64,000 nt of DNA from Eledone cirrhosa (Eukaryota). A program made the translations under genes and the position numbers. Below, one piece after another: positions 1 to 64,000 of the stretch. The notes under the pieces are model-generated. The model was not told the origin of the DNA, searched no databases, and was given only the letters and a program-made list of their open reading frames with translations. The stretch spans positions 126,542,001-126,606,000 of the forward strand of contig OZ024744.1 in assembly GCA_964016885.1 (NCBI GenBank), in the 5' to 3' direction. Positions within the stretch are counted from its first letter, which is position 1. Every line of letters starts with the position of its first letter.

Positions 1-240
1 TGTGACTGCGAAGATGACTTTCGAGTCCCGATTTGCTGAGGCAAAATCTCGCACAGAGGCTGCAAATGCAACGGTAATGCCCTTCCTCACATCCCACATT
101 ACGATCAGCAGCAACATTTTCCCATGTATCAGCAGAGATGTTAGCGTCTTTCAAAGAGGCTTTCAAGGAATCCTTATACCTCTTTTTTGGTTTATGTGGA
201 GGTCGTTTTCCTTTAACTAACTCTCCATAAAATAGTTGTT
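1..240 (-). mobile_element. 3' fragment of an RTE-clade LINE (cut by the window edge)
   Basis: Reverse complement of ~54940-55180 (QLFYGEL..GKRPPHKPKKRYKDSLK). Confidence 0.75.
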
Positions 241-845
241 TATACATATACATACACATAAGAGTTGTATACACATTTACATACATACGTACATATATAT
301 GTGTGTGTATATATATAAATATATATATAGAGAGAGAACAGTTGTATTGGATAATATCGCTGCTATTTCTAGCAGTTAGAGAGACTACGTAGAGGTTTTC
401 TTATTGATATATAATTGATATTTTATTGAGTATTACTTTCTGATTTACAATCAATTAAATACGATTGGAACTGTGTCTGAAGGTATTAAATTATATCAGG
501 GACTTTTAACGTGTGACACCGGTACGACAGTTGAAACATTACCAACGACACCGAGTACCTGCTGTCTTCAGTGCCTAAAGTAGAAACAATTATAACTTTA
601 ATTAATCTAATTATATCTTGTGTAACAATTATATATATATATATAATTTTAATTCCCCGACATCAGTCTTACACTGTCATATCTATTCTTACTTTACAAT
701 TGTGTCTACTAAGAGTTCCATTACAATCTGTAGTAGTAAAACTACTATTTCACCAGAACATCTGCTATCAGTCATTTGTAGACAATATATATATTTTAGA
801 CCACATATCAACCTAATATATATATATTTCCTATCAAATCTGTAG

Positions 846-1041
846 CTAAAGACATAAAGTCAGCCTCACTACTTCATTCTGACAAGATATCAATTTATGA
901 CTAAAGATGAAGATACACCAACGTTAATGTCGTGAAATAAAGCTGATAACATTGAAACTTCTAATTTGATAACAAAGAGATTATTTCTTTGGTTGTTTAG
1001 TAAAAGCTAACAACACAACACATTGATTATATCTGAAGGAG
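846..1041 (+). other. Putative non-coding exon 2 of the ZNF unit (paralogs 18736-18934 +, 39764-39962 -, 54156-54354 -)
   Basis: Acceptor ctgtAG at 844-845 and strong donor gag|GTAAGT at 1042, conserved in four copies; non-TE-looking sequence with only short uORFs. Confidence 0.5.
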
Positions 1042-1331
1042 GTAAGTTGACAAAGATTTACTTAATGTCTATATTAATGTGTGTAAATAATATAATTATG
1101 TGACCCCTACAACAATCGAGTAATTAACCAGATTCCACTGTTACATGTGATATAAAATATATTGTTATCATGACTGTCTTTATTATTTAATTACCTCCGT
1201 CTATATTTCAACCACTGGAACAACCTCAAACAAGAAACAGTTGTCACACTCAGTCAACATTTTAATGTAAAAAAATCGAAATAAATGTTATGAGTGTATA
1301 TAGATAGATGTATGTTGTGTGTGTATATATA

Positions 1332-1917
1332 CAGTAATCCCCCGCTATATCGCGGTTCACTTTTCGCGGTCCCGTTACATCGCGGATATTTCTTTAGAAC
1401 GTATTTAATTTCCTATCGCGGTAATCCTCGCCACATCGCGGATTATTCGTTAGAACATATCTAGTTTCTTATCGCGGTACGTCTGAATAAAAAGTATTTA
1501 AAATTTAAACTTATTAAATAAGTTTCAATGTTATTAAAGTGTATATCGTAAGGAAGGGACATCTTAAGGCTTTAATTATGAACAAATGTTTATATTTTTC
1601 ATTCCATTATTGTTTTACTGATTGTGTTTTGCTCTAATCTACTACAAACCCTTCATAGATTGACGGGAGATGTGCAGTGTATTACCAAGTGGCTACTGTG
1701 GCTGGCAATAGTCCTCATTGGTAACTAGTGGTATGATGGTTGGTGGTAGTTTCTATACGATCGTTACTGGCTGTTTTTGGTGTTTAAATACAAAAGTGTG
1801 TTTTAATGAGTTTATATGTACTTAAAGCATGTATGAGAGGTATTTTAAGGCTTAAACTATGAAAACAACGGTTGTCTTTATGGTCTCTCTATATCACGGT
1901 TGGTTCTGGAAGGTATC
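1332..1917. mobile_element. Tc1/mariner (pogo/Tigger-like) non-autonomous element, one end only; paralogs ~19337-19920, ~38165-38732, ~53280-53863
   Basis: TA|CAGTAATCCCCCGCTATATCGCGG terminus with repeated ATCGCGG subterminal motifs. Confidence 0.55.
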
Positions 1918-2105
1918 ATGGCTTAGTGGTTAGAGCATTGGGCTTACAATTAAAAGTTGGTGAGTTCGATTCTCGGACCATGTGATGTGTTGTGTCCTTG
2001 AGCAAGACACTTTATTTTACGTTGCTCCAGTTTACTCAGTTGTAGAAATGAGTTGTAATGTCACTGGTGCCAAGCTGTATCGGCCATAGCCTTTCCCTTG
2101 GACAT
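1918..2105 (+). mobile_element. tRNA-derived SINE with CORE-like body; paralogs ~19921-20100, ~38010-38162, ~53090-53277
   Basis: A box TGGCTTAGTGGTTAGAG, B box GAGTTCGATTC, then gtgtccttgagcaagacactt. Confidence 0.75.
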
Positions 2106-2228
2106 ATATATAGTGTATATATTCTCTATAATATATATAGTGTATATATATACTGTATAATATATATAGTGTATATATACTGCATAATATATATATAGTG
2201 TATATATACTGTATAATATATATAATGT

Positions 2229-5200
2229 ATCATCATCATCATCATCGTTTAACGTCCATGTTCAACGCTTGCATGGGTTTGGACGGGAGTTTTCCCACTT
2301 GAGGCAAGAGTGTGGCGGGTTTTCTACAGTTGGATGCCCTTCCTAACACCAACCACATTTACAGTGTGAGGCTGGGAGGTTTTTACCGTGTTGCCTACAC
2401 AGCCACATTACAGCGTGGACTGTCTGGCGGGTTTTCTACAGCTGGATACCCCTCCTAACACCAACCACATTTACAGTGTGGGGCTGGGAGGTTTTTACCG
2501 TGTTGCCTACACGGCCACATTACAGCGTGGACTGTGTGTTTTTTTGTCGTGACACCTACACGATCTCATTTGTTTCGGCCTGGATTTTGTGGCACCAACA
2601 TAACTTTACATTGAAAGGGGCGGTGTGGATGGGGTAGGGGTGGTGGGACGGGGGTGTATTTTGTTAGAGATGCCTACTGACTGTAGTAGGATTTACTTTG
2701 TATTTAGGTAAGGCGGGTCTTCTCTATTACTGAGTACCGCCAAAGGTCTCGGTCCAGTGACATTGTCTTGGAGAGGTGTAAGTGTGTGAGGTCGGAATTT
2801 ATCAGCTCGTCCCAGGTTTTTCTGGGTCTGCCTACTCCGTGGCTACCGTCTATCTTTATTGCCCTGCACTTTGTTATACAGCTATCGACTTTCATGTGCA
2901 TCACGTGACCATACCAACGTAGCCTTCTCTCTTTCATTTTTAGGGAGAACCCTTTAGCGGCTAATAGTGGTATAAGCTCTCTGAACTTTTTCCATCCAGT
3001 TCTGACTCTAGCTACTGTACTTTCAGAGCACCCTCCCCCACTGCTGATTGTTCACCCAGGTAACGGAGGCTGTCCACTATTTCTATAGAACCCTCTGCGC
3101 AATTGAAAGAGCTAGTATTTCGTGGGCACTTGCTGCTACTTATTGCACCAGAGCACCGGCCACATGTAAAATCTGTGTTCTTTGTTAGCTTACCTGTGAT
3201 CCCACTACATCTTTTATGCACCCATACCTTGCATTTGGGACATAAAATGGAGTTTCTACCTACGCCTTTCCTACACACTGAGCATGGCCATTTCCTGGAA
3301 GGGACCGGCGCCTTATTTTCTTTCCTACAAACTAGAACTTTAGTCTTAGCCAGGTTAATTTTAAGGCCTTTTGATTCTAGGCCGTGCTTCCATGTTTGGA
3401 ATTTCTTCTCTAGCTCGGCCATTGATTCAGCTATGAGCGTTAGATCATCTGCGTATAGGAGTTCCCATGGGCAGCCAGTCTTGAACTCCTCTGTTATAGC
3501 CTGAAGGGCAATAATAAATAGTAGGGGGCTAAGAACAGAGCCCTGATGGACACCAACTTTTACGCTAAACTCTTCACTATATTCGTTGTTAATTCTAACC
3601 TTCTTTATACATGGCTTGTATAGCTCTCACAAGCCATTCGTCAACATCTAGTTTTCTAAGAGCCCACCAGATAATGGAACGGGGGACTCTGTTGAAGGCT
3701 TTCTCCAAGTCGACAAAGGCTAAGTATAGGGGTTTACTTTTAGCTAGGTACTTCTCCTGTAGTTGTCATACAATGAAAAGAGCCTCTGTGGTACTTTTGC
3801 CTGACACAAACCCGAACTGCATTTCATCTAGATCAATTCTCTCTCTGATTAGTTGCACTATTACTTTTTCCGTGACCTTCATGACCTGGTCGATTAATTT
3901 AATGCCTCTATAGTTACTCCTATCTAGGGCGTCTCCTTTACCCTTGTAACAGTTAATGATGATGCTGCTACGCCAGTCCTTCGGAACAACTCCATTCTGT
4001 ATGACTTGGTTTACTATCCGGGTGACCATGGTGTGTCCCACCGTTCCAGAGGCCTTCAGCACCTCAGCAACTATTTCCGAAGGCCCAGCCGCCTTACCCG
4101 TCTTCATATCTTTGATTGCCTTACTTATTATACTACCTTCAACTAACACTGCTGGTCCCTCTATTGGATCGATCTGGGGGAGACTATCCTTCTCCCATTT
4201 ATTCTCCTCATTTAGTAGCCTCTCGTAGTGACACTTCCAAGCGACCTTCTTATCAGCGTCAGTGATGGCGAGTATGCCATCATCATTTAGTACACACTTC
4301 TCCCCAACAATATCACGGTTTTCCTTGACACATTGCCTAGCAATCCTGAACACCTAACGTTTTTGGTCCTCGCGTTGTAGAACATGCTTGAACTTTCTTT
4401 CCTCTGTTTCCCTTCTTGAGAAGTACACTTGTCTCCTAGCTTCCCTCCTGGCCACTTGATAGTCTTCTCTACTTCCCCCATCCCGCCATACTTTCCAAGC
4501 CTGCTTTTTGGCCTTAATCGACTCCTCCACCTTACTGTTCCACCACCATGTTACTCTCCTCCTGCCTATAGGCCTGCTCCGGCCACAGACTTCGTCTGCC
4601 GCCATCAGCAGGTTTGCTTTCAGGAATTCCCACTGTCCCTCTATATTGTCCGACTCTAAATGCTCTTCCTTACTGTCGAAAGCATCAAGTAATATGCTTT
4701 GAAATTTATTTCTGGCTGTGGGGTCCTTTAGCTTCCATATTTTTCTCCTGAGGATAGTCCTCTTCTGCTGTCTAGTACGACTCGTCCTGACTATGAGGTC
4801 GCTAATTATCAGTCTATATTGGGAGGTGCATTCTTCATGGGGGAGGGATTTAGTGTTTACAACAGTCACTCTGTCACGTCTTCTGGTAAGGATATAATCT
4901 ACCTGGCTGGTATGTTCCCCTGATCTGTAGGTGATCAAGTGATTGTCTCATTTTTTGAAGTTAGTGTTACAGATAGTTAGGTTATTTGCGTCACAGAATT
5001 CCAGGATTCTGGAGCCTTCCTCATTTCTAGTACCAAACCCATAGCCTCCATGGATTTCATCATAGCCGTCACAATGTTGTCCAACGTGACCATTTAGGTC
5101 GCCAGCAATAATTATATAGTCACTGTCGGTTATTTGGGAGGTAGTGAGCATCAGTGTCTCATAGAATCTGTCTTTTATAGCGCCAGGCAGTCCGGATTGG

Positions 5201-5320
5201 GGCGCGTATGTAGATATTACTGTCACAGTAGTTCTATTTAGAACATGTCTTATTTTAATTATTCTGTCGTTTACTCTATTTACGTCTATTATATTATCCA
5301 CCCATTTTTCTGCTAACATG
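2229..5320 (-). mobile_element. RTE-clade LINE, 5'-truncated within the endonuclease, with stops, a frameshift and an internal deletion
   Basis: ORF pieces 4948-5319 (APE: YAPQ, GDLNGHVG), 4354-4938, 3766-4353 (NYRGIKL, QFGF), RT QGSVLSP and YADD near 3440-3550, 3012-3422, 2704-2937; 3' UTR ending in (GAT)n. Present only in unit 1. Confidence 0.95.
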
Positions 5321-5582
5321 ATTATATATATATATACTGTATAATATATATTGTATATATATATGTTGTGATGTTACTAGTGCCAAGCTGTATCGTCCAT
5401 AGCCTTTCTCTTGGTCATATATATAGTGGATATATACTGTACACAGTGTATATATAATATATACATAGTGTATATATATAGTATATATATATGTTTTGAC
5501 GTCACTCGTGCCAAGCTGTATTGGCCATTGCCTTTCTCTTGGACATATATATCGTGTATAGATACTGTATACAGTATGTATA

Positions 5583-6900
5583 TCATCATCATCACCGTTT
5601 TACGTCCCTTCTTCCATGGTAGTATGGGTTAGACAGGTTGTCCTGTTGTGGGCAGTGCCAGGTGGGGTGACCTTGTCTTGCTCAGATGGGAACTGATTCT
5701 GGCTTGATATCTACAGCTGGATGCCCTTCCTAACACCAACCTCACAGTGAGTGATGGGTGCTTTTTTGTTGTGACACCTCCACGGCCACTTTACAGTGGG
5801 AGGGGGGAGGGGAATATTGTCTATGTGCTTCGGCTTGTACCCAGGGGCTACAACACAACCTCCTCTGCTGCACACAGCATTTGATTCCTCTGATGCTCAG
5901 TCTCTCTCTCAATTTGTTAATGCTTTGCCGTTCGCGTATATTACTTTCGCGTATATTTCGTTTCTTTCTAATCTACGCAAGTCTTCTACAGACAGCGCCC
6001 AGGTCTCACTACCATGTAACATTGCTGTTCGTATGCACGCATCATACTGTCTGCCTTTCATTTTGAGGGAAAAGCCTTTTGCAGCTAGCAGTGGCAGTAG
6101 CTCCCTGAACATCTTCAATCCCGTTGTTACCCTGGTTACTGTACTTTCAGAACACCCATCTCTGCTGCTTATTCGGTCACCTAGGTAGCAAAAGCTGTCT
6201 ATTGTTTCTACAGAGCTCTCCCAGAGTTTGGTGGTGCTTGTTTCTTTAGTTCTGCCATAGATTCAGCTATAAGTGTAAGATCATCCACATATAGGAGTTC
6301 CTATGGGCATCAGGTCTTAAACTCCTCTGTTATAGCCTGCAATACTATAATAAACAGGAGAGGGCTAAGAACAGAGCCCTGGTAGACACCGACCTGTATG
6401 CTAGATTCCTCGCTATAGTAATTGTTAAGCCTAACTTTACTGACATGGCCCCTATACATGGCTTGTACAGCTTTCACAAGCCACTCATCTACTGCTAGAT
6501 TTCTAAGAGCCCACCATATTATAGCACGGGGCACTCTGTGGAAGGCTTTTTCCATATCGACCAGAGCCAGGTTGAGCGGCTTGCTTTTAGCTAGGTACTT
6601 TACCTGTAACTGCCTCACAAGGAAGAGGGCATCAGTGGTGCTTTTTCCTGCAACAACCGAAACTGCATCTCATCTAGTTTTACCCAGTCCCTGATCAACT
6701 GTGCTATGACTCTTTCCATTACTTTCATGACCTGGTCCATCATGACCTGGCCCACAGCATACGTCAATATCTTTTCACTCTAGCATGTCTATAATTTCTC
6801 CTTCCCTTCCTTTCATTGTGCTTATGTTGATGCTGCCAACTCAGAGTTTTGGACATTTGCCATCATTTGTGGGAGAGGGTGAATTTTTGCGGGGGAGTGT
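5583..6900 (-). mobile_element. Degenerate, internally deleted RTE LINE
   Basis: RT fragments (DMEKAF, QGSVLSPLLF, MLHGSETW), APE fragment near 6760-6860, (GAT)n tail at ~5583. Confidence 0.85.
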
Positions 6901-8762
6901 GTTGGGGCTGGTAAGGGCTAGAAGAACAGTAGTAGTAATGGCAGAGTTTGTTGGGGCTGGTAAGGGCTAGAAGGACAGTAGTAGTAATGGCAGAGTTTGT
7001 TGGGGCTGGTAAGGGCTAGAAGGACAGTAGTAGTAATGGCAGAGTTTGTTGGGGCTGGTAAGGGCTAGAAGGACAGTAGTAGTAATGGCAGTGTTTGTTA
7101 GGGCTGGTAAGGGCTAGAAGGACAGTAGTATTAATGGCAGTTTGTTGGGGCTGGTAAGGGCTAGGAGGACAGTAGTAGCAATTGCAGAGTGTGTTGGGGC
7201 TGGTAAGGGCTAGAAGGACAGTAGTAGTAATGGCAGAGTTTGTTGGGGCTGGTAAGGGCTAGAAGGACAGTAGTAGTAATGGCAGAGTTTGTTGGGGCTG
7301 GTAAGGGCTAGAAGGACAGTAGTAGTAATGGCAGAGTTTGTTGGGGCTGGTAAGGGCTAGAAGGACAGTAGTAGTAATGGCAGTGTTTGTTAGGGCTGGT
7401 AAGGGCTAGAAGGACAGTAGTATTAATGGCAGTTTGTTGGGGCTGGTAAGGGCTAGGAGGACAGTAGTAGCAATTGCAGAGTGTGTTGGGGCTGGTAAGG
7501 GCTAGAAGGACAGTAGTAGTAATGGCAGAGTTTGTTGGGGCTGGTAAGGGCTAGAAGGACAGTAGTAGTAATGGCAGAGTTTGTTGGGGCTGGTAAGGGC
7601 TAGAAGGACAGTAGTAGTAATGGCAGAGTTTGTTGGGGCTGGTAAGGGCTAGAAGGACAGTAGTAGTAATGGCAGTGTTTGTTAGGGCTGGTAAGGGCTA
7701 GAAGGACAGTAGTATTAATGGCAGTTTGTTGGGGCTGGTAAGGGCTAGGAGGACAGTAGTAGCAATTGCAGAGTGTGTTGGGGCTGGTAAGGGCTAGAAG
7801 GACAGTAGTAGTAATGGCAGAGTTTGTTGGGGCTGGTAAGGGCTAGAAGGACAGTAGTAGTAATGGCAGAGTTTGTTGGGGCTGGTAAGGGCTAGAAGGA
7901 CAGTAGTAGTAATGGCAGAGTTTGTTGGGGCTGGTAAGGGCTAGAAGGACAGTAGTAGTAATGGCAGTGTTTGTTAGGGCTGGTAAGGGCTAGAAGGACA
8001 GTAGTATTAATGGCAGTTTGTTGGGGCTGGTAAGGGCTAGGAGGACAGTAGTAGCAATTGCAGAGTGTGTTGGGGCTGGTAAGGGCTAGAAGGACAGTAG
8101 TAGTAATGGCAGAGTTTGTTGGGGCTGGTAAGGGCTAGAAGGACAGTAGTAGTAATGGCAGAGTTTGTTGGGGCTGGTAAGGGCTAGAAGGACAGTAGTA
8201 GTAATGGCAGAGTTTGTTGGGGCTGGTAAGGGCTAGAAGGACAGTAGTAGTAATGGCAGTGTTTGTTAGGGCTGGTAAGGGCTAGAAGGACAGTAGTATT
8301 AATGGCAGTTTGTTGGGGCTGGTAAGGGCTAGGAGGACAGTAGTAGCAATTGCAGAGTGTGTTGGGGCTGGTAAGGGCTAGAAGGACAGTAGTAGTAATG
8401 GCAGAGTTTGTTGGGGCTGGTAAGGGCTAGAAGGACAGTAGTAGTAATGGCAGAGTTTGTTGGGGCTGGTAAGGGCTAGAAGGACAGTAGTAGTAATGGC
8501 AGAGTTTGTTGGGGCTGGTAAGGGCTAGAAGGACAGTAGTAGTAATGGCAGTGTTTGTTAGGGCTGGTAAGGGCTAGAAGGACAGTAGTATTAATGGCAG
8601 TTTGTTGGGGCTGGTAAGGGCTAGGAGGACAGTAGTAGCAATTGCAGAGTGTGTTGGGGCTGGTAAGGGCTAGAAGGACAGTAGTAGTAATGGCAGAGTT
8701 TGTTGGGGCTGGTAAGGGCTAGAAGGACAGTTGTAGTAATGGCAGAGTTTGTTGGGGCTGGT
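6901..8762. repeat. 49-bp minisatellite, ~38 units, with a 292-bp higher-order repeat
   Basis: Unit gttggggctggtaagggctagaaggacagtagtagtaatggcagagttt; marker caattg at 7179, 7471, 7763, 8055, 8347, 8639. Confidence 0.97.
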
Positions 8763-9194
8763 AATGGATAAGGACATGTTGCTGAGGTTTGATTGGTCAA
8801 ATAGCCTATGGTGGTGAGTGGGAAATTGTGAGATAGGTAGCCATCATGACATATATCATCACAGGAGATTCGGGGGGAAATAAGCAGATGTAAGTAGACA
8901 TATTAGACAAGGCAAATATGCAAGAATTTCAAAGATTGTCTCCTAGCTTTGTAATCACCGAAATGAATGAGTGGGAGAAAGGGGAGGTAATGGCGGGGGT
9001 TAGGGTTGAGTTTGTAGAGAAAGAGACAATGTCCAACATGGTTTATATCAAAAACAAGGTCGAAGTATATACATTGTGGAAACAAGTGAATGATAATAAT
9101 AATAATGTAAACAGAACATTTTGAAACTGGGGAAGAGAGATAGCTGTAGAATAGAAATAATCTATGGATGTCTGGGATATAAGTTACATATATA

Positions 9195-9398
9195 TGTTGT
9201 GATGTCACTGGTGCCAAGCTGTGTCAGCCATTGCCTTTCCCTTGGACAACATATATGGTGTATACATATATATATAGTGTATATATATGTTGTGATGTCA
9301 CTGGTGCCAAGCTGTATCAGCCATTACATTTCCCTTGGACAACATATATGGTGTATATATATATATATATATATAGTGTATAATATATATTGTACACA

Positions 9399-9435
<37 letters not shown>

Positions 9436-9860
9436 GATGTCACTGGTGCCAAGCTGTGTCAGCCATTGCCTTTCCCTTGGACAACATATATAGTGTATAA
9501 TATATATTGTACACAGTGTATATATATATATACACTATATATATATATATACACTATATATATATATAGTGTATATATATGTTGTGATGTCACTGGTGCC
9601 AAGCTGTGTCAGCCATTGCCTTTCCCTTGGACAACATATATGGTGTATATATATATTGTACACAGTGTATATATGTATATATATAGTGTATATATATGTT
9701 GTGATGTCACTGGTGCCAAGCTGTGTCAGGCATTGCCTTTCCCTTCGACATATATATAGTGTATATATACTGTATAATATATATAGTGTATATATATGTT
9801 GTGATGTCACAAGTGCCAAGCTGTATCGGCCATAGCCTTTCTCTTGGACAACATATATAG
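9195..9860 (+). repeat. Tandem array of six ~60-bp SINE 3'-derived units separated by variable TA-rich spacers
   Basis: atgttgtgatgtcactggtgccaagctgtgtcagccattgcctttcccttggacaac matches the SINE end at ~2050-2105; related arrays at ~5360-5550, ~20050-20380, ~34870-35030, ~49020-49690. Confidence 0.85.
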
Positions 9861-9894
9861 GGTATTATATATACTGTACACAGTGTATATATAC

Positions 9895-10410
9895 ATCATC
9901 ATCATCATCATCGTTTAACGTCCATCTTCCACGCTAGCATGGGTTTGGACGGGAGTTTTGCCACTTGAGGCAAGAATGGTTGTCTTGCTCGCATAGGACT
10001 GTCTGGTGGGTTTTCATACGGGTGGATGCCCTTCCTAACACCAACCACATTTACAGTGTGGACTGGGAGGTTTTTACCGTGTTACCTACACGGCCACATT
10101 ACAGCGTGGCCTGTGTTTTTTTTTTGTTGTGACACCTACACGACCTCATTTGTTTCGGATTGGATGTTGTGGTACCAACATAACTTCACATTTAAGGTGG
10201 TGGTGTGGATGGGGTGGGGGTGTATTTTGTTAGAGGTGCCTACTGACTGTTGCTTTCAGCAGGTTCACTTTCAAGGATTGCCACTGTTCTTCTATATTAC
10301 ATGTCTCTAATTGATCTTCCTTATTGTCAAAGGCATCAAGTAATAGGCGTTTAAATTTGTCACTGGCTATGGGGTCCTTTAACTTCCATAATCTTCTACT
10401 CAAGGTAGTC
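9895..10410 (-). mobile_element. Internally deleted RTE (short ORF piece fused to the 3' UTR); paralogs ~34305-34829, ~63411-63929; absent from unit 3
   Basis: WKLKDP-like segment joined to the 3' UTR and (GAT)n tail seen in the 2229-5320 element. Confidence 0.75.
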
Positions 10411-10489
10411 TACAATTTACCAATATAGAAATATAAAATTTCCACTGTTAAATCTATCTCTGCTTCTAAAGTATTCTGTATTATCTCAT

Positions 10490-10511
10490 ACTGTTTCTTT
10501 CTTATTTCAGA
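10490..10511 (+). other. Splice acceptor of the ZNF terminal exon (exon starts 10511; paralogs 34200, 48632, 63308 on -)
   Basis: Polypyrimidine tract + CAG (ctgtttctttcttatttcag|aata) conserved in all four copies. Confidence 0.6.
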
Positions 10512-10861
10512 ATACCAGATGACATTGGGATAAATTATTATGTTCAATCTTGGATACATCACCTCTATTTATCATCATCTTAAAACTGAAACATTCTAAG
10601 CAGAACTTATATAACACTGTTTATATAAATCTCTCGTAATATTACTGTGAAATATTTCCTCAAAACTGAGTTTATTTTCTTCACTATCAGATGATTTTGT
10701 ATTTTAACTAAACTTGGATGAACAAGAAGTTTGTATTATCTTCAGATATTAACTGAAATATAGTTGAGGGAAATATAGAAGAAGAAATATTTTTTAAGAA
10801 ATATAATATAAAAAAAATGACAAGGAAAACATCTGTATATTCTGTTGAAGAAGGAATAATT

Positions 10862-11197
<336 letters not shown>

Positions 11198-12634
11198 ATG
11201 CCATATCACTGTGATATCTGTGGTAAATCATTCTCTGATAGTAGTTCTTTAATTAGGCATAAACGTATACATACAGGAGAGAAACCATATCAATGCGATA
11301 TCTGTGGTAAATCATTCTCTAATAGTAGTACCTTAACTTCTCACATACATACCCATACAGGTGAGAAACCATATCACTGCGATATCTGTGGTAAGTCATT
11401 CTCTCAAAATAGTCACGTAACTGATCACAAACGTATACATACAGGAGACAAGCCATATCACTGTGATATCTGTGGTAAATCATTCTCTCTAAGTAGTAAC
11501 TTAACTAACCACAAACGTATACATACAGGGGACAAGCCATATTACTGTGATATCTGTGGTATATCATTCTCTCAAAGTAGTACCTTCACTAGCCACAAAC
11601 GTACACATACGGGAGACAAGCCATGTCACTGTGATATCTGTGGTAAATCTTTCTCTGTAAGTGGTCTCTTAACTAGACACAAACATACACATACAGGAGA
11701 CAAGCCATATCACTGTGATATCTGTGGTAAATCATACTCTGATAGTAGTCACTTAACTAGACACAAACGTACACATACGGGAGACAAGCCATATCACTGT
11801 GATATCTGTGGTAAATCATTCTCTGTAAGTTATACCTTAACTAGACACAAACGTACCCATACAGGAGAGAAACCATATCACTGTGATGTCTGTGGTAAAT
11901 CATTCTCTCTAAGTAGTAACTTAACTACACATAAACGTACACATACGGGAGACAAGCCATATCACTGTGATATCTGTGGTAAATCATTCTCTCTAAGTGG
12001 TACCTTAACTAGCCACAAACGTACCCATACAGGAGAGAAGCCATATCACTGTGATATCTGTGGTAAATCATTCTCTCTAAGTGGTACCTTAACTAACCAC
12101 AAACATATACATACAGGAGACAAGCCATATCACTGTCATATCTGTGGTAAATCATTCTCTCAAAGTAGTACCTTCACTACACACAAATTTATACATACAG
12201 GAGACAAGCCATATCACTGTGATATCTGTGGTAAATCATTCTCTGAAAGTAGATCCTTATTTAAGCATAAACGTATACATACAGGAGACAAGCCATATCA
12301 CTGTAATATCTGTGGTATATCATTCTCTCAAAGTAGTAACTTAACTGCACATAAACGTATACATACAGGAGACAAGCCATATCACTGTGATATCTGTGGT
12401 AAATCATTCTCTCAAAGTAGTAACCTAACTACACATAAACGTACACATACAGGAGACAAGCCATATCACTGTGATATCTGTGGTAAATCATTCTCTCTGA
12501 GTGGTACCTTAACTAGCCATACATGTTCCCATACAGGAGACAAGCCGTATCACTGTGATATCTGTGGTATATCATTCTCTGGGAAAAGTAGCCTAGCTAC
12601 TCACAAACTTATACATGCAGAAGAGAAATTATAA
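11198..12634 (+). CDS. Tandem C2H2 zinc-finger protein, copy 1 (17 fingers, no effector domain visible)
   Basis: 478-aa ORF of 28-aa repeats CxxC-x12-HxxxH with TG(D/E)KPY linkers. The ATG sits in a linker (TGGMPY); the upstream homologous N-terminus and fingers are disrupted. Confidence 0.9.
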
Positions 12635-13065
12635 CGCATTGACATCAGTGATAAATCATTTCCTCAAATTTGTGAATTAATGAGAATACAAATACATATC
12701 ATTGTGACATCTGAGAGAAACCATTCTCTTTGAATGTTACACACAAACATATACATACAGCTGGGAAGCCATATCGCTTTGATATATTTGGTAAATCTTT
12801 CTCTAAATGTTGTGACTTCACTAGACACTAACATCTACAGGAGAGGAACCATATCACTGTGATGTCTGTGGTAAATGCTTCTCTAAATTCTGTGACTTCA
12901 TTAGACACTAACATCTACAGGAGAGGAACCATATCACTGTGATGTCTGTGGTAAATGCTTCTCTAAATTCTGTGACTTCATTAGACACTAATATCTCCAG
13001 GAGAGGAACCATATCACTGTGATGTCTGTGGTAAATCGTTCTCTTCTAAAGATTACTTAATGTAA
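12635..13065 (+). pseudogene. Degenerate zinc-finger repeats downstream of the stop (3' UTR); paralogs ~31560-31909, ~46090-46531, ~60570-60876
   Basis: Repeats of ggagaggaaccatatcactgtgatgtctgtggtaaatgcttctctaaattc... with in-frame stops; AATAAA at 13129-13134. Confidence 0.8.
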
Positions 13066-13364
13066 CACAATTAGATGAAAACCATGTCACTCACCAAAAA
13101 TAGTGCCACCAATGTTGTTAATATTTTGAATAAAACTGTTTTACTAAGAAATTCCGCTCCTTTAATTTTATTAGTAGAAGTTGTAACCAAGAGTTTTGCC
13201 GACAAAACTGTATTGTTCAGAATTTACACACGTTATATATATGTGAATGTATGTGTGTAGAAATTTGTGTCCATGTATATGTTGTTTCTATGTTTGTATA
13301 TACGTATCTGCATATCTGTGTTTGATTTATTTGTGTATGTATGTGTGTATATGTACGTCATCTT

Positions 13365-13990
13365 CATCAACATCATCACTGTTTTTATGTTGGTTTTTCC
13401 ATGCTTGCTTGGTTGGACAGGTCCTTCTCAACATGGCATCTTTCCACTTGACGTGTTCCTTTGTCATCTCCTCTGTGAGAGTCAGTTCTTTGCAGTCAGT
13501 TCACACAGCCTCTGTCCAGGTCTTTCTTGGTCTACCTCTACTATGGTTTCCTTCTACTGGGATTTCCTGGCACTTCTTCACCCAGTGGTCATTATCCATG
13601 TTCATCACATGTCGTACAAACACAGTCTTCTCTCTTACACACCACTTCAGATCACTCTTAAACCCAGCTTCTTCTTGTACTCGTCCAAGCTCTGCCTTTC
13701 TCTCACACTTACATAACATATCCTACAAATCATGGTTGTTGCATTTCTCTCCAGTCTACATATCCTCTGCAGTCACAGCCATGTTTAGTTACCATGCATC
13801 ATTGCACATCACCCACATGTGTCATACAGTCGTCCTTTTGTACAGAGATAGAAACCTTTTGTGGTCAACTGTTGCAGTAGCTCTCTAAATTTTTCTATCC
13901 TATCCTTATTCTAGCTATTCATCTTTCAGAGCAGCCTCCTCCACTGATAATTAAGTCAACTAGATTGTAAAAGCAATCAACCACTTCTAT
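13365..13990 (-). mobile_element. Old RTE 3' fragment; paralogs ~30635-31270, ~45125-45760, ~59630-60270 on +
   Basis: ORF 13501-13719 (HVM..WVKKCQEIPVEGNHSRGRPRKTW); degenerate (GAT)n tail. Confidence 0.8.
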
Positions 13991-14000
13991 GTGTGTATTA

Positions 14001-15435
14001 TCTACTATATAAATGGCAATTTCTGTCTGTCTGTGTATAACCAGTTGGTGCCTACACCAGTGATCAGATCCTGATGAAACTTTACACACATGTTAAGCTA
14101 ATATTCAGAAACAGGACTGGCTAATTAGATTTCAATAAATGGAACCCCTGTGGACATCTTTACAATGGAGGAGGAAAGAGATGTTTCAGTGAGAGAGGGG
14201 GAAGAGGAGATACTACTACTGTATGTTAAACCCTCTCTCCCACTACTCCCCTTCCTCCTCCCACAACTCAGTCCTCCAAAACGAGGCAACAACTTACTAG
14301 AAATATACATATAGAAATTTCAACCAAAGTAGACGACAATGTGCGTTGTTGATTGTTCTCCATTCTGTAGAGAAAGGGAGAGAGGGGTTGAGAGAGAAAG
14401 AGAGTGTTGAGGAGGGGAGAAAATGATAGCGTTCGATAACTTTTACTTTTATTTATTATTTACACACTGTTTAACTCTCCCCCTTCCTCAACCTTACGTC
14501 TCTTTCTCTCTCTCTTTCATACAATACGTACTGTGACTGTGTCTGTTGTGTTGTGTGTCTGGGCAAGTTACAATGTCCACATACACACACACAAACATGC
14601 ATCTCTATATATATACATATAAAACTGAGGATGTGTGTGTGTATGTCCGTACCTACGTTACTTCTACAGTTTGCAACCGATTTTCTTCAAATTTGGAACA
14701 AACATGGGTTATGTTCCCAGAAGTGTTGTCGACTCATAAAATTTTCCATTTTTTTCTCTAATGTGGCCCCTAGGTGGACGAAGGCTGTACTGGATCACTG
14801 TGACAATCACGTCACATGTGCAAAAGTTAAATAATTGTTGGTTAACATTTTACACGTCGTAGTGTGTTACATCCTCTTTCCTTAGATAAGGCCTCCAAGG
14901 AAGAGATCCACCATTGGTAAAAAAACAGCGAAAGCTGAGAGAGGGAAAAGAAGGAAAGCAAAGGAATCATCAGTGGAGGCAGCAATTAGATGATCGCAAG
15001 ATGCTGAATGTAAAGCTACTGCAAGAGTATTAGAAAACTACAAGCAGTGTTGTATTTAAGACATAGGTTACTTATGTATTTCGGATGGTCATGGGCACTT
15101 TCATTTTTCCAGATATTGATTATAGGGCTCCCCAGGGGCAGATAACCCCCTTTAACCACATCCTTGGTGTCGACTGAAGCACTGCAGTGCATTGCAACAA
15201 AACGTCATAACTTCTGTAGTTCGCAACCGATTTTTACCAAACTTGACACATGGGCTACGTGCGTTCTCCAGATGAATTGCGACATATTGAGTAGGGGATT
15301 CCTGGGGCAGGAACCCCCTTTTGAAAAAAGACGAATGTGTACAAGTATAGTTTTCGAAGCAGCACTGAAGTATTGACATGATTGCTATACATGACAGCTA
15401 TTTAATGCCCGAGATATGCCAGGTACCTCTGCTAG
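14001..15435 (+). mobile_element. Non-autonomous Helitron
   Basis: A|TCTACTATATAAA 5' end, short subterminal hairpin-like motif + CTAG|T 3' end, no TSD; empty site ctaa|ttaca in units 2 and 3. Confidence 0.85.
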
Positions 15436-15699
15436 TCACATATATAATTAAAACTGACAATTCCACCAATAAAGATTTACCTCCCTTTTTGACAATATGA
15501 AACTCTCCTCTGTTTGAGGTAAAAATAATTGGAGGAAAGAACTTCCTTTTAATATATTTGTCGGCATGCCCAACAACGGGTCTGTTTGGAAGTGCCTCCC
15601 TCCAATAAACAGTGGTGGCCATAAGTGGACTCAGAAACCAATGATCAAACATGCATGTTATGTGTATGAAACATTATTTACTCTAAATAGACTATGGGT

Positions 15700-17102
15700 C
15701 CACAAGAGATTTAGTGAGATACATGGTAAGTTAACTAAGAACTGTAAGTTTTACATGGGGTCATTACACTGGAGCAGTAAGAAGCAATCGCTTTTAGGAG
15801 ACAAGCTCTATCAAATATTTAAAGGGTTCCATAGAAACAGTTGACAGTTTCTGTTACCTGGGTGACCAAATTAGCAGTGGAGGTAGGTGTACTGAAAGTA
15901 CAGAAACCAGAGTATGAACAAGATGGCAAAGGTTTAGGGTGCTACTACTGCTGCTAGCTACAAAAGGTTGTTTCATCAAATTGATGTGTGCATATGAACA
16001 GCAATGCTGCATTGCAGTGAGATCTGGGCACTGTGTGCAGAGGACCTCCGAAGATTGGATAGAAATGAAGCTTGAATTCTCCAATGGATGTGTAATATTA
16101 ATATACATGAAGAGCAAAGTGTAAATAAACTGAGAGGGATAAGATACAGTATGCAGGAGAGGAGATTGCTGTGGTATGGGGATGTGTATGAAGGTAGAGA
16201 TGCTGTATAAAAGGTTGACTGCTTGAAATTGATGGAAGTGGAAGACCTAGGAAAGCTTGGGATGAGGAGGTAAAAACTGACCTGATACCATTGTACCTCT
16301 CAAAGGTGATGACACAGGATTGAAATCTCTGGCGTTATACAGTACTGCAGGAGACCTGCATTCCCATGTCCACGGGTTGACACAACATTTAGTGGTTTGA
16401 AGTATGCTCTAATTTTCCTCTTCCCCACATCTTAACACTCCACCCACTTACCAGCTAAGTACTCCACCCTGACCTACCTCTCCCATACCCACCCTACATA
16501 CACACAGCCCCACCCCCACTTTCACATCTGATACACCTTTCTTGACCAACCCATGTATACAAGTATGGAAAGCTTAACATGCTCTCCCTCAATGCTGCTT
16601 AAATGGCTAAACCCTCAGGCAACCCTGTAAGGTGGTCATGCAAGTGTCATGACAAAAGAGCACAGAGTCCTCTCTGTTAGGTAATATGACAAAGAGCACG
16701 CAACCCTCCCTGCAAGGTAGTCATGCTGGTGACATGACAAATAAGCACCCAGTTCACCCAGTGATGTAGACATGACAGGAGGCCTCTAGCCCACCTTGTA
16801 AGGTGGTCATGCTAGTGGCAAGACTGAAGGGACCCGAACTACCCTTCAAATTGGTGACATGACAAAGAGCAGCAAAAAGCACCCAGTCCACCCTGTAGGT
16901 TGGTCATGTTAGCAACACAACAATAAATACCAAGTCCACCCTGTAAATGTGGTTGGAGTTAGGAAGGGCATCCAGCCGTACAATCCAACCAGAAATGGTT
17001 CTTGCATGAGTAAGGCAGGGTTATTTGATCTAAGTTTTCACACAATAGGACAACTCGTCTGACCCATGCTAGCATGGAAATTGGAGTTTAAATTGTGATG
17101 AG
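15700..17102 (+). mobile_element. Degenerate RTE 3' fragment with repetitive 3' UTR; paralogs ~28910-30360, ~44010-44690, ~56400-57985 on -
   Basis: VDSFCYLGDQISSGG..RWQRFR..LL motifs; tail resembles the other RTE tails in the window. Confidence 0.75.
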
Positions 17103-17440
17103 GATAAATACAATATAGGAATATACACGTATGTATTATATTCTTTTATTCTTTTAAGTGTTCCAGCTATCTGGCTGAGGCCATGCTGGGGCACCGCCCT
17201 TCAGATATATGTATATATATGATAGAATCAAGACGTATCTGAGGACCTTGAGATTTTCAGGTTCGATCATCACATCGTTTGTACCCAGAGCTGGTCGCCA
17301 TAGAAACGATTGTAATATGTCCACTAAATTCCATTCATCGCAACACTGATTCTCTCTTTTTCTGTGATATACTCTGCTCTATGAGAGCATCGAGTGCTCA
17401 AACGGCCTACTGCATATGGACGCTTTAAGCATCCCAAACC

Positions 17441-17489
<49 letters not shown>

Positions 17490-17499
17490 TAACAGATTA

Positions 17500-17860
17500 A
17501 AGTTTAAGCAAAGAATCGCTGCTTTCCCCCTTAACGGGATCTTCTGAAACTAAAAAAAGATCAATCCATGACCGAAAAAGTAAATATTTCGAAAAACTTT
17601 GCAACCGAAGGAAAACAGGAAGACGATACTTTGGTTCGTGAAGACGTTTCCTGGCAATGAACGGAAAAAAGCGAAGATAATACGTCGTTATGTGGAGCGG
17701 TGATAGCAATTTCACGTAAAGACAAAACCACGTTTATGGTATAAATGGAGGCGTAGACTAATATACTATTTAGGAAACTGAATGATTCTCGGCTTCGGAG
17801 TTCAGAATAATGTAAATAAATTAGTTGAACGAAAATGACAGAGGTTATTAAAATCATAAA
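17500..17860 (+). promoter_or_regulatory. CpG-enriched putative promoter/exon 1 of the ZNF unit (orphan copy; paralogs ~28260-28790, ~43670-44005, ~56060-56395 on -)
   Basis: Locally CpG-rich unique block at the head of every unit, with a donor-like cg|GTGAGA in the two copies that lead to ZNF exons. Confidence 0.45.
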
Positions 17861-20582
17861 AGTAATAATAATTAAATATATACATACACACATTTATACA
17901 CGTGTATATACAAAAACACCCGGCATGCATGCATATACATGCACGTACACATAAACACGTACACACAGACGTAAACCGGTGTGACACATATACCCGCACA
18001 CGTACGGACATATACACCAAATACACATAAATATATGTTTGTGTGTATACATATAATTATATATACATATATAAATATACACGCATAAATGCGTATAGAA
18101 CGCACACTCACACATACCTACAGGTAAATACACATATGTTCACCAAACGTACATATACCAAAACCCTATGTACACATATACACACTCATTCATACCCATA
18201 TACATACATACGTACATATATGTGTATACATATTTAGAGAGAGAGAGCAGTTGTATTGTATAATATCGCTGCTATTTCTAGCAGTCAGTGAGACTACGTG
18301 GAGATTTTCTTATTGATATATAATTGATATTTTACTGAGTGATACTTTCTGATTTACAATCAATTAAATACGATTGGAATTGTGTCTGAAGGTATTAAAT
18401 TATAACAGGGACTTTTAACGTATGACACCGGCACGACAGTTGAAACGTTCTCAACGACACCGGGTACCTGCTGTCTTCATTATAACTTTAATTAATCTAA
18501 TTATATCTTGTGTAACAATTATATATATATATATAATTTTAATTCCCCGACATCAGTCTTACACTGTCATATCTATTCTTACTTTACAATTGTGTCTACT
18601 AAGAGTTCCATTACAATCTGTAGTAGTAAAACTACTATTTCACCAGAACATCTGCTATCAGTCATTTATAGACAATATATATATTTTAGACCACATATCA
18701 ACCTAATATATATATATTTCCTATCAAATCTGTAGCTAAAGACATAAAGTCAGCCTCACTACTTCATTCTGACAAGATATTAATTTATGACTAAAGATGA
18801 AGAAGATACACCAACGTTAATGTCGTGAAATAAAGCTGATAACATTGAAACTTCTAATTTGATAACAAAGAGATTATTTCTTTGGTTGTTTAGTAACAAC
18901 TAACAACACAACACATTGATTATATGTGAAGGAGGTAAGTTGACAAAGATTTACTTAATGTCTATATTAATGTGTGTAAATAATATAATTATATGAACCC
19001 TACAACGACCCAGTAATTATATACAAGTGAAAATATATATAGCAACATTAGAAAAATATATTTCTTCCTCCACTTTTATATATAAAAAAAACACTTCCAA
19101 ACTGAAATGTTGATGTGATATTTTTCAATCATCAGATTCCACTGTTACATGTGATATAAAATATATTGTTATCATGACTGTCTTTATTATTTAAATTACC
19201 TCCGTCTATATTTCAACCACTGGAACAACCTCAAACAAGAAACAGTTGTCACCCTCAGTCAACATTTTAATAGAAAAAAATCGAAATATATGTTATGAGT
19301 GTATATAGATAGATGTATGTTGTGTGTGTATATATACAGTAATCCCCCGCTATATCGCGGTTCACTTTTCGCGGTCCCGTTACATCGCGGATATTTCTTT
19401 GGAACGTATCTAATTTCCTATCGCGGTAATCCTCGCCACATCGCGGATTATTCGTTAGAACATATCTAGTTTCTTATCGCGGTACGTCTGAATAAAAAGT
19501 GTTTAAATTTTACACTTATTAAATAAGTTTCAATGTTATTAAAGTGTATATCGTAAGGAAGGGACATCTTAAGGCTTTAACTATGAAAAAATGTTTATAT
19601 TTTTCATTCCATTATTCTTTTACTGATTGTGTTTTGCTCTAATCTACTACAAACCCTTCATAGATTGACGGGAGATGTGCAGTGTATTACCAAGTGGCTA
19701 CCGTGGCTGGCAATAGTCCTCATTGGTAACTAGTGGTATGATGGTTGGTGGTAGTTTCTATACGATCGTTACTGGTTGTTTTTGGTGTTTAAATACAAAA
19801 GTGTGCTTTAATGAGTTTATATGTACTTAAAGCATGTATGAGGTATTTTAAGGCTTAAACTATGGAAACAACGGTTGTCTTTATGGTCTCTCTATATCAC
19901 GGTTGGTTCTGGAACGTATCCTGGCTTAGTGGTTCAAGCATTGGGGCTTGCAATCGAATGGTTGTGAGTTCGATTGTCGTACCGAGTGATGTGATGTATC
20001 CTTGAGCAAGACACTCTATTTCACATTGTTTACTCAGCTGTAGAAATGAGTTGTGATGTTACTGGTGCCAAGCTGTATCAGCCATTGTCTTTCTCTTGGA
20101 CAACATCATATATAGTGTATAATATATACTGTATATAGTGTATATATAATATATATATAGTGTATATATACTGTACACAGTGTATATATAATATATATAT
20201 AGTATATATGTTGTGATACTGGTGCCAAGCTGTATCAGCCATAGCCTTTCTCTTGGATAACATCATATATAGTGTATAATATATACTGTACATAGTGTAT
20301 ATATATATATATAGTATATATGTTGTGTTACTGGTGCCAAGCTGTATCAGCCATAGCCTTTCTCTTGGACAACATCATATATAGTGTATAATATATACTG
20401 TACATAGTGTATATATAATATATATATAGTGTACATAGTGTATATATAATATATATATAGTGTATATATACTGTATATAGTGTATATATAATATATATAT
20501 ATCGTATATATAATATATATAGTGTATATATATGGTACATAGTGTATATATAATATATATATAGTGTATATATACTGTACCT

Positions 20583-20731
20583 GGTGTATAGTTTTTAACT
20601 GGTTGAAATCCTTCACTCTCAGTTGAAGAGAGGTAGTCACGGTTCTAGGACAGCATTCTTCACTGTATGAGATGTCATCTGGTGTACCACAGGGATCTGT
20701 TCTTGGACCCCTTTTGTTTGTTGCATATATA
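20583..20731 (+). mobile_element. RT fragment of a different (CR1/L2/Jockey-like) LINE at the end of the truncated unit
   Basis: FNWLKSF....VTV.G.HSS....SSGVPQGSVLGPLLFVAYI. Confidence 0.7.
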
Positions 20732-20894
20732 GTGGATAAATGTATTCTTTTGTGGATGAATGATAAAAAGAATAATGCCAGAATTGTGATGTTGACAATG
20801 TTTATTTTACATTAACAATATTCACTTGTTGCTATATTGAATATCGAGTAACATTATAGAACCATCTAGGCAATAGAAGGAGCTGGTGTCCTGT

Positions 20895-21105
20895 GTCCAC
20901 TTGCTACTTATTGCACCTGAGCATCGCCACATACAAAATCTACGTCCTTAGATAGCTTACCTCTAATCCCACTACATCTTTTATGTACCTATAGTTTGCA
21001 TTTAGGACATAAAATGGAATTTCTACCTACTCCTTTGCTACACACTGAACGTGGCCATTTCCGAGAGGGCACCTGTGCCCTATTTTCCTTTCTACATACT
21101 AGAAT
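20895..21105 (-). mobile_element. RTE fragment (PHD-like region)
   Basis: Matches ~3125-3340 of the long RTE. Confidence 0.75.
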
Positions 21106-22385
21106 ATGTGTATGTAACTCAAATAGTGGTCCCCCATCCTCACTTTGGTCTCAAATAATTGTACCCACCCTCGCTTTCATCTCAAATAATTCTCCCCCAC
21201 CCTCGCTTTTGTCTCAAATAATCTTCCCCCACCCTCACTTATTTATTTTCCACCCCACTCTTGATTCACCCTACCCTCTGTTTATTATATTTTTCTTATC
21301 TCTGGTGAAATATTATTCAAAGTGGTCGCATTCCTGCGACAATTTTCTTTAGACATTAAAAAACATTTTACATGACATAAAAAGTGCATTACTAGAAATG
21401 CCATATGTTATAAAATAAATAAGATGGGTTGGAGTCTCATTATGTAAACTAAATTACTAATTCTGGATTTCTATCTCTGGAGAAGTTTTACAGATTTTCC
21501 ACACACCCCACGTTTCTTTCTGGGTCGATGTATTTAATATAGCAAAAAGCACCCAGGTCTACATTGTAAAGTTGTTATGTAGGTGTCATGACAAAAAGCA
21601 CCCAGCCCACACTGTAAATTGATCTTGTAGGTATCACACCAAAAAGTGCCCAGTCCACACTGTAATGTGGTCATGTAGGTGTCAGAACAAAAAGTGCCCA
21701 GCATACACTGTAAATATGGTTGGCATTAGGAAGGGCATTCCTCCGTGTAAACAAAGACAGAAACAGTTCTGTATGAGCAAAACATGGTCACCTGACCGAA
21801 ATTGCTTCAAATAGGACAACCTGTTAAACCCATGCTACCTTGGAAAATGGCTGTTAAATGATAACGATATATTTATGTATATGAATTTTTTTTTCTTTTA
21901 CGCCTGGGAGTGAAAGACCTCCAGTTGTTGTCACAACCTTCTAGGAGAAGGAAACTCTGAAAGAAAACCTGCGGCTTAGGAAACATCCGATGATGTTGAT
22001 CAGTTCTCCTTTTTGGGTAGTGTTTTTGATGTTCAGAGAGTGGGATTGGTTGAGTGCAAGGCCTTTCCCCACTTAAAAAACCTTCAAAGCACAGGCATTG
22101 CTTGTTCAGGATATGTTATAAGTTTGTATGGCTGGCCGTAGCCTAAAAGTGGACCAAATTCTATAATGTGACAAGTGATTGCAAAACTCTTAGCAGAGTT
22201 TTCAGCCTTCACATGTATATATAGAGATAAAATGTGGTTGGTGTTAGGAAGGGCATCCAACTGTAGAAAACCTGCCAGATACGAGTGAGACACGGTCACC
22301 CAATCAATGAAGTGGGACAATTCCCGTCTAACCCATGTTAGCGTGGCAGACATTTAATGATGATGATGATGATACATATAAATAT

Positions 22386-22833
22386 GTCACTGGACCGAGA
22401 GCTTTGGCGCTACACAGTAATAGAGAAGACCCAATTTACCTAAGTACAAAGTGAAACCTACTACAGTCAGTAGGCACCTCTAACAAAATACACCCCGTCC
22501 CACTACACCCACCCCATCCACACCACCCCTTTCAATGTAAAGTTATGTTGGTACCACAACATCCATTCCGAAGCAAATGAGGTCATGTAGGTGTCACGAC
22601 AAAAAAACACACAGTCCACGCTGTAATGTGGCCGTGTAGGTAACACGGTAAAAACCTCCCAGTTCCACACTGTAAACGGGGTTGGTGTTAGGAAGGGCAT
22701 CCAGCCGTAGAAAACCTGCCAGACAGTCCTATGCGAGCAAGACAACCACTCTTGCCTCAAGTGGGAAAACTCCCGTCCAAACCCATGCAAGCGTGGAATA
22801 TGGACGTTAAATGATGATGATGATGATGATGAT
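22386..22833 (+). mobile_element. 5'-truncated RTE 3' end
   Basis: SLDRELWRYTVIEKTQFT* followed by the 3' UTR and (GAT)n, as at 2229-2760. Confidence 0.85.
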
Positions 22834-22940
22834 ATATATATAATGTGTATATATATATATGTATATATGTACATATATATATATGGATTTGTGTATATAT
22901 ATATTTGTACACATATATATGTGTATATATATATGTATTT

Positions 22941-23279
22941 CATCATCATCATCATTTTACATCCACTTTTCCCTGCTTGCAAGGGTGGGACGGCCACTGA
23001 TTCTGGCTTGATCTCTACAGCTGGATGCCCTTCCTAACACCAACCTCATTTACAGTGAGTGCTGGGTGCTTTTTTTTCCATGGCACCTCCACGACCACTT
23101 TGCAGTGGAGTGATAGGGACCCCAGTTCCTATCATCTCACTTCTACAGCTGAGTAAACTGGAGCAATGTGAAATAAAGTGTCTTGCTCAAGTAAACAACA
23201 CATCACCTGGTCTGAGAATTGAACTCACGACCTTTCGATTGCAAGGCCAATGCTCTAACCACTAAGCCATGTGCCTCCA
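22941..23279 (-). mobile_element. Full-length tRNA/CORE-like SINE with RTE-derived tail
   Basis: Head GGAGGCACATGGCTTAGTGGTTAGAG...GAGTTCAATTC; tail tcccacccttgcaagcagggaaaagtggatgtaaaatgatgatg. Confidence 0.85.
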
Positions 23280-23344
23280 CATATGTGTGTGTGTATATAT
23301 ATGGAGGCACATGGCTTAGTGGTTAGAGCATTGGCCTTGCAATT

Positions 23345-23393
23345 GAACATTGTACACAGTGTGGAATGACTGTATGTACGGTGGATGGAATTA
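23345..23393 (+). pseudogene. 5'-truncated exon of a death-domain gene (EHCTQCGMTVCTVDGI)
   Basis: Open frame ending in a phase-1 donor A|GTAAGT at 23394, in frame with the next exon. Confidence 0.55.
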
Positions 23394-23575
23394 GTAAGTA
23401 ATTATTTGTTGTGGGCCTAAATACTCAGATATGACCTGATATAACAAAAAGAGAAAATATTGACTAAAGCCATTGTGATCACTAGTTGACTTCTGATGAT
23501 AGGAATGTCTGAAAATATAAAATATAGATTATAAACAGGAATAGAAAATGAAAAAACTTGAAAATATTTTTTCAG

Positions 23576-23647
23576 GGTCTCAAAAGCCGAATGAGAAAGT
23601 CCTGTGGAAGGTAGCAGGACTGTGAGGAATAAATTGGTATGAAGTTG
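23576..23647 (+). pseudogene. Death-domain exon (SQKPNEKVLWKVAGL*GINWYEVG), in-frame TGA at 23623-23625
   Basis: ttttttcAG acceptor and G|GTGAGT donor, both phase 1; helix 1-2 pattern of a death domain. Confidence 0.75.
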
Positions 23648-24284
23648 GTGAGTATAAGATTACAGTATCTTGTTGATTTCTATAAAGTTTACTTTTAACT
23701 GAATTGGTAAAAATGGATAAATTAGAAGATGCAATATAACTAATATTGTCTTCTAAAACAGGGAATAAAAATCTGTTGGTGTATTGGGGTAAAAAGTGAG
23801 TTAATGGGAATGTTTTTGTTTGTTTTTATTGAAACATATTAAATTTACAGATAGGTTGTTATTGTTATTTAGTCTCGGTTCTGCCATGATCTGCAGATTT
23901 ATAATGGAGGGTGTTCCAGGTGTGACCACCCTACATTATTCCTAGAGATTGTTACTCCTTCATTCTTCAGTCATCTTTGTCTTATGAGATGGTGTAGTCT
24001 TATTGTTAAGGTTATGGTCTTCCTTTGTCCACACTCTCTATCAAAGCCTTCCTTCTCTGGAAAAAGTTTTAATGTTTACAACCATCTGTCTATTTGTTTT
24101 CTGATGAGAATAAAGTTAATCTTGCTTGTATGTCTACCTGATCAAATAACTGGCTGATATCTTGAAGTCATTTACACCACAGAACTGTAGGAGTCTTGAT
24201 CCCTCAAGCCATACCTCTAGCCATCATGTACTCCAAAAGAGTCACCTTGGTGCTACTCAACATGTCCATTAAATTTAGCAGCAA

Positions 24285-25598
24285 GGATGCCCTCTTCTTA
24301 GTGAGACAACTACAAGACAGGTTCTTAGAGAAGAATAAACTACTATACTTAGCTTTTGTTGACCTAGAGATGGCCTTCGATAGAGAACCCCGATCTGTCA
24401 TCTGGTGGTCCCTAAGGAAACTAGGTGTAGTGGAATGGCTTGTGAGGACAGTGCAAGCTATGTACAGGGATGCTGTCAGTAAAGTGAGGGTAGGAATGGG
24501 GTTTAGTGAGGAATTCAAGATATAAGTATGTGTACATCAGTGTTCGGTCCTCAGTCCGCTCTTGTTCATTATAGTCCTCCAAGTCATAACAGAGGAGTTT
24601 AAGACTGGCTGTCTATGGGAACTACTCTATACTGACGATCTGGTTCTTATAGCAGAGTCAGTAGAGGAGCTAGAGAATAAATTCTGGCTATAGAAACAGT
24701 AGTTGGAATCAAGAAGACTGAGAGGGAACCTAGCTAAGACAAAAGTGTTGATGAGTAGAAAAGAGGACAAAACTCTGATTCCACCAGGGAAATGGTCATA
24801 TTCGATATGTATAAAATGTAAGCAATGCAGATCTTGCGTACTCAAGAGATGTAGTGGGATAGCAGGCAAACTGACAGGTAGGGAAAACTACGTATGCAGT
24901 AGATGTACAGGGAAATTTGACAGTAGAAGTCGCAGTGATAGACACATTTTTCAAATGGAGGTAGGATCTACAGAGTTAGTTGATAGCTTCTGATACCTAG
25001 GTGATCAGATTAATATGGGAGGAGGGTGCTCTGAGGCCATAGTATCTAGAATAAGGATGGGTTGGAAGAAGTTTAGGGAGCTGCTTCCTCTGCTGTTGAA
25101 GAAGGGTTTCTCCCTACGAATGAAAGGCTGGTTATATGATGGCTGTGTGAGATGTGTGATGCTGCATGGTAGTGAGACATGGACAGCAACTGTGGAGGAA
25201 ATATGACGGCCGGAGAGAAATGAAGCAAGCATGCTCCGTTGGATGTGCAATGTCAATGAGTGTGAATGACCCAGCATAGACGAGTTGAGAGAGAAACTGT
25301 GTATAAGAGAGATAAGATGTAGTGTGTGGGAGAGAAGACTATGTTGGTATGGATGTGTGATATGCATGGTGGGTGACTGCTGAGTAATGAAGTGCCAAGA
25401 AATCCTAGTGGAAGAAAGACGCAGTAGAGGAAGACCACAAAAAACATGGGGAGAGTTGGTGAGAGCAGATCTGAGATCGCTGAAGCTCACAGAGTAGATG
25501 ACAAAGGACCGTGACGAATGGAGAGATGATGAATAGGACCCATCCCACCCTTGCAAGCAGGGAAAAGAGGATGTAAAATGATGATGATGATGATGATG
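24285..25598 (+). mobile_element. 5'-truncated degenerate RTE LINE inside the death-domain gene intron
   Basis: AFVDLEMAFDR, LLYTDD, MLHGSETW, RGRPQKTW; tail ending (TGA)n. Confidence 0.9.
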
Positions 25599-26065
25599 AG
25601 GAAATGTTTGTCACTTGTCATTGATGTCTTGGTAGATTTTAGGCAGAAACATGACTATTTCAGACACTGATCTTGTGATGTTATTGAGGGGTCTTCAATC
25701 TCATCCTTTAAACCTTTCCTATGGATGACATGTTGTGAATGTTGGTTATCAATGTTGGATATTTAAATTCTGAACAAGTTCTGACAATACGAAAACTTCT
25801 GCCATTTCTTTGCCATAATTTTCTCAAGTCTATTTTCTTTAATCTTGTTCTTCTTTCTTCTCCTCACTTCAACTTCTTTATTTTTGTCGGTATCCTTGGA
25901 AACATACAACAATATTTTAGAATTTTTATGTTAATTATTTCTGTTACTCTACAGCTAGTTACTTTATTTACAACAACCTGTGGTATACATATTTTATATA
26001 ACTAATCTGTTTAATGTTGTTGTTGTTGTTATAGTATTGGTTTCTTATTGTTTTATATTTTACAG

Positions 26066-26268
26066 GTATTCAATTAGAAGTTCCAGCTTATATACGGAAC
26101 AACATTGAACATAACTATAGTGATATTGGCAAACAGGCTTTTCAAATGTTACTCAAACGGTGTGAAATTAGTAAACCAGAAGAATGCACCATAGCCACTC
26201 TGAAAGAAGCTCTAAACACAGCAGATTGTTTTGAGGCTCTTCGTTGTCTAGATTCAGAGGAAAACTAG
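26066..26268 (+). pseudogene. Terminal death-domain exon (GIQLEVPAYIRNNIEHNYSDIGKQAFQMLLKRCEISKPEECTIATLKEALNTADCFEALRCLDSEEN*)
   Basis: ttttacAG acceptor, phase-compatible with the previous exon; death-domain pattern I..IE......QA.QML........T...L..AL; AATAAA near 26582. Confidence 0.8.
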
Positions 26269-26466
26269 TCTCTATCATCATCATTATCATCATCTTATAT
26301 CTGTGTTCCATTCTAGCATTAGCTGGATGGGTTGTGTTGTCATGGAACGAGACTAGACATTGCTGGATGACGTTTTCAATGACAACCACTTTACAGAGTG
26401 AACAGGGTGTATTTTATTGTGGCAGCAAGTCTATCACGCTACACCACCACTTTATACCCTTGTGTG

Positions 26467-26502
<36 letters not shown>

Positions 26503-26732
26503 GAAAAAGGATGGAAAGAAAGAAAGTGTGAAAAAGAGAAGAATTACTTTTACCAAAAATATTGTTTATCACCAAATTATAAATAAATAAAATATTCTAT
26601 TTTGGTAGATTCAGTCGTTTGTTAAATTTATTTTGATATGTTGTATATATATATATAATTAAGTAGTGTATATATTATTTCTGTATACACACACACAAAT
26701 ATATACATACAAATATATATATATGTGTATAT

Positions 26733-27006
26733 CATCATCATCATTTTACATCCGCTTTTCCCTGCTTGCTAGGGTGGGACGGGAACTGATTCTGGCTTGA
26801 TTTCTATAGCTGGATGCCCTTCCTAACACCAACCTCATTTACAGTGAGTGCTGGGTGCTTTGTTTGCCGTGGCACCTCCACGACCACTTTACAGTGGAAT
26901 GATAGGGACCCCAGTCCTATCATCTCATTTCTACAGCTGAGTAAACTGGAGCAATGTGAAATAAAGTGTCTTGCTCAAGGAAACAACACATCACCCGGTC
27001 TGAGAA
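26733..27006 (-). mobile_element. 5'-truncated copy of the same SINE, flanked by a ~90-bp direct duplication
   Basis: Near-identical to 22941-23217; flanks ~26647-26740 and ~27006-27100 are duplicated. Confidence 0.8.
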
Positions 27007-30000
27007 TATATATATAATTAAGTAGTGTATATATTATTTCTGTATACACACACACAAATATATACATACAAATATATATGTATGTGTATATCAACATCAT
27101 AATCATCATCATTTAACGTCTGTTATTTCACACTTGATATGTTAGACAAGGTGTCATGTTATGAAACATGTCAGGTCATGTGAACATGTCTTGCTCACAT
27201 GGATCTGTATTTTGGTTTGGTTTCTACAGCTGGATGCCCTTCCTAATGCCAACCACATTACAGTGTGGACTGGGTGAATGGTGAGGTGTAGGGAGAAGAT
27301 TGATGCAGATTAGTGTGTACTCCACATGTTTGTTTCATATCATTTTGTGTACATGGGAGGTGGGGCAGGTCTTCTGCAGTGATGGCTTCCCTACTCCTGT
27401 CACTTTGCTCTCTAACGATGAGAGTAGTTTCATTATACGGCTTTTAGGAGAGTTACCGTAACCAACAACTTGGTTCTAAAGTACTTACCATTAAGAGATT
27501 TGCTATTACATGTCAGCTTTGTTATACAGGATCTCTGTACCACTTCACACCCTTTGTACATACGTTCACGTCAAGCAAAAATAAATCTTTATTATGTTTT
27601 GAAGTATGCCTACTGATCTGATCCACAACCTAGTCTCCCTAACTGCTAGAAATAGCAGTGATATTATCCATTACTACTGCTCTCTCTCTCTCTCTATATA
27701 TATATGTATATATATATCAACTAGAAATTGACCATGCCTTGCTCATACAGGAAATGATTTGGCGTATGTACGTATGTATGTGTATATATGGGTGTTTGCA
27801 CGTATGTATGGTGTGTATATGTGTACATAGGGTGTTAGTATATGTACATTTGGTGAACGTGTGTATTTACCTGTAGGTATGTGAGTGTGAGTTCTATACG
27901 CATTTATGCGTGTATATTTATATATGTATATAAAATTATATGTATATATACACACAAACATATTTATATGTGTATTTGGTGTACATGTTCGTATGTGTCG
28001 CGCAAGTTTACAACCGTGTGTGCGTGTTTATGTGTACGTGCATGTATATGCATGCATGCCGTGTGTTTTCACGTATGCACCTGAATAAATGTGTGTATGC
28101 ATATATTTAATTATTATTACTTTAATGGATGGTCTGAGTTCAAGTCCCGCCGAGGTTAACTTTACCTTTCATCCTTACGTGGTCGATAAAGTACAGTACC
28201 AGTAATGTACTGGGTAATTGCTGGCCTTGTGCCAAAAAGTAGAAACAATTATTAGTTTTATGATTTTAATAACCTCTGTCATTTTCGTTCAACTAATTTA
28301 TTTACATTATTCTGTAAAGTACCAGTAATACACTGGGTAATTGCTGGCCTCATGGCAAAAGTAGAAAAAATTTTCTGAACTCCGAAGCCGAGAATCATTC
28401 AGTTTCCTAAATAATTGTTTCTACTTTTGGCACAAGGCCAGCAATTATCCCAGTGTATTACTGGTACTTTATTTTATCGACCCCATAAGGATAAATGCAA
28501 AGTTAACCTCGGCGGGATTTGAACTCAGATCATAAAGGGCCGTAACTCTTTGCTGCAAAGAATGGCGTCCGACCCTCAACCGAAACTACCAATCCAACGA
28601 CTCCATTTATACCATAAACATGGTTTTGTCTTTATGTGTAATTGTTGTCACCGCTCCACATAATGACGTATTGTCTTCGCTTTGTTCCGTTCATTGGCAG
28701 GAAACGTCTTCACGGACCAAAGTATCGTCTTCCTGTCTTCCTTCGGTTGCAAAGTTTTTCGAAATATTTACTTCTGCGTTCACAGATTATATATATATAT
28801 ATATATATATATATACAAATATCTAAACGGCGGTGTCCCAGCATGGCTGGAACAGGTATAAGAATAAAAGAATATAATATATATGTATATATTCATATAC
28901 TGTATTTATCCTCATCACAATTTAAACTCCATTTTACAAGCTAGCATGGGTCAGACGACTTGTCCTGTTGTGTGAAAACTTAGATCAAATAACCGTCTCT
29001 TGCTCATGCAAGAACCATTTCTGGTTGGTTTCTACGGCTGGATGCCCTTCCTAACTCCAACCACATTTACAGGGTGGACTTGGTATTTATTGGGTTGCTA
29101 ACATGACCAACCTACAGGGTGGAGTGGGTGCTTTTCGTTGTGTCATCATCATGACAACCACCAGCTAAGAGAGCAGACTTGGTGCTCTTTGTCATGTCAC
29201 CAATTTGACTACTTTGAAGGGTGGTTCGAGTCCCTTCAGTCTTGCCACTAGCATGACTACTTTACAGAGTGGGCTAGGGGTCTCCTGTCATGTCTATATT
29301 ACTGGGTGAACTGGGTGCTTAGTTGTCATGTCACCAGCATGACTACCTTGCAGGGAGGGTTAGGTGCTCTTTTGTCATATTACCTAACAGAGAGGACTCT
29401 GTGTTCTTTTGTCATGACACTTGCATGACCACCTTACAGGAGTGTCTGAGGGCTTTTAGCCATTTAAGCAGCATTGGGGGAGAGCATGTTAAGCTTTCCA
29501 TACTTGTATACATGGGTTGGTCAAGAAAGGTGTTTCAGATGTGAAAGTGGGGGTGGGGCTGTGTGTATGTAGGGTGGGAATTGGAGAGGTAGGTCAGGGT
29601 GGAGTACTTAGCTGGTAAGGGGGTGGAGTGTTAAGATGTGGGGAGGAGGAAAATTAGAGCATACTTCAAACCACTAAATGTTGTGTCAACCCGTGGACAT
29701 GGGAATGCAGGTCTCCTGCAGTATTGTATAACGCCAGAGATTTCAATCCTGTGTAATCACCTTTGAGAGGTACAATGGCGTCAGGTCAGTTTTTACCTCC
29801 TCATCCCAAGCTTTCCTAGGTCTTCTTCTTCCATCAATTTTCAAGCAGTCAACCTTTTATACAGCATCTCTACCTTCATACACATCACATGCCCATACCA
29901 CAGTAATCTCCTCTCCTGCATACTGTATCTTATCCCTCTCATGCCGAGGTTCTCTCTCAGTTTATTTGTTCTTCATGTATAATATTACACATCCATCGGA

Positions 30001-31909
30001 GATTCAAGCTTCATTTCTATCCAATCTTGAGGTCATCACTGCAATGCAGCATTGCTGTTCATATACACACATCAAATTGATGAAACAACCTTGTGTAGCT
30101 AGTAGCAGTAATAACACCATAAACCTCTGCCATCTTGTTCTTACTCTTGTTACTGTACTTTCAGAACACCTACCTCCACTGCTAATTTGGTCACCCAGGT
30201 AACAAACTGTCAACCAGCTACTTTTATGGAACCCTTTAAATATTTGATAGAGCTTGTCTCCTAAAAGCGATTGCTTTTTACTGTTCCAGTGCAATGACCC
30301 CCACATAAAACATACTTTCTTACCAACCTTACTTTATCTCCTACTAAATCTCTGGTGTACCCATAGTCTATTTAGAGTAAATAATGTTTCATACACATAA
30401 CATGTATGTGTGACTATTGGTTTCCTATTCCACTTATGGCCACCACTGTTTAATGGGGAAGGGGGGGGCATTTCCAAACAGACCCTTCATTAGGCATGCT
30501 GACAAATATTAAAAGGAAGTTCTTTCCTCCAACAATTTTCACCTAAAACAGAGGAGAGTTTCATATTGTCAAAAAGGGAGGTAAATCTTTAGCAGTGTAA
30601 TTGTCAGGCTTAAATAAATATGTAATTAGACACACATAGAAGTGGTTGATAGATTTTGCAATCTAGGTCACTTAATTAGCAGTGGATGAGGCTGCTCTGA
30701 AAGATGAATAGCTAGAATAAGGAAAGGATGGAAAAAGTTTAGAGAGCTACTGCAACAGTTGACCACAAAAGGTTTCTCTCTCTGTACAAAAGGACAACTG
30801 TATGACACATGTGGGTGATGTGCAATGATGCATGGTAACTAAACAAGGGCTGTAACTGCAGAGGATATGTAGACTGGAGAGAAATAGAACAACCATGCTT
30901 TGTAGGATATGTTATGTAAGTGTAAGAGAAAGGCAGAGCTTGGACGAGTTCAAGAAAAAGCTGGGTTTAAGAGTGATCTGAAGTGGTGTGTAAGAGAGAA
31001 GACTGTGTTTGTACAGACATGGGATGCACATGGATAATGACCGCTGGGTGAAGAAGTGCCAGGAAATCCCAGTAGAAGGAAACCATAGTAGAGGTAGACC
31101 AAGAAAGACCTGGACAGAGGCTGTGTGAACTGACTTCAAATAACTGACTCTCACAGAGGAGATGACAAAGGAACATGTCAAGTGGAAAGATGCCATGTTG
31201 AGAAGGACCTGTCCAACCAAGCAAGCATGGAAAAACCGACATAAAAACAGTGATCATGTTGATGAAGATGACGTACATACATACATACATACATAAATCA
31301 AACACATATGCACATACGTATATACAAACACAGATACGAACATATACATGGAAACAAATTTCTACACACATACATTCACATATATATAACGTGTGTAAAT
31401 TCTGAACAATACAGTTTTGTTGGCAAAACTCTTGGTTACAACTTCTACAAATAAAATGAAAGGAGAAGAATTTCTTAGTAAAACAGTTTTATTCAAAATA
31501 TTAACATTGGTGGCACTATTTTGGGTGAGTGACATGGTTTTCATCTTGTCTAATTATGTTGCATTAAATCATCTTTAGAAGAGAACGATTTATCACAGAC
31601 ATCACAGTGATATGGTTCCTCTCCTGTAGATGTTAGTGTCTAATGAAGTCACAGAATTTAGAGAAGCATTTACTGCGGACATCATAGTGATATGGTTCCT
31701 CTCCTGTAGATGTTAGTGTCTAGTGAAGTCACAACATTTAGAGAAAGATTTACCAAATATATCAAAGTGATATGGCTTCCCAGCTGTATGTATATGTTTG
31801 TGTGTAACATTCAAAGAGAATGGTTTCTCTCAGATGTCACAATTATATGTATTTGTATTCTCATTAATTCACAAATTTGAGAGAATGATTTATGACTGAT
31901 GTCAATGCG

Positions 31910-33514
31910 TTATGATTTCTCCTCTGTATGTATACGTTTGTGTCTAGTTAAGGCATTACTTACAGAGAATGATTTACCACAGATATCACAGTGATATGGC
32001 TTGTCTCCTGTATGGGTACGTTTGTGGCTAGTTAAGGTACCATTTCGAGAGAATGATTTACCACAGATATCACAGTGATATGGCTTGTCTCCTGTATGTG
32101 TACGTTTATGTGTAGTTAAGTTACTACTTAGAGAGAATGATTTACCACAGATATCACAGTGATATGGCTTGTCTCCTGTATGTGTACGTTTATGTGTAGT
32201 TAAGTTACTACTTAGAGAGAATGATTTACCACAGATATCACAGTGATATGGCTTGTCTCCTGTATGGGTACGTTTGTGGCTAGTTATGGTACCACTTAGA
32301 GAGAATGATTTACCACAGATATCACAGTGATATGGCTTGTCTCCTGTATGTGTACGTTTATGCGTAGTTAAGTTACTACCTAGAGAGAATGATTTACCAC
32401 AGAAATCACAGTGATATGGCTTGTCTCCTGTATGGGTACGTTTGTGGCTAGTTAAGGTACCACTTAGAGAGAATGATTTACCACAGATACCACAGTGATA
32501 TGGCTTGTCTCCTGTATGTGTACGTTTATGTCTAGTTAAGTTACAACTTAGTGAGAATGATTTACCAAAGATATCACAGTAATATGGCTTGTCTCCTGTA
32601 TGTGTACGTTTATGTGTAGTTAGGCTACTACTTTGAGAGAATGATTTACCACAGATATCACAGTGATATGGTTTGTCTCCTGTATGTATACGTTTATGTG
32701 CAGTTAAGTTACTACTTTGAGAGAATGATATACCACAGATATCACAGTGATATGGCTTGTCTCCTGTATGTATACGTTTATGATTAAATAAGGATCTACT
32801 TTCAGAGAATGATTTACCACAGATATCACAGTGATATGGCTTGTCTCCTGTATGGGTCCGTTTGTGGCTAGTTACAGCCCTACTTCCAGAGAATGATTTA
32901 CCACAGATATCACAGTTATATGGCTTGTCTCCTGTATGTATAAGTTTATGCTTAAATAAGGATCTACTTTCAGAGAATGATTTACCAAAGATATCACAGT
33001 GATATGGCTTGTCTCCTGTATGTGTACGTTTATGTGCAGTTAAGTTACTACTTAGAGAGAATGATTTACCACAGATATCACAGTGATATGGCTTGTCTCC
33101 TGTATGGGTACGTATATGTGTAGTTAGGTTACTACTTTGAGAGAATGATTTACCACAGATATCACAGTGATATGGCTTGTCTCCTGTATGGGTACGTTTG
33201 TGGCTAGTTAAGGTACCATTTAGAGAGAATGATTTACCACAGTTATCACAGTGATATGGCTTGGCTCCTGTATGTGTACGTTTATGTGCAGTTAAGTTAC
33301 TACTTAGAGAGAATGATTTACCACAGATATCACAGTGATATAGCTTCTCTCCTGTATGGGTACATTTGTGGTTAGTTAAGTGACTACTTCGAGAGAATGA
33401 TTTACCACAGATATCACAGTGATATGGCTTGTCTCCCGTATGTGTACGTTTATGTGTAGTTAGGCTACTACTTTGAGAGAATGATTTACCACAGATATCA
33501 CAGTGATATGGCAT
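31910..33514 (-). CDS. Tandem C2H2 zinc-finger protein, copy 2 (19 repeats, two with C->F at the second Cys)
   Basis: 534-aa ORF with the same repeat and the same linker-derived ATG as copy 1. Confidence 0.9.
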   Translation of the reverse strand: MPYHCDICGKSFSQSSSLTTHKRTHTGDKPYHCDICGKSFSRSSHLTNHKCTHTGEKLYHCDICGKSFSLSSNLTAHKRTHTGAKPYHCDNCGKSFSLNGTLTSHKRTHTGDKPYHCDICGKSFSQSSNLTTHIRTHTGDKPYHCDICGKSFSLSSNLTAHKRTHTGDKPYHCDIFGKSFSESRSLFKHKLIHTGDKPYNCDICGKSFSGSRAVTSHKRTHTGDKPYHCDICGKSFSESRSLFNHKRIHTGDKPYHCDICGISFSQSSNLTAHKRIHTGDKPYHCDICGKSFSQSSSLTTHKRTHTGDKPYYCDIFGKSFSLSCNLTRHKRTHTGDKPYHCGICGKSFSLSGTLTSHKRTHTGDKPYHCDFCGKSFSLGSNLTTHKRTHTGDKPYHCDICGKSFSLSGTITSHKRTHTGDKPYHCDICGKSFSLSSNLTTHKRTHTGDKPYHCDICGKSFSLSSNLTTHKRTHTGDKPYHCDICGKSFSRNGTLTSHKRTHTGDKPYHCDICGKSFSVSNALTRHKRIHTEEKS

Positions 33515-35449
33515 GCCTCCTGTATGGGTAGGTTTGTGATCAGTTAAGCGACTGCTGAGAGAGAATGATTTACCACAGATATCACAGTGATATGGCTTAT
33601 GTCCTGTATGGGTACGTATGTGAGAAGTGAAGTCACTACTTCGAGAGAATTATTTACCAAGGATATCACAATATGGCTTATCTCCTGTATGTATAACTTT
33701 GTGAGTAGTTAAGGTACTAAGTTTATTAAATGATTTACCAGATATCACAGTGATATGGCTTCTCTTCTCTAACCTTCGTCATCTCACTAGGAATACTAAA
33801 CACTTTAGATTGTGTTACACATTTAATCTTGTTTGTCAAATATTTTCCATAATTATTCCTTCTTCAACAGAATATACAGATGTTTTCCTTGTAATTTTTT
33901 TATATTATAATTCTTATAAAATATTTCTTCTTCTATATTTCCCTCAACTATATTTCAGATAACATCTGAAGATAATACAAACTTCTTTTTCATCCACGTT
34001 TAGTTAAAATACAAAATCATCTTATAGTGAAGAAAATAAACTCAGTTTTGAGGAAATATTTCACAGTAATACGATGAGAGATTTATATAAACAGTGTTAT
34101 ATAAGTTCTGCTTAGAATGTTTTAGTCTTAAAATGATGATAAATAGAGGTGATGTATCCAAGATTGAAAATAATAATTTATCCCAATGTCATCTGATATT
34201 CTGAAATAAGAAAGAAACAGTATGAGATAATACAGAATACTTTAGAAGCAGAGATAGATTTAACAGTGGGAATTTTATATTTCTATATTGGTAAATTGTA
34301 GACTACCTTGAGTAGAAGATTATGGAAGTTAAAGGACCCCATAGCCAGTGACAAAATTAAAAGCCTATTACTTGATGCCTTTGACAATAAGGAAGATCAA
34401 TTAGAGAATGCAATATAGAGGAAGAGTGGCAATCCTTGAAAGTGAACCTGCTGAAAGCAACAGTCAGTAGGAACCTCTAACAAAATACACCCCCGTCCCA
34501 CTACCCCCACCCCATCCACACCACCCCCTTAAATGTGAAGTTATGTTGGAACCACAACATCCAGTCCGAAACAAATGAGGTCGTGTAGGTGTCACGACAA
34601 AAAAAAAAACACACAGTCCACGCTGTAATGTGGCCATGTAGGTAACACGGTAAAAACCTCCCAGTCCACACTGTAAATGTGGTTGGTGTTAGGAAGGGCA
34701 TCCAGCCGTAGAAAACCCATCAGACAGTCCTATGTGAGCAAGACAACCATTCTTGCCTCAAGTGGGAAAACTCCCGTCCAAACCCATGCTAGCGTGGAAG
34801 ATGGACGTTAAACGATGATGATGATGATGTATATATATATACACTGTGCACAGTATATATAATACCCTATATATGTTGTCCAAGAGAAAGGCTATGGCCG
34901 ATACAGCTTGGCACTTGTGACATCACAACATATATATACACTGTGTACAATATATATTATACACTATATATGTTGTCCAAGGGAAAGGCAATGGCTGACA
35001 CAGCTTGACACCAGTGACATCACAACATATATATAACTTATATCCCAGACTTCCATAGATTATTTCTATTCTACAGCTATCTCTCTTCCCCAGTTTCAAA
35101 ATGTTCTGTTTACATTATTATTATTATCATTCACTTGTTCCACAACGTATATACTTAGACCTTGTTTTTGATATAAACATGGTTGGACATTGTCTCTTTC
35201 TCTACAAACTCATCCTTAACCCCTCCCTTTTCTCTCACTCATTCATTTCGGTGTTTTCAAAGCTAGGTGACCATCTTCGAAGTTCTTGCATACTTGCCTT
35301 GTCTAATATGTCTACTTACATCTGCTTATTTCCCCCGAATCTCCTGTGATGATATATGTCATGATGGCTACCGATCTCACAATTTCCCACTCACCACCAT
35401 AGGCTATTTGACCAATCAAACCTCAGCAACATGTCCTTACCCATTACCA

Positions 35450-35826
35450 ACCCCAACAAACTCTGCCATTACTACTATTGTCCTTCTAGCCCTTACCAGC
35501 CCCAGCAAACTCTGCCATTACTACTACTGTCCTTCTAGCCTTACCAGCCCTATCACACTCTGCCATTACTACTACTGTCCTTCTAGCCCTTACCAGCCCC
35601 AACAAACACTGCCATTACTACTACTGTCCTTCTAGCCCTTACCAGCCCCAACAAACTCTGCCATTACTACTACTGTCCTTCTAGCCCTTACCAGCCCCAA
35701 CAAACTCTGCCATTACTACTACTGTCCTTCTAGCCCCAACAAACTCTGCCATTGCTACTACTGTCCTTCTAGCCCTTACCAGCCCAAACAAACTCTGCCA
35801 TTACTACTACTGTCCTTCTAGCCCTG
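35450..35826. repeat. Same 49-bp minisatellite, ~8 units (unit 2)
   Basis: Reverse complement of the 6901-8762 monomer. Confidence 0.92.
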
Positions 35827-35829
35827 CAC

Positions 35830-37731
35830 CAAAGAATTCTTGTTTACTGTTATGTATGGAGGAGTAAAAGATAAATGGAACAACCCCGAATAAATAAATC
35901 AATATAAATCCGCGAGTTACCAAGCACCCATGCAAAGCTTTAATTGAGAGACAGGAATCATACACACTCCCCCCGCAAAAATTCACCCTCTCCCACAAAT
36001 GATGGCAAATGTCTAAAACTCTGAGTTGGCAGCATCAACATAAGCACAATGGAAGGAAGGGAAGGAGAAATTATAGACATGCTAGAGTGAAAGGATAATG
36101 ATGTATGCTGTGTGCAAGAGACTAGGTGGAGAGGAGAGTCCGCTAGAGTCCTTGTAGGCAAAAGTTAGTGCTATAAATTTTTCTGGGTGGGAAATGACAA
36201 TGGGATGGGTGGTGTAGGTATACTATTAGCTGAGAAATGGGTAGATAAAGTAATAACCACATATTGTTAACCAGGTAATACTAGAGGGTGTCATACCAAA
36301 GGATTGGTGCAGCAGCAACATCGTCAACTGCTACAAGAGTAAAGTAGATGCACTAGATAGAATAAACTATAGAGGTATAAAGCTGATGGACCAGGTTATG
36401 AAAGTAATGGAAAGAGTCATAGCACAGTTGATCAGGGACTGGGTAAAACTAGGTGAGATGTAGTTTGGGCTTGTGCCAGGAAAAAGCACCACTGATGCCC
36501 TCTTCCTTGTGAGGCAGTTACAGGAGAAGTACCTAGCTAAAAGCAAGCTGCTCTCCCTGGCTTTTGTTGATATGGAAAAAGCCTGGTGGGCAGAAAACTA
36601 GGAGTAGATTAGTGGCTTGTGAAAGCTGTACAAGCCATGTATAGGGGACATGTCAGTAAAGTTAGAGTTAACAATTACTATAGCGAGGAATCTAGCATAC
36701 AGGTCGGTGTCCACCAGGGCTCTGTTCTTTGCTTTCTCCTGTTTATAATAGTATTGCAGGCTATAACAGAGGAGTTTAAGACCTGATGCCCATAGGAACT
36801 CCTATACGTGGATGATCTTACACTTATAGCTGAATCTATGGCAGAACTAAAGAAACAAGCACCACCAAACTCTGGCAGAGATCTGTAGAAACAATAGACA
36901 GCTTTTGCTACCTAGGTGACCGAATAAGCAGGAGGTGAGTGTTCTGAAAGTACAGTAACCAGGGTAACAACGGGATTGAAGAAGTTCAGGGAGCTACTGC
37001 CACTGCTAGCTGCAAAAGGCTTTTCCATCAAAATGAAAGGCAGTCTGTATGATGCGTGCATACGAACACCAATGTTACATGGTAGTGAGACCTGGGCACT
37101 GTCTGTAGAAGACTTGCGTAGATTAGAAAGAAACGAAGCTTGCATGCTCCGATGGATGTGTAATAGTAATATACGCGAACGGCAAAGCATAAATGAATTA
37201 AGAGAGAGACTGAGCATAAGAGGAATCAAATGCTGTGTGCAGGAAAGGAGGTTGTGTTGGTATGGACATGTGATGTGTATGAAGGATGAAAGCTACATAA
37301 ACAGATACAGAGCACTAGAAGTCAATGGAAGCCATGGAGTGGGGGGACCCAAGAAGACCTGGGATGAGGTGATGAAAGCTGACCTTACCCAATTGCACCT
37401 CCCAAATGCAATGACACCGGACCGTGACCTCTGGCTTCACACGGTAACATAGAAGATCCGACTTCCCATGGGTACAAGCCGAAGCTGAAGCACATAGACA
37501 ACATGCCCCCACCCCCACCCACTGTAAAGTGGCCATGGAGCTGTCACAACAAAAAAGCACCCAGCACTCACTGTGAGGTTGGTGTTAGGAAGGGCATCCA
37601 GCTGTAGAAATCAAGACAAAATCGGTTCCCATCTGAGCAAGACAAGGTCCCCCTACCTGGCACTGCTCACAACATGACAACCTGTCTAACCCATACTACC
37701 GTGGAAGAAGGGACGTAAAACAGTGATGATG
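35830..37731 (+). mobile_element. Paralogous degenerate RTE LINE in unit 2
   Basis: APE N-terminus (VGSINISTM..CVQETRW), RT fragments, ORF 36976-37452, (GAT)n tail. Confidence 0.85.
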
Positions 37732-38785
37732 ATATACATATATATACACTGTGTACAGTATATATACACTATATATATTATACAGTATATATCCACTATA
37801 TATATTATACAGTATATATCCACTATATATATTATACAGTATATATATACACTATATATATGTCCAAGAGAAAGACAATGGCCTGTACAGCTTGGCACGA
37901 GTGACATCACAACATATATATATACTCTATATATACACTATGTATATATTATACATACACTGTGTACAGTATATATACACTATATATATTATACAGTATA
38001 TATACACTATATGTCCAAGAGAAAGGTTATGGCCAATACAGCTTGGTACCAGTGACATCACAACTCATTTCTACATTTCAAGGAAACAACACATCACCCG
38101 GCCTGAGAAACGAACTCACAACCTTTTAATTGTAAGCCCAATGCTCTAACCACTAAGCCATGATACGTTCCAGAACCAACCGTGATATAGAGAGACCATA
38201 AAGACAACCGTTGTTTCCATAGTTTAAGCCTTAAAATACCTCATACATGCTTTAAGTACATATAAACTCATTAAAACACACTTTTGTATTTAAACACCAA
38301 AAACAGCCAGTAACGATCGTATAGAAACTACCACCAACCGTCATACCACTAGTTACCAATGAGGACTATTGCCAGCCACGGTAGCCACTTGGTAATACAC
38401 TGCACACCTCCCGTCAATCTATGAAGGGTTTGTAGTAGATTAGAGCAAAACACAATCAGTAAAACAATAATGGAATGAAAAATATAAACATTTTTTCATA
38501 GTTAAAGCCTTAAGATGTCCCTTCCTTACGATATACACTTTAATAACATTGAAACTTATGTAATAAGTGTAAAATGTAAACACTTTTTATTCAGAGGTAC
38601 CGCGATAAGAAACTAGATATGTTCTAACGAATAATCCGCGATGTGGCGAGGATTACCGCAATAGGAAATTATATACGTTCCAAAGAAATATCCGCGATGT
38701 AACGGGACCGCGATATAGCGGGGCATTACTGTATATATACACACACAACATACATCTATCTATATACACTCATAACATATATTTC

Positions 38786-39406
38786 GGCACTGTCATGGTA
38801 TTAGCTGTCAGAAGTGAAAGTAGAAGAAGGTGACGTCATTCGTCAACCTTCTCAATCCTTTATTTCCGTATCACTATTCCCTTTATTTATGTTTAGGATT
38901 TTCTAAGAGATACGTTTACGATGAGATACACTTATTAAAAAATAATATGGGGACCAAATAACCCCGTAATTTTCGAGAGAAACGATAATATACAATCTTA
39001 TTTAACATGTGGATTAAAAACTACACTAGCTGTTACAATTGTAATTAACGTGTAAGAACTTAAATGAAAATATAGGTGGCCCTTAAAAGGGCCGGTGTTG
39101 AACTTTAATTTGTTTTCTAATTTGATAACCATGACTTGTTTCAACACCGGCCCTTTTAAGAGCCACCTATATTTTCATTTAAGTTCTTACACGTTAATTA
39201 CAATTGTAACAGCTAGTGTAGTTTTTAATGCACATGTTAAATAAGATTGTATATTATCGTTTCTCTCGAAAATTACGGGGTTATTTGGTCCTCATAAATA
39301 AAATAATAAACGTAAATAAACGGAATAGTGATATGGAAATAAAGGATTGAGAAGGTTGACGACTGACGTCACCTTCTTTCTGACAGCTAATACCACGACA
39401 GTGCCC
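38786..39406. mobile_element. Palindromic (foldback/MULE-like) element with ~270-320 bp inverted arms and a 37-nt spacer
   Basis: GGCACTGTCATGGTATTAGCTGTCAGAA ... TTCTGACAGCTAATACCACGACAGTGCC; flanks tatatttcg/tttatttcg (~9-bp TSD); empty site at ~53910-53925. Confidence 0.85.
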
Positions 39407-40214
39407 TTTATTTCGATATCTTACATTAAAATGTTGACTGAGGGTGTGACAACTGTTTCTTGTTTGAGGTTGTTCCAGTTGTTGAAATATAGACGGAGGT
39501 ATATTAAATAATAAAGACAGTCATGATAACAATATATTTTATATCACATGTAACAGTGGAATCTGATGATTGAAAAATATCACATCAACATTTCAGTTTG
39601 GAAGTGTTTTTTCTATATATAAAAGTGGAGGAAGAAATATATTTTTCTAATGTTGTTATATATATTTTCACTTGTATATAATTACTGGGTCGTTGTAGGG
39701 TTCACATAATTATATTATTTACACACATTAATATAGACATTAAGTAAATCTTTGTCAACTTACCTCCTTCACATATAATCAATGTGTTGTGTTGTTAGTT
39801 GTTACTAAACAACCAAAGAAATAATCTCTTTGTTATCAAATTAGAAGTTTCAATGTTATCAGCTTTATTTCACGACATTAACGTTGGTGTATCTTCTTCA
39901 TCTTTAGTCATAAATTGATATCTTGTCAGAATGAAGTAGTGAGGCTGACTTTATGTCTTTAGCTACAGATTTGATAGGAAATATATATATATATTAGGTT
40001 GATATGTGGTCTAAAATATATATATTGTCTATAAATGACTGATAGCAGATGTTCTGGTGAAATAGTAGTTTTACTACTACAGATTGTAATGGAACTCTTA
40101 GTAGACACAATTGTAAAGTAAGAATAGATATGACAGTGTAAGACTGATGTCGGGGAATAAAAATTGTGTATATATATATATATTATATTAATTAATATAT
40201 ATATATTGTGTGTG

Positions 40215-40251
<37 letters not shown>

Positions 40252-40597
40252 TTAATTAAAGTTATATTGAAGACAGCAAGTACTCGGTGTCATTGGAAAT
40301 GATTTAACTCCCTTACCGGTGTCATTAGTTAAAATTCCCTGATATAATTTAATACATTCAGACAGTTCCGATCGTATTTAATTGATGGTAAATCAGAAAG
40401 TATCACTCAATAAAATATCAATTATATATCTCCGTAGTCTCGTACCCTGCTAGAAATAGCAGTGAAATTATCCATTACAGATTCTTCTTTAAACTCTTAC
40501 GTTTAGTTAAACAATCAACACAGCAAATCTTTTGTACAGACTTCAGAATAAGCTCGAAAACCGGCAGAATATCAGTCTCCTTCTTGCTATATATATA

Positions 40598-40644
<47 letters not shown>

Positions 40645-40666
40645 GCACGCACACATAATATATATA

Positions 40667-40745
40667 CAGTGAAATTCCGTTATAACGAAATTCAGGTGGT
40701 ATAAATATAATTCGTTGTAACGACAAATTCTTTATAATCGAAACA
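40667..40745. mobile_element. Single terminus of a Tc1/mariner-type element
   Basis: TA|CAGTGAAATTCCGTTATAACGAA with repeated TTCGTT(A/G)TAAC motifs; no partner end found. Confidence 0.4.
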
Positions 40746-42786
40746 AATCGTTTGTTTGTTGTTCAATTGTATTCTAGTTATGGTGTTTCACATGGAACCT
40801 TATATAACACAGAGAAGTATAGAGTCCACGTGAAAATATAAGACAACATATAATCTAATAAGAAGGTTAAAGAAAAGAAGGAAAAACAAGTGAAATGAAA
40901 GAGAAAGTTGAAAGGAAAATGTAAAAAAGAATCATTGAAATAATTATTCTACAAAGTGTTCTGTCTCATTTAGAAAGTGTTTTCTATGTTGGCCAGCTAA
41001 AATCTTCCCTCACTCAATTGTATCAAGTTAATTAGTTAATTCTAACTTTCCTGTAAAAAATTACTGATTTCAACAACAACTGTTTGGCTAAAACCACCAA
41101 CAATAACAAATATGTTTGTTTCGAGAGAAGGAGTGAAGACCTCTATGTGGTTACTTGATCTGTTGGAAATAGCAGCCAAATTTCTTTCAGGTCACATACC
41201 TTCTTGAATTAAAAAGGGACTGTTTGGTGGGCTGCTTTAAGCCGCAGTTTAAAGACAATAGGGTACTAAACGGGGGTTAGTTCCCTAAGGAAATATATAT
41301 CAGGATTGAGTGACCCAAGTTTCATTTTGACATTTTATTCGTAATCACGTGTAACACATGTTTCGTGAATGTATTATATTTATTTCTCCTCCACTGTTTT
41401 TGATACATCTCAAAATTCTGTCTATGCAGCCGTCCCTGCCGGACGGGATTTCCAGGGCTCCACATAAGTCAACATAAGCAACGCATACAACCACGTGCGA
41501 CTACCCACCAAAAACAAGAAATCAATCACTGAAATATTGACTTAAATAGTCCTTACAAACCTAAGGTAACACAGCAAAAAGCCTACCTAGCCTTACCAGG
41601 GCGAAAGCTAGGACATTCCACAATTTATTATTCATCTGAACGTTATCTCCATAATTATGTGGTTGGTACCAGTACATCTTTCAACAAGATTTCTGCTCTG
41701 TTAACCTGGCTTCCACACACTGAAGCATTAACACTGCAGTAACTCAACCACTCTTACAACACGTCGGTTGTATTTACAAGCAAAAGAAAAGAAAACACGT
41801 AAAGATTAATTCAAAAACAAACAAAAAGAAAGATCTATCGCCTTGCTTCTCCATATTTTTATTGAAGATTCTCATCCAACATCTGCTAACACAATAAGTT
41901 AGTTTCAGAAGCCCCAAGTTCGAGCAGTGATTCGGTAATCTTGGTAAAGTTAAACCTACATAAGTAGATATAATTCAGACTAAGGGTCAGACCTGTAGCA
42001 ATTGAATGAATTTCTCCACAATTTAGCTGTTCATATTATAGATCATCTTGCCTGTGTTGAAATATGAAACCACAGAAGCATCACAATCGCAGCCTTGATC
42101 GTGGTTCAGTGACACTACATGCTCAACCCATCGGCCAACAGCTCCTACCCAACAACCAACACAACACCCCACCTAAAGACAAGAACCTTACAGTTAGCAG
42201 CCCGACTCCCTCTCTTTTTATTTGTAATATTATGACGATGGTACGATCTAAGTTCAAATCCCTCCGAGGTTAACTTTGCTTTTTATCTTTACGGGGTCGA
42301 TAAAATAAAGTACCAGTAATGCACTGGTATTGATCTAATCTACTTTCCCCTCCCCCAAAATTGTTGGTCTTATGCCTATATAAGGAACCAATATTATCAC
42401 GACGGTTCTGTTAACAAATAAACTGTTTATTTAGATTTTTCAAAATTTATTTTAACATTAATTTAGATCAATTACAATAATTTTCTGTCATAGACATTAA
42501 AATCAAACATAATTTAATCATACATTGTTATTTTTAATAAGTTAGTAATTCATTGTATGTATATAAATAAATAAAATATTTTATGTGCATAACCGTCCAT
42601 CTATATGTATACATGTATGTATAAAAATATATTTACATACATATATACATTTTCAGACGTATAAACATAAGTGTATATATATATATATTCATATAAATAT
42701 ATATATATATATATATACACGTGTAGAATATTTAATGGAATACATAAGAGTATATATTTATAAATATATGTGCGTATATATATATA

Positions 42787-43481
42787 TGTAACGGAATATT
42801 GTGTGTGGTTGTAACGACAAGTGGATGGATGGATGTAACTGTTGGTATGGTGGTTTTGGTGTGAAGAAAAATACCAGGATTGTTGTTACAAAGTTTATTT
42901 TATTATAACAATATTCAATTTGAATATTGAATGATAAAATAATTGACACAAAATATTCATACAATAATTTGGTGGCTCTTCGAGCCACGTAGATTCAACT
43001 ATCACAGAATACGATTATAATACGTGTAAACAGAAATGAATGGTGTGTGTACAAATGCTGGACTCACTATGAATACGTCTGTGCGGCGTATCAGTATATT
43101 TACTTATTTGTATTGCAGGAGTCAGCGATCAGCCAGAAAGGTGAGAATAAATGGCAGCCTGTAAATGAGATTCGTCTTGTCTGTATCCCACTTCTTTTCT
43201 GTTTTTGGCGTAAACCATCCCTGTCTTTATAAGAGTTAAAGTTAGAAGGAAAGATATATCCTCTGAACTTTGGTTAGTCTCCCAAGGGATTAGTTTGACA
43301 AGTGTAAACAAGTCAGAAAGATGGATATATCCTCTGACTTATTTTCTGTCAGGCGTAAACACCTCTGACCTGTGTTTAGCCTCTCCCAAGGGGTTAGTCT
43401 CTTGAGCGTAAACAAATTACAACGGCTTGTCCCAGAGGCGGGAAAGCTCAGATTCGGTTTCGAATCTTCGCCGCCGTTATA
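42787..43481. mobile_element. Candidate solo LTR (~695 bp)
   Basis: Begins TGTAACGG and ends CCGTTATA (one change from CCGTTACA); internal AATAAA at ~43147; sits in a TA tract. Confidence 0.5.
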
Positions 43482-44709
43482 TATGTATACACTCACACGC
43501 ACATATTTATATGTATTTGGTGTATACGTTCGTATGTGTGTGGGTATGTGTTGCACCGGTTTACGTATGTGTGCGCGTGTATGTGTACGTGCATGTATAT
43601 GCATGCATGCCGTGTGTTTTCGCATATACACGTGTATAAATGTGTGTATGTATATATTTAAGATTCATGATTTCAATAACCTCTGTCATTTTCGTTCTAC
43701 TAATTTATTTACATTATTCTGAAATCCGAAGCCGAGAATCATTCAGTTTCCTAAATAATATATTAGTCTACGACTCCATTTATACCTTAAACGTGGTTGT
43801 CTTTGCGTGTAATTGTTCTCACCGGTCCACATAACGAGGTATGATCTTCGCTTCTTTCCATTCATTGCCAGCGAACGTCTTCCCGAACCAAAGTATCGTC
43901 TTCCTGTTTTACTTCGGTTGCAAACATGTTTCGAAATATTTACTTCTACGTTCACAGATTGATTCTTTTCAGTTTCAGATCCCGTTAAGGGTGAAAGCAG
44001 CAATTCTTTATGTATGTGGGGTGGGGATTGGAGAGGTGGGTCAGAGGGGTTACTTCGCTGGTAAGGGGGTGGAGTGTTAAGACGTGGGGAGGAGGAAAGT
44101 TGGGGCATACTTCAAACCACTAAATGTTGCTTCATCTCGTGGACATGGGAATGCAGGTCAACCTTTTAAACAACATCTCTACCTTCATACACATCACATG
44201 TCCATACCACAGCAATCTCCTCTCCTGCATACTGTATCTTATCCCTCTCATGCCCAGGTTCTCTCTCAGTTTATTTACACTTTGCTCTTCATGTATATTA
44301 ATATTACACATCCATCGGAGAATTCAAGCTTCATTTCTATCCAATCTTCCGAGGTCCACACTGCAATGCAGCATTGCTGTTTATATGCACACATCAATTT
44401 GGTAAAACAACCTTTTGTAGCTAGTAATAGTAGTAATAGTAGCACCCTAAACCTTTGCCATTTTGTTCTTACTCTGGTTTCTGTACTTTCAGTACACCTA
44501 CCTCCACTGCTAATTTGGTCACCCTGGTAACAGAAACTGTCAACTGTTTCTATGGAACCCTTTAAATATTTGATAGAACTTGTCCCCAAAAGTGATTGCT
44601 TCTTACTGCTCCAGTGCAATGACCCCTTGTAAAACCTACTTTCTTAGCTAACTCAACTTGTATCCCACTAAATCTCTTGTGAACCCATAGTCTCTTTAGA
44701 GTAAATAAT

Positions 44710-44864
44710 TGTTTCTACTTTTGGCACAAGGCCAGCAATTACCCAGTGCATTACTGGTACGACCCCGGAAGGATGAAAGGCAAACTTAACCTCGGCGGGA
44801 TTTGAACTCAGATCGTAAAGGGACGTAACTATGCTGGAAAGCATGGCGTCCGACCCTCTACCAC
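44710..44864 (-). mobile_element. SINE of a second family with a 16-bp TSD
   Basis: ctttagagtaaataat at 44694-44709 and 44865-44880; B box GAGTTCAAATCCC; empty site at ~30370. Confidence 0.85.
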
Positions 44865-46531
44865 CTTTAGAGTAAATAATGTTTCATACACAGAACATGT
44901 ATGTGTGACCATTGGTTTGCAAGTCCACTTATGGCCACCACTGTTAATTAGGGGAGGCACTTCCAAACAGACCCTTCATTTGGCATGATTACAAATATAT
45001 TAGAAGGAAGTTCTTTCCTCAAACAATTTTCACTCAAAACAGAGGAGAGTTTAATTTTGTCAAAAAGGGAGGTAAATCTTTAGTGGTGGAATTGTCAGGC
45101 TTAATTATATATGTAATTAGACACACATAGAAGTGGTTGATTGCTTTTACAATCTAGGTGACTTAATTAGCAGTGGAGGGGGATGCTCTGAAAGATGAAT
45201 AGCTAGAATAAGGATAGGATGGAAAAAGTTTAGAGAGCTACTGCAACAGTTGACCACAAAAGGTTTCTCTCTCTGTACAAAAGGACAACTGTATGACACA
45301 TGTGGGTGATGTGCAATGATGTATGGTAACTAAACATGGGCTGTGACTGCAGAGGATATGTAGACTGGAGAGAAATGCCACAACCATGTTTTGTAGGATA
45401 TGTTATGTAAGTGTGAGAGAAAGGCAGAGTTTGGACAAGTTCAAGAAGAAGTTGGGTTTAAGAGTGATCTGAAGTGGTGTGTAAGAGAGAAGACTGTCTG
45501 TACAGACATGTGATGAACATGGATAATGACCGCTGGGTGATGAAGTGCCAGGAAATCCCAGTAGAAGGAAGCCATAGTAGAGGTAGACCAAGAAAGACCT
45601 GGAGAGAGGCTGTGTGAACTGACTTCAAAGAACTGACTCTCACAAAGAAGATAACAAAGGAACACGACGAGTGGAAAGATGCCATGTTGAGAAGGACCTG
45701 TCCAACCAAGCAAGCATGGAAAAACGGACATAAAAACAGTGATGATGTTGATGAAGATGACGTACATATACACACATACATACACAAATAAATCAAATAC
45801 AGATATGCACATACGTATATACAAACACAGATACAAACATATATATGGACACAAATTTCTAGACATACATGCTAGCGTGGAAGATAGACGTTAAACGATG
45901 ATGATGATTATATAGCGTATGTAAATTCTGAACGATACAGTTTTGTCAGCAAAATTCTTGGTTACAACTTTTACAGATAAAATGAAAGGAGAATTTCTTA
46001 GTAAAACAGTTTTATTCAAAACATTTACAACATTGGTGGCACTATTTTAGGTGAGTGACATGGTTTTTATGTTGTCTGATTGTGTTTGTGTTGCATCAAG
46101 TAAACCTTTACAAGAGAATGATTTACCACAGACATCACAGTGATATGGTTCCTCTGCTGTATGTGTTAGTGTGTAGGGAAGCCACAACATTTAGGGAATG
46201 ATTTACCACAGATATCACAGTGATATGGTTCATTTTCTGTAAATGTTAGTGCCGAATGAAGTGACTTATTTCAGAGAATGATTTCCCACAGATATCACAG
46301 TGATATAGTTCCTCTCATGTATATGTTAGTGTCTAGTGAAGCCACACCATTTAGAGAATGATTTACCAAATATATCAAAGTGAAATGTCTTCCCAGCTGT
46401 ATGTATATGTTTATGTGTAGTTAATGTAACATTCAAAGAGAATGATTTCCCTCAGATGTCAAAATGATATGTATTTGTATTCTCATTAATTTACAAATTT
46501 GAAGGAATGATTTATCACTGATGTCAATGCG

Positions 46532-48304
46532 TTATGATTTCTCTTCTGCATGTATGAGTTTGTGAGTAGTTAGGCTACTTTTCCCAGAGAATGATATACC
46601 ACAGATATCACAGTGATATGGCTTCTCTCCTGTATGGGTACGATTGTGGTTAAATAATTGACTACTTCGAGAGAATGATTTACCACAGATATCACAGTGA
46701 TATGGCTTGTCTCCTGTATGTGTACGTTTGTGGCTAGTTAAGTGATTACTCTGAGGGAATGATTTACCACAGATATCACAGTGGTATGGCTTCTCTCCTG
46801 TATGTGTACGTTTATGTGTAATTAGGTTACTACCTGCAGAGAATGATATACCACAGATATCACAGTGATATGGCTTCTCCCCAGTATGTATACGATTGTG
46901 GTTAGATAAGTAACTACTTCGAGAGAATAATTTACCACAGATATCACAGTGATATGGCTTGTCTCCTGTATGTATATGTTTGTGTTTAGTTAAGGTACTA
47001 CTTTTAGAGAATGATTTACCACAGATATCACAGAGGTTTGGCTTCTCTCCTGTATGTATACGTTTGTGGCTACTTAAGCTGCTACCTTGAGAGAATGATT
47101 TACCACAGATATCACAGTGATATGGCTTGTCTCCTGTATGTATACGTTTGTGTCTAGTTAAGGGACTACTATCGGAGAATGATTTACCACAGATATCACA
47201 GTGGTATGGCTTGTCTCCTGTATGTATACGTTTGTGAGTATTTAAGGTACCACTTTTATAGAATGATTTACCACAGATGTCACAGTGATATGGTGTCTCG
47301 CCTGTATGTATACGTTTGTGAGTAGTTAAGCAACTACTAACAGAGAATGATTTACCACAGATATCACAGTGATATGGCATCTCGCCCGTATGTGTACGTT
47401 TGTGGCTAGTTAAGGTACCATTTTCAGAGAATGATTTACCACAGATATCACAGTGATAAGGCTTGTCTCCTGTATGGGTACGTTTGTGGGTAGTTAAGTG
47501 ACTCCTTAAAGAGAATGATTTACCACAGATATCACAGTGGTATGACTTGTCTCCTGTATGTATACGCTTGTGGCTAGTTAAGTTACTATTTACAGAGAAT
47601 GATTTACCACAGATATCACAGGGATATGGCTTCTCTCCTGTATGTATACGTTTGTGAGAAGTTAACTGACTACTTACAGAGAATGATTTACCACAGATAT
47701 CACAGTGATATGACTTGACTCCTGTATGTATACGTTTGTGCATAATTAAGTTACCACTTCCAGAGAATGAATTACCACAGATATCGCAGTGATATGGTTT
47801 CTCACCTGTATGGGTACGTATGTGAGAAGTTAAGGTACCTCTATCAGAGAATGATTTACCACAGATATCACAGTGAAATGGCTTGTCTCCTGTATGAATA
47901 CGTTTGTGGCTAGTTAAGGTACCACTTTCAGAGAATGATTTACCACAGATATCACAGTGATATGGCTTCTCTCCCGTATGTGTACGTTTGTGAATAATTA
48001 AGGTACCACTTTGAGAGAATGATTTACCACAGATATCGCAGTTATATGGTTTCTCACCTGTATGGGTGCGTTTGTGAGAAAGTAAGCTACAACTATCAGA
48101 GAATGATTTACCACAGATATCACAGTGATATGGCTTCTCTCCTGTATGTATTCGTTTGTGAATAATTAAGGTACTACTTTTATTGACTGATTTACCACAG
48201 ATACCACAGTGATATGGCTTCTCTTCTCTAACCTTTGTCATTGTTCCATTAATACTAAACATTTGTGTTTCACATTTAATCTTCACACTCAGTTTATTTT
48301 GCAT
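46532..48304 (-). CDS. Tandem C2H2 zinc-finger protein, copy 3 (28-aa N-terminal leader + 20 fingers); the only copy with an intact N-terminus
   Basis: 590-aa ORF starting [33 protein letters not shown], open through all fingers. Confidence 0.93.
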
Positions 48305-49323
48305 AATGTTTTTTTCTTGAACAGAATATACAAAATTTTTTTCTTGTAATATTTCTTATATTATATTCCTAAAAAATATATCTTCTATATTTCCCTCAAC
48401 TGTAATGTCAGTTAATATCTGAAGATAATACAAACTTATGTTTCATCCAAGTTTAGTTAAAATATAAAAATATCACATAGGGAGGAAAATAATAAGTAAT
48501 TCAATGACAGATTTATATAAACAGCGTTATATAAGTTCTGTTTAGAAGGTTTTAGTCTTCAAATGATGATAAATTGAGGTGATGTGTATCCGAGATTGAA
48601 AATAATAATTTATACCAATGTCATCTGATATTCTGAAATAAGAAAGAAACAGTATGAGATAATACAGAATACTTAAGAAGCAGAGACAGATTTAACAGAG
48701 GAAATTTTATATTTCTATATTGGTAAACTGTAGATATCAACTTTCCTGTCCAGAGTAATTCTCTCCAATGTAAGTAGTGTTATTCCAGCATCCTCTATAA
48801 ATTTAATCCTTGTATCACATCGGAGGTCTGCTCCAGGGCAGTTTAGCAAAAAATTCATTCTTATAGGACTTATAAGAAAGAAACAGTGTGAGATAATAGA
48901 GAATACTTAAAATACAGAGATAGATTTAAAGTGAAAATTTTACACCAGTACCAAATTTCCCAGTGTCGATGACGTTACTTTTTCCCTATTATACTAATAT
49001 ACACTATATATACACTATATATGTTGTCCAAGGGAAAGACAATGGCTGATACAGCTTGGTACCAGTGACAACACAGCATATATATACACTATATATACAC
49101 TGTGTACAATATATATTATACACTATATATGTTGTCCAAGGGAAAGACAATGGCTCATACAGCTTGGTACCAGTGACATCACAGCATATATATACACTAT
49201 ATATACACTGTGTACAATATATATATACACTATATATGTTGTCCAAGGGAAAGGCAATGGCTGACACAGCTTGGTACAAGTTACATCACAACATATATAT
49301 ACACTATATTATATATATACTGT

Positions 49324-49513
49324 TAGGCGGTGGATTGGCAGTATCGGTAGAGGGTCGGACGCCATGCTTTCCAGCATAGTTACAGCCCTTTACGATCTGA
49401 GTTCAAATCCCGCCGAGGTTGACTTTGCCTGTCATCCTTACGGGGTCGATAAAATAAAGTACCAGTAATGCACTGGGTATTTTGCTGGCCTTGTGCCTAA
49501 AGTAGAAACAATT
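49324..49513 (+). mobile_element. Second-family SINE (other copies ~28130-28250 +, ~28415-28595 -, ~42240-42392 +)
   Basis: gagttcaaatcccgccgaggttgactttgcc..catccttacggggtcgataaaataaagtaccag; flanking repeat atatatatactgt. Confidence 0.8.
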
Positions 49514-50147
49514 ATATATATACTGTAATGGCTGATACAGCTTGACACCAGTGACAGACATCACAACATATATATACACTATATATATATATATATATAT
49601 ATACACTGTGTACAATATATATTATACACTATATATGTTGTTCAAGGGAAAGGCAATGGCTGACACAGCTTGGCACCAGTGACATCACAACATATATATA
49701 TGTATACTTATATCCCAGACATCCATAGATTATTTCTATGCTACAGCTATCTCTCTTCCCCAATTTCAAAATGTTCTGTTTACATTATTATTATTATCAT
49801 TCACTTGTTTCCACAACGTATATACTTCGACCTTGTTTTTGATATAAACCATGTTGGACATTGTCTCTTTCTCTACAAACTCATCCCTCACCCCCGCCAT
49901 TACCTCCCCTTTCTCTCACTCATTCATTTTGGTGTTTACGAAGCTAGGTGACCATCTTCAAAATTCTTGCATACTTGCCTTGTCTAATATGTCTACTTAT
50001 ATCTGCTTATTTCCCCCGAATCTCCTGTTATGGTATATGTCATGATGGCTACCTATCTCACAATTTAACTCTCGCCCACCCCAACTCACCACCATTGGCT
50101 ATTCGACCCATCAAACCTCAGCAACATGTCCTAACCCATTACCCACC

Positions 50148-50701
50148 CTAACAAACTCTGCCCTTCTAGCCCTAACCAGCCCCAACAAACTCTGCCATTA
50201 CTACTACTGTCCTTCTAGCCCTTACCAGCCCCAACAAACTCTGCCATTGCTACTACTGTCCTTCTATACCTTACCAGCCCCAACAAACTCTGCCACTAAT
50301 ACTAGTCCTTCTAGCCCTTACCAGCCCCAACAAACTCTGCCATTACTACTACTGTCCTTCTAGCCCTTACCAGCCCCAACAAACTCTGCCATTACTACTA
50401 GTCCTTCTAGCCCTTACCAGCCCCAACAAACTGCCATTACTACTACAGACCTTCTAGCCCTTACCAGCCCCAACAAACTCTGCCACTAATACTAGTCCTT
50501 CTAGCCCTTACCAGCCCCAACAAACTCTGCCATTACTACTACTGTCCTTCTAACCCTTACTAGCCCCAACAAACTCTGGCATTACTACTACTGCCCTTCT
50601 AACCCTTACTAGCCCCAACAAACTCTGCCATTACTACTACTGTCCTAACCCTTACCAGCCCCAACAAACTCTGCCATTGCTACTACTGTCCTTCTAGCCC
50701 T
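50148..50701. repeat. Same 49-bp minisatellite, ~11-12 units (unit 3)
   Basis: Reverse complement of the 6901-8762 monomer. Confidence 0.92.
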
Positions 50702-50704
50702 GCA

Positions 50705-52421
50705 CCAAAGAATTCTTGTTCACCATTATGTATGGAGGAGCGAAGGATAAATGGAACAACCCCAAATAAATAAATGAATATGAATCCGCAAGTTACCAAG
50801 CACCCATGCGAAGCTTTAATTCAGAGACAGGAAGCATACACACTCCCCCGCAAAAATTCACCCTCTCCCACATATGATGGCAAATGTCCAAAACTCTGAG
50901 TTGGCAGCATCAACATAAGCACAATGAAAGGAAGGGAAGGAGAAATTATAGACATGCTAGAGTGAAAGGATATTGACGTATGCTGTGTGCAAGAGACTAG
51001 ATGGAGAGGAGAGTCCGCTAGAGTCCTTGCAGGCAAAAGTTAGTGCTATGAATTTTTCTAGGTGGGAAATGACAATGGGATGGGTGGTGTAGGTATACTA
51101 TTAACTGAGAAATGGGTAGATAAGGTATTGTTAACCAGGTAATACTAGAGGGTGTCATACCAAAGGATAGGTGCAGCAGCATCATCGTCAACTGCTACAA
51201 GGGTAAAGTAGATGCACTAGATAGAATAAACTATAGAGGTATAAAGCTGATGGACCAGGTCATGAAAGTAATGGAACGAGTCATAGCACAGTTGATCAGG
51301 GACTGGGTAAAACTAGGTGAGATGCAGTTTCGGTTGTTGCAGGAAAAAGCACCACTGGTGCCCTCTTCCTCGTGAGGCAGTTACAGGTAAAGTACCTAGA
51401 TAAAAGCAAGCTGCTCTCCCTGGCTTTTGTCGATATGGAAACAGTCTTCAACAGAGTGCCCCGTGAAATAATCTGGTGGGCTCTTAGAAAACTAGGAGTA
51501 GATTAGTGGCTTGTGAAAGCTCTACAAGCCATGTATAGGGACATGTCAGTAAAGTTAGGCTTAACAATTACTATAGCGAGGAATTTAGCATACAAGTCGG
51601 TGTCTACCAGGGCTCTGTTCTTAGCCTTCTCCTGTTTATAATAGTATTGCAGGCTATAACAGAAGGGTTTAAGACCTGATGCCCATAGGAACTCCTATAT
51701 GTGGATGATCTTACACTTATAGCTGAATCTATGGCAGAACTAAAGAAACAAGCACCACCAAACTCTGGGAGAGCTCTGTAGAAACAATAGACAGCTTTTG
51801 CTACCTAGGTGACCAAATGAGCAGCGGAGGTGGGTGTTCTGAAAGTACAGTAACCAGTGTAACAACAGGATTGAAGAAGTTTAGGGAGCTACTGCCACTG
51901 CTAGCTGCAAAAGGCTTTTCCCTCAAAATGAAAGGCAGACTGTATGATGCGTGCATACGAACAGCAATGCTACATGGTAGTGAGACCTGGGCACTGTCTG
52001 TAGAAGACTTGCGTAGATTAGAAAGAAATGAAGCTTGCACGCTCCGATGGATGTGTAATAGTAATATACACGAACAACAAAGCATTAACAAATTGAGAGA
52101 GAGACTGAGCATCAGAGGAATCAAATGCTGTGTGCAGCAGAGGAGGTTGTGTTGTAGCCCCTGGGTACAAGCCGAAGCACATAGACAATATGCCCCCAAC
52201 CCCCTCCCACTGTAAAGTGGCCATGGAGGTGTCACAACAAAAAAGCACCCATCACTCACTGTGAGGTTGGTGTTAGGAAGGGCATCCAGCTGTAGAAATC
52301 AAGCCAAAATCGGTTCCCATTTGAGCAAGACAAGGTCACCCCACCTGGCACTGCCCACAACAGGACAACCTGTCTAACCCATACTACCATGGAAGAAGGG
52401 ACGTAAAACGGTGATGATGAT
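50705..52421 (+). mobile_element. Paralogous degenerate RTE LINE in unit 3
   Basis: Same fragments as 35830-37731; ORF 51817-52215. Confidence 0.85.
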
Positions 52422-52429
52422 ATACATAT

Positions 52430-53090
52430 ATTTACACTGTGTACAGTATATATACACTATATATATTATACAGTATATATACACTATATATATTATACAG
52501 TATCTATACACTATATATATTATACAGTATATATACACTATATATATATATTATACAGTATATATACACTATATATATTATACAGTATATATACACTATA
52601 TATATTATACAGTATATATACACTATATATATATATTATACAGTATATATACACTATATATATGTCCAAGAGAAAGGCAATGGCCAGTACAGCTTGGCAC
52701 GAGTGACGTCACAACATATATATATACAATATATATTATACAGTATATATACACTATATATATTATACAGTATATATATACAATATATATTATACAGTAT
52801 ACATACACTATATATATTATACAGTATATATACACTATATATATATTATACAGTATATATACACTATATATATTATACAGTATATATACACTATATATAT
52901 TATACAGTATATATACACTATATATATTATACAGTATATATACACTATATATATTATACAGTATATATACACTATATATATTATACTGTATATATACACT
53001 ATATATATATTATACAGTATATATACACTATATATATTATACAGTATATATACACTATATATATTATACAGTATATATACACTATAAATA
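52430..53090. repeat. ~22-bp AT-rich satellite (tatatacactatatatattatacag-like)
   Basis: Visible tandem periodicity; related arrays at ~2105-2225, ~20100-20580, ~37740-38010. Confidence 0.85.
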
Positions 53091-54935
53091 TGACCAAGAA
53101 AAAGGCTATGGCCGATACAGCTTGGCACCAGTGACATTACAACTCATTTCTACAGCTGAGTAAACTGGAGCAACGTGAAATAAAGTGTCTTGCTCAAGGA
53201 CACAACACATCACACGGTCCGAGAAACGAACTCACCACCTTTTAATTGTAAGCCCAATGCTTTAACCACTAAGCCAGGATACGTTCCAGAACCAACCGTG
53301 ATATAGAGAGACCATAAAGACAACCGATGTTTTCATAGTTTAAGCCTTAAAATACCTCTCATACATGCTTTAAGTACATATAAACTCATTAAAGCACACT
53401 TTTGTATTTAAACACCAAAAACAGCCAGTAACGATCGTATAGAAACTACCACCAACCATCATACCACTAGTTACCAATGAGGACCATTGCCAGCCACGGT
53501 AGCCACATGGTAATACACTGCACATCTCCCGTCAATCTATGAAGGGTTTGTAGTAGATTAGAGCAAAACACAATCAGTAAAAGAATAATGGAATGAAAAA
53601 TATAAACATTTGTTCATAATTAAAGCCTTAAGATGTCCCTTCCTTACGATATACACTTTAATAACATTGAAACTTATTTAATAAGTTTAAATTTTAAACA
53701 CTTTTTATTCAGACGTACCGCGATAAGAAACTAGATATGTTCTAACGAATAATCCGCGATGTGGCGAGGATTACCGCGATAGGAAATTAGATACGTTCCA
53801 AAGAAATATCCGCGATGTAACGGGACCGCGAAAAGTGAACCGCGATATAGCGGGGGATTACTGTATATATACACACACAACATACATCTATCTATATACA
53901 CTCATAACATATATTTCGATATCTTACATTAAAATGTTGACTGAGGGTGTGACAACTGTTTCTTGTTTGAGGTTGTTCCAGTGGTTGAAATATAGACGGA
54001 GGTAATTTAAATAATAAAGACAGTCATGATAACAATATATTTTATATCACATGTAACAGTGGAATCTGGTTAATTACTGGGTCGTTGTAGGGTTCACATA
54101 ATTATATTATTTACACACATTATTATAGACATTAAGTAAATCTTTTTCAACTTACCTCCTTCACATATAATCAACGTGTTGAGTTGTTAGTTGTTACTAA
54201 ACAACCAAAGAAATAATCTCTTTGTTATCAAATTAGCAGTTTCAATGTTATCAGCTTTATTTCACGACATTAACGTTGGTGTATCTTCTTCATCTTTAGT
54301 CATAAATTGATATCTTGTCAGAATGAAGTAGTGAGGCTGACTTTATGTCTTTAGCTACAGATTTGATAGGAAATATACATATATTAGGTTGATATGTGGT
54401 CTAAAATATATATATTGTCTATAAATGACTGATAGCAGATGTTCTGGTGAAATAGTAGTTTTACTACTACAGATTGTAATGGAACTCTTAGTAGACACAA
54501 TTGTAAAGTAAGAATAGATATGGCAGTGTAAGACTGATGTCGGGGAATTAAAATTGTGTATATATATATATATATATAATTATTACACAAGATATAATTA
54601 GATTAATTAAAGTTATAATGAAGACAGCAGATACTCGGTGTCGTTGAGAACGTTTCAACTGTCGTACCGGTGTCACACGTTAAAAGTCCCTGATATAATT
54701 TAACACCTTCAGACACAGTTCCAATAGTATTTAATTGATTGTAAATCAGAAAGTATCACTCAATAAAATATCAATTATATATCAATAAGAAAACCTCTAC
54801 GTAGTCTCTCTGACTGCTATAAATAGCATCGATAATATCCAATACAACTGTTCTCTCTCTATATATATTTATATATATACACACAAATATATGTACGTAT
54901 GTATGTAAATGTGTATACAACTCTTATGTGTATGT

Positions 54936-55422
54936 ATAAACAACTATTTTATGGAGAGTTAGTTAAAGGAAAACGACCTCCACATAAACCAAAAAAGAGG
55001 TATAAGGATTCCTTGAAAGCCTCTTTGAAAGACGCTAACATCTCTGCTGATACATGGGAAAATGTTGCTGCTGATCGTAATGTGGGATGTGAGGAAGGGC
55101 ATCACCGTTGCATTTGCAGCGTCTGTGCGAGATTTTGCCTCAGCAAAGCTGGACTCGAAAGTCATCTTCGCAGTCACAAAGTAAGACCAGTGGTTGACTA
55201 CCAGGCTGCTGTTGGAGATGCTACTCATCATGCCTGACAAGCATGTGGTAGAGAATGTAACTCAGCAGGAAGGCTCAAACGACATGCAAAAGTACATCAA
55301 CTCCAGCCACAGCCGGCTATTCCCTGTGAATGTTTTGGTTGCCAACACTGTGCAAGACATTTTAGATCATTGGCTGGGCTAAAAAGCCACATTCGATCCC
55401 AGCGCTGTTAGTTGTTAGTTGC
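54936..55422 (+). mobile_element. 3' fragment of an RTE-clade LINE ending in three C2H2 fingers and a GTTAGTT-type tail
   Basis: KQLFYGELVKGKRPPHKPKKRYKDSLK...TWE.VAADR motif, then CSVC..HLRSH, [*]QAC..HAKVH, CQHC..HIRSQ. Confidence 0.75.
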
Positions 55423-55455
55423 TATCATGTGTGTGTGTGTAGATATGTTTGTGTC

Positions 55456-55490
<35 letters not shown>

Positions 55491-55564
55491 TTCGTTTCTG
55501 AATTTGTTTAGCAAGATTCTTTATCTTATTGTTTCTTATTGGCAACATGACCCTCCCAAAGTAT

Positions 55565-55612
<48 letters not shown>

Positions 55613-56940
55613 GTATGTATATTATTATTGTTGTTGTCGTCATTATTATTATTATTGTTTTTTTTTTCTCGTGCAATGGCCATACTCGATAACGAGGGGG
55701 CAGCCATCATATATGGGTATGTGTGAGTGTGTATGTGTGTTTGCACGTATGTATGGTGTGTATATATGTACATAGGGTTTTGGTATATGTACGTTTGGTG
55801 AACATGTGTATTTACCTGTAGGTATGTGTGAGTGTGCATTCTATACGCATTTATGCGCGTATATTTATATATGTATACACTCACACACACATATTTATAT
55901 GTGTATTTGGTGTATACGTTCATATGTGTGTGGGTATGTGTCACGCCGGTTTACGTATGTGTCTGCGTGTTTATGTGTACGTGCATGTATATGCATGCAT
56001 GCCGTGTGTTTTCGCATATGCACGTGTATAAATGTGTGTATGTATATATTTAAGATTCATGATTTTAATAACCTCTGTCATTTTCGTTCTAATTTATTTA
56101 CATTATTCTGAACTCCGAAGCCGAGAATCATTCAGTTTCCTAAATAATATATTAGTCTACGCCTCCATTTATACCTTAAACGTGGTTTTGTCTTTGCGTG
56201 TAATTGTTCTCACCGCTCCACATAACGAGGTATGATCTTCGCTTCTTTCCGTTCATTGCCAGAGAACATCTTCACGAACCAAAGTATCGTCTTCCTGTTT
56301 TACTTCGGTTGCAGCATTTTTCAAAATATTTACTTCTACGTTCACAGATTGATTTTTTTCAGTTTCAGATCCCGTTAAGGGTGAAAGCAGCAATTATTTA
56401 TGTATGTCGGGTGGGGATTGGAGAAGTAGGTCAGAGGGGTTACTTCGCTGGTAAGGGGGCGGGGTGTTAAGAAGTGGGGAGGAGGAAAATTGGGGCATAC
56501 TTCAAACCACTAAATGTTGCTTCATCCCGTGCACATGGGAATGCAGGTCTCATGCAGTACTGTATAACGCCAGAGATTTCAATCCTGTGTCATCACCTTT
56601 GTGAGGTACAAGGGTGTCAGGTCAGTTTTTACCTCCTCATCCCAAGCATTCATAGGTCTTCTTCTTCCATCAATTTCAAGCAGTCAACCTTTTATACAGC
56701 ATCTCTACCTTCATACACATCACATGTCCATAACACAGCAATCTACACTCCTGCATACTGTATCTTATCCCTCTCATGCCCAGGTTTTCTCTCAGATTAT
56801 TTACACTTTGCTCTTCCTGTATATTAATATTACACATCCATTGGAGAATTCAAGCTTCATTTCTATCCAATCTTCGGAGGTCCTCTGCACACACCAACCA
56901 GATCTCACTGCAATGCAGCATTGCTGTTCATATTTTCATC

Positions 56941-57832
56941 CATTACCTGGGTGACAAAATCAGCAGTGGGGGAGGGTGCTCTGAAAGTACAGTAGCTAGA
57001 GTCAGAACTGGGTGGAAAAAGTTCAGAGAGCTTATACCACTATTAGCCGATAAAGGGTTCTCCCTAAAAATGAAAGGCAGGTTGTACGATGCCTGCATAC
57101 GAACAGCAATGTTGCATGGCAGTGAGACCTGGGCATTGTGTGCAGAGGATATACGCAGACTAGAGAGAAACGAAGCTTGCATGCTCCGCTGGATGTGTAA
57201 TAGTAATATACGTGAACGACAAAGCATAAACGAACTAAGGAAAAATTAGAAATAAGAGGGATCAGATGTTGTTTACTCGAGAGAAGGCTACGTTGGTATG
57301 GTCACGTGATGCGCATGAAGGACGATAGCTGTATAACAAAGTGCAGGGCAATAAAGATAGACGGTAGCCACGGAATAGGCAGACCCAGAAAAACCTGGGA
57401 TGAGCTGATAAACTCCGACCTCACACACTTACACCTCACCAAGACAATGTCACTGGACCGAGACCTTTGGCGGTACTCAGTAATAGAGAAGACCCGCCTT
57501 ACCTAAATACAAAGTAAAACCGACTACAGTCAGTAGGCATCTCTAACAAAATACACCCCCGTCCTACCACCCCACCCCCTTCTATGTAAAGTTATGTTGG
57601 TGCCACAACATCCAGGCCGAAACAAATGAGATCGTGTAGGTGTCACGACAAAAAAACACACAGTCCACGCTGTAATGTGGTTGGTGTTAGGAATGGCATC
57701 CAACTGTAGAAAACCTGCCAGACAGTCTTATGCGAGCAAGACAACCACTCTTGCCTCAAGTGGGAAAACCCCCGTCCAAACCCATGCAAGCGTGGAACAC
57801 GGACGTTAAGCGTTGATGATGATGATGATGAT
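56941..57832 (+). mobile_element. Young 5'-truncated RTE inserted antisense into an older RTE fragment
   Basis: YLGDKISSGGGCSE...IEKTRLT*, near-identical to 2229-3060; host sequence ttcatat|gca resumes after the (GAT)n tail. Confidence 0.9.
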
Positions 57833-58212
57833 GCAAATATCAAATTGGTGAAACAACCTTTTGTAGCTAGCACCAGCAGTAGTAGCACCATAAACCTCTG
57901 CCATCTTGTTCTTACTCTTGTTTCTGTACTTTCAGAACACCTACATCCACTGCTAATTTGGTCACCCTGGTAACAGAAACGGTCAACAGCTATAAATGTG
58001 TGACCATTGGTTTCCGAGTCCACTTATGGCCACCACTGTTTATTGGGGAGAGGCACTTCCAAACAGACCCTTCATTGGGCATGTTGACAAATATATTAAA
58101 AGGAAGTTCTTTCCTCCAACAATTTTCACCCCAAACAGACGAGAGTTTCCTATTGTCAAAAAGGGAGGTAAATCTTTATTGGTGGAATTGTCAGTCTTAA
58201 TTATATATGTAA

Positions 58213-59624
58213 CTAGCAGAGGTACCTGGCGTATCTCAGGCATTAAATAGCTGTCATGTGTAGTATTCATGTCAATAACTCAGTGCTGCTTCGAAAACTA
58301 TACTTGTACACAATCGTCTTTTTCCAAAAGGGGGTTCCAGCCCCCAGGGTCCCCTACTCAATATGTCCCAATTCATCTGTAAAACGTACGTAGCCCATGT
58401 GTCAAGTTTGGTAAAAATCGGTTGCGAACTCCAGAAGTTATGACGTTTTGTTGCAATGCACTGCAGTGCTTCAGGCGACACCAAGGAAGTGGTTAAAGGG
58501 GGTTATCTGCCCCTGGGGGGCCCTATAATCAATATCTGGAAAAATGAAAGTGCCCATGACCATCCGAAATACATAAGTAACCTATGTCTTAAATACAACA
58601 GTGCTTGTAGATTTCTAACACTCTTGCAGTAGCTTTACATTCAGCATCTTGCGATCGTCTAATTGCAGCCTTCACTGATGATTCCTTTGCTTTCCTTCTT
58701 TTCCCTCTCTCAGCTTTTGCTGTTTTTCGACCAATGGTGGATCTCTTCCTTGGAGGCCTTATCTAAGGAAAGAGGACATAACACACTAAGATGAGTAAAA
58801 TGTTAACCAACAATTATTTAAGTTTTGCACATGTGACGTGATTGTCACGGTGATCCAGTACAGCCTTCGTCCACCTAGGGGCCACATTAGACACAAATGA
58901 AAAATTTTATGAGTCCACAACACTTCTGGGAACATAACCCTTTTTTGTTCCAAATTTGAAGAGAATCGGTTGCAAACTGTAGAAGTAACGTAGGTACGGA
59001 CATACACACACACATCCTCAGTTTTATATGTATATATATAGAGATGCATGTTTGTGTGTGTGTATGTGGACATTGTAACTTCCCCAGACACACAACACAA
59101 CACACACAGTCACAGTACGTCTTGTGTGAAAGAGAGAGAAAGAGACGTAAGGTTGAGGAAGGGGGAGAGTTAAACAGTGTGTAAATAATAAATAAAAGTA
59201 AAAGTTGTTGAACGCTATCATTTTCTCCCCTCCCCAATCCCCTACACTCTCTTTCTCTACAGAATGGAGAACAATCAACAATGCACATTGTCGTCTACTT
59301 TGGTTGAAATTTCTATATGTATATTTCTAGTAAGTTGTTGCCTCGTTTTGGAGGACTGAGTTGTGGGAGGAGGAAGGGGAGTAGTGGAAGAGAGGGTTTA
59401 ACATACAGTAGTAGTATCTCCTCTTCCCCCTCTCTCACTGAAACATCTCTTTCCTCCTCCATTGTAAAGATGTCCACAGGGGTTCCATTTATTGAAATAT
59501 AATTAGCCAGTCGTTTCTGAATATTAGCTTAACATGTGTGTAAAGTTTCATCAGGATCTGATCACTGGTGTAGGTACCAACTGGTTATACACAGACAGAC
59601 AGAAATTGCCATTTATATAGTAGA
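58213..59624 (-). mobile_element. Paralogous non-autonomous Helitron (unit 4)
   Basis: Reverse complement of 14001-15435 with the same TC...CTAG ends between A and T. Confidence 0.85.
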
Positions 59625-60876
59625 TTATACACACATAGAAGTGGTTGATTGCTTTTACAATCTAGTTGACTTAATTATCAGTAGAGGGGGCTGCTCTGAA
59701 AGATGAATAGCTAGAATAAGGATAGTATGGAAAAAGTTTACAGAGCTACTGCAACAGTTGACCACAAAAGGTTTCTCTCTCTGTACAAAAGGACAACTGT
59801 ATGACACATGTGGGTGATGTGCAATGATGCATGGTAACTAAACAAGGGCTGTGACTGCAGAGGATATGTAGACTGGAGAGAAATGCAACAACCATGCTTT
59901 GTAGGATATGTTATGGAAGTGTGAGAGAAAGGCAGAGCTTGGACGAGTACAAGAAGAAGCTGGGTTTAAGAGTGATCTGAAGTGGTGTGTAAGAGAGAAG
60001 ACTGTGTTTGTACAGACATGTGATGAACATGGATAATGACCACTGGGTGATGAAGTGCCAGGAAATCCCAGTAGAAGGAAACCATAGTAGAGGTAGACCA
60101 ATAAAGACCTGGAGAGAGGCTGTGTGAACTGACTGCAAAGAACTGACTCTCACAGAGGAGATGACAAAGGAACACGTCAAGTGGAAAGATGCCATGTTGA
60201 GAAGGACCTGTCCAACCAAGCAAGCATAGAAAAACCGACATAAAAACAGTGATGATGTTGATGAAGATGACGTACATATACACACATACATATACAAATA
60301 AATCAAACACAGATATGCACATACGTATATACAAACATAGATACAACATATACATGGACACAAATTTCTACACACATACATTCACATATATATAACGTGT
60401 GTAAATTCTGAAAAATACAGTTTTGTCGGCAAAACTATTGGTTACAACTTCTACAAATAAAATGAAAGAAGAATTTCTTAGTAAAACAGTTTTATTCAAA
60501 ATATTAACAACATTGGTGGCACTATTTTGGGTGAGTGACATGGTTTTCATCTTGTCTAATTGTGTTACATTAAGTAATCTTTAGAAGAGAACGATTTACC
60601 ACAGACATCACAGTGATATGGTTCCTCTCCTGTAGATGTTAGTGTCTAGTGAAGTCACAGAATTTAGAGAAGCATTTACCACAGACATCACAGTGATATG
60701 GTTCCTCTCCTGTAGATGTTAGTGTCTAATGAAGTCACAGAATTTAGAGAAGCATTTACCACAGACATCACAGTGATATGGTTCCTCTCCTGTAGATGTT
60801 AGTGTCTAATGAAGTCACAGAATTTAGAGAAGCATTTACCAGACATCATAGTGATATGGTTCCTCTCCTGTAGATG

Positions 60877-62622
60877 TTAGTGTGTAGTGAAGCCACAACA
60901 TTTAGAGAATGATTTACCACAGATATCATAGTGATATGGCTTGTCTCCTGTATGGGTACGTTTGTGGCTAGTTAAGGTACCACTTAGAGAGAATGATTTA
61001 CCACAGATATCACAGTGATATGGCTTGTCTCCTGTATGTGTACGTTTATGTGTAGTTAAGTTACTACTTAGAGAGAATGATTTACCACAGATATCACAGT
61101 GATATGGCTTGTCTCCTGTATGGGTACGTTTGTGGCTAGTTAAGGTACCACTTAGAGAGAATGATTTACCACAGATATCACAGTGATATGGCTTGTCTCC
61201 TGTATGGGTACGTTTATGTGTAGTTAAGTGACTACTATCAGAGTATGATTTACCACAGATATCACAGTGATATGGCTTGTCTCCTGTATGTATAAGTTTG
61301 TGTCTAGTTAAGTGACTACTATTAGAGTATGATTTACCACAGATATCACAGTGATATGGCTTGTCTCCCGTATGTGTGCGTTTGTGTCTAGTTAAGGTAC
61401 TACTATCAGAGTATGATTTACCACAGATGTCACAGTGATATGGCTTGTCTCCCGTATGTGTACGTTTGTGTCTAGTTAAGTTACTACTTAGAGAGAATGA
61501 TTTACCACAAATATCGCAGTGATATGGTTTCTCACCCGTATGGGTATGTATGTGAGAAGTTAAGGCACTACTATCAGAGAATGATTTACCACAGACATCA
61601 CAGCGATATTGCTTCTCTCCTGTATGGGTACGTTTGTGGCTAGATAAGGTACCACTTAGAGAGAATGATTTACCACAGATATCACAGTGATATGGCTTCT
61701 CTCCTGTATGGGTACGTTTGTGGCTAGTTAAGGTACCACTTAGAGAGAATGATTTACCACAGATATCACAGTGATATGGCTTGTCTCCTGTATGTGTACG
61801 TTTATGTGTAGTTAAGTTACTACTTACAGAGAATGATTTACCACAGATATCACAGTGATATGGCTTGTCTCCCGTATGTGTACGTTTGTGGCTAGTGAAG
61901 GTACTACTTTGAGAGAATGATATACCACAGATATCACAGTGATATGGCTTGTCTCCTGTATGTGTATGTTTGTGTCTAGTTAAGTGACTACGTTGAGAGA
62001 ATGATTTACCACAGATATCACAGTGATATGGTTTCTCTCCTGTATGTGTGCATTTGTGCCTAGTTAAGGTACTACTATCAGAGTATGATTTACCACAGAT
62101 ATCACAGTGATATGGCTTGTCTCCCTTATGTGTGTGTTTGTGTCTAGTTAAGGTACTACTTACAGAGAAAGATTTACCACAGATATCGCAGTGATATGGC
62201 TTGTCTCCTGTATGGGTACGTTTGTGTCTAGTTAAGTGACTACTATCAGAGTATGATTTACCACAGATATCACAGTGATATGGCTTGTCTCCTGTATGTA
62301 TATGTTTGTGTCTAGTTAAGTGACTACTAACAGAGAATGATTTACCACAGATATCACAGTGATATGGCTTGTCTCCTGTATGTATACGTTTGTGTCTAGT
62401 TAAGTGACTACCATCAGAGTATGATATACCACAGATATCACAGTGATATGGCTTGTCTCCCGTATGTGTGCGTTTGTGTCTAGTTAAGTTACTACTTAGA
62501 GAGAATGATTTACCACAGATATCACAGTGATATGGCTTGTCTCCCGTATGTGTACGTTTATGTGTAGTTAGGCTACTACTTTGAGAGAATGATTTACCAC
62601 AGATATCACAGTGATATGGCAT
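60877..62622 (-). CDS. Tandem C2H2 zinc-finger protein, copy 4 (20 fingers, then reads into a degenerate finger)
   Basis: 581-aa ORF with a linker-derived ATG, ending [19 protein letters not shown]. Confidence 0.9.
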   Translation of the reverse strand: MPYHCDICGKSFSQSSSLTTHKRTHTGDKPYHCDICGKSFSLSSNLTRHKRTHTGDKPYHCDICGISYSDGSHLTRHKRIHTGDKPYHCDICGKSFSVSSHLTRHKHIHTGDKPYHCDICGKSYSDSSHLTRHKRTHTGDKPYHCDICGKSFSVSSTLTRHKHTHKGDKPYHCDICGKSYSDSSTLTRHKCTHTGEKPYHCDICGKSFSQRSHLTRHKHTHTGDKPYHCDICGISFSQSSTFTSHKRTHTGDKPYHCDICGKSFSVSSNLTTHKRTHTGDKPYHCDICGKSFSLSGTLTSHKRTHTGEKPYHCDICGKSFSLSGTLSSHKRTHTGEKQYRCDVCGKSFSDSSALTSHIHTHTGEKPYHCDICGKSFSLSSNLTRHKRTHTGDKPYHCDICGKSYSDSSTLTRHKRTHTGDKPYHCDICGKSYSNSSHLTRHKLIHTGDKPYHCDICGKSYSDSSHLTTHKRTHTGDKPYHCDICGKSFSLSGTLTSHKRTHTGDKPYHCDICGKSFSLSSNLTTHKRTHTGDKPYHCDICGKSFSLSGTLTSHKRTHTGDKPYHYDICGKSFSKCCGFTTH

Positions 62623-64000
62623 GCCTCCTGTATGGGTAGGTTTGTGATCAGTTAAGCGACTGCTGAGAGAGAATGATTTACCACAGATATCACAGTGATA
62701 TGGCTTATGTCCTGTATGGGTACGTATGTGAGAAGTGAAGTCACTACTTCGAGAGAATTATTTACCACGGATATCACAATATGGCTTATCTCCTGTATGT
62801 ATAACTTTGTGAGTAGTTAAGGTACTAAGTTTATTAAATGATTTACCAGATATCACAGTGATATGGCTTCTCTTCTCTAACCTTCGTCATCTCACCAGGA
62901 ATACTAAACACTTTAGATTGTGTTACACATTTAATCTTCTTTGTCAAATATTTTCCATAATTATTCCTTCTTCAACAGAATATACAGATGTTTTCCTTGT
63001 AATTTTTTTAATATTATATTTCTTATAAAAAATATATCTTCTATATTTCCCTCAACTATATTTCAGTTAATATCTGAAGATAATACAAACTTCTTTTTCA
63101 TCCAAGTTTAGTTAAAATACAAAATCATCTGATAGTGAAGAAAATAAACTCAGTTTTGAGGAAATATTTCACAGTAATATGACGAGAGATTTATATAAAC
63201 AGTGTTATATAAGTTCTGCTTAGAATGTTTTAGTTTTAAAATGATGATAAATAGAGGTGATGTATCCAAGATTGAAAAAAATAATTTATCCCAATGTCAT
63301 CTGGTATTCTGAAATAAGAAAGAAACAGTATGAGATAATACAGAATACTTTAGAAGCAGAGATAGATTTAACAGTGGAAATTTTATATTTCTATATTGGT
63401 AAATTGTAGACTACCTTGAGTAGAAGATTATGGAAGTTAAAGGACCCCATAGCCAGTGACAAATTTAAAAGCCTATTACTTGATGCCTTTGACAATAAGG
63501 AAGATCAATTAGAGACATGCAATATAGAGGAACAGTGGCAATCCTCGAAAGTGAACCTGCTGAAAGCAAGAGTCAGTAGGCACCTCTAACAAAATACACC
63601 CCCACCCCATCCACACCACCCCCTTAAATGTGAAGTTATGTCGGTACCACAACATCCAGTCCGAAACAAATGAGGTCGTGTAGGTGTCACGACAAAAAAA
63701 AAAAACACACAGTCCACGCTGTAATGTGGCCGTGTAGATAACACGGTAAAAACCTCCCAGTCCACACTGTAAATGTGGTTGGTGTTAGGAAGGGCATCCA
63801 GCCGTAGAAAACCCACCAGACAGTCCTATATGAGCAAGACAACCATTCTTGCCTCAAGTGGGAAAACTCCCGTCCAAACCCATGCTAGCGTGGAAGATGG
63901 ACGTTAAACGATGATGATGATGATGATGTATATATACACTGTGTACAGTATATATAATACCCTATATATGTTGTCCAAGAGAAAGGCTATGGCCGATACA

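Follow-up and report, generated by a model that had tools for sequence, protein, structure and literature searches.

The 3′ ends of replication-dependent histone mRNAs involve SLBP and the U7 snRNP, and in Pack-MULE-type capture fragments of host genes are carried between transposon termini. Two papers present replication-dependent histone mRNAs as the sole clients of the histone stem-loop pathway (PMC11997800, PMC3169594). The closest published case to the one described here is Tm1-HH of Meloidogyne (Gross and Williamson 2011, PMC3169594), presented in the sections devoted to it as a non-autonomous Mutator/Foldback element with 9-bp duplications and one hairpin between its repeats, a histone hairpin accompanied by 300-400 nt of 3′ sequence. 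Its authors suggest a Pack-MULE-like capture and leave the function open; those sections name no donor gene and describe the hairpin for the non-autonomous class. The element analysed here is likewise a non-autonomous element with terminal inverted repeats that holds a histone hairpin and 3′ sequence. What differs is its superfamily, which is Merlin, the mirroring of the hairpin in both arms, the tracing of a donor gene, and the placement of the hairpin also behind the stop codon of a transposase. Merlin elements, related to IS1016/IS1595, are defined in the text on that superfamily by GG termini and 8-9-bp duplications (PMC8101967), and its main text contains “histone” 0 times and “stem-loop” 0 times. 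In titles and abstracts we found no report of Merlin or Helitron elements with such a hairpin; the main text on O. vulgaris repeats (PMC13282606) contains “histone” 0 times, and its supplements or Repbase could hold the family. We think it probable that the hairpins of the copy described below are passengers, predicted to mask each other, within arms that are largely the captured 3′ end of a host H4 gene in a Merlin element.

The window is the whole 64-kb stretch of Eledone cirrhosa DNA that was analysed, and the element in it is an imperfect palindrome (Table 1) with arms at 38786-39102 and 39140-39405. The arms differ at 10 of 266 paired columns, and the left is longer than the right by 51 nt, spread over three indels. 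A sequence-only reading had called the palindrome near-perfect over about 620 bp; the length stands, and near-perfection is confined to the inner 157 nt of the arms, where there are 3 mismatches only. That reading also held that the element was absent from paralogous introns, and paralogous sites at about 1285, 19282 and 53918 in the window are indeed empty, within what are putative introns. A filled site differs from an empty one by 629 extra bases, which is 620 + 9, and a duplication of about 9 bp, as had been claimed, fits the flanks of the window copy (7/9 positions agree). Contigs from public runs (four sets of unknown kind) skip 629 nt at the window site, a gap that the empty paralogous sites account for. 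One contig of high depth (~4000) joins the repeat at 38377-38510 to H4-derived arm sequence (39065) in opposite orientation. Both arms carry TGACGTCA, as had been noticed earlier. We considered this motif as a special signal and rejected it, as it is likely a terminal-repeat motif; ACGTCA is also present near the ends in two of the three other Merlin clades checked. Matches of the window copy to miRNA families were far below the cut-off and reflect the palindrome.

Table 1. Coordinates of the element and of the neighbouring zinc-finger features within the window.
Feature	Position	Strand	Remarks
Non-autonomous Merlin-type palindromic element, GG..CC ends	38786..39405		620 bp
Target duplication, left copy	38777..38785	+	7/9 match; best read as 8 bp with one extra base on right
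Target duplication, right copy	39406..39414	+	Pairs with left copy, 7/9 match
Left terminal and subterminal repeat, TGACGTCA at 38831-38838	38786..38896	+	No block match to H4 flank
Captured H4 3′ end, left arm	38897..39100	-	Score 265.6 against locus L175; boundaries approximate
Stem-loop, left arm; 16-nt hairpin 39078-39093	39054..39098	-	Rfam RF00032, 40.5 bits
Spacer, 37 nt	39103..39139		Matches repeats directly upstream of hairpin in 3′ UTR of transposase-coding relatives
Stem-loop, right arm; 16-nt hairpin 39149-39164	39144..39188	+	32.1 bits; one stem mismatch
Captured H4 3′ end, right arm	39142..39295	+	Sequence match to H4 3′ end
Right terminal and subterminal repeat, TGACGTCA at 39364-39371	39296..39405	-	Arm alignment
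C2H2 zinc-finger array of probable host gene (ZNF exon)	31910..33649	-	Frame
Likely splice donor (GT at 39763)	39758..39763	-	4/4 paralogs; ~360 nt upstream of element on ZNF strand

The stem-loop that had been claimed for each arm is present, perfect on the minus strand in the left arm and with one mismatch in the right. Scored with the Rfam Histone3 model (RF00032, gathering score 34 bits), the left hairpin lies above the cut-off (E 6e-10) and the right one below it. The mismatch is a variant among copies: among 30 close copies, the right-arm hairpin is perfect in 23, has the window variant in 4 and another variant in 3. The 16-nt consensus of the hairpin has 1096 exact matches in the genome and a reversed control has 0, so the hairpin is not a chance match. 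Extended by 12 nt of H4 flank, it still has 556 exact matches, few of them host genes. The element resembles Pack-MULEs in this, as a host piece has been amplified between termini, and differs from them in that the piece is an RNA-processing signal, now part of inverted arms. By an approximate count made by eye, 66 of the 75 scored Histone3 matches in the genome carry the element's hairpin or overlap its copies, a warning that Rfam Histone3 matches in Eledone cirrhosa are mostly transposons.

The 29 distinct host histone ends that we compared (L171-L182, L186, L208-L211) have their hairpin 24-40 nt past the stop codon in 28 cases. No purine-rich downstream element is evident in any of them; its absence from the window copy, which had been entered as a caveat, is therefore no real caveat. 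Two other motifs recur, although their counts are optimistic, as both were picked by eye from these same 29 ends: a WWGT box at +12 to +24, present in 24 ends where shuffled sequences gave 5.8 on average and 13 at most, and a GAT-D-TGY box at +29 to +56, present in 22 (shuffles 5.1 on average, 14 at most). In window-type arms the WWGT box is found in 57/60 and the GAT-D-TGY box in 0/60, while the 3′ hairpin copies of transposase loci have the first in 24/27 and the second in 26/27. A genome search for U7 snRNA (RF00066) gave one match, at 29.7 bits, under the cut-off of 34. Compared with a histone mRNA 3′ end, the window copy has the host H4 hairpin bar one loop base, which is within the consensus, and retains the ACC and the WWGT box. 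It differs in having no histone frame, in the deletion of the second host box and in the predicted masking of its hairpin.

By its termini and its transposase-bearing relatives, the window copy, itself non-coding, belongs to the Merlin DNA transposons as a non-autonomous member. The terminal inverted repeats of the family begin with GG, and an 8-bp duplication (7 or 8 of 8 matching) flanks 9 of the 14 two-ended copies measured, with none in 4; the window copy, with its 7/9 flank match, fits 9 nt better than 8, so the 9-bp length claimed earlier applies to this site and is not the family norm. L032 has the same termini as the window copy and a 202-nt transposase remnant 90% identical to the coding region of L112, which encodes an intronless 302-aa frame with the DDE_Tnp_IS1595 domain (PF12762, 68.8 bits). 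In L134, sister termini and an 8-bp duplication enclose transposase sequence, and the nearest proteins to the family transposase are Octopus Merlin-like proteins (73-79%). With these loci, the longer copies with an internal transposase that the sequence-only reading predicted do exist. Its derivation of the element from a transposon with terminal inverted repeats is also borne out, except that the supposedly long repeats are mostly captured H4 flank. Set against the part of the superfamily description that bears on it (PMC8101967), the family shares the terminal GG, 8-bp duplications and inverted repeats within 24-462 bp, and its coding relatives share the transposase type. Two features are unlike Merlin, namely the H4 3′ flank that makes up most of the window-copy arms and the position of the coding copies at the ends of repeats of more than 10 kb, in which the left end was not found.

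The element DNA search of the genome yielded 78 matches from the 40 scored of 988 candidates, the PF12762 search 150 scored matches of 448 candidates, and a terminus pattern search 85 ends, dispersed insertions among them. The 30 best loci diverge from the window copy by 0.6-7.8%; 24 have the window's flanks, 4 have a second flank pair and 2 are chimeric. Because flanks are shared, these near-identical copies represent about two insertions multiplied with their surroundings, and by the same flanks most of them descend from two insertions, the window's own having spread inside zinc-finger clusters. Chimeric flanks and a flipped spacer (L004, L030, L050; L023, L025, L028, L029) point to recombination, which is suggested both between arms and between the two insertion sites, and L012 has an identical change in both arms. 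L038, a 175-bp member that has no hairpin, is flanked by a perfect 8-bp duplication; movement therefore does not require the hairpin in cis.

Among the larger members, L112 and L117 have intact or near-intact frames and a left end that was not located, while L134 and L200 are bounded and have broken frames. No left Merlin end was present within ~13 kb upstream in any of 9 long transposase copies that were extended, and the true autonomous parent is therefore not delimited. The coding copies (L193-L207 with L233-L241) terminate a repeat of more than 10 kb with ~900-bp tandem units, which also holds low-complexity frames and nested retroelements, and, ~380 nt ahead of the start codon, they contain the window-type terminus as an internal palindrome. 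L197, L200, L128 and L130/L136 are palindromic elements with two inverted transposase copies, and an 8-bp duplication encloses L200. The family interior also harbours nested Merlin elements of other clades (L032:2951-3918; L045:1882-2562), of which the one in L032 has its own 8-bp duplication. A transposase fragment in the middle of L032 was considered as the family transposase and rejected, as it belongs to this nested, different Merlin; a search with it gave 30 loci, with the hairpin in L032 alone. A search of a virus collection with a single transposase protein gave no match, and an alignment query gave 12 loci at 21-29% identity. Family copies adjoin host histone genes in three of the four histone clusters read (L209, L210, L211), which suggests that the family prefers histone loci.

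The transposase-coding relatives carry the hairpin in a different setting. Among 30 loci picked by transposase similarity, 27 have a sense-strand hairpin past the stop codon, at a distance of 115-137 nt in 21 of the 26 measured; an AATAAA lies between stop and hairpin in 23/26, and an antisense mirror hairpin is found on the 5′ side in 25/30. This transposase-linked hairpin scores 34.0 bits, right at the Rfam cut-off, and in the L112 transposase RNA its predicted pair probability is 0.975, as compared with 0.971 for host H4. All six transposase copies checked keep the hairpin with ~50 nt more and both host boxes, and they hold 0 of four distal H4 segments. With a loose version of the second-box motif, the 3′ and 5′ sides did not separate (26/27 versus 23/25). 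In a Merlin tree, for which 74 of 90 loci passed a length filter and L128 was scored “no” though hairpin-bearing, the hairpin occurs in 25 of the 28 loci of one clade and in 0 of 45 in the other clades here. One metagenome relative (L315, one usable contig) has no hairpin in ~190 nt after the stop.

Hairpins of this kind are also found in Helitrons. We read 20 of the 1096 consensus matches, taken from among the first 100 and chosen for other loops or tandem pairs; 14 are in Helitron-type 3′ regions (8 in family A, 2 in B, 3 in C and 1 in a non-coding copy), 5 are unassigned singles and 1 is Merlin. The hairpin is on the sense strand wherever a helicase frame is present. It is common, with short flanking motifs, to the three families, whose helicase sequences are ~58-65% identical in the piece compared. 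All the Helitron hairpins scored below the Rfam cut-off, and family B has no downstream boxes. Among 44 Helitron loci picked by PF21530, the hairpin was found in 0; 39 of these belong to a single distant family, and 4 of the 5 others, all from family C, are clearly without that 3′ part. Family A has two hairpins in tandem, 76 nt apart, and in families A and C the hairpin follows an apparent 3′ UTR intron. The hairpin-bearing loci (L213-L221, L223, L224, L228, L229, L231) are a minority among Helitrons here, and neither host boxes nor shared flanks accompany the single hairpin matches L222, L225, L226, L227 and L230.

The strongest rival to the passenger reading holds that the cassette is retained as an SLBP/U7-made end of the transposase mRNA, timing enzyme supply to S phase or oocytes, that Helitrons did likewise independently, and that the window copy is a dead by-product. 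We regard this as a serious possibility that nevertheless falls short of being probable. The hairpin lies in sense after the stop in 27/30 loci, mostly at 115-137 nt (21/26), but host genes place theirs at 24-40 nt (28/29), and in 23/26 loci a competing AATAAA stands upstream of it. It is predicted to fold (0.975) and scores 34.0 bits behind an intronless 302-aa frame; its 5′ flank, however, is T-rich, the A/C-rich flank having been replaced, and read-through from the 5′ arm is predicted to mask it. The trimming of 6/6 copies to the hairpin and both boxes, with no distal H4 segments, would be expected of a cassette in use, yet an antisense 5′ mirror is present in 25/30 and the loose second-box motif does not separate the two sides. 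All the Merlin cases are in one clade (25/28 versus 0/45, and none in L315) and hence represent one event. Independent support would come from the Helitron families, which keep a sense hairpin downstream of the helicase frame at ~58-65% protein identity, although their hairpins fall below the Rfam cut-off (a cut-off missed by the host H3 end of L175 as well), family B has no downstream boxes and 0/44 PF21530-picked loci have the hairpin. The family copies beside host histone genes in 3/4 clusters also agree with this rival. Use of the hairpin by the parent transposase mRNA is a possibility that we put forward tentatively. The same caution applies to the broader proposal that a Merlin clade and a Helitron clade, though of unrelated classes, each independently acquired a histone stem-loop cassette downstream of the transposase gene and process their messages through SLBP/U7, with enzymes made in replication or stored in eggs and the window element a mirrored relic that exposes the donor H4 gene. 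Conversely, a pure passenger reading of the whole family leaves two things unexplained, the trimming of transposase copies to the hairpin and 50 nt, and the Helitron hairpins.

By the position of the likely splice donor, the window copy of the element appears to lie in a ZNF intron. The reading frame of the ZNF copy downstream of it is broken by a frameshift and an in-frame stop close to where the finger array begins (33640-33790, minus strand), and this ZNF copy may be a pseudogene or have a later start. For RNA of the ZNF strand cut off at any of five points, the first 5 nt past the hairpin and the last at the end of the element, the predicted pair probability of the left hairpin is 0.000; it is 0.975 without the opposite arm, in an RNA starting in the spacer. 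The predicted fold of the whole element is -423 kcal/mol. Because transcription along the ZNF strand reaches the complementary right arm before the left, the left hairpin is predicted to be sequestered, and cleavage by SLBP/U7 at the window copy is unlikely under this model, which is one of equilibrium, so that a brief local hairpin might form during transcription. The retention of distal H4 flank alongside the hairpin in small copies also counts for the passenger reading, as do the lack of the GAT-D-TGY box in all 60 window-type arms and the movement of the hairpin-free L038; against it count the left-arm score above the Rfam cut-off and the retained WWGT box, and against masking the hairpin that a spacer-started transcript would expose (0.975).

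The sequence-only reading had proposed that the perfect left hairpin might terminate the ZNF transcript, and a rival built on this would have it cut the ZNF pre-mRNA within the intron, lowering gene output. Such a cut could draw on the 40.5 bits, the native H4 5′ flank and WWGT box, and the position of the hairpin, which lies beyond a conserved donor in the same orientation as the ZNF frame. We consider it quite improbable, as the complementary arm comes earlier in the transcript and pairing falls to 0.000, the second box is deleted, the intron is deduced from sequence and the ZNF frame has a stop and a frameshift near its start.

The donor of the arms can be traced to a single gene. The genome has 21 H4 matches, 12 of them full-length. 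Of 13 H4 loci compared, L175 gave the left arm its best score, 265.6 with the 3′ region, and the other 12 gave no more than 121.8. The aligned stretch begins 7 nt ahead of the hairpin, ends ~320 nt past it and is interrupted by deletions, so that the left arm contains 7 nt of 3′ UTR, the stem-loop and a downstream flank with internal deletions; the H4-derived share is ~200 nt of the left arm and ~150 nt of the right. The first 45 nt after the hairpin are common to other H4 paralogs, and beyond ~45 nt the flank matches L175 alone among 13 H4 loci. The spacer has another homology, as element positions 316-356 match L069, L075 and L081. Subfamilies of the element retain differing pieces of the L175 flank, and L048, which has window-type termini, retains H4 codons up to and including the stop, followed by the complete 3′ UTR. 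Judged by these matches, the arms consist largely of sequence from the 3′ end of one host H4 gene, with internal deletions, taken in a single capture from host to transposon, much as the earlier prediction of a captured histone gene had it. The reverse direction, in which recombination at the hairpin put transposon sequence in place of the L175 flank and the arms were never captured, would account for a flank that is unique to L175 past ~45 nt, and family copies do occur beside histone clusters. It is nonetheless very unlikely, given the H4 codons within the termini of L048, the different sub-pieces kept by different subfamilies, the long stretches of L175 that are absent from every element and the absence of any terminal inverted repeat, terminus or transposase within 10 kb around the L175 H4 gene. 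Least probable of all is a Mutator/Foldback element like nematode Tm1-HH, which the foldback shape, the 629-nt skip and the 7/9 flank match at the window site would allow, and which the 8-bp duplications of 9/14 copies, with 9 bp not the family norm, and the Merlin (IS1595-type) transposase sequence within the same termini argue against.

Returning to capture by a Merlin family as the best explanation, its history may be reconstructed as follows. The sequence shows that the family acquired the end of the L175 H4 gene, from its last codons through 3′ UTR and stem-loop into several hundred nucleotides of flank. The captured piece was then presumably joined to the subterminal region and mirrored into both arms. 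The transposase-coding members, as observed, retain only the hairpin and ~50 nt, in sense behind the stop and as a mirror on the 5′ side. Merlin transposase probably moved the small palindromic derivatives in trans, giving 8-bp duplications, and two insertions, as their shared flanks indicate, multiplied with the surrounding DNA, the window's within zinc-finger gene repeats. RNA through the window copy would be one long duplex, and SLBP/U7 cleavage there is predicted to be unlikely.

A single H4 gene can be named as the source of the captured signal, which now occurs at hundreds of sites and lies where it could end a transposase mRNA. If the signal is used, a cut-and-paste element could time its enzyme to S phase, and the family allows direct testing of SLBP/U7 use by non-histone messages. 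If the signal is unused, the family would still be a clear case of signal capture.
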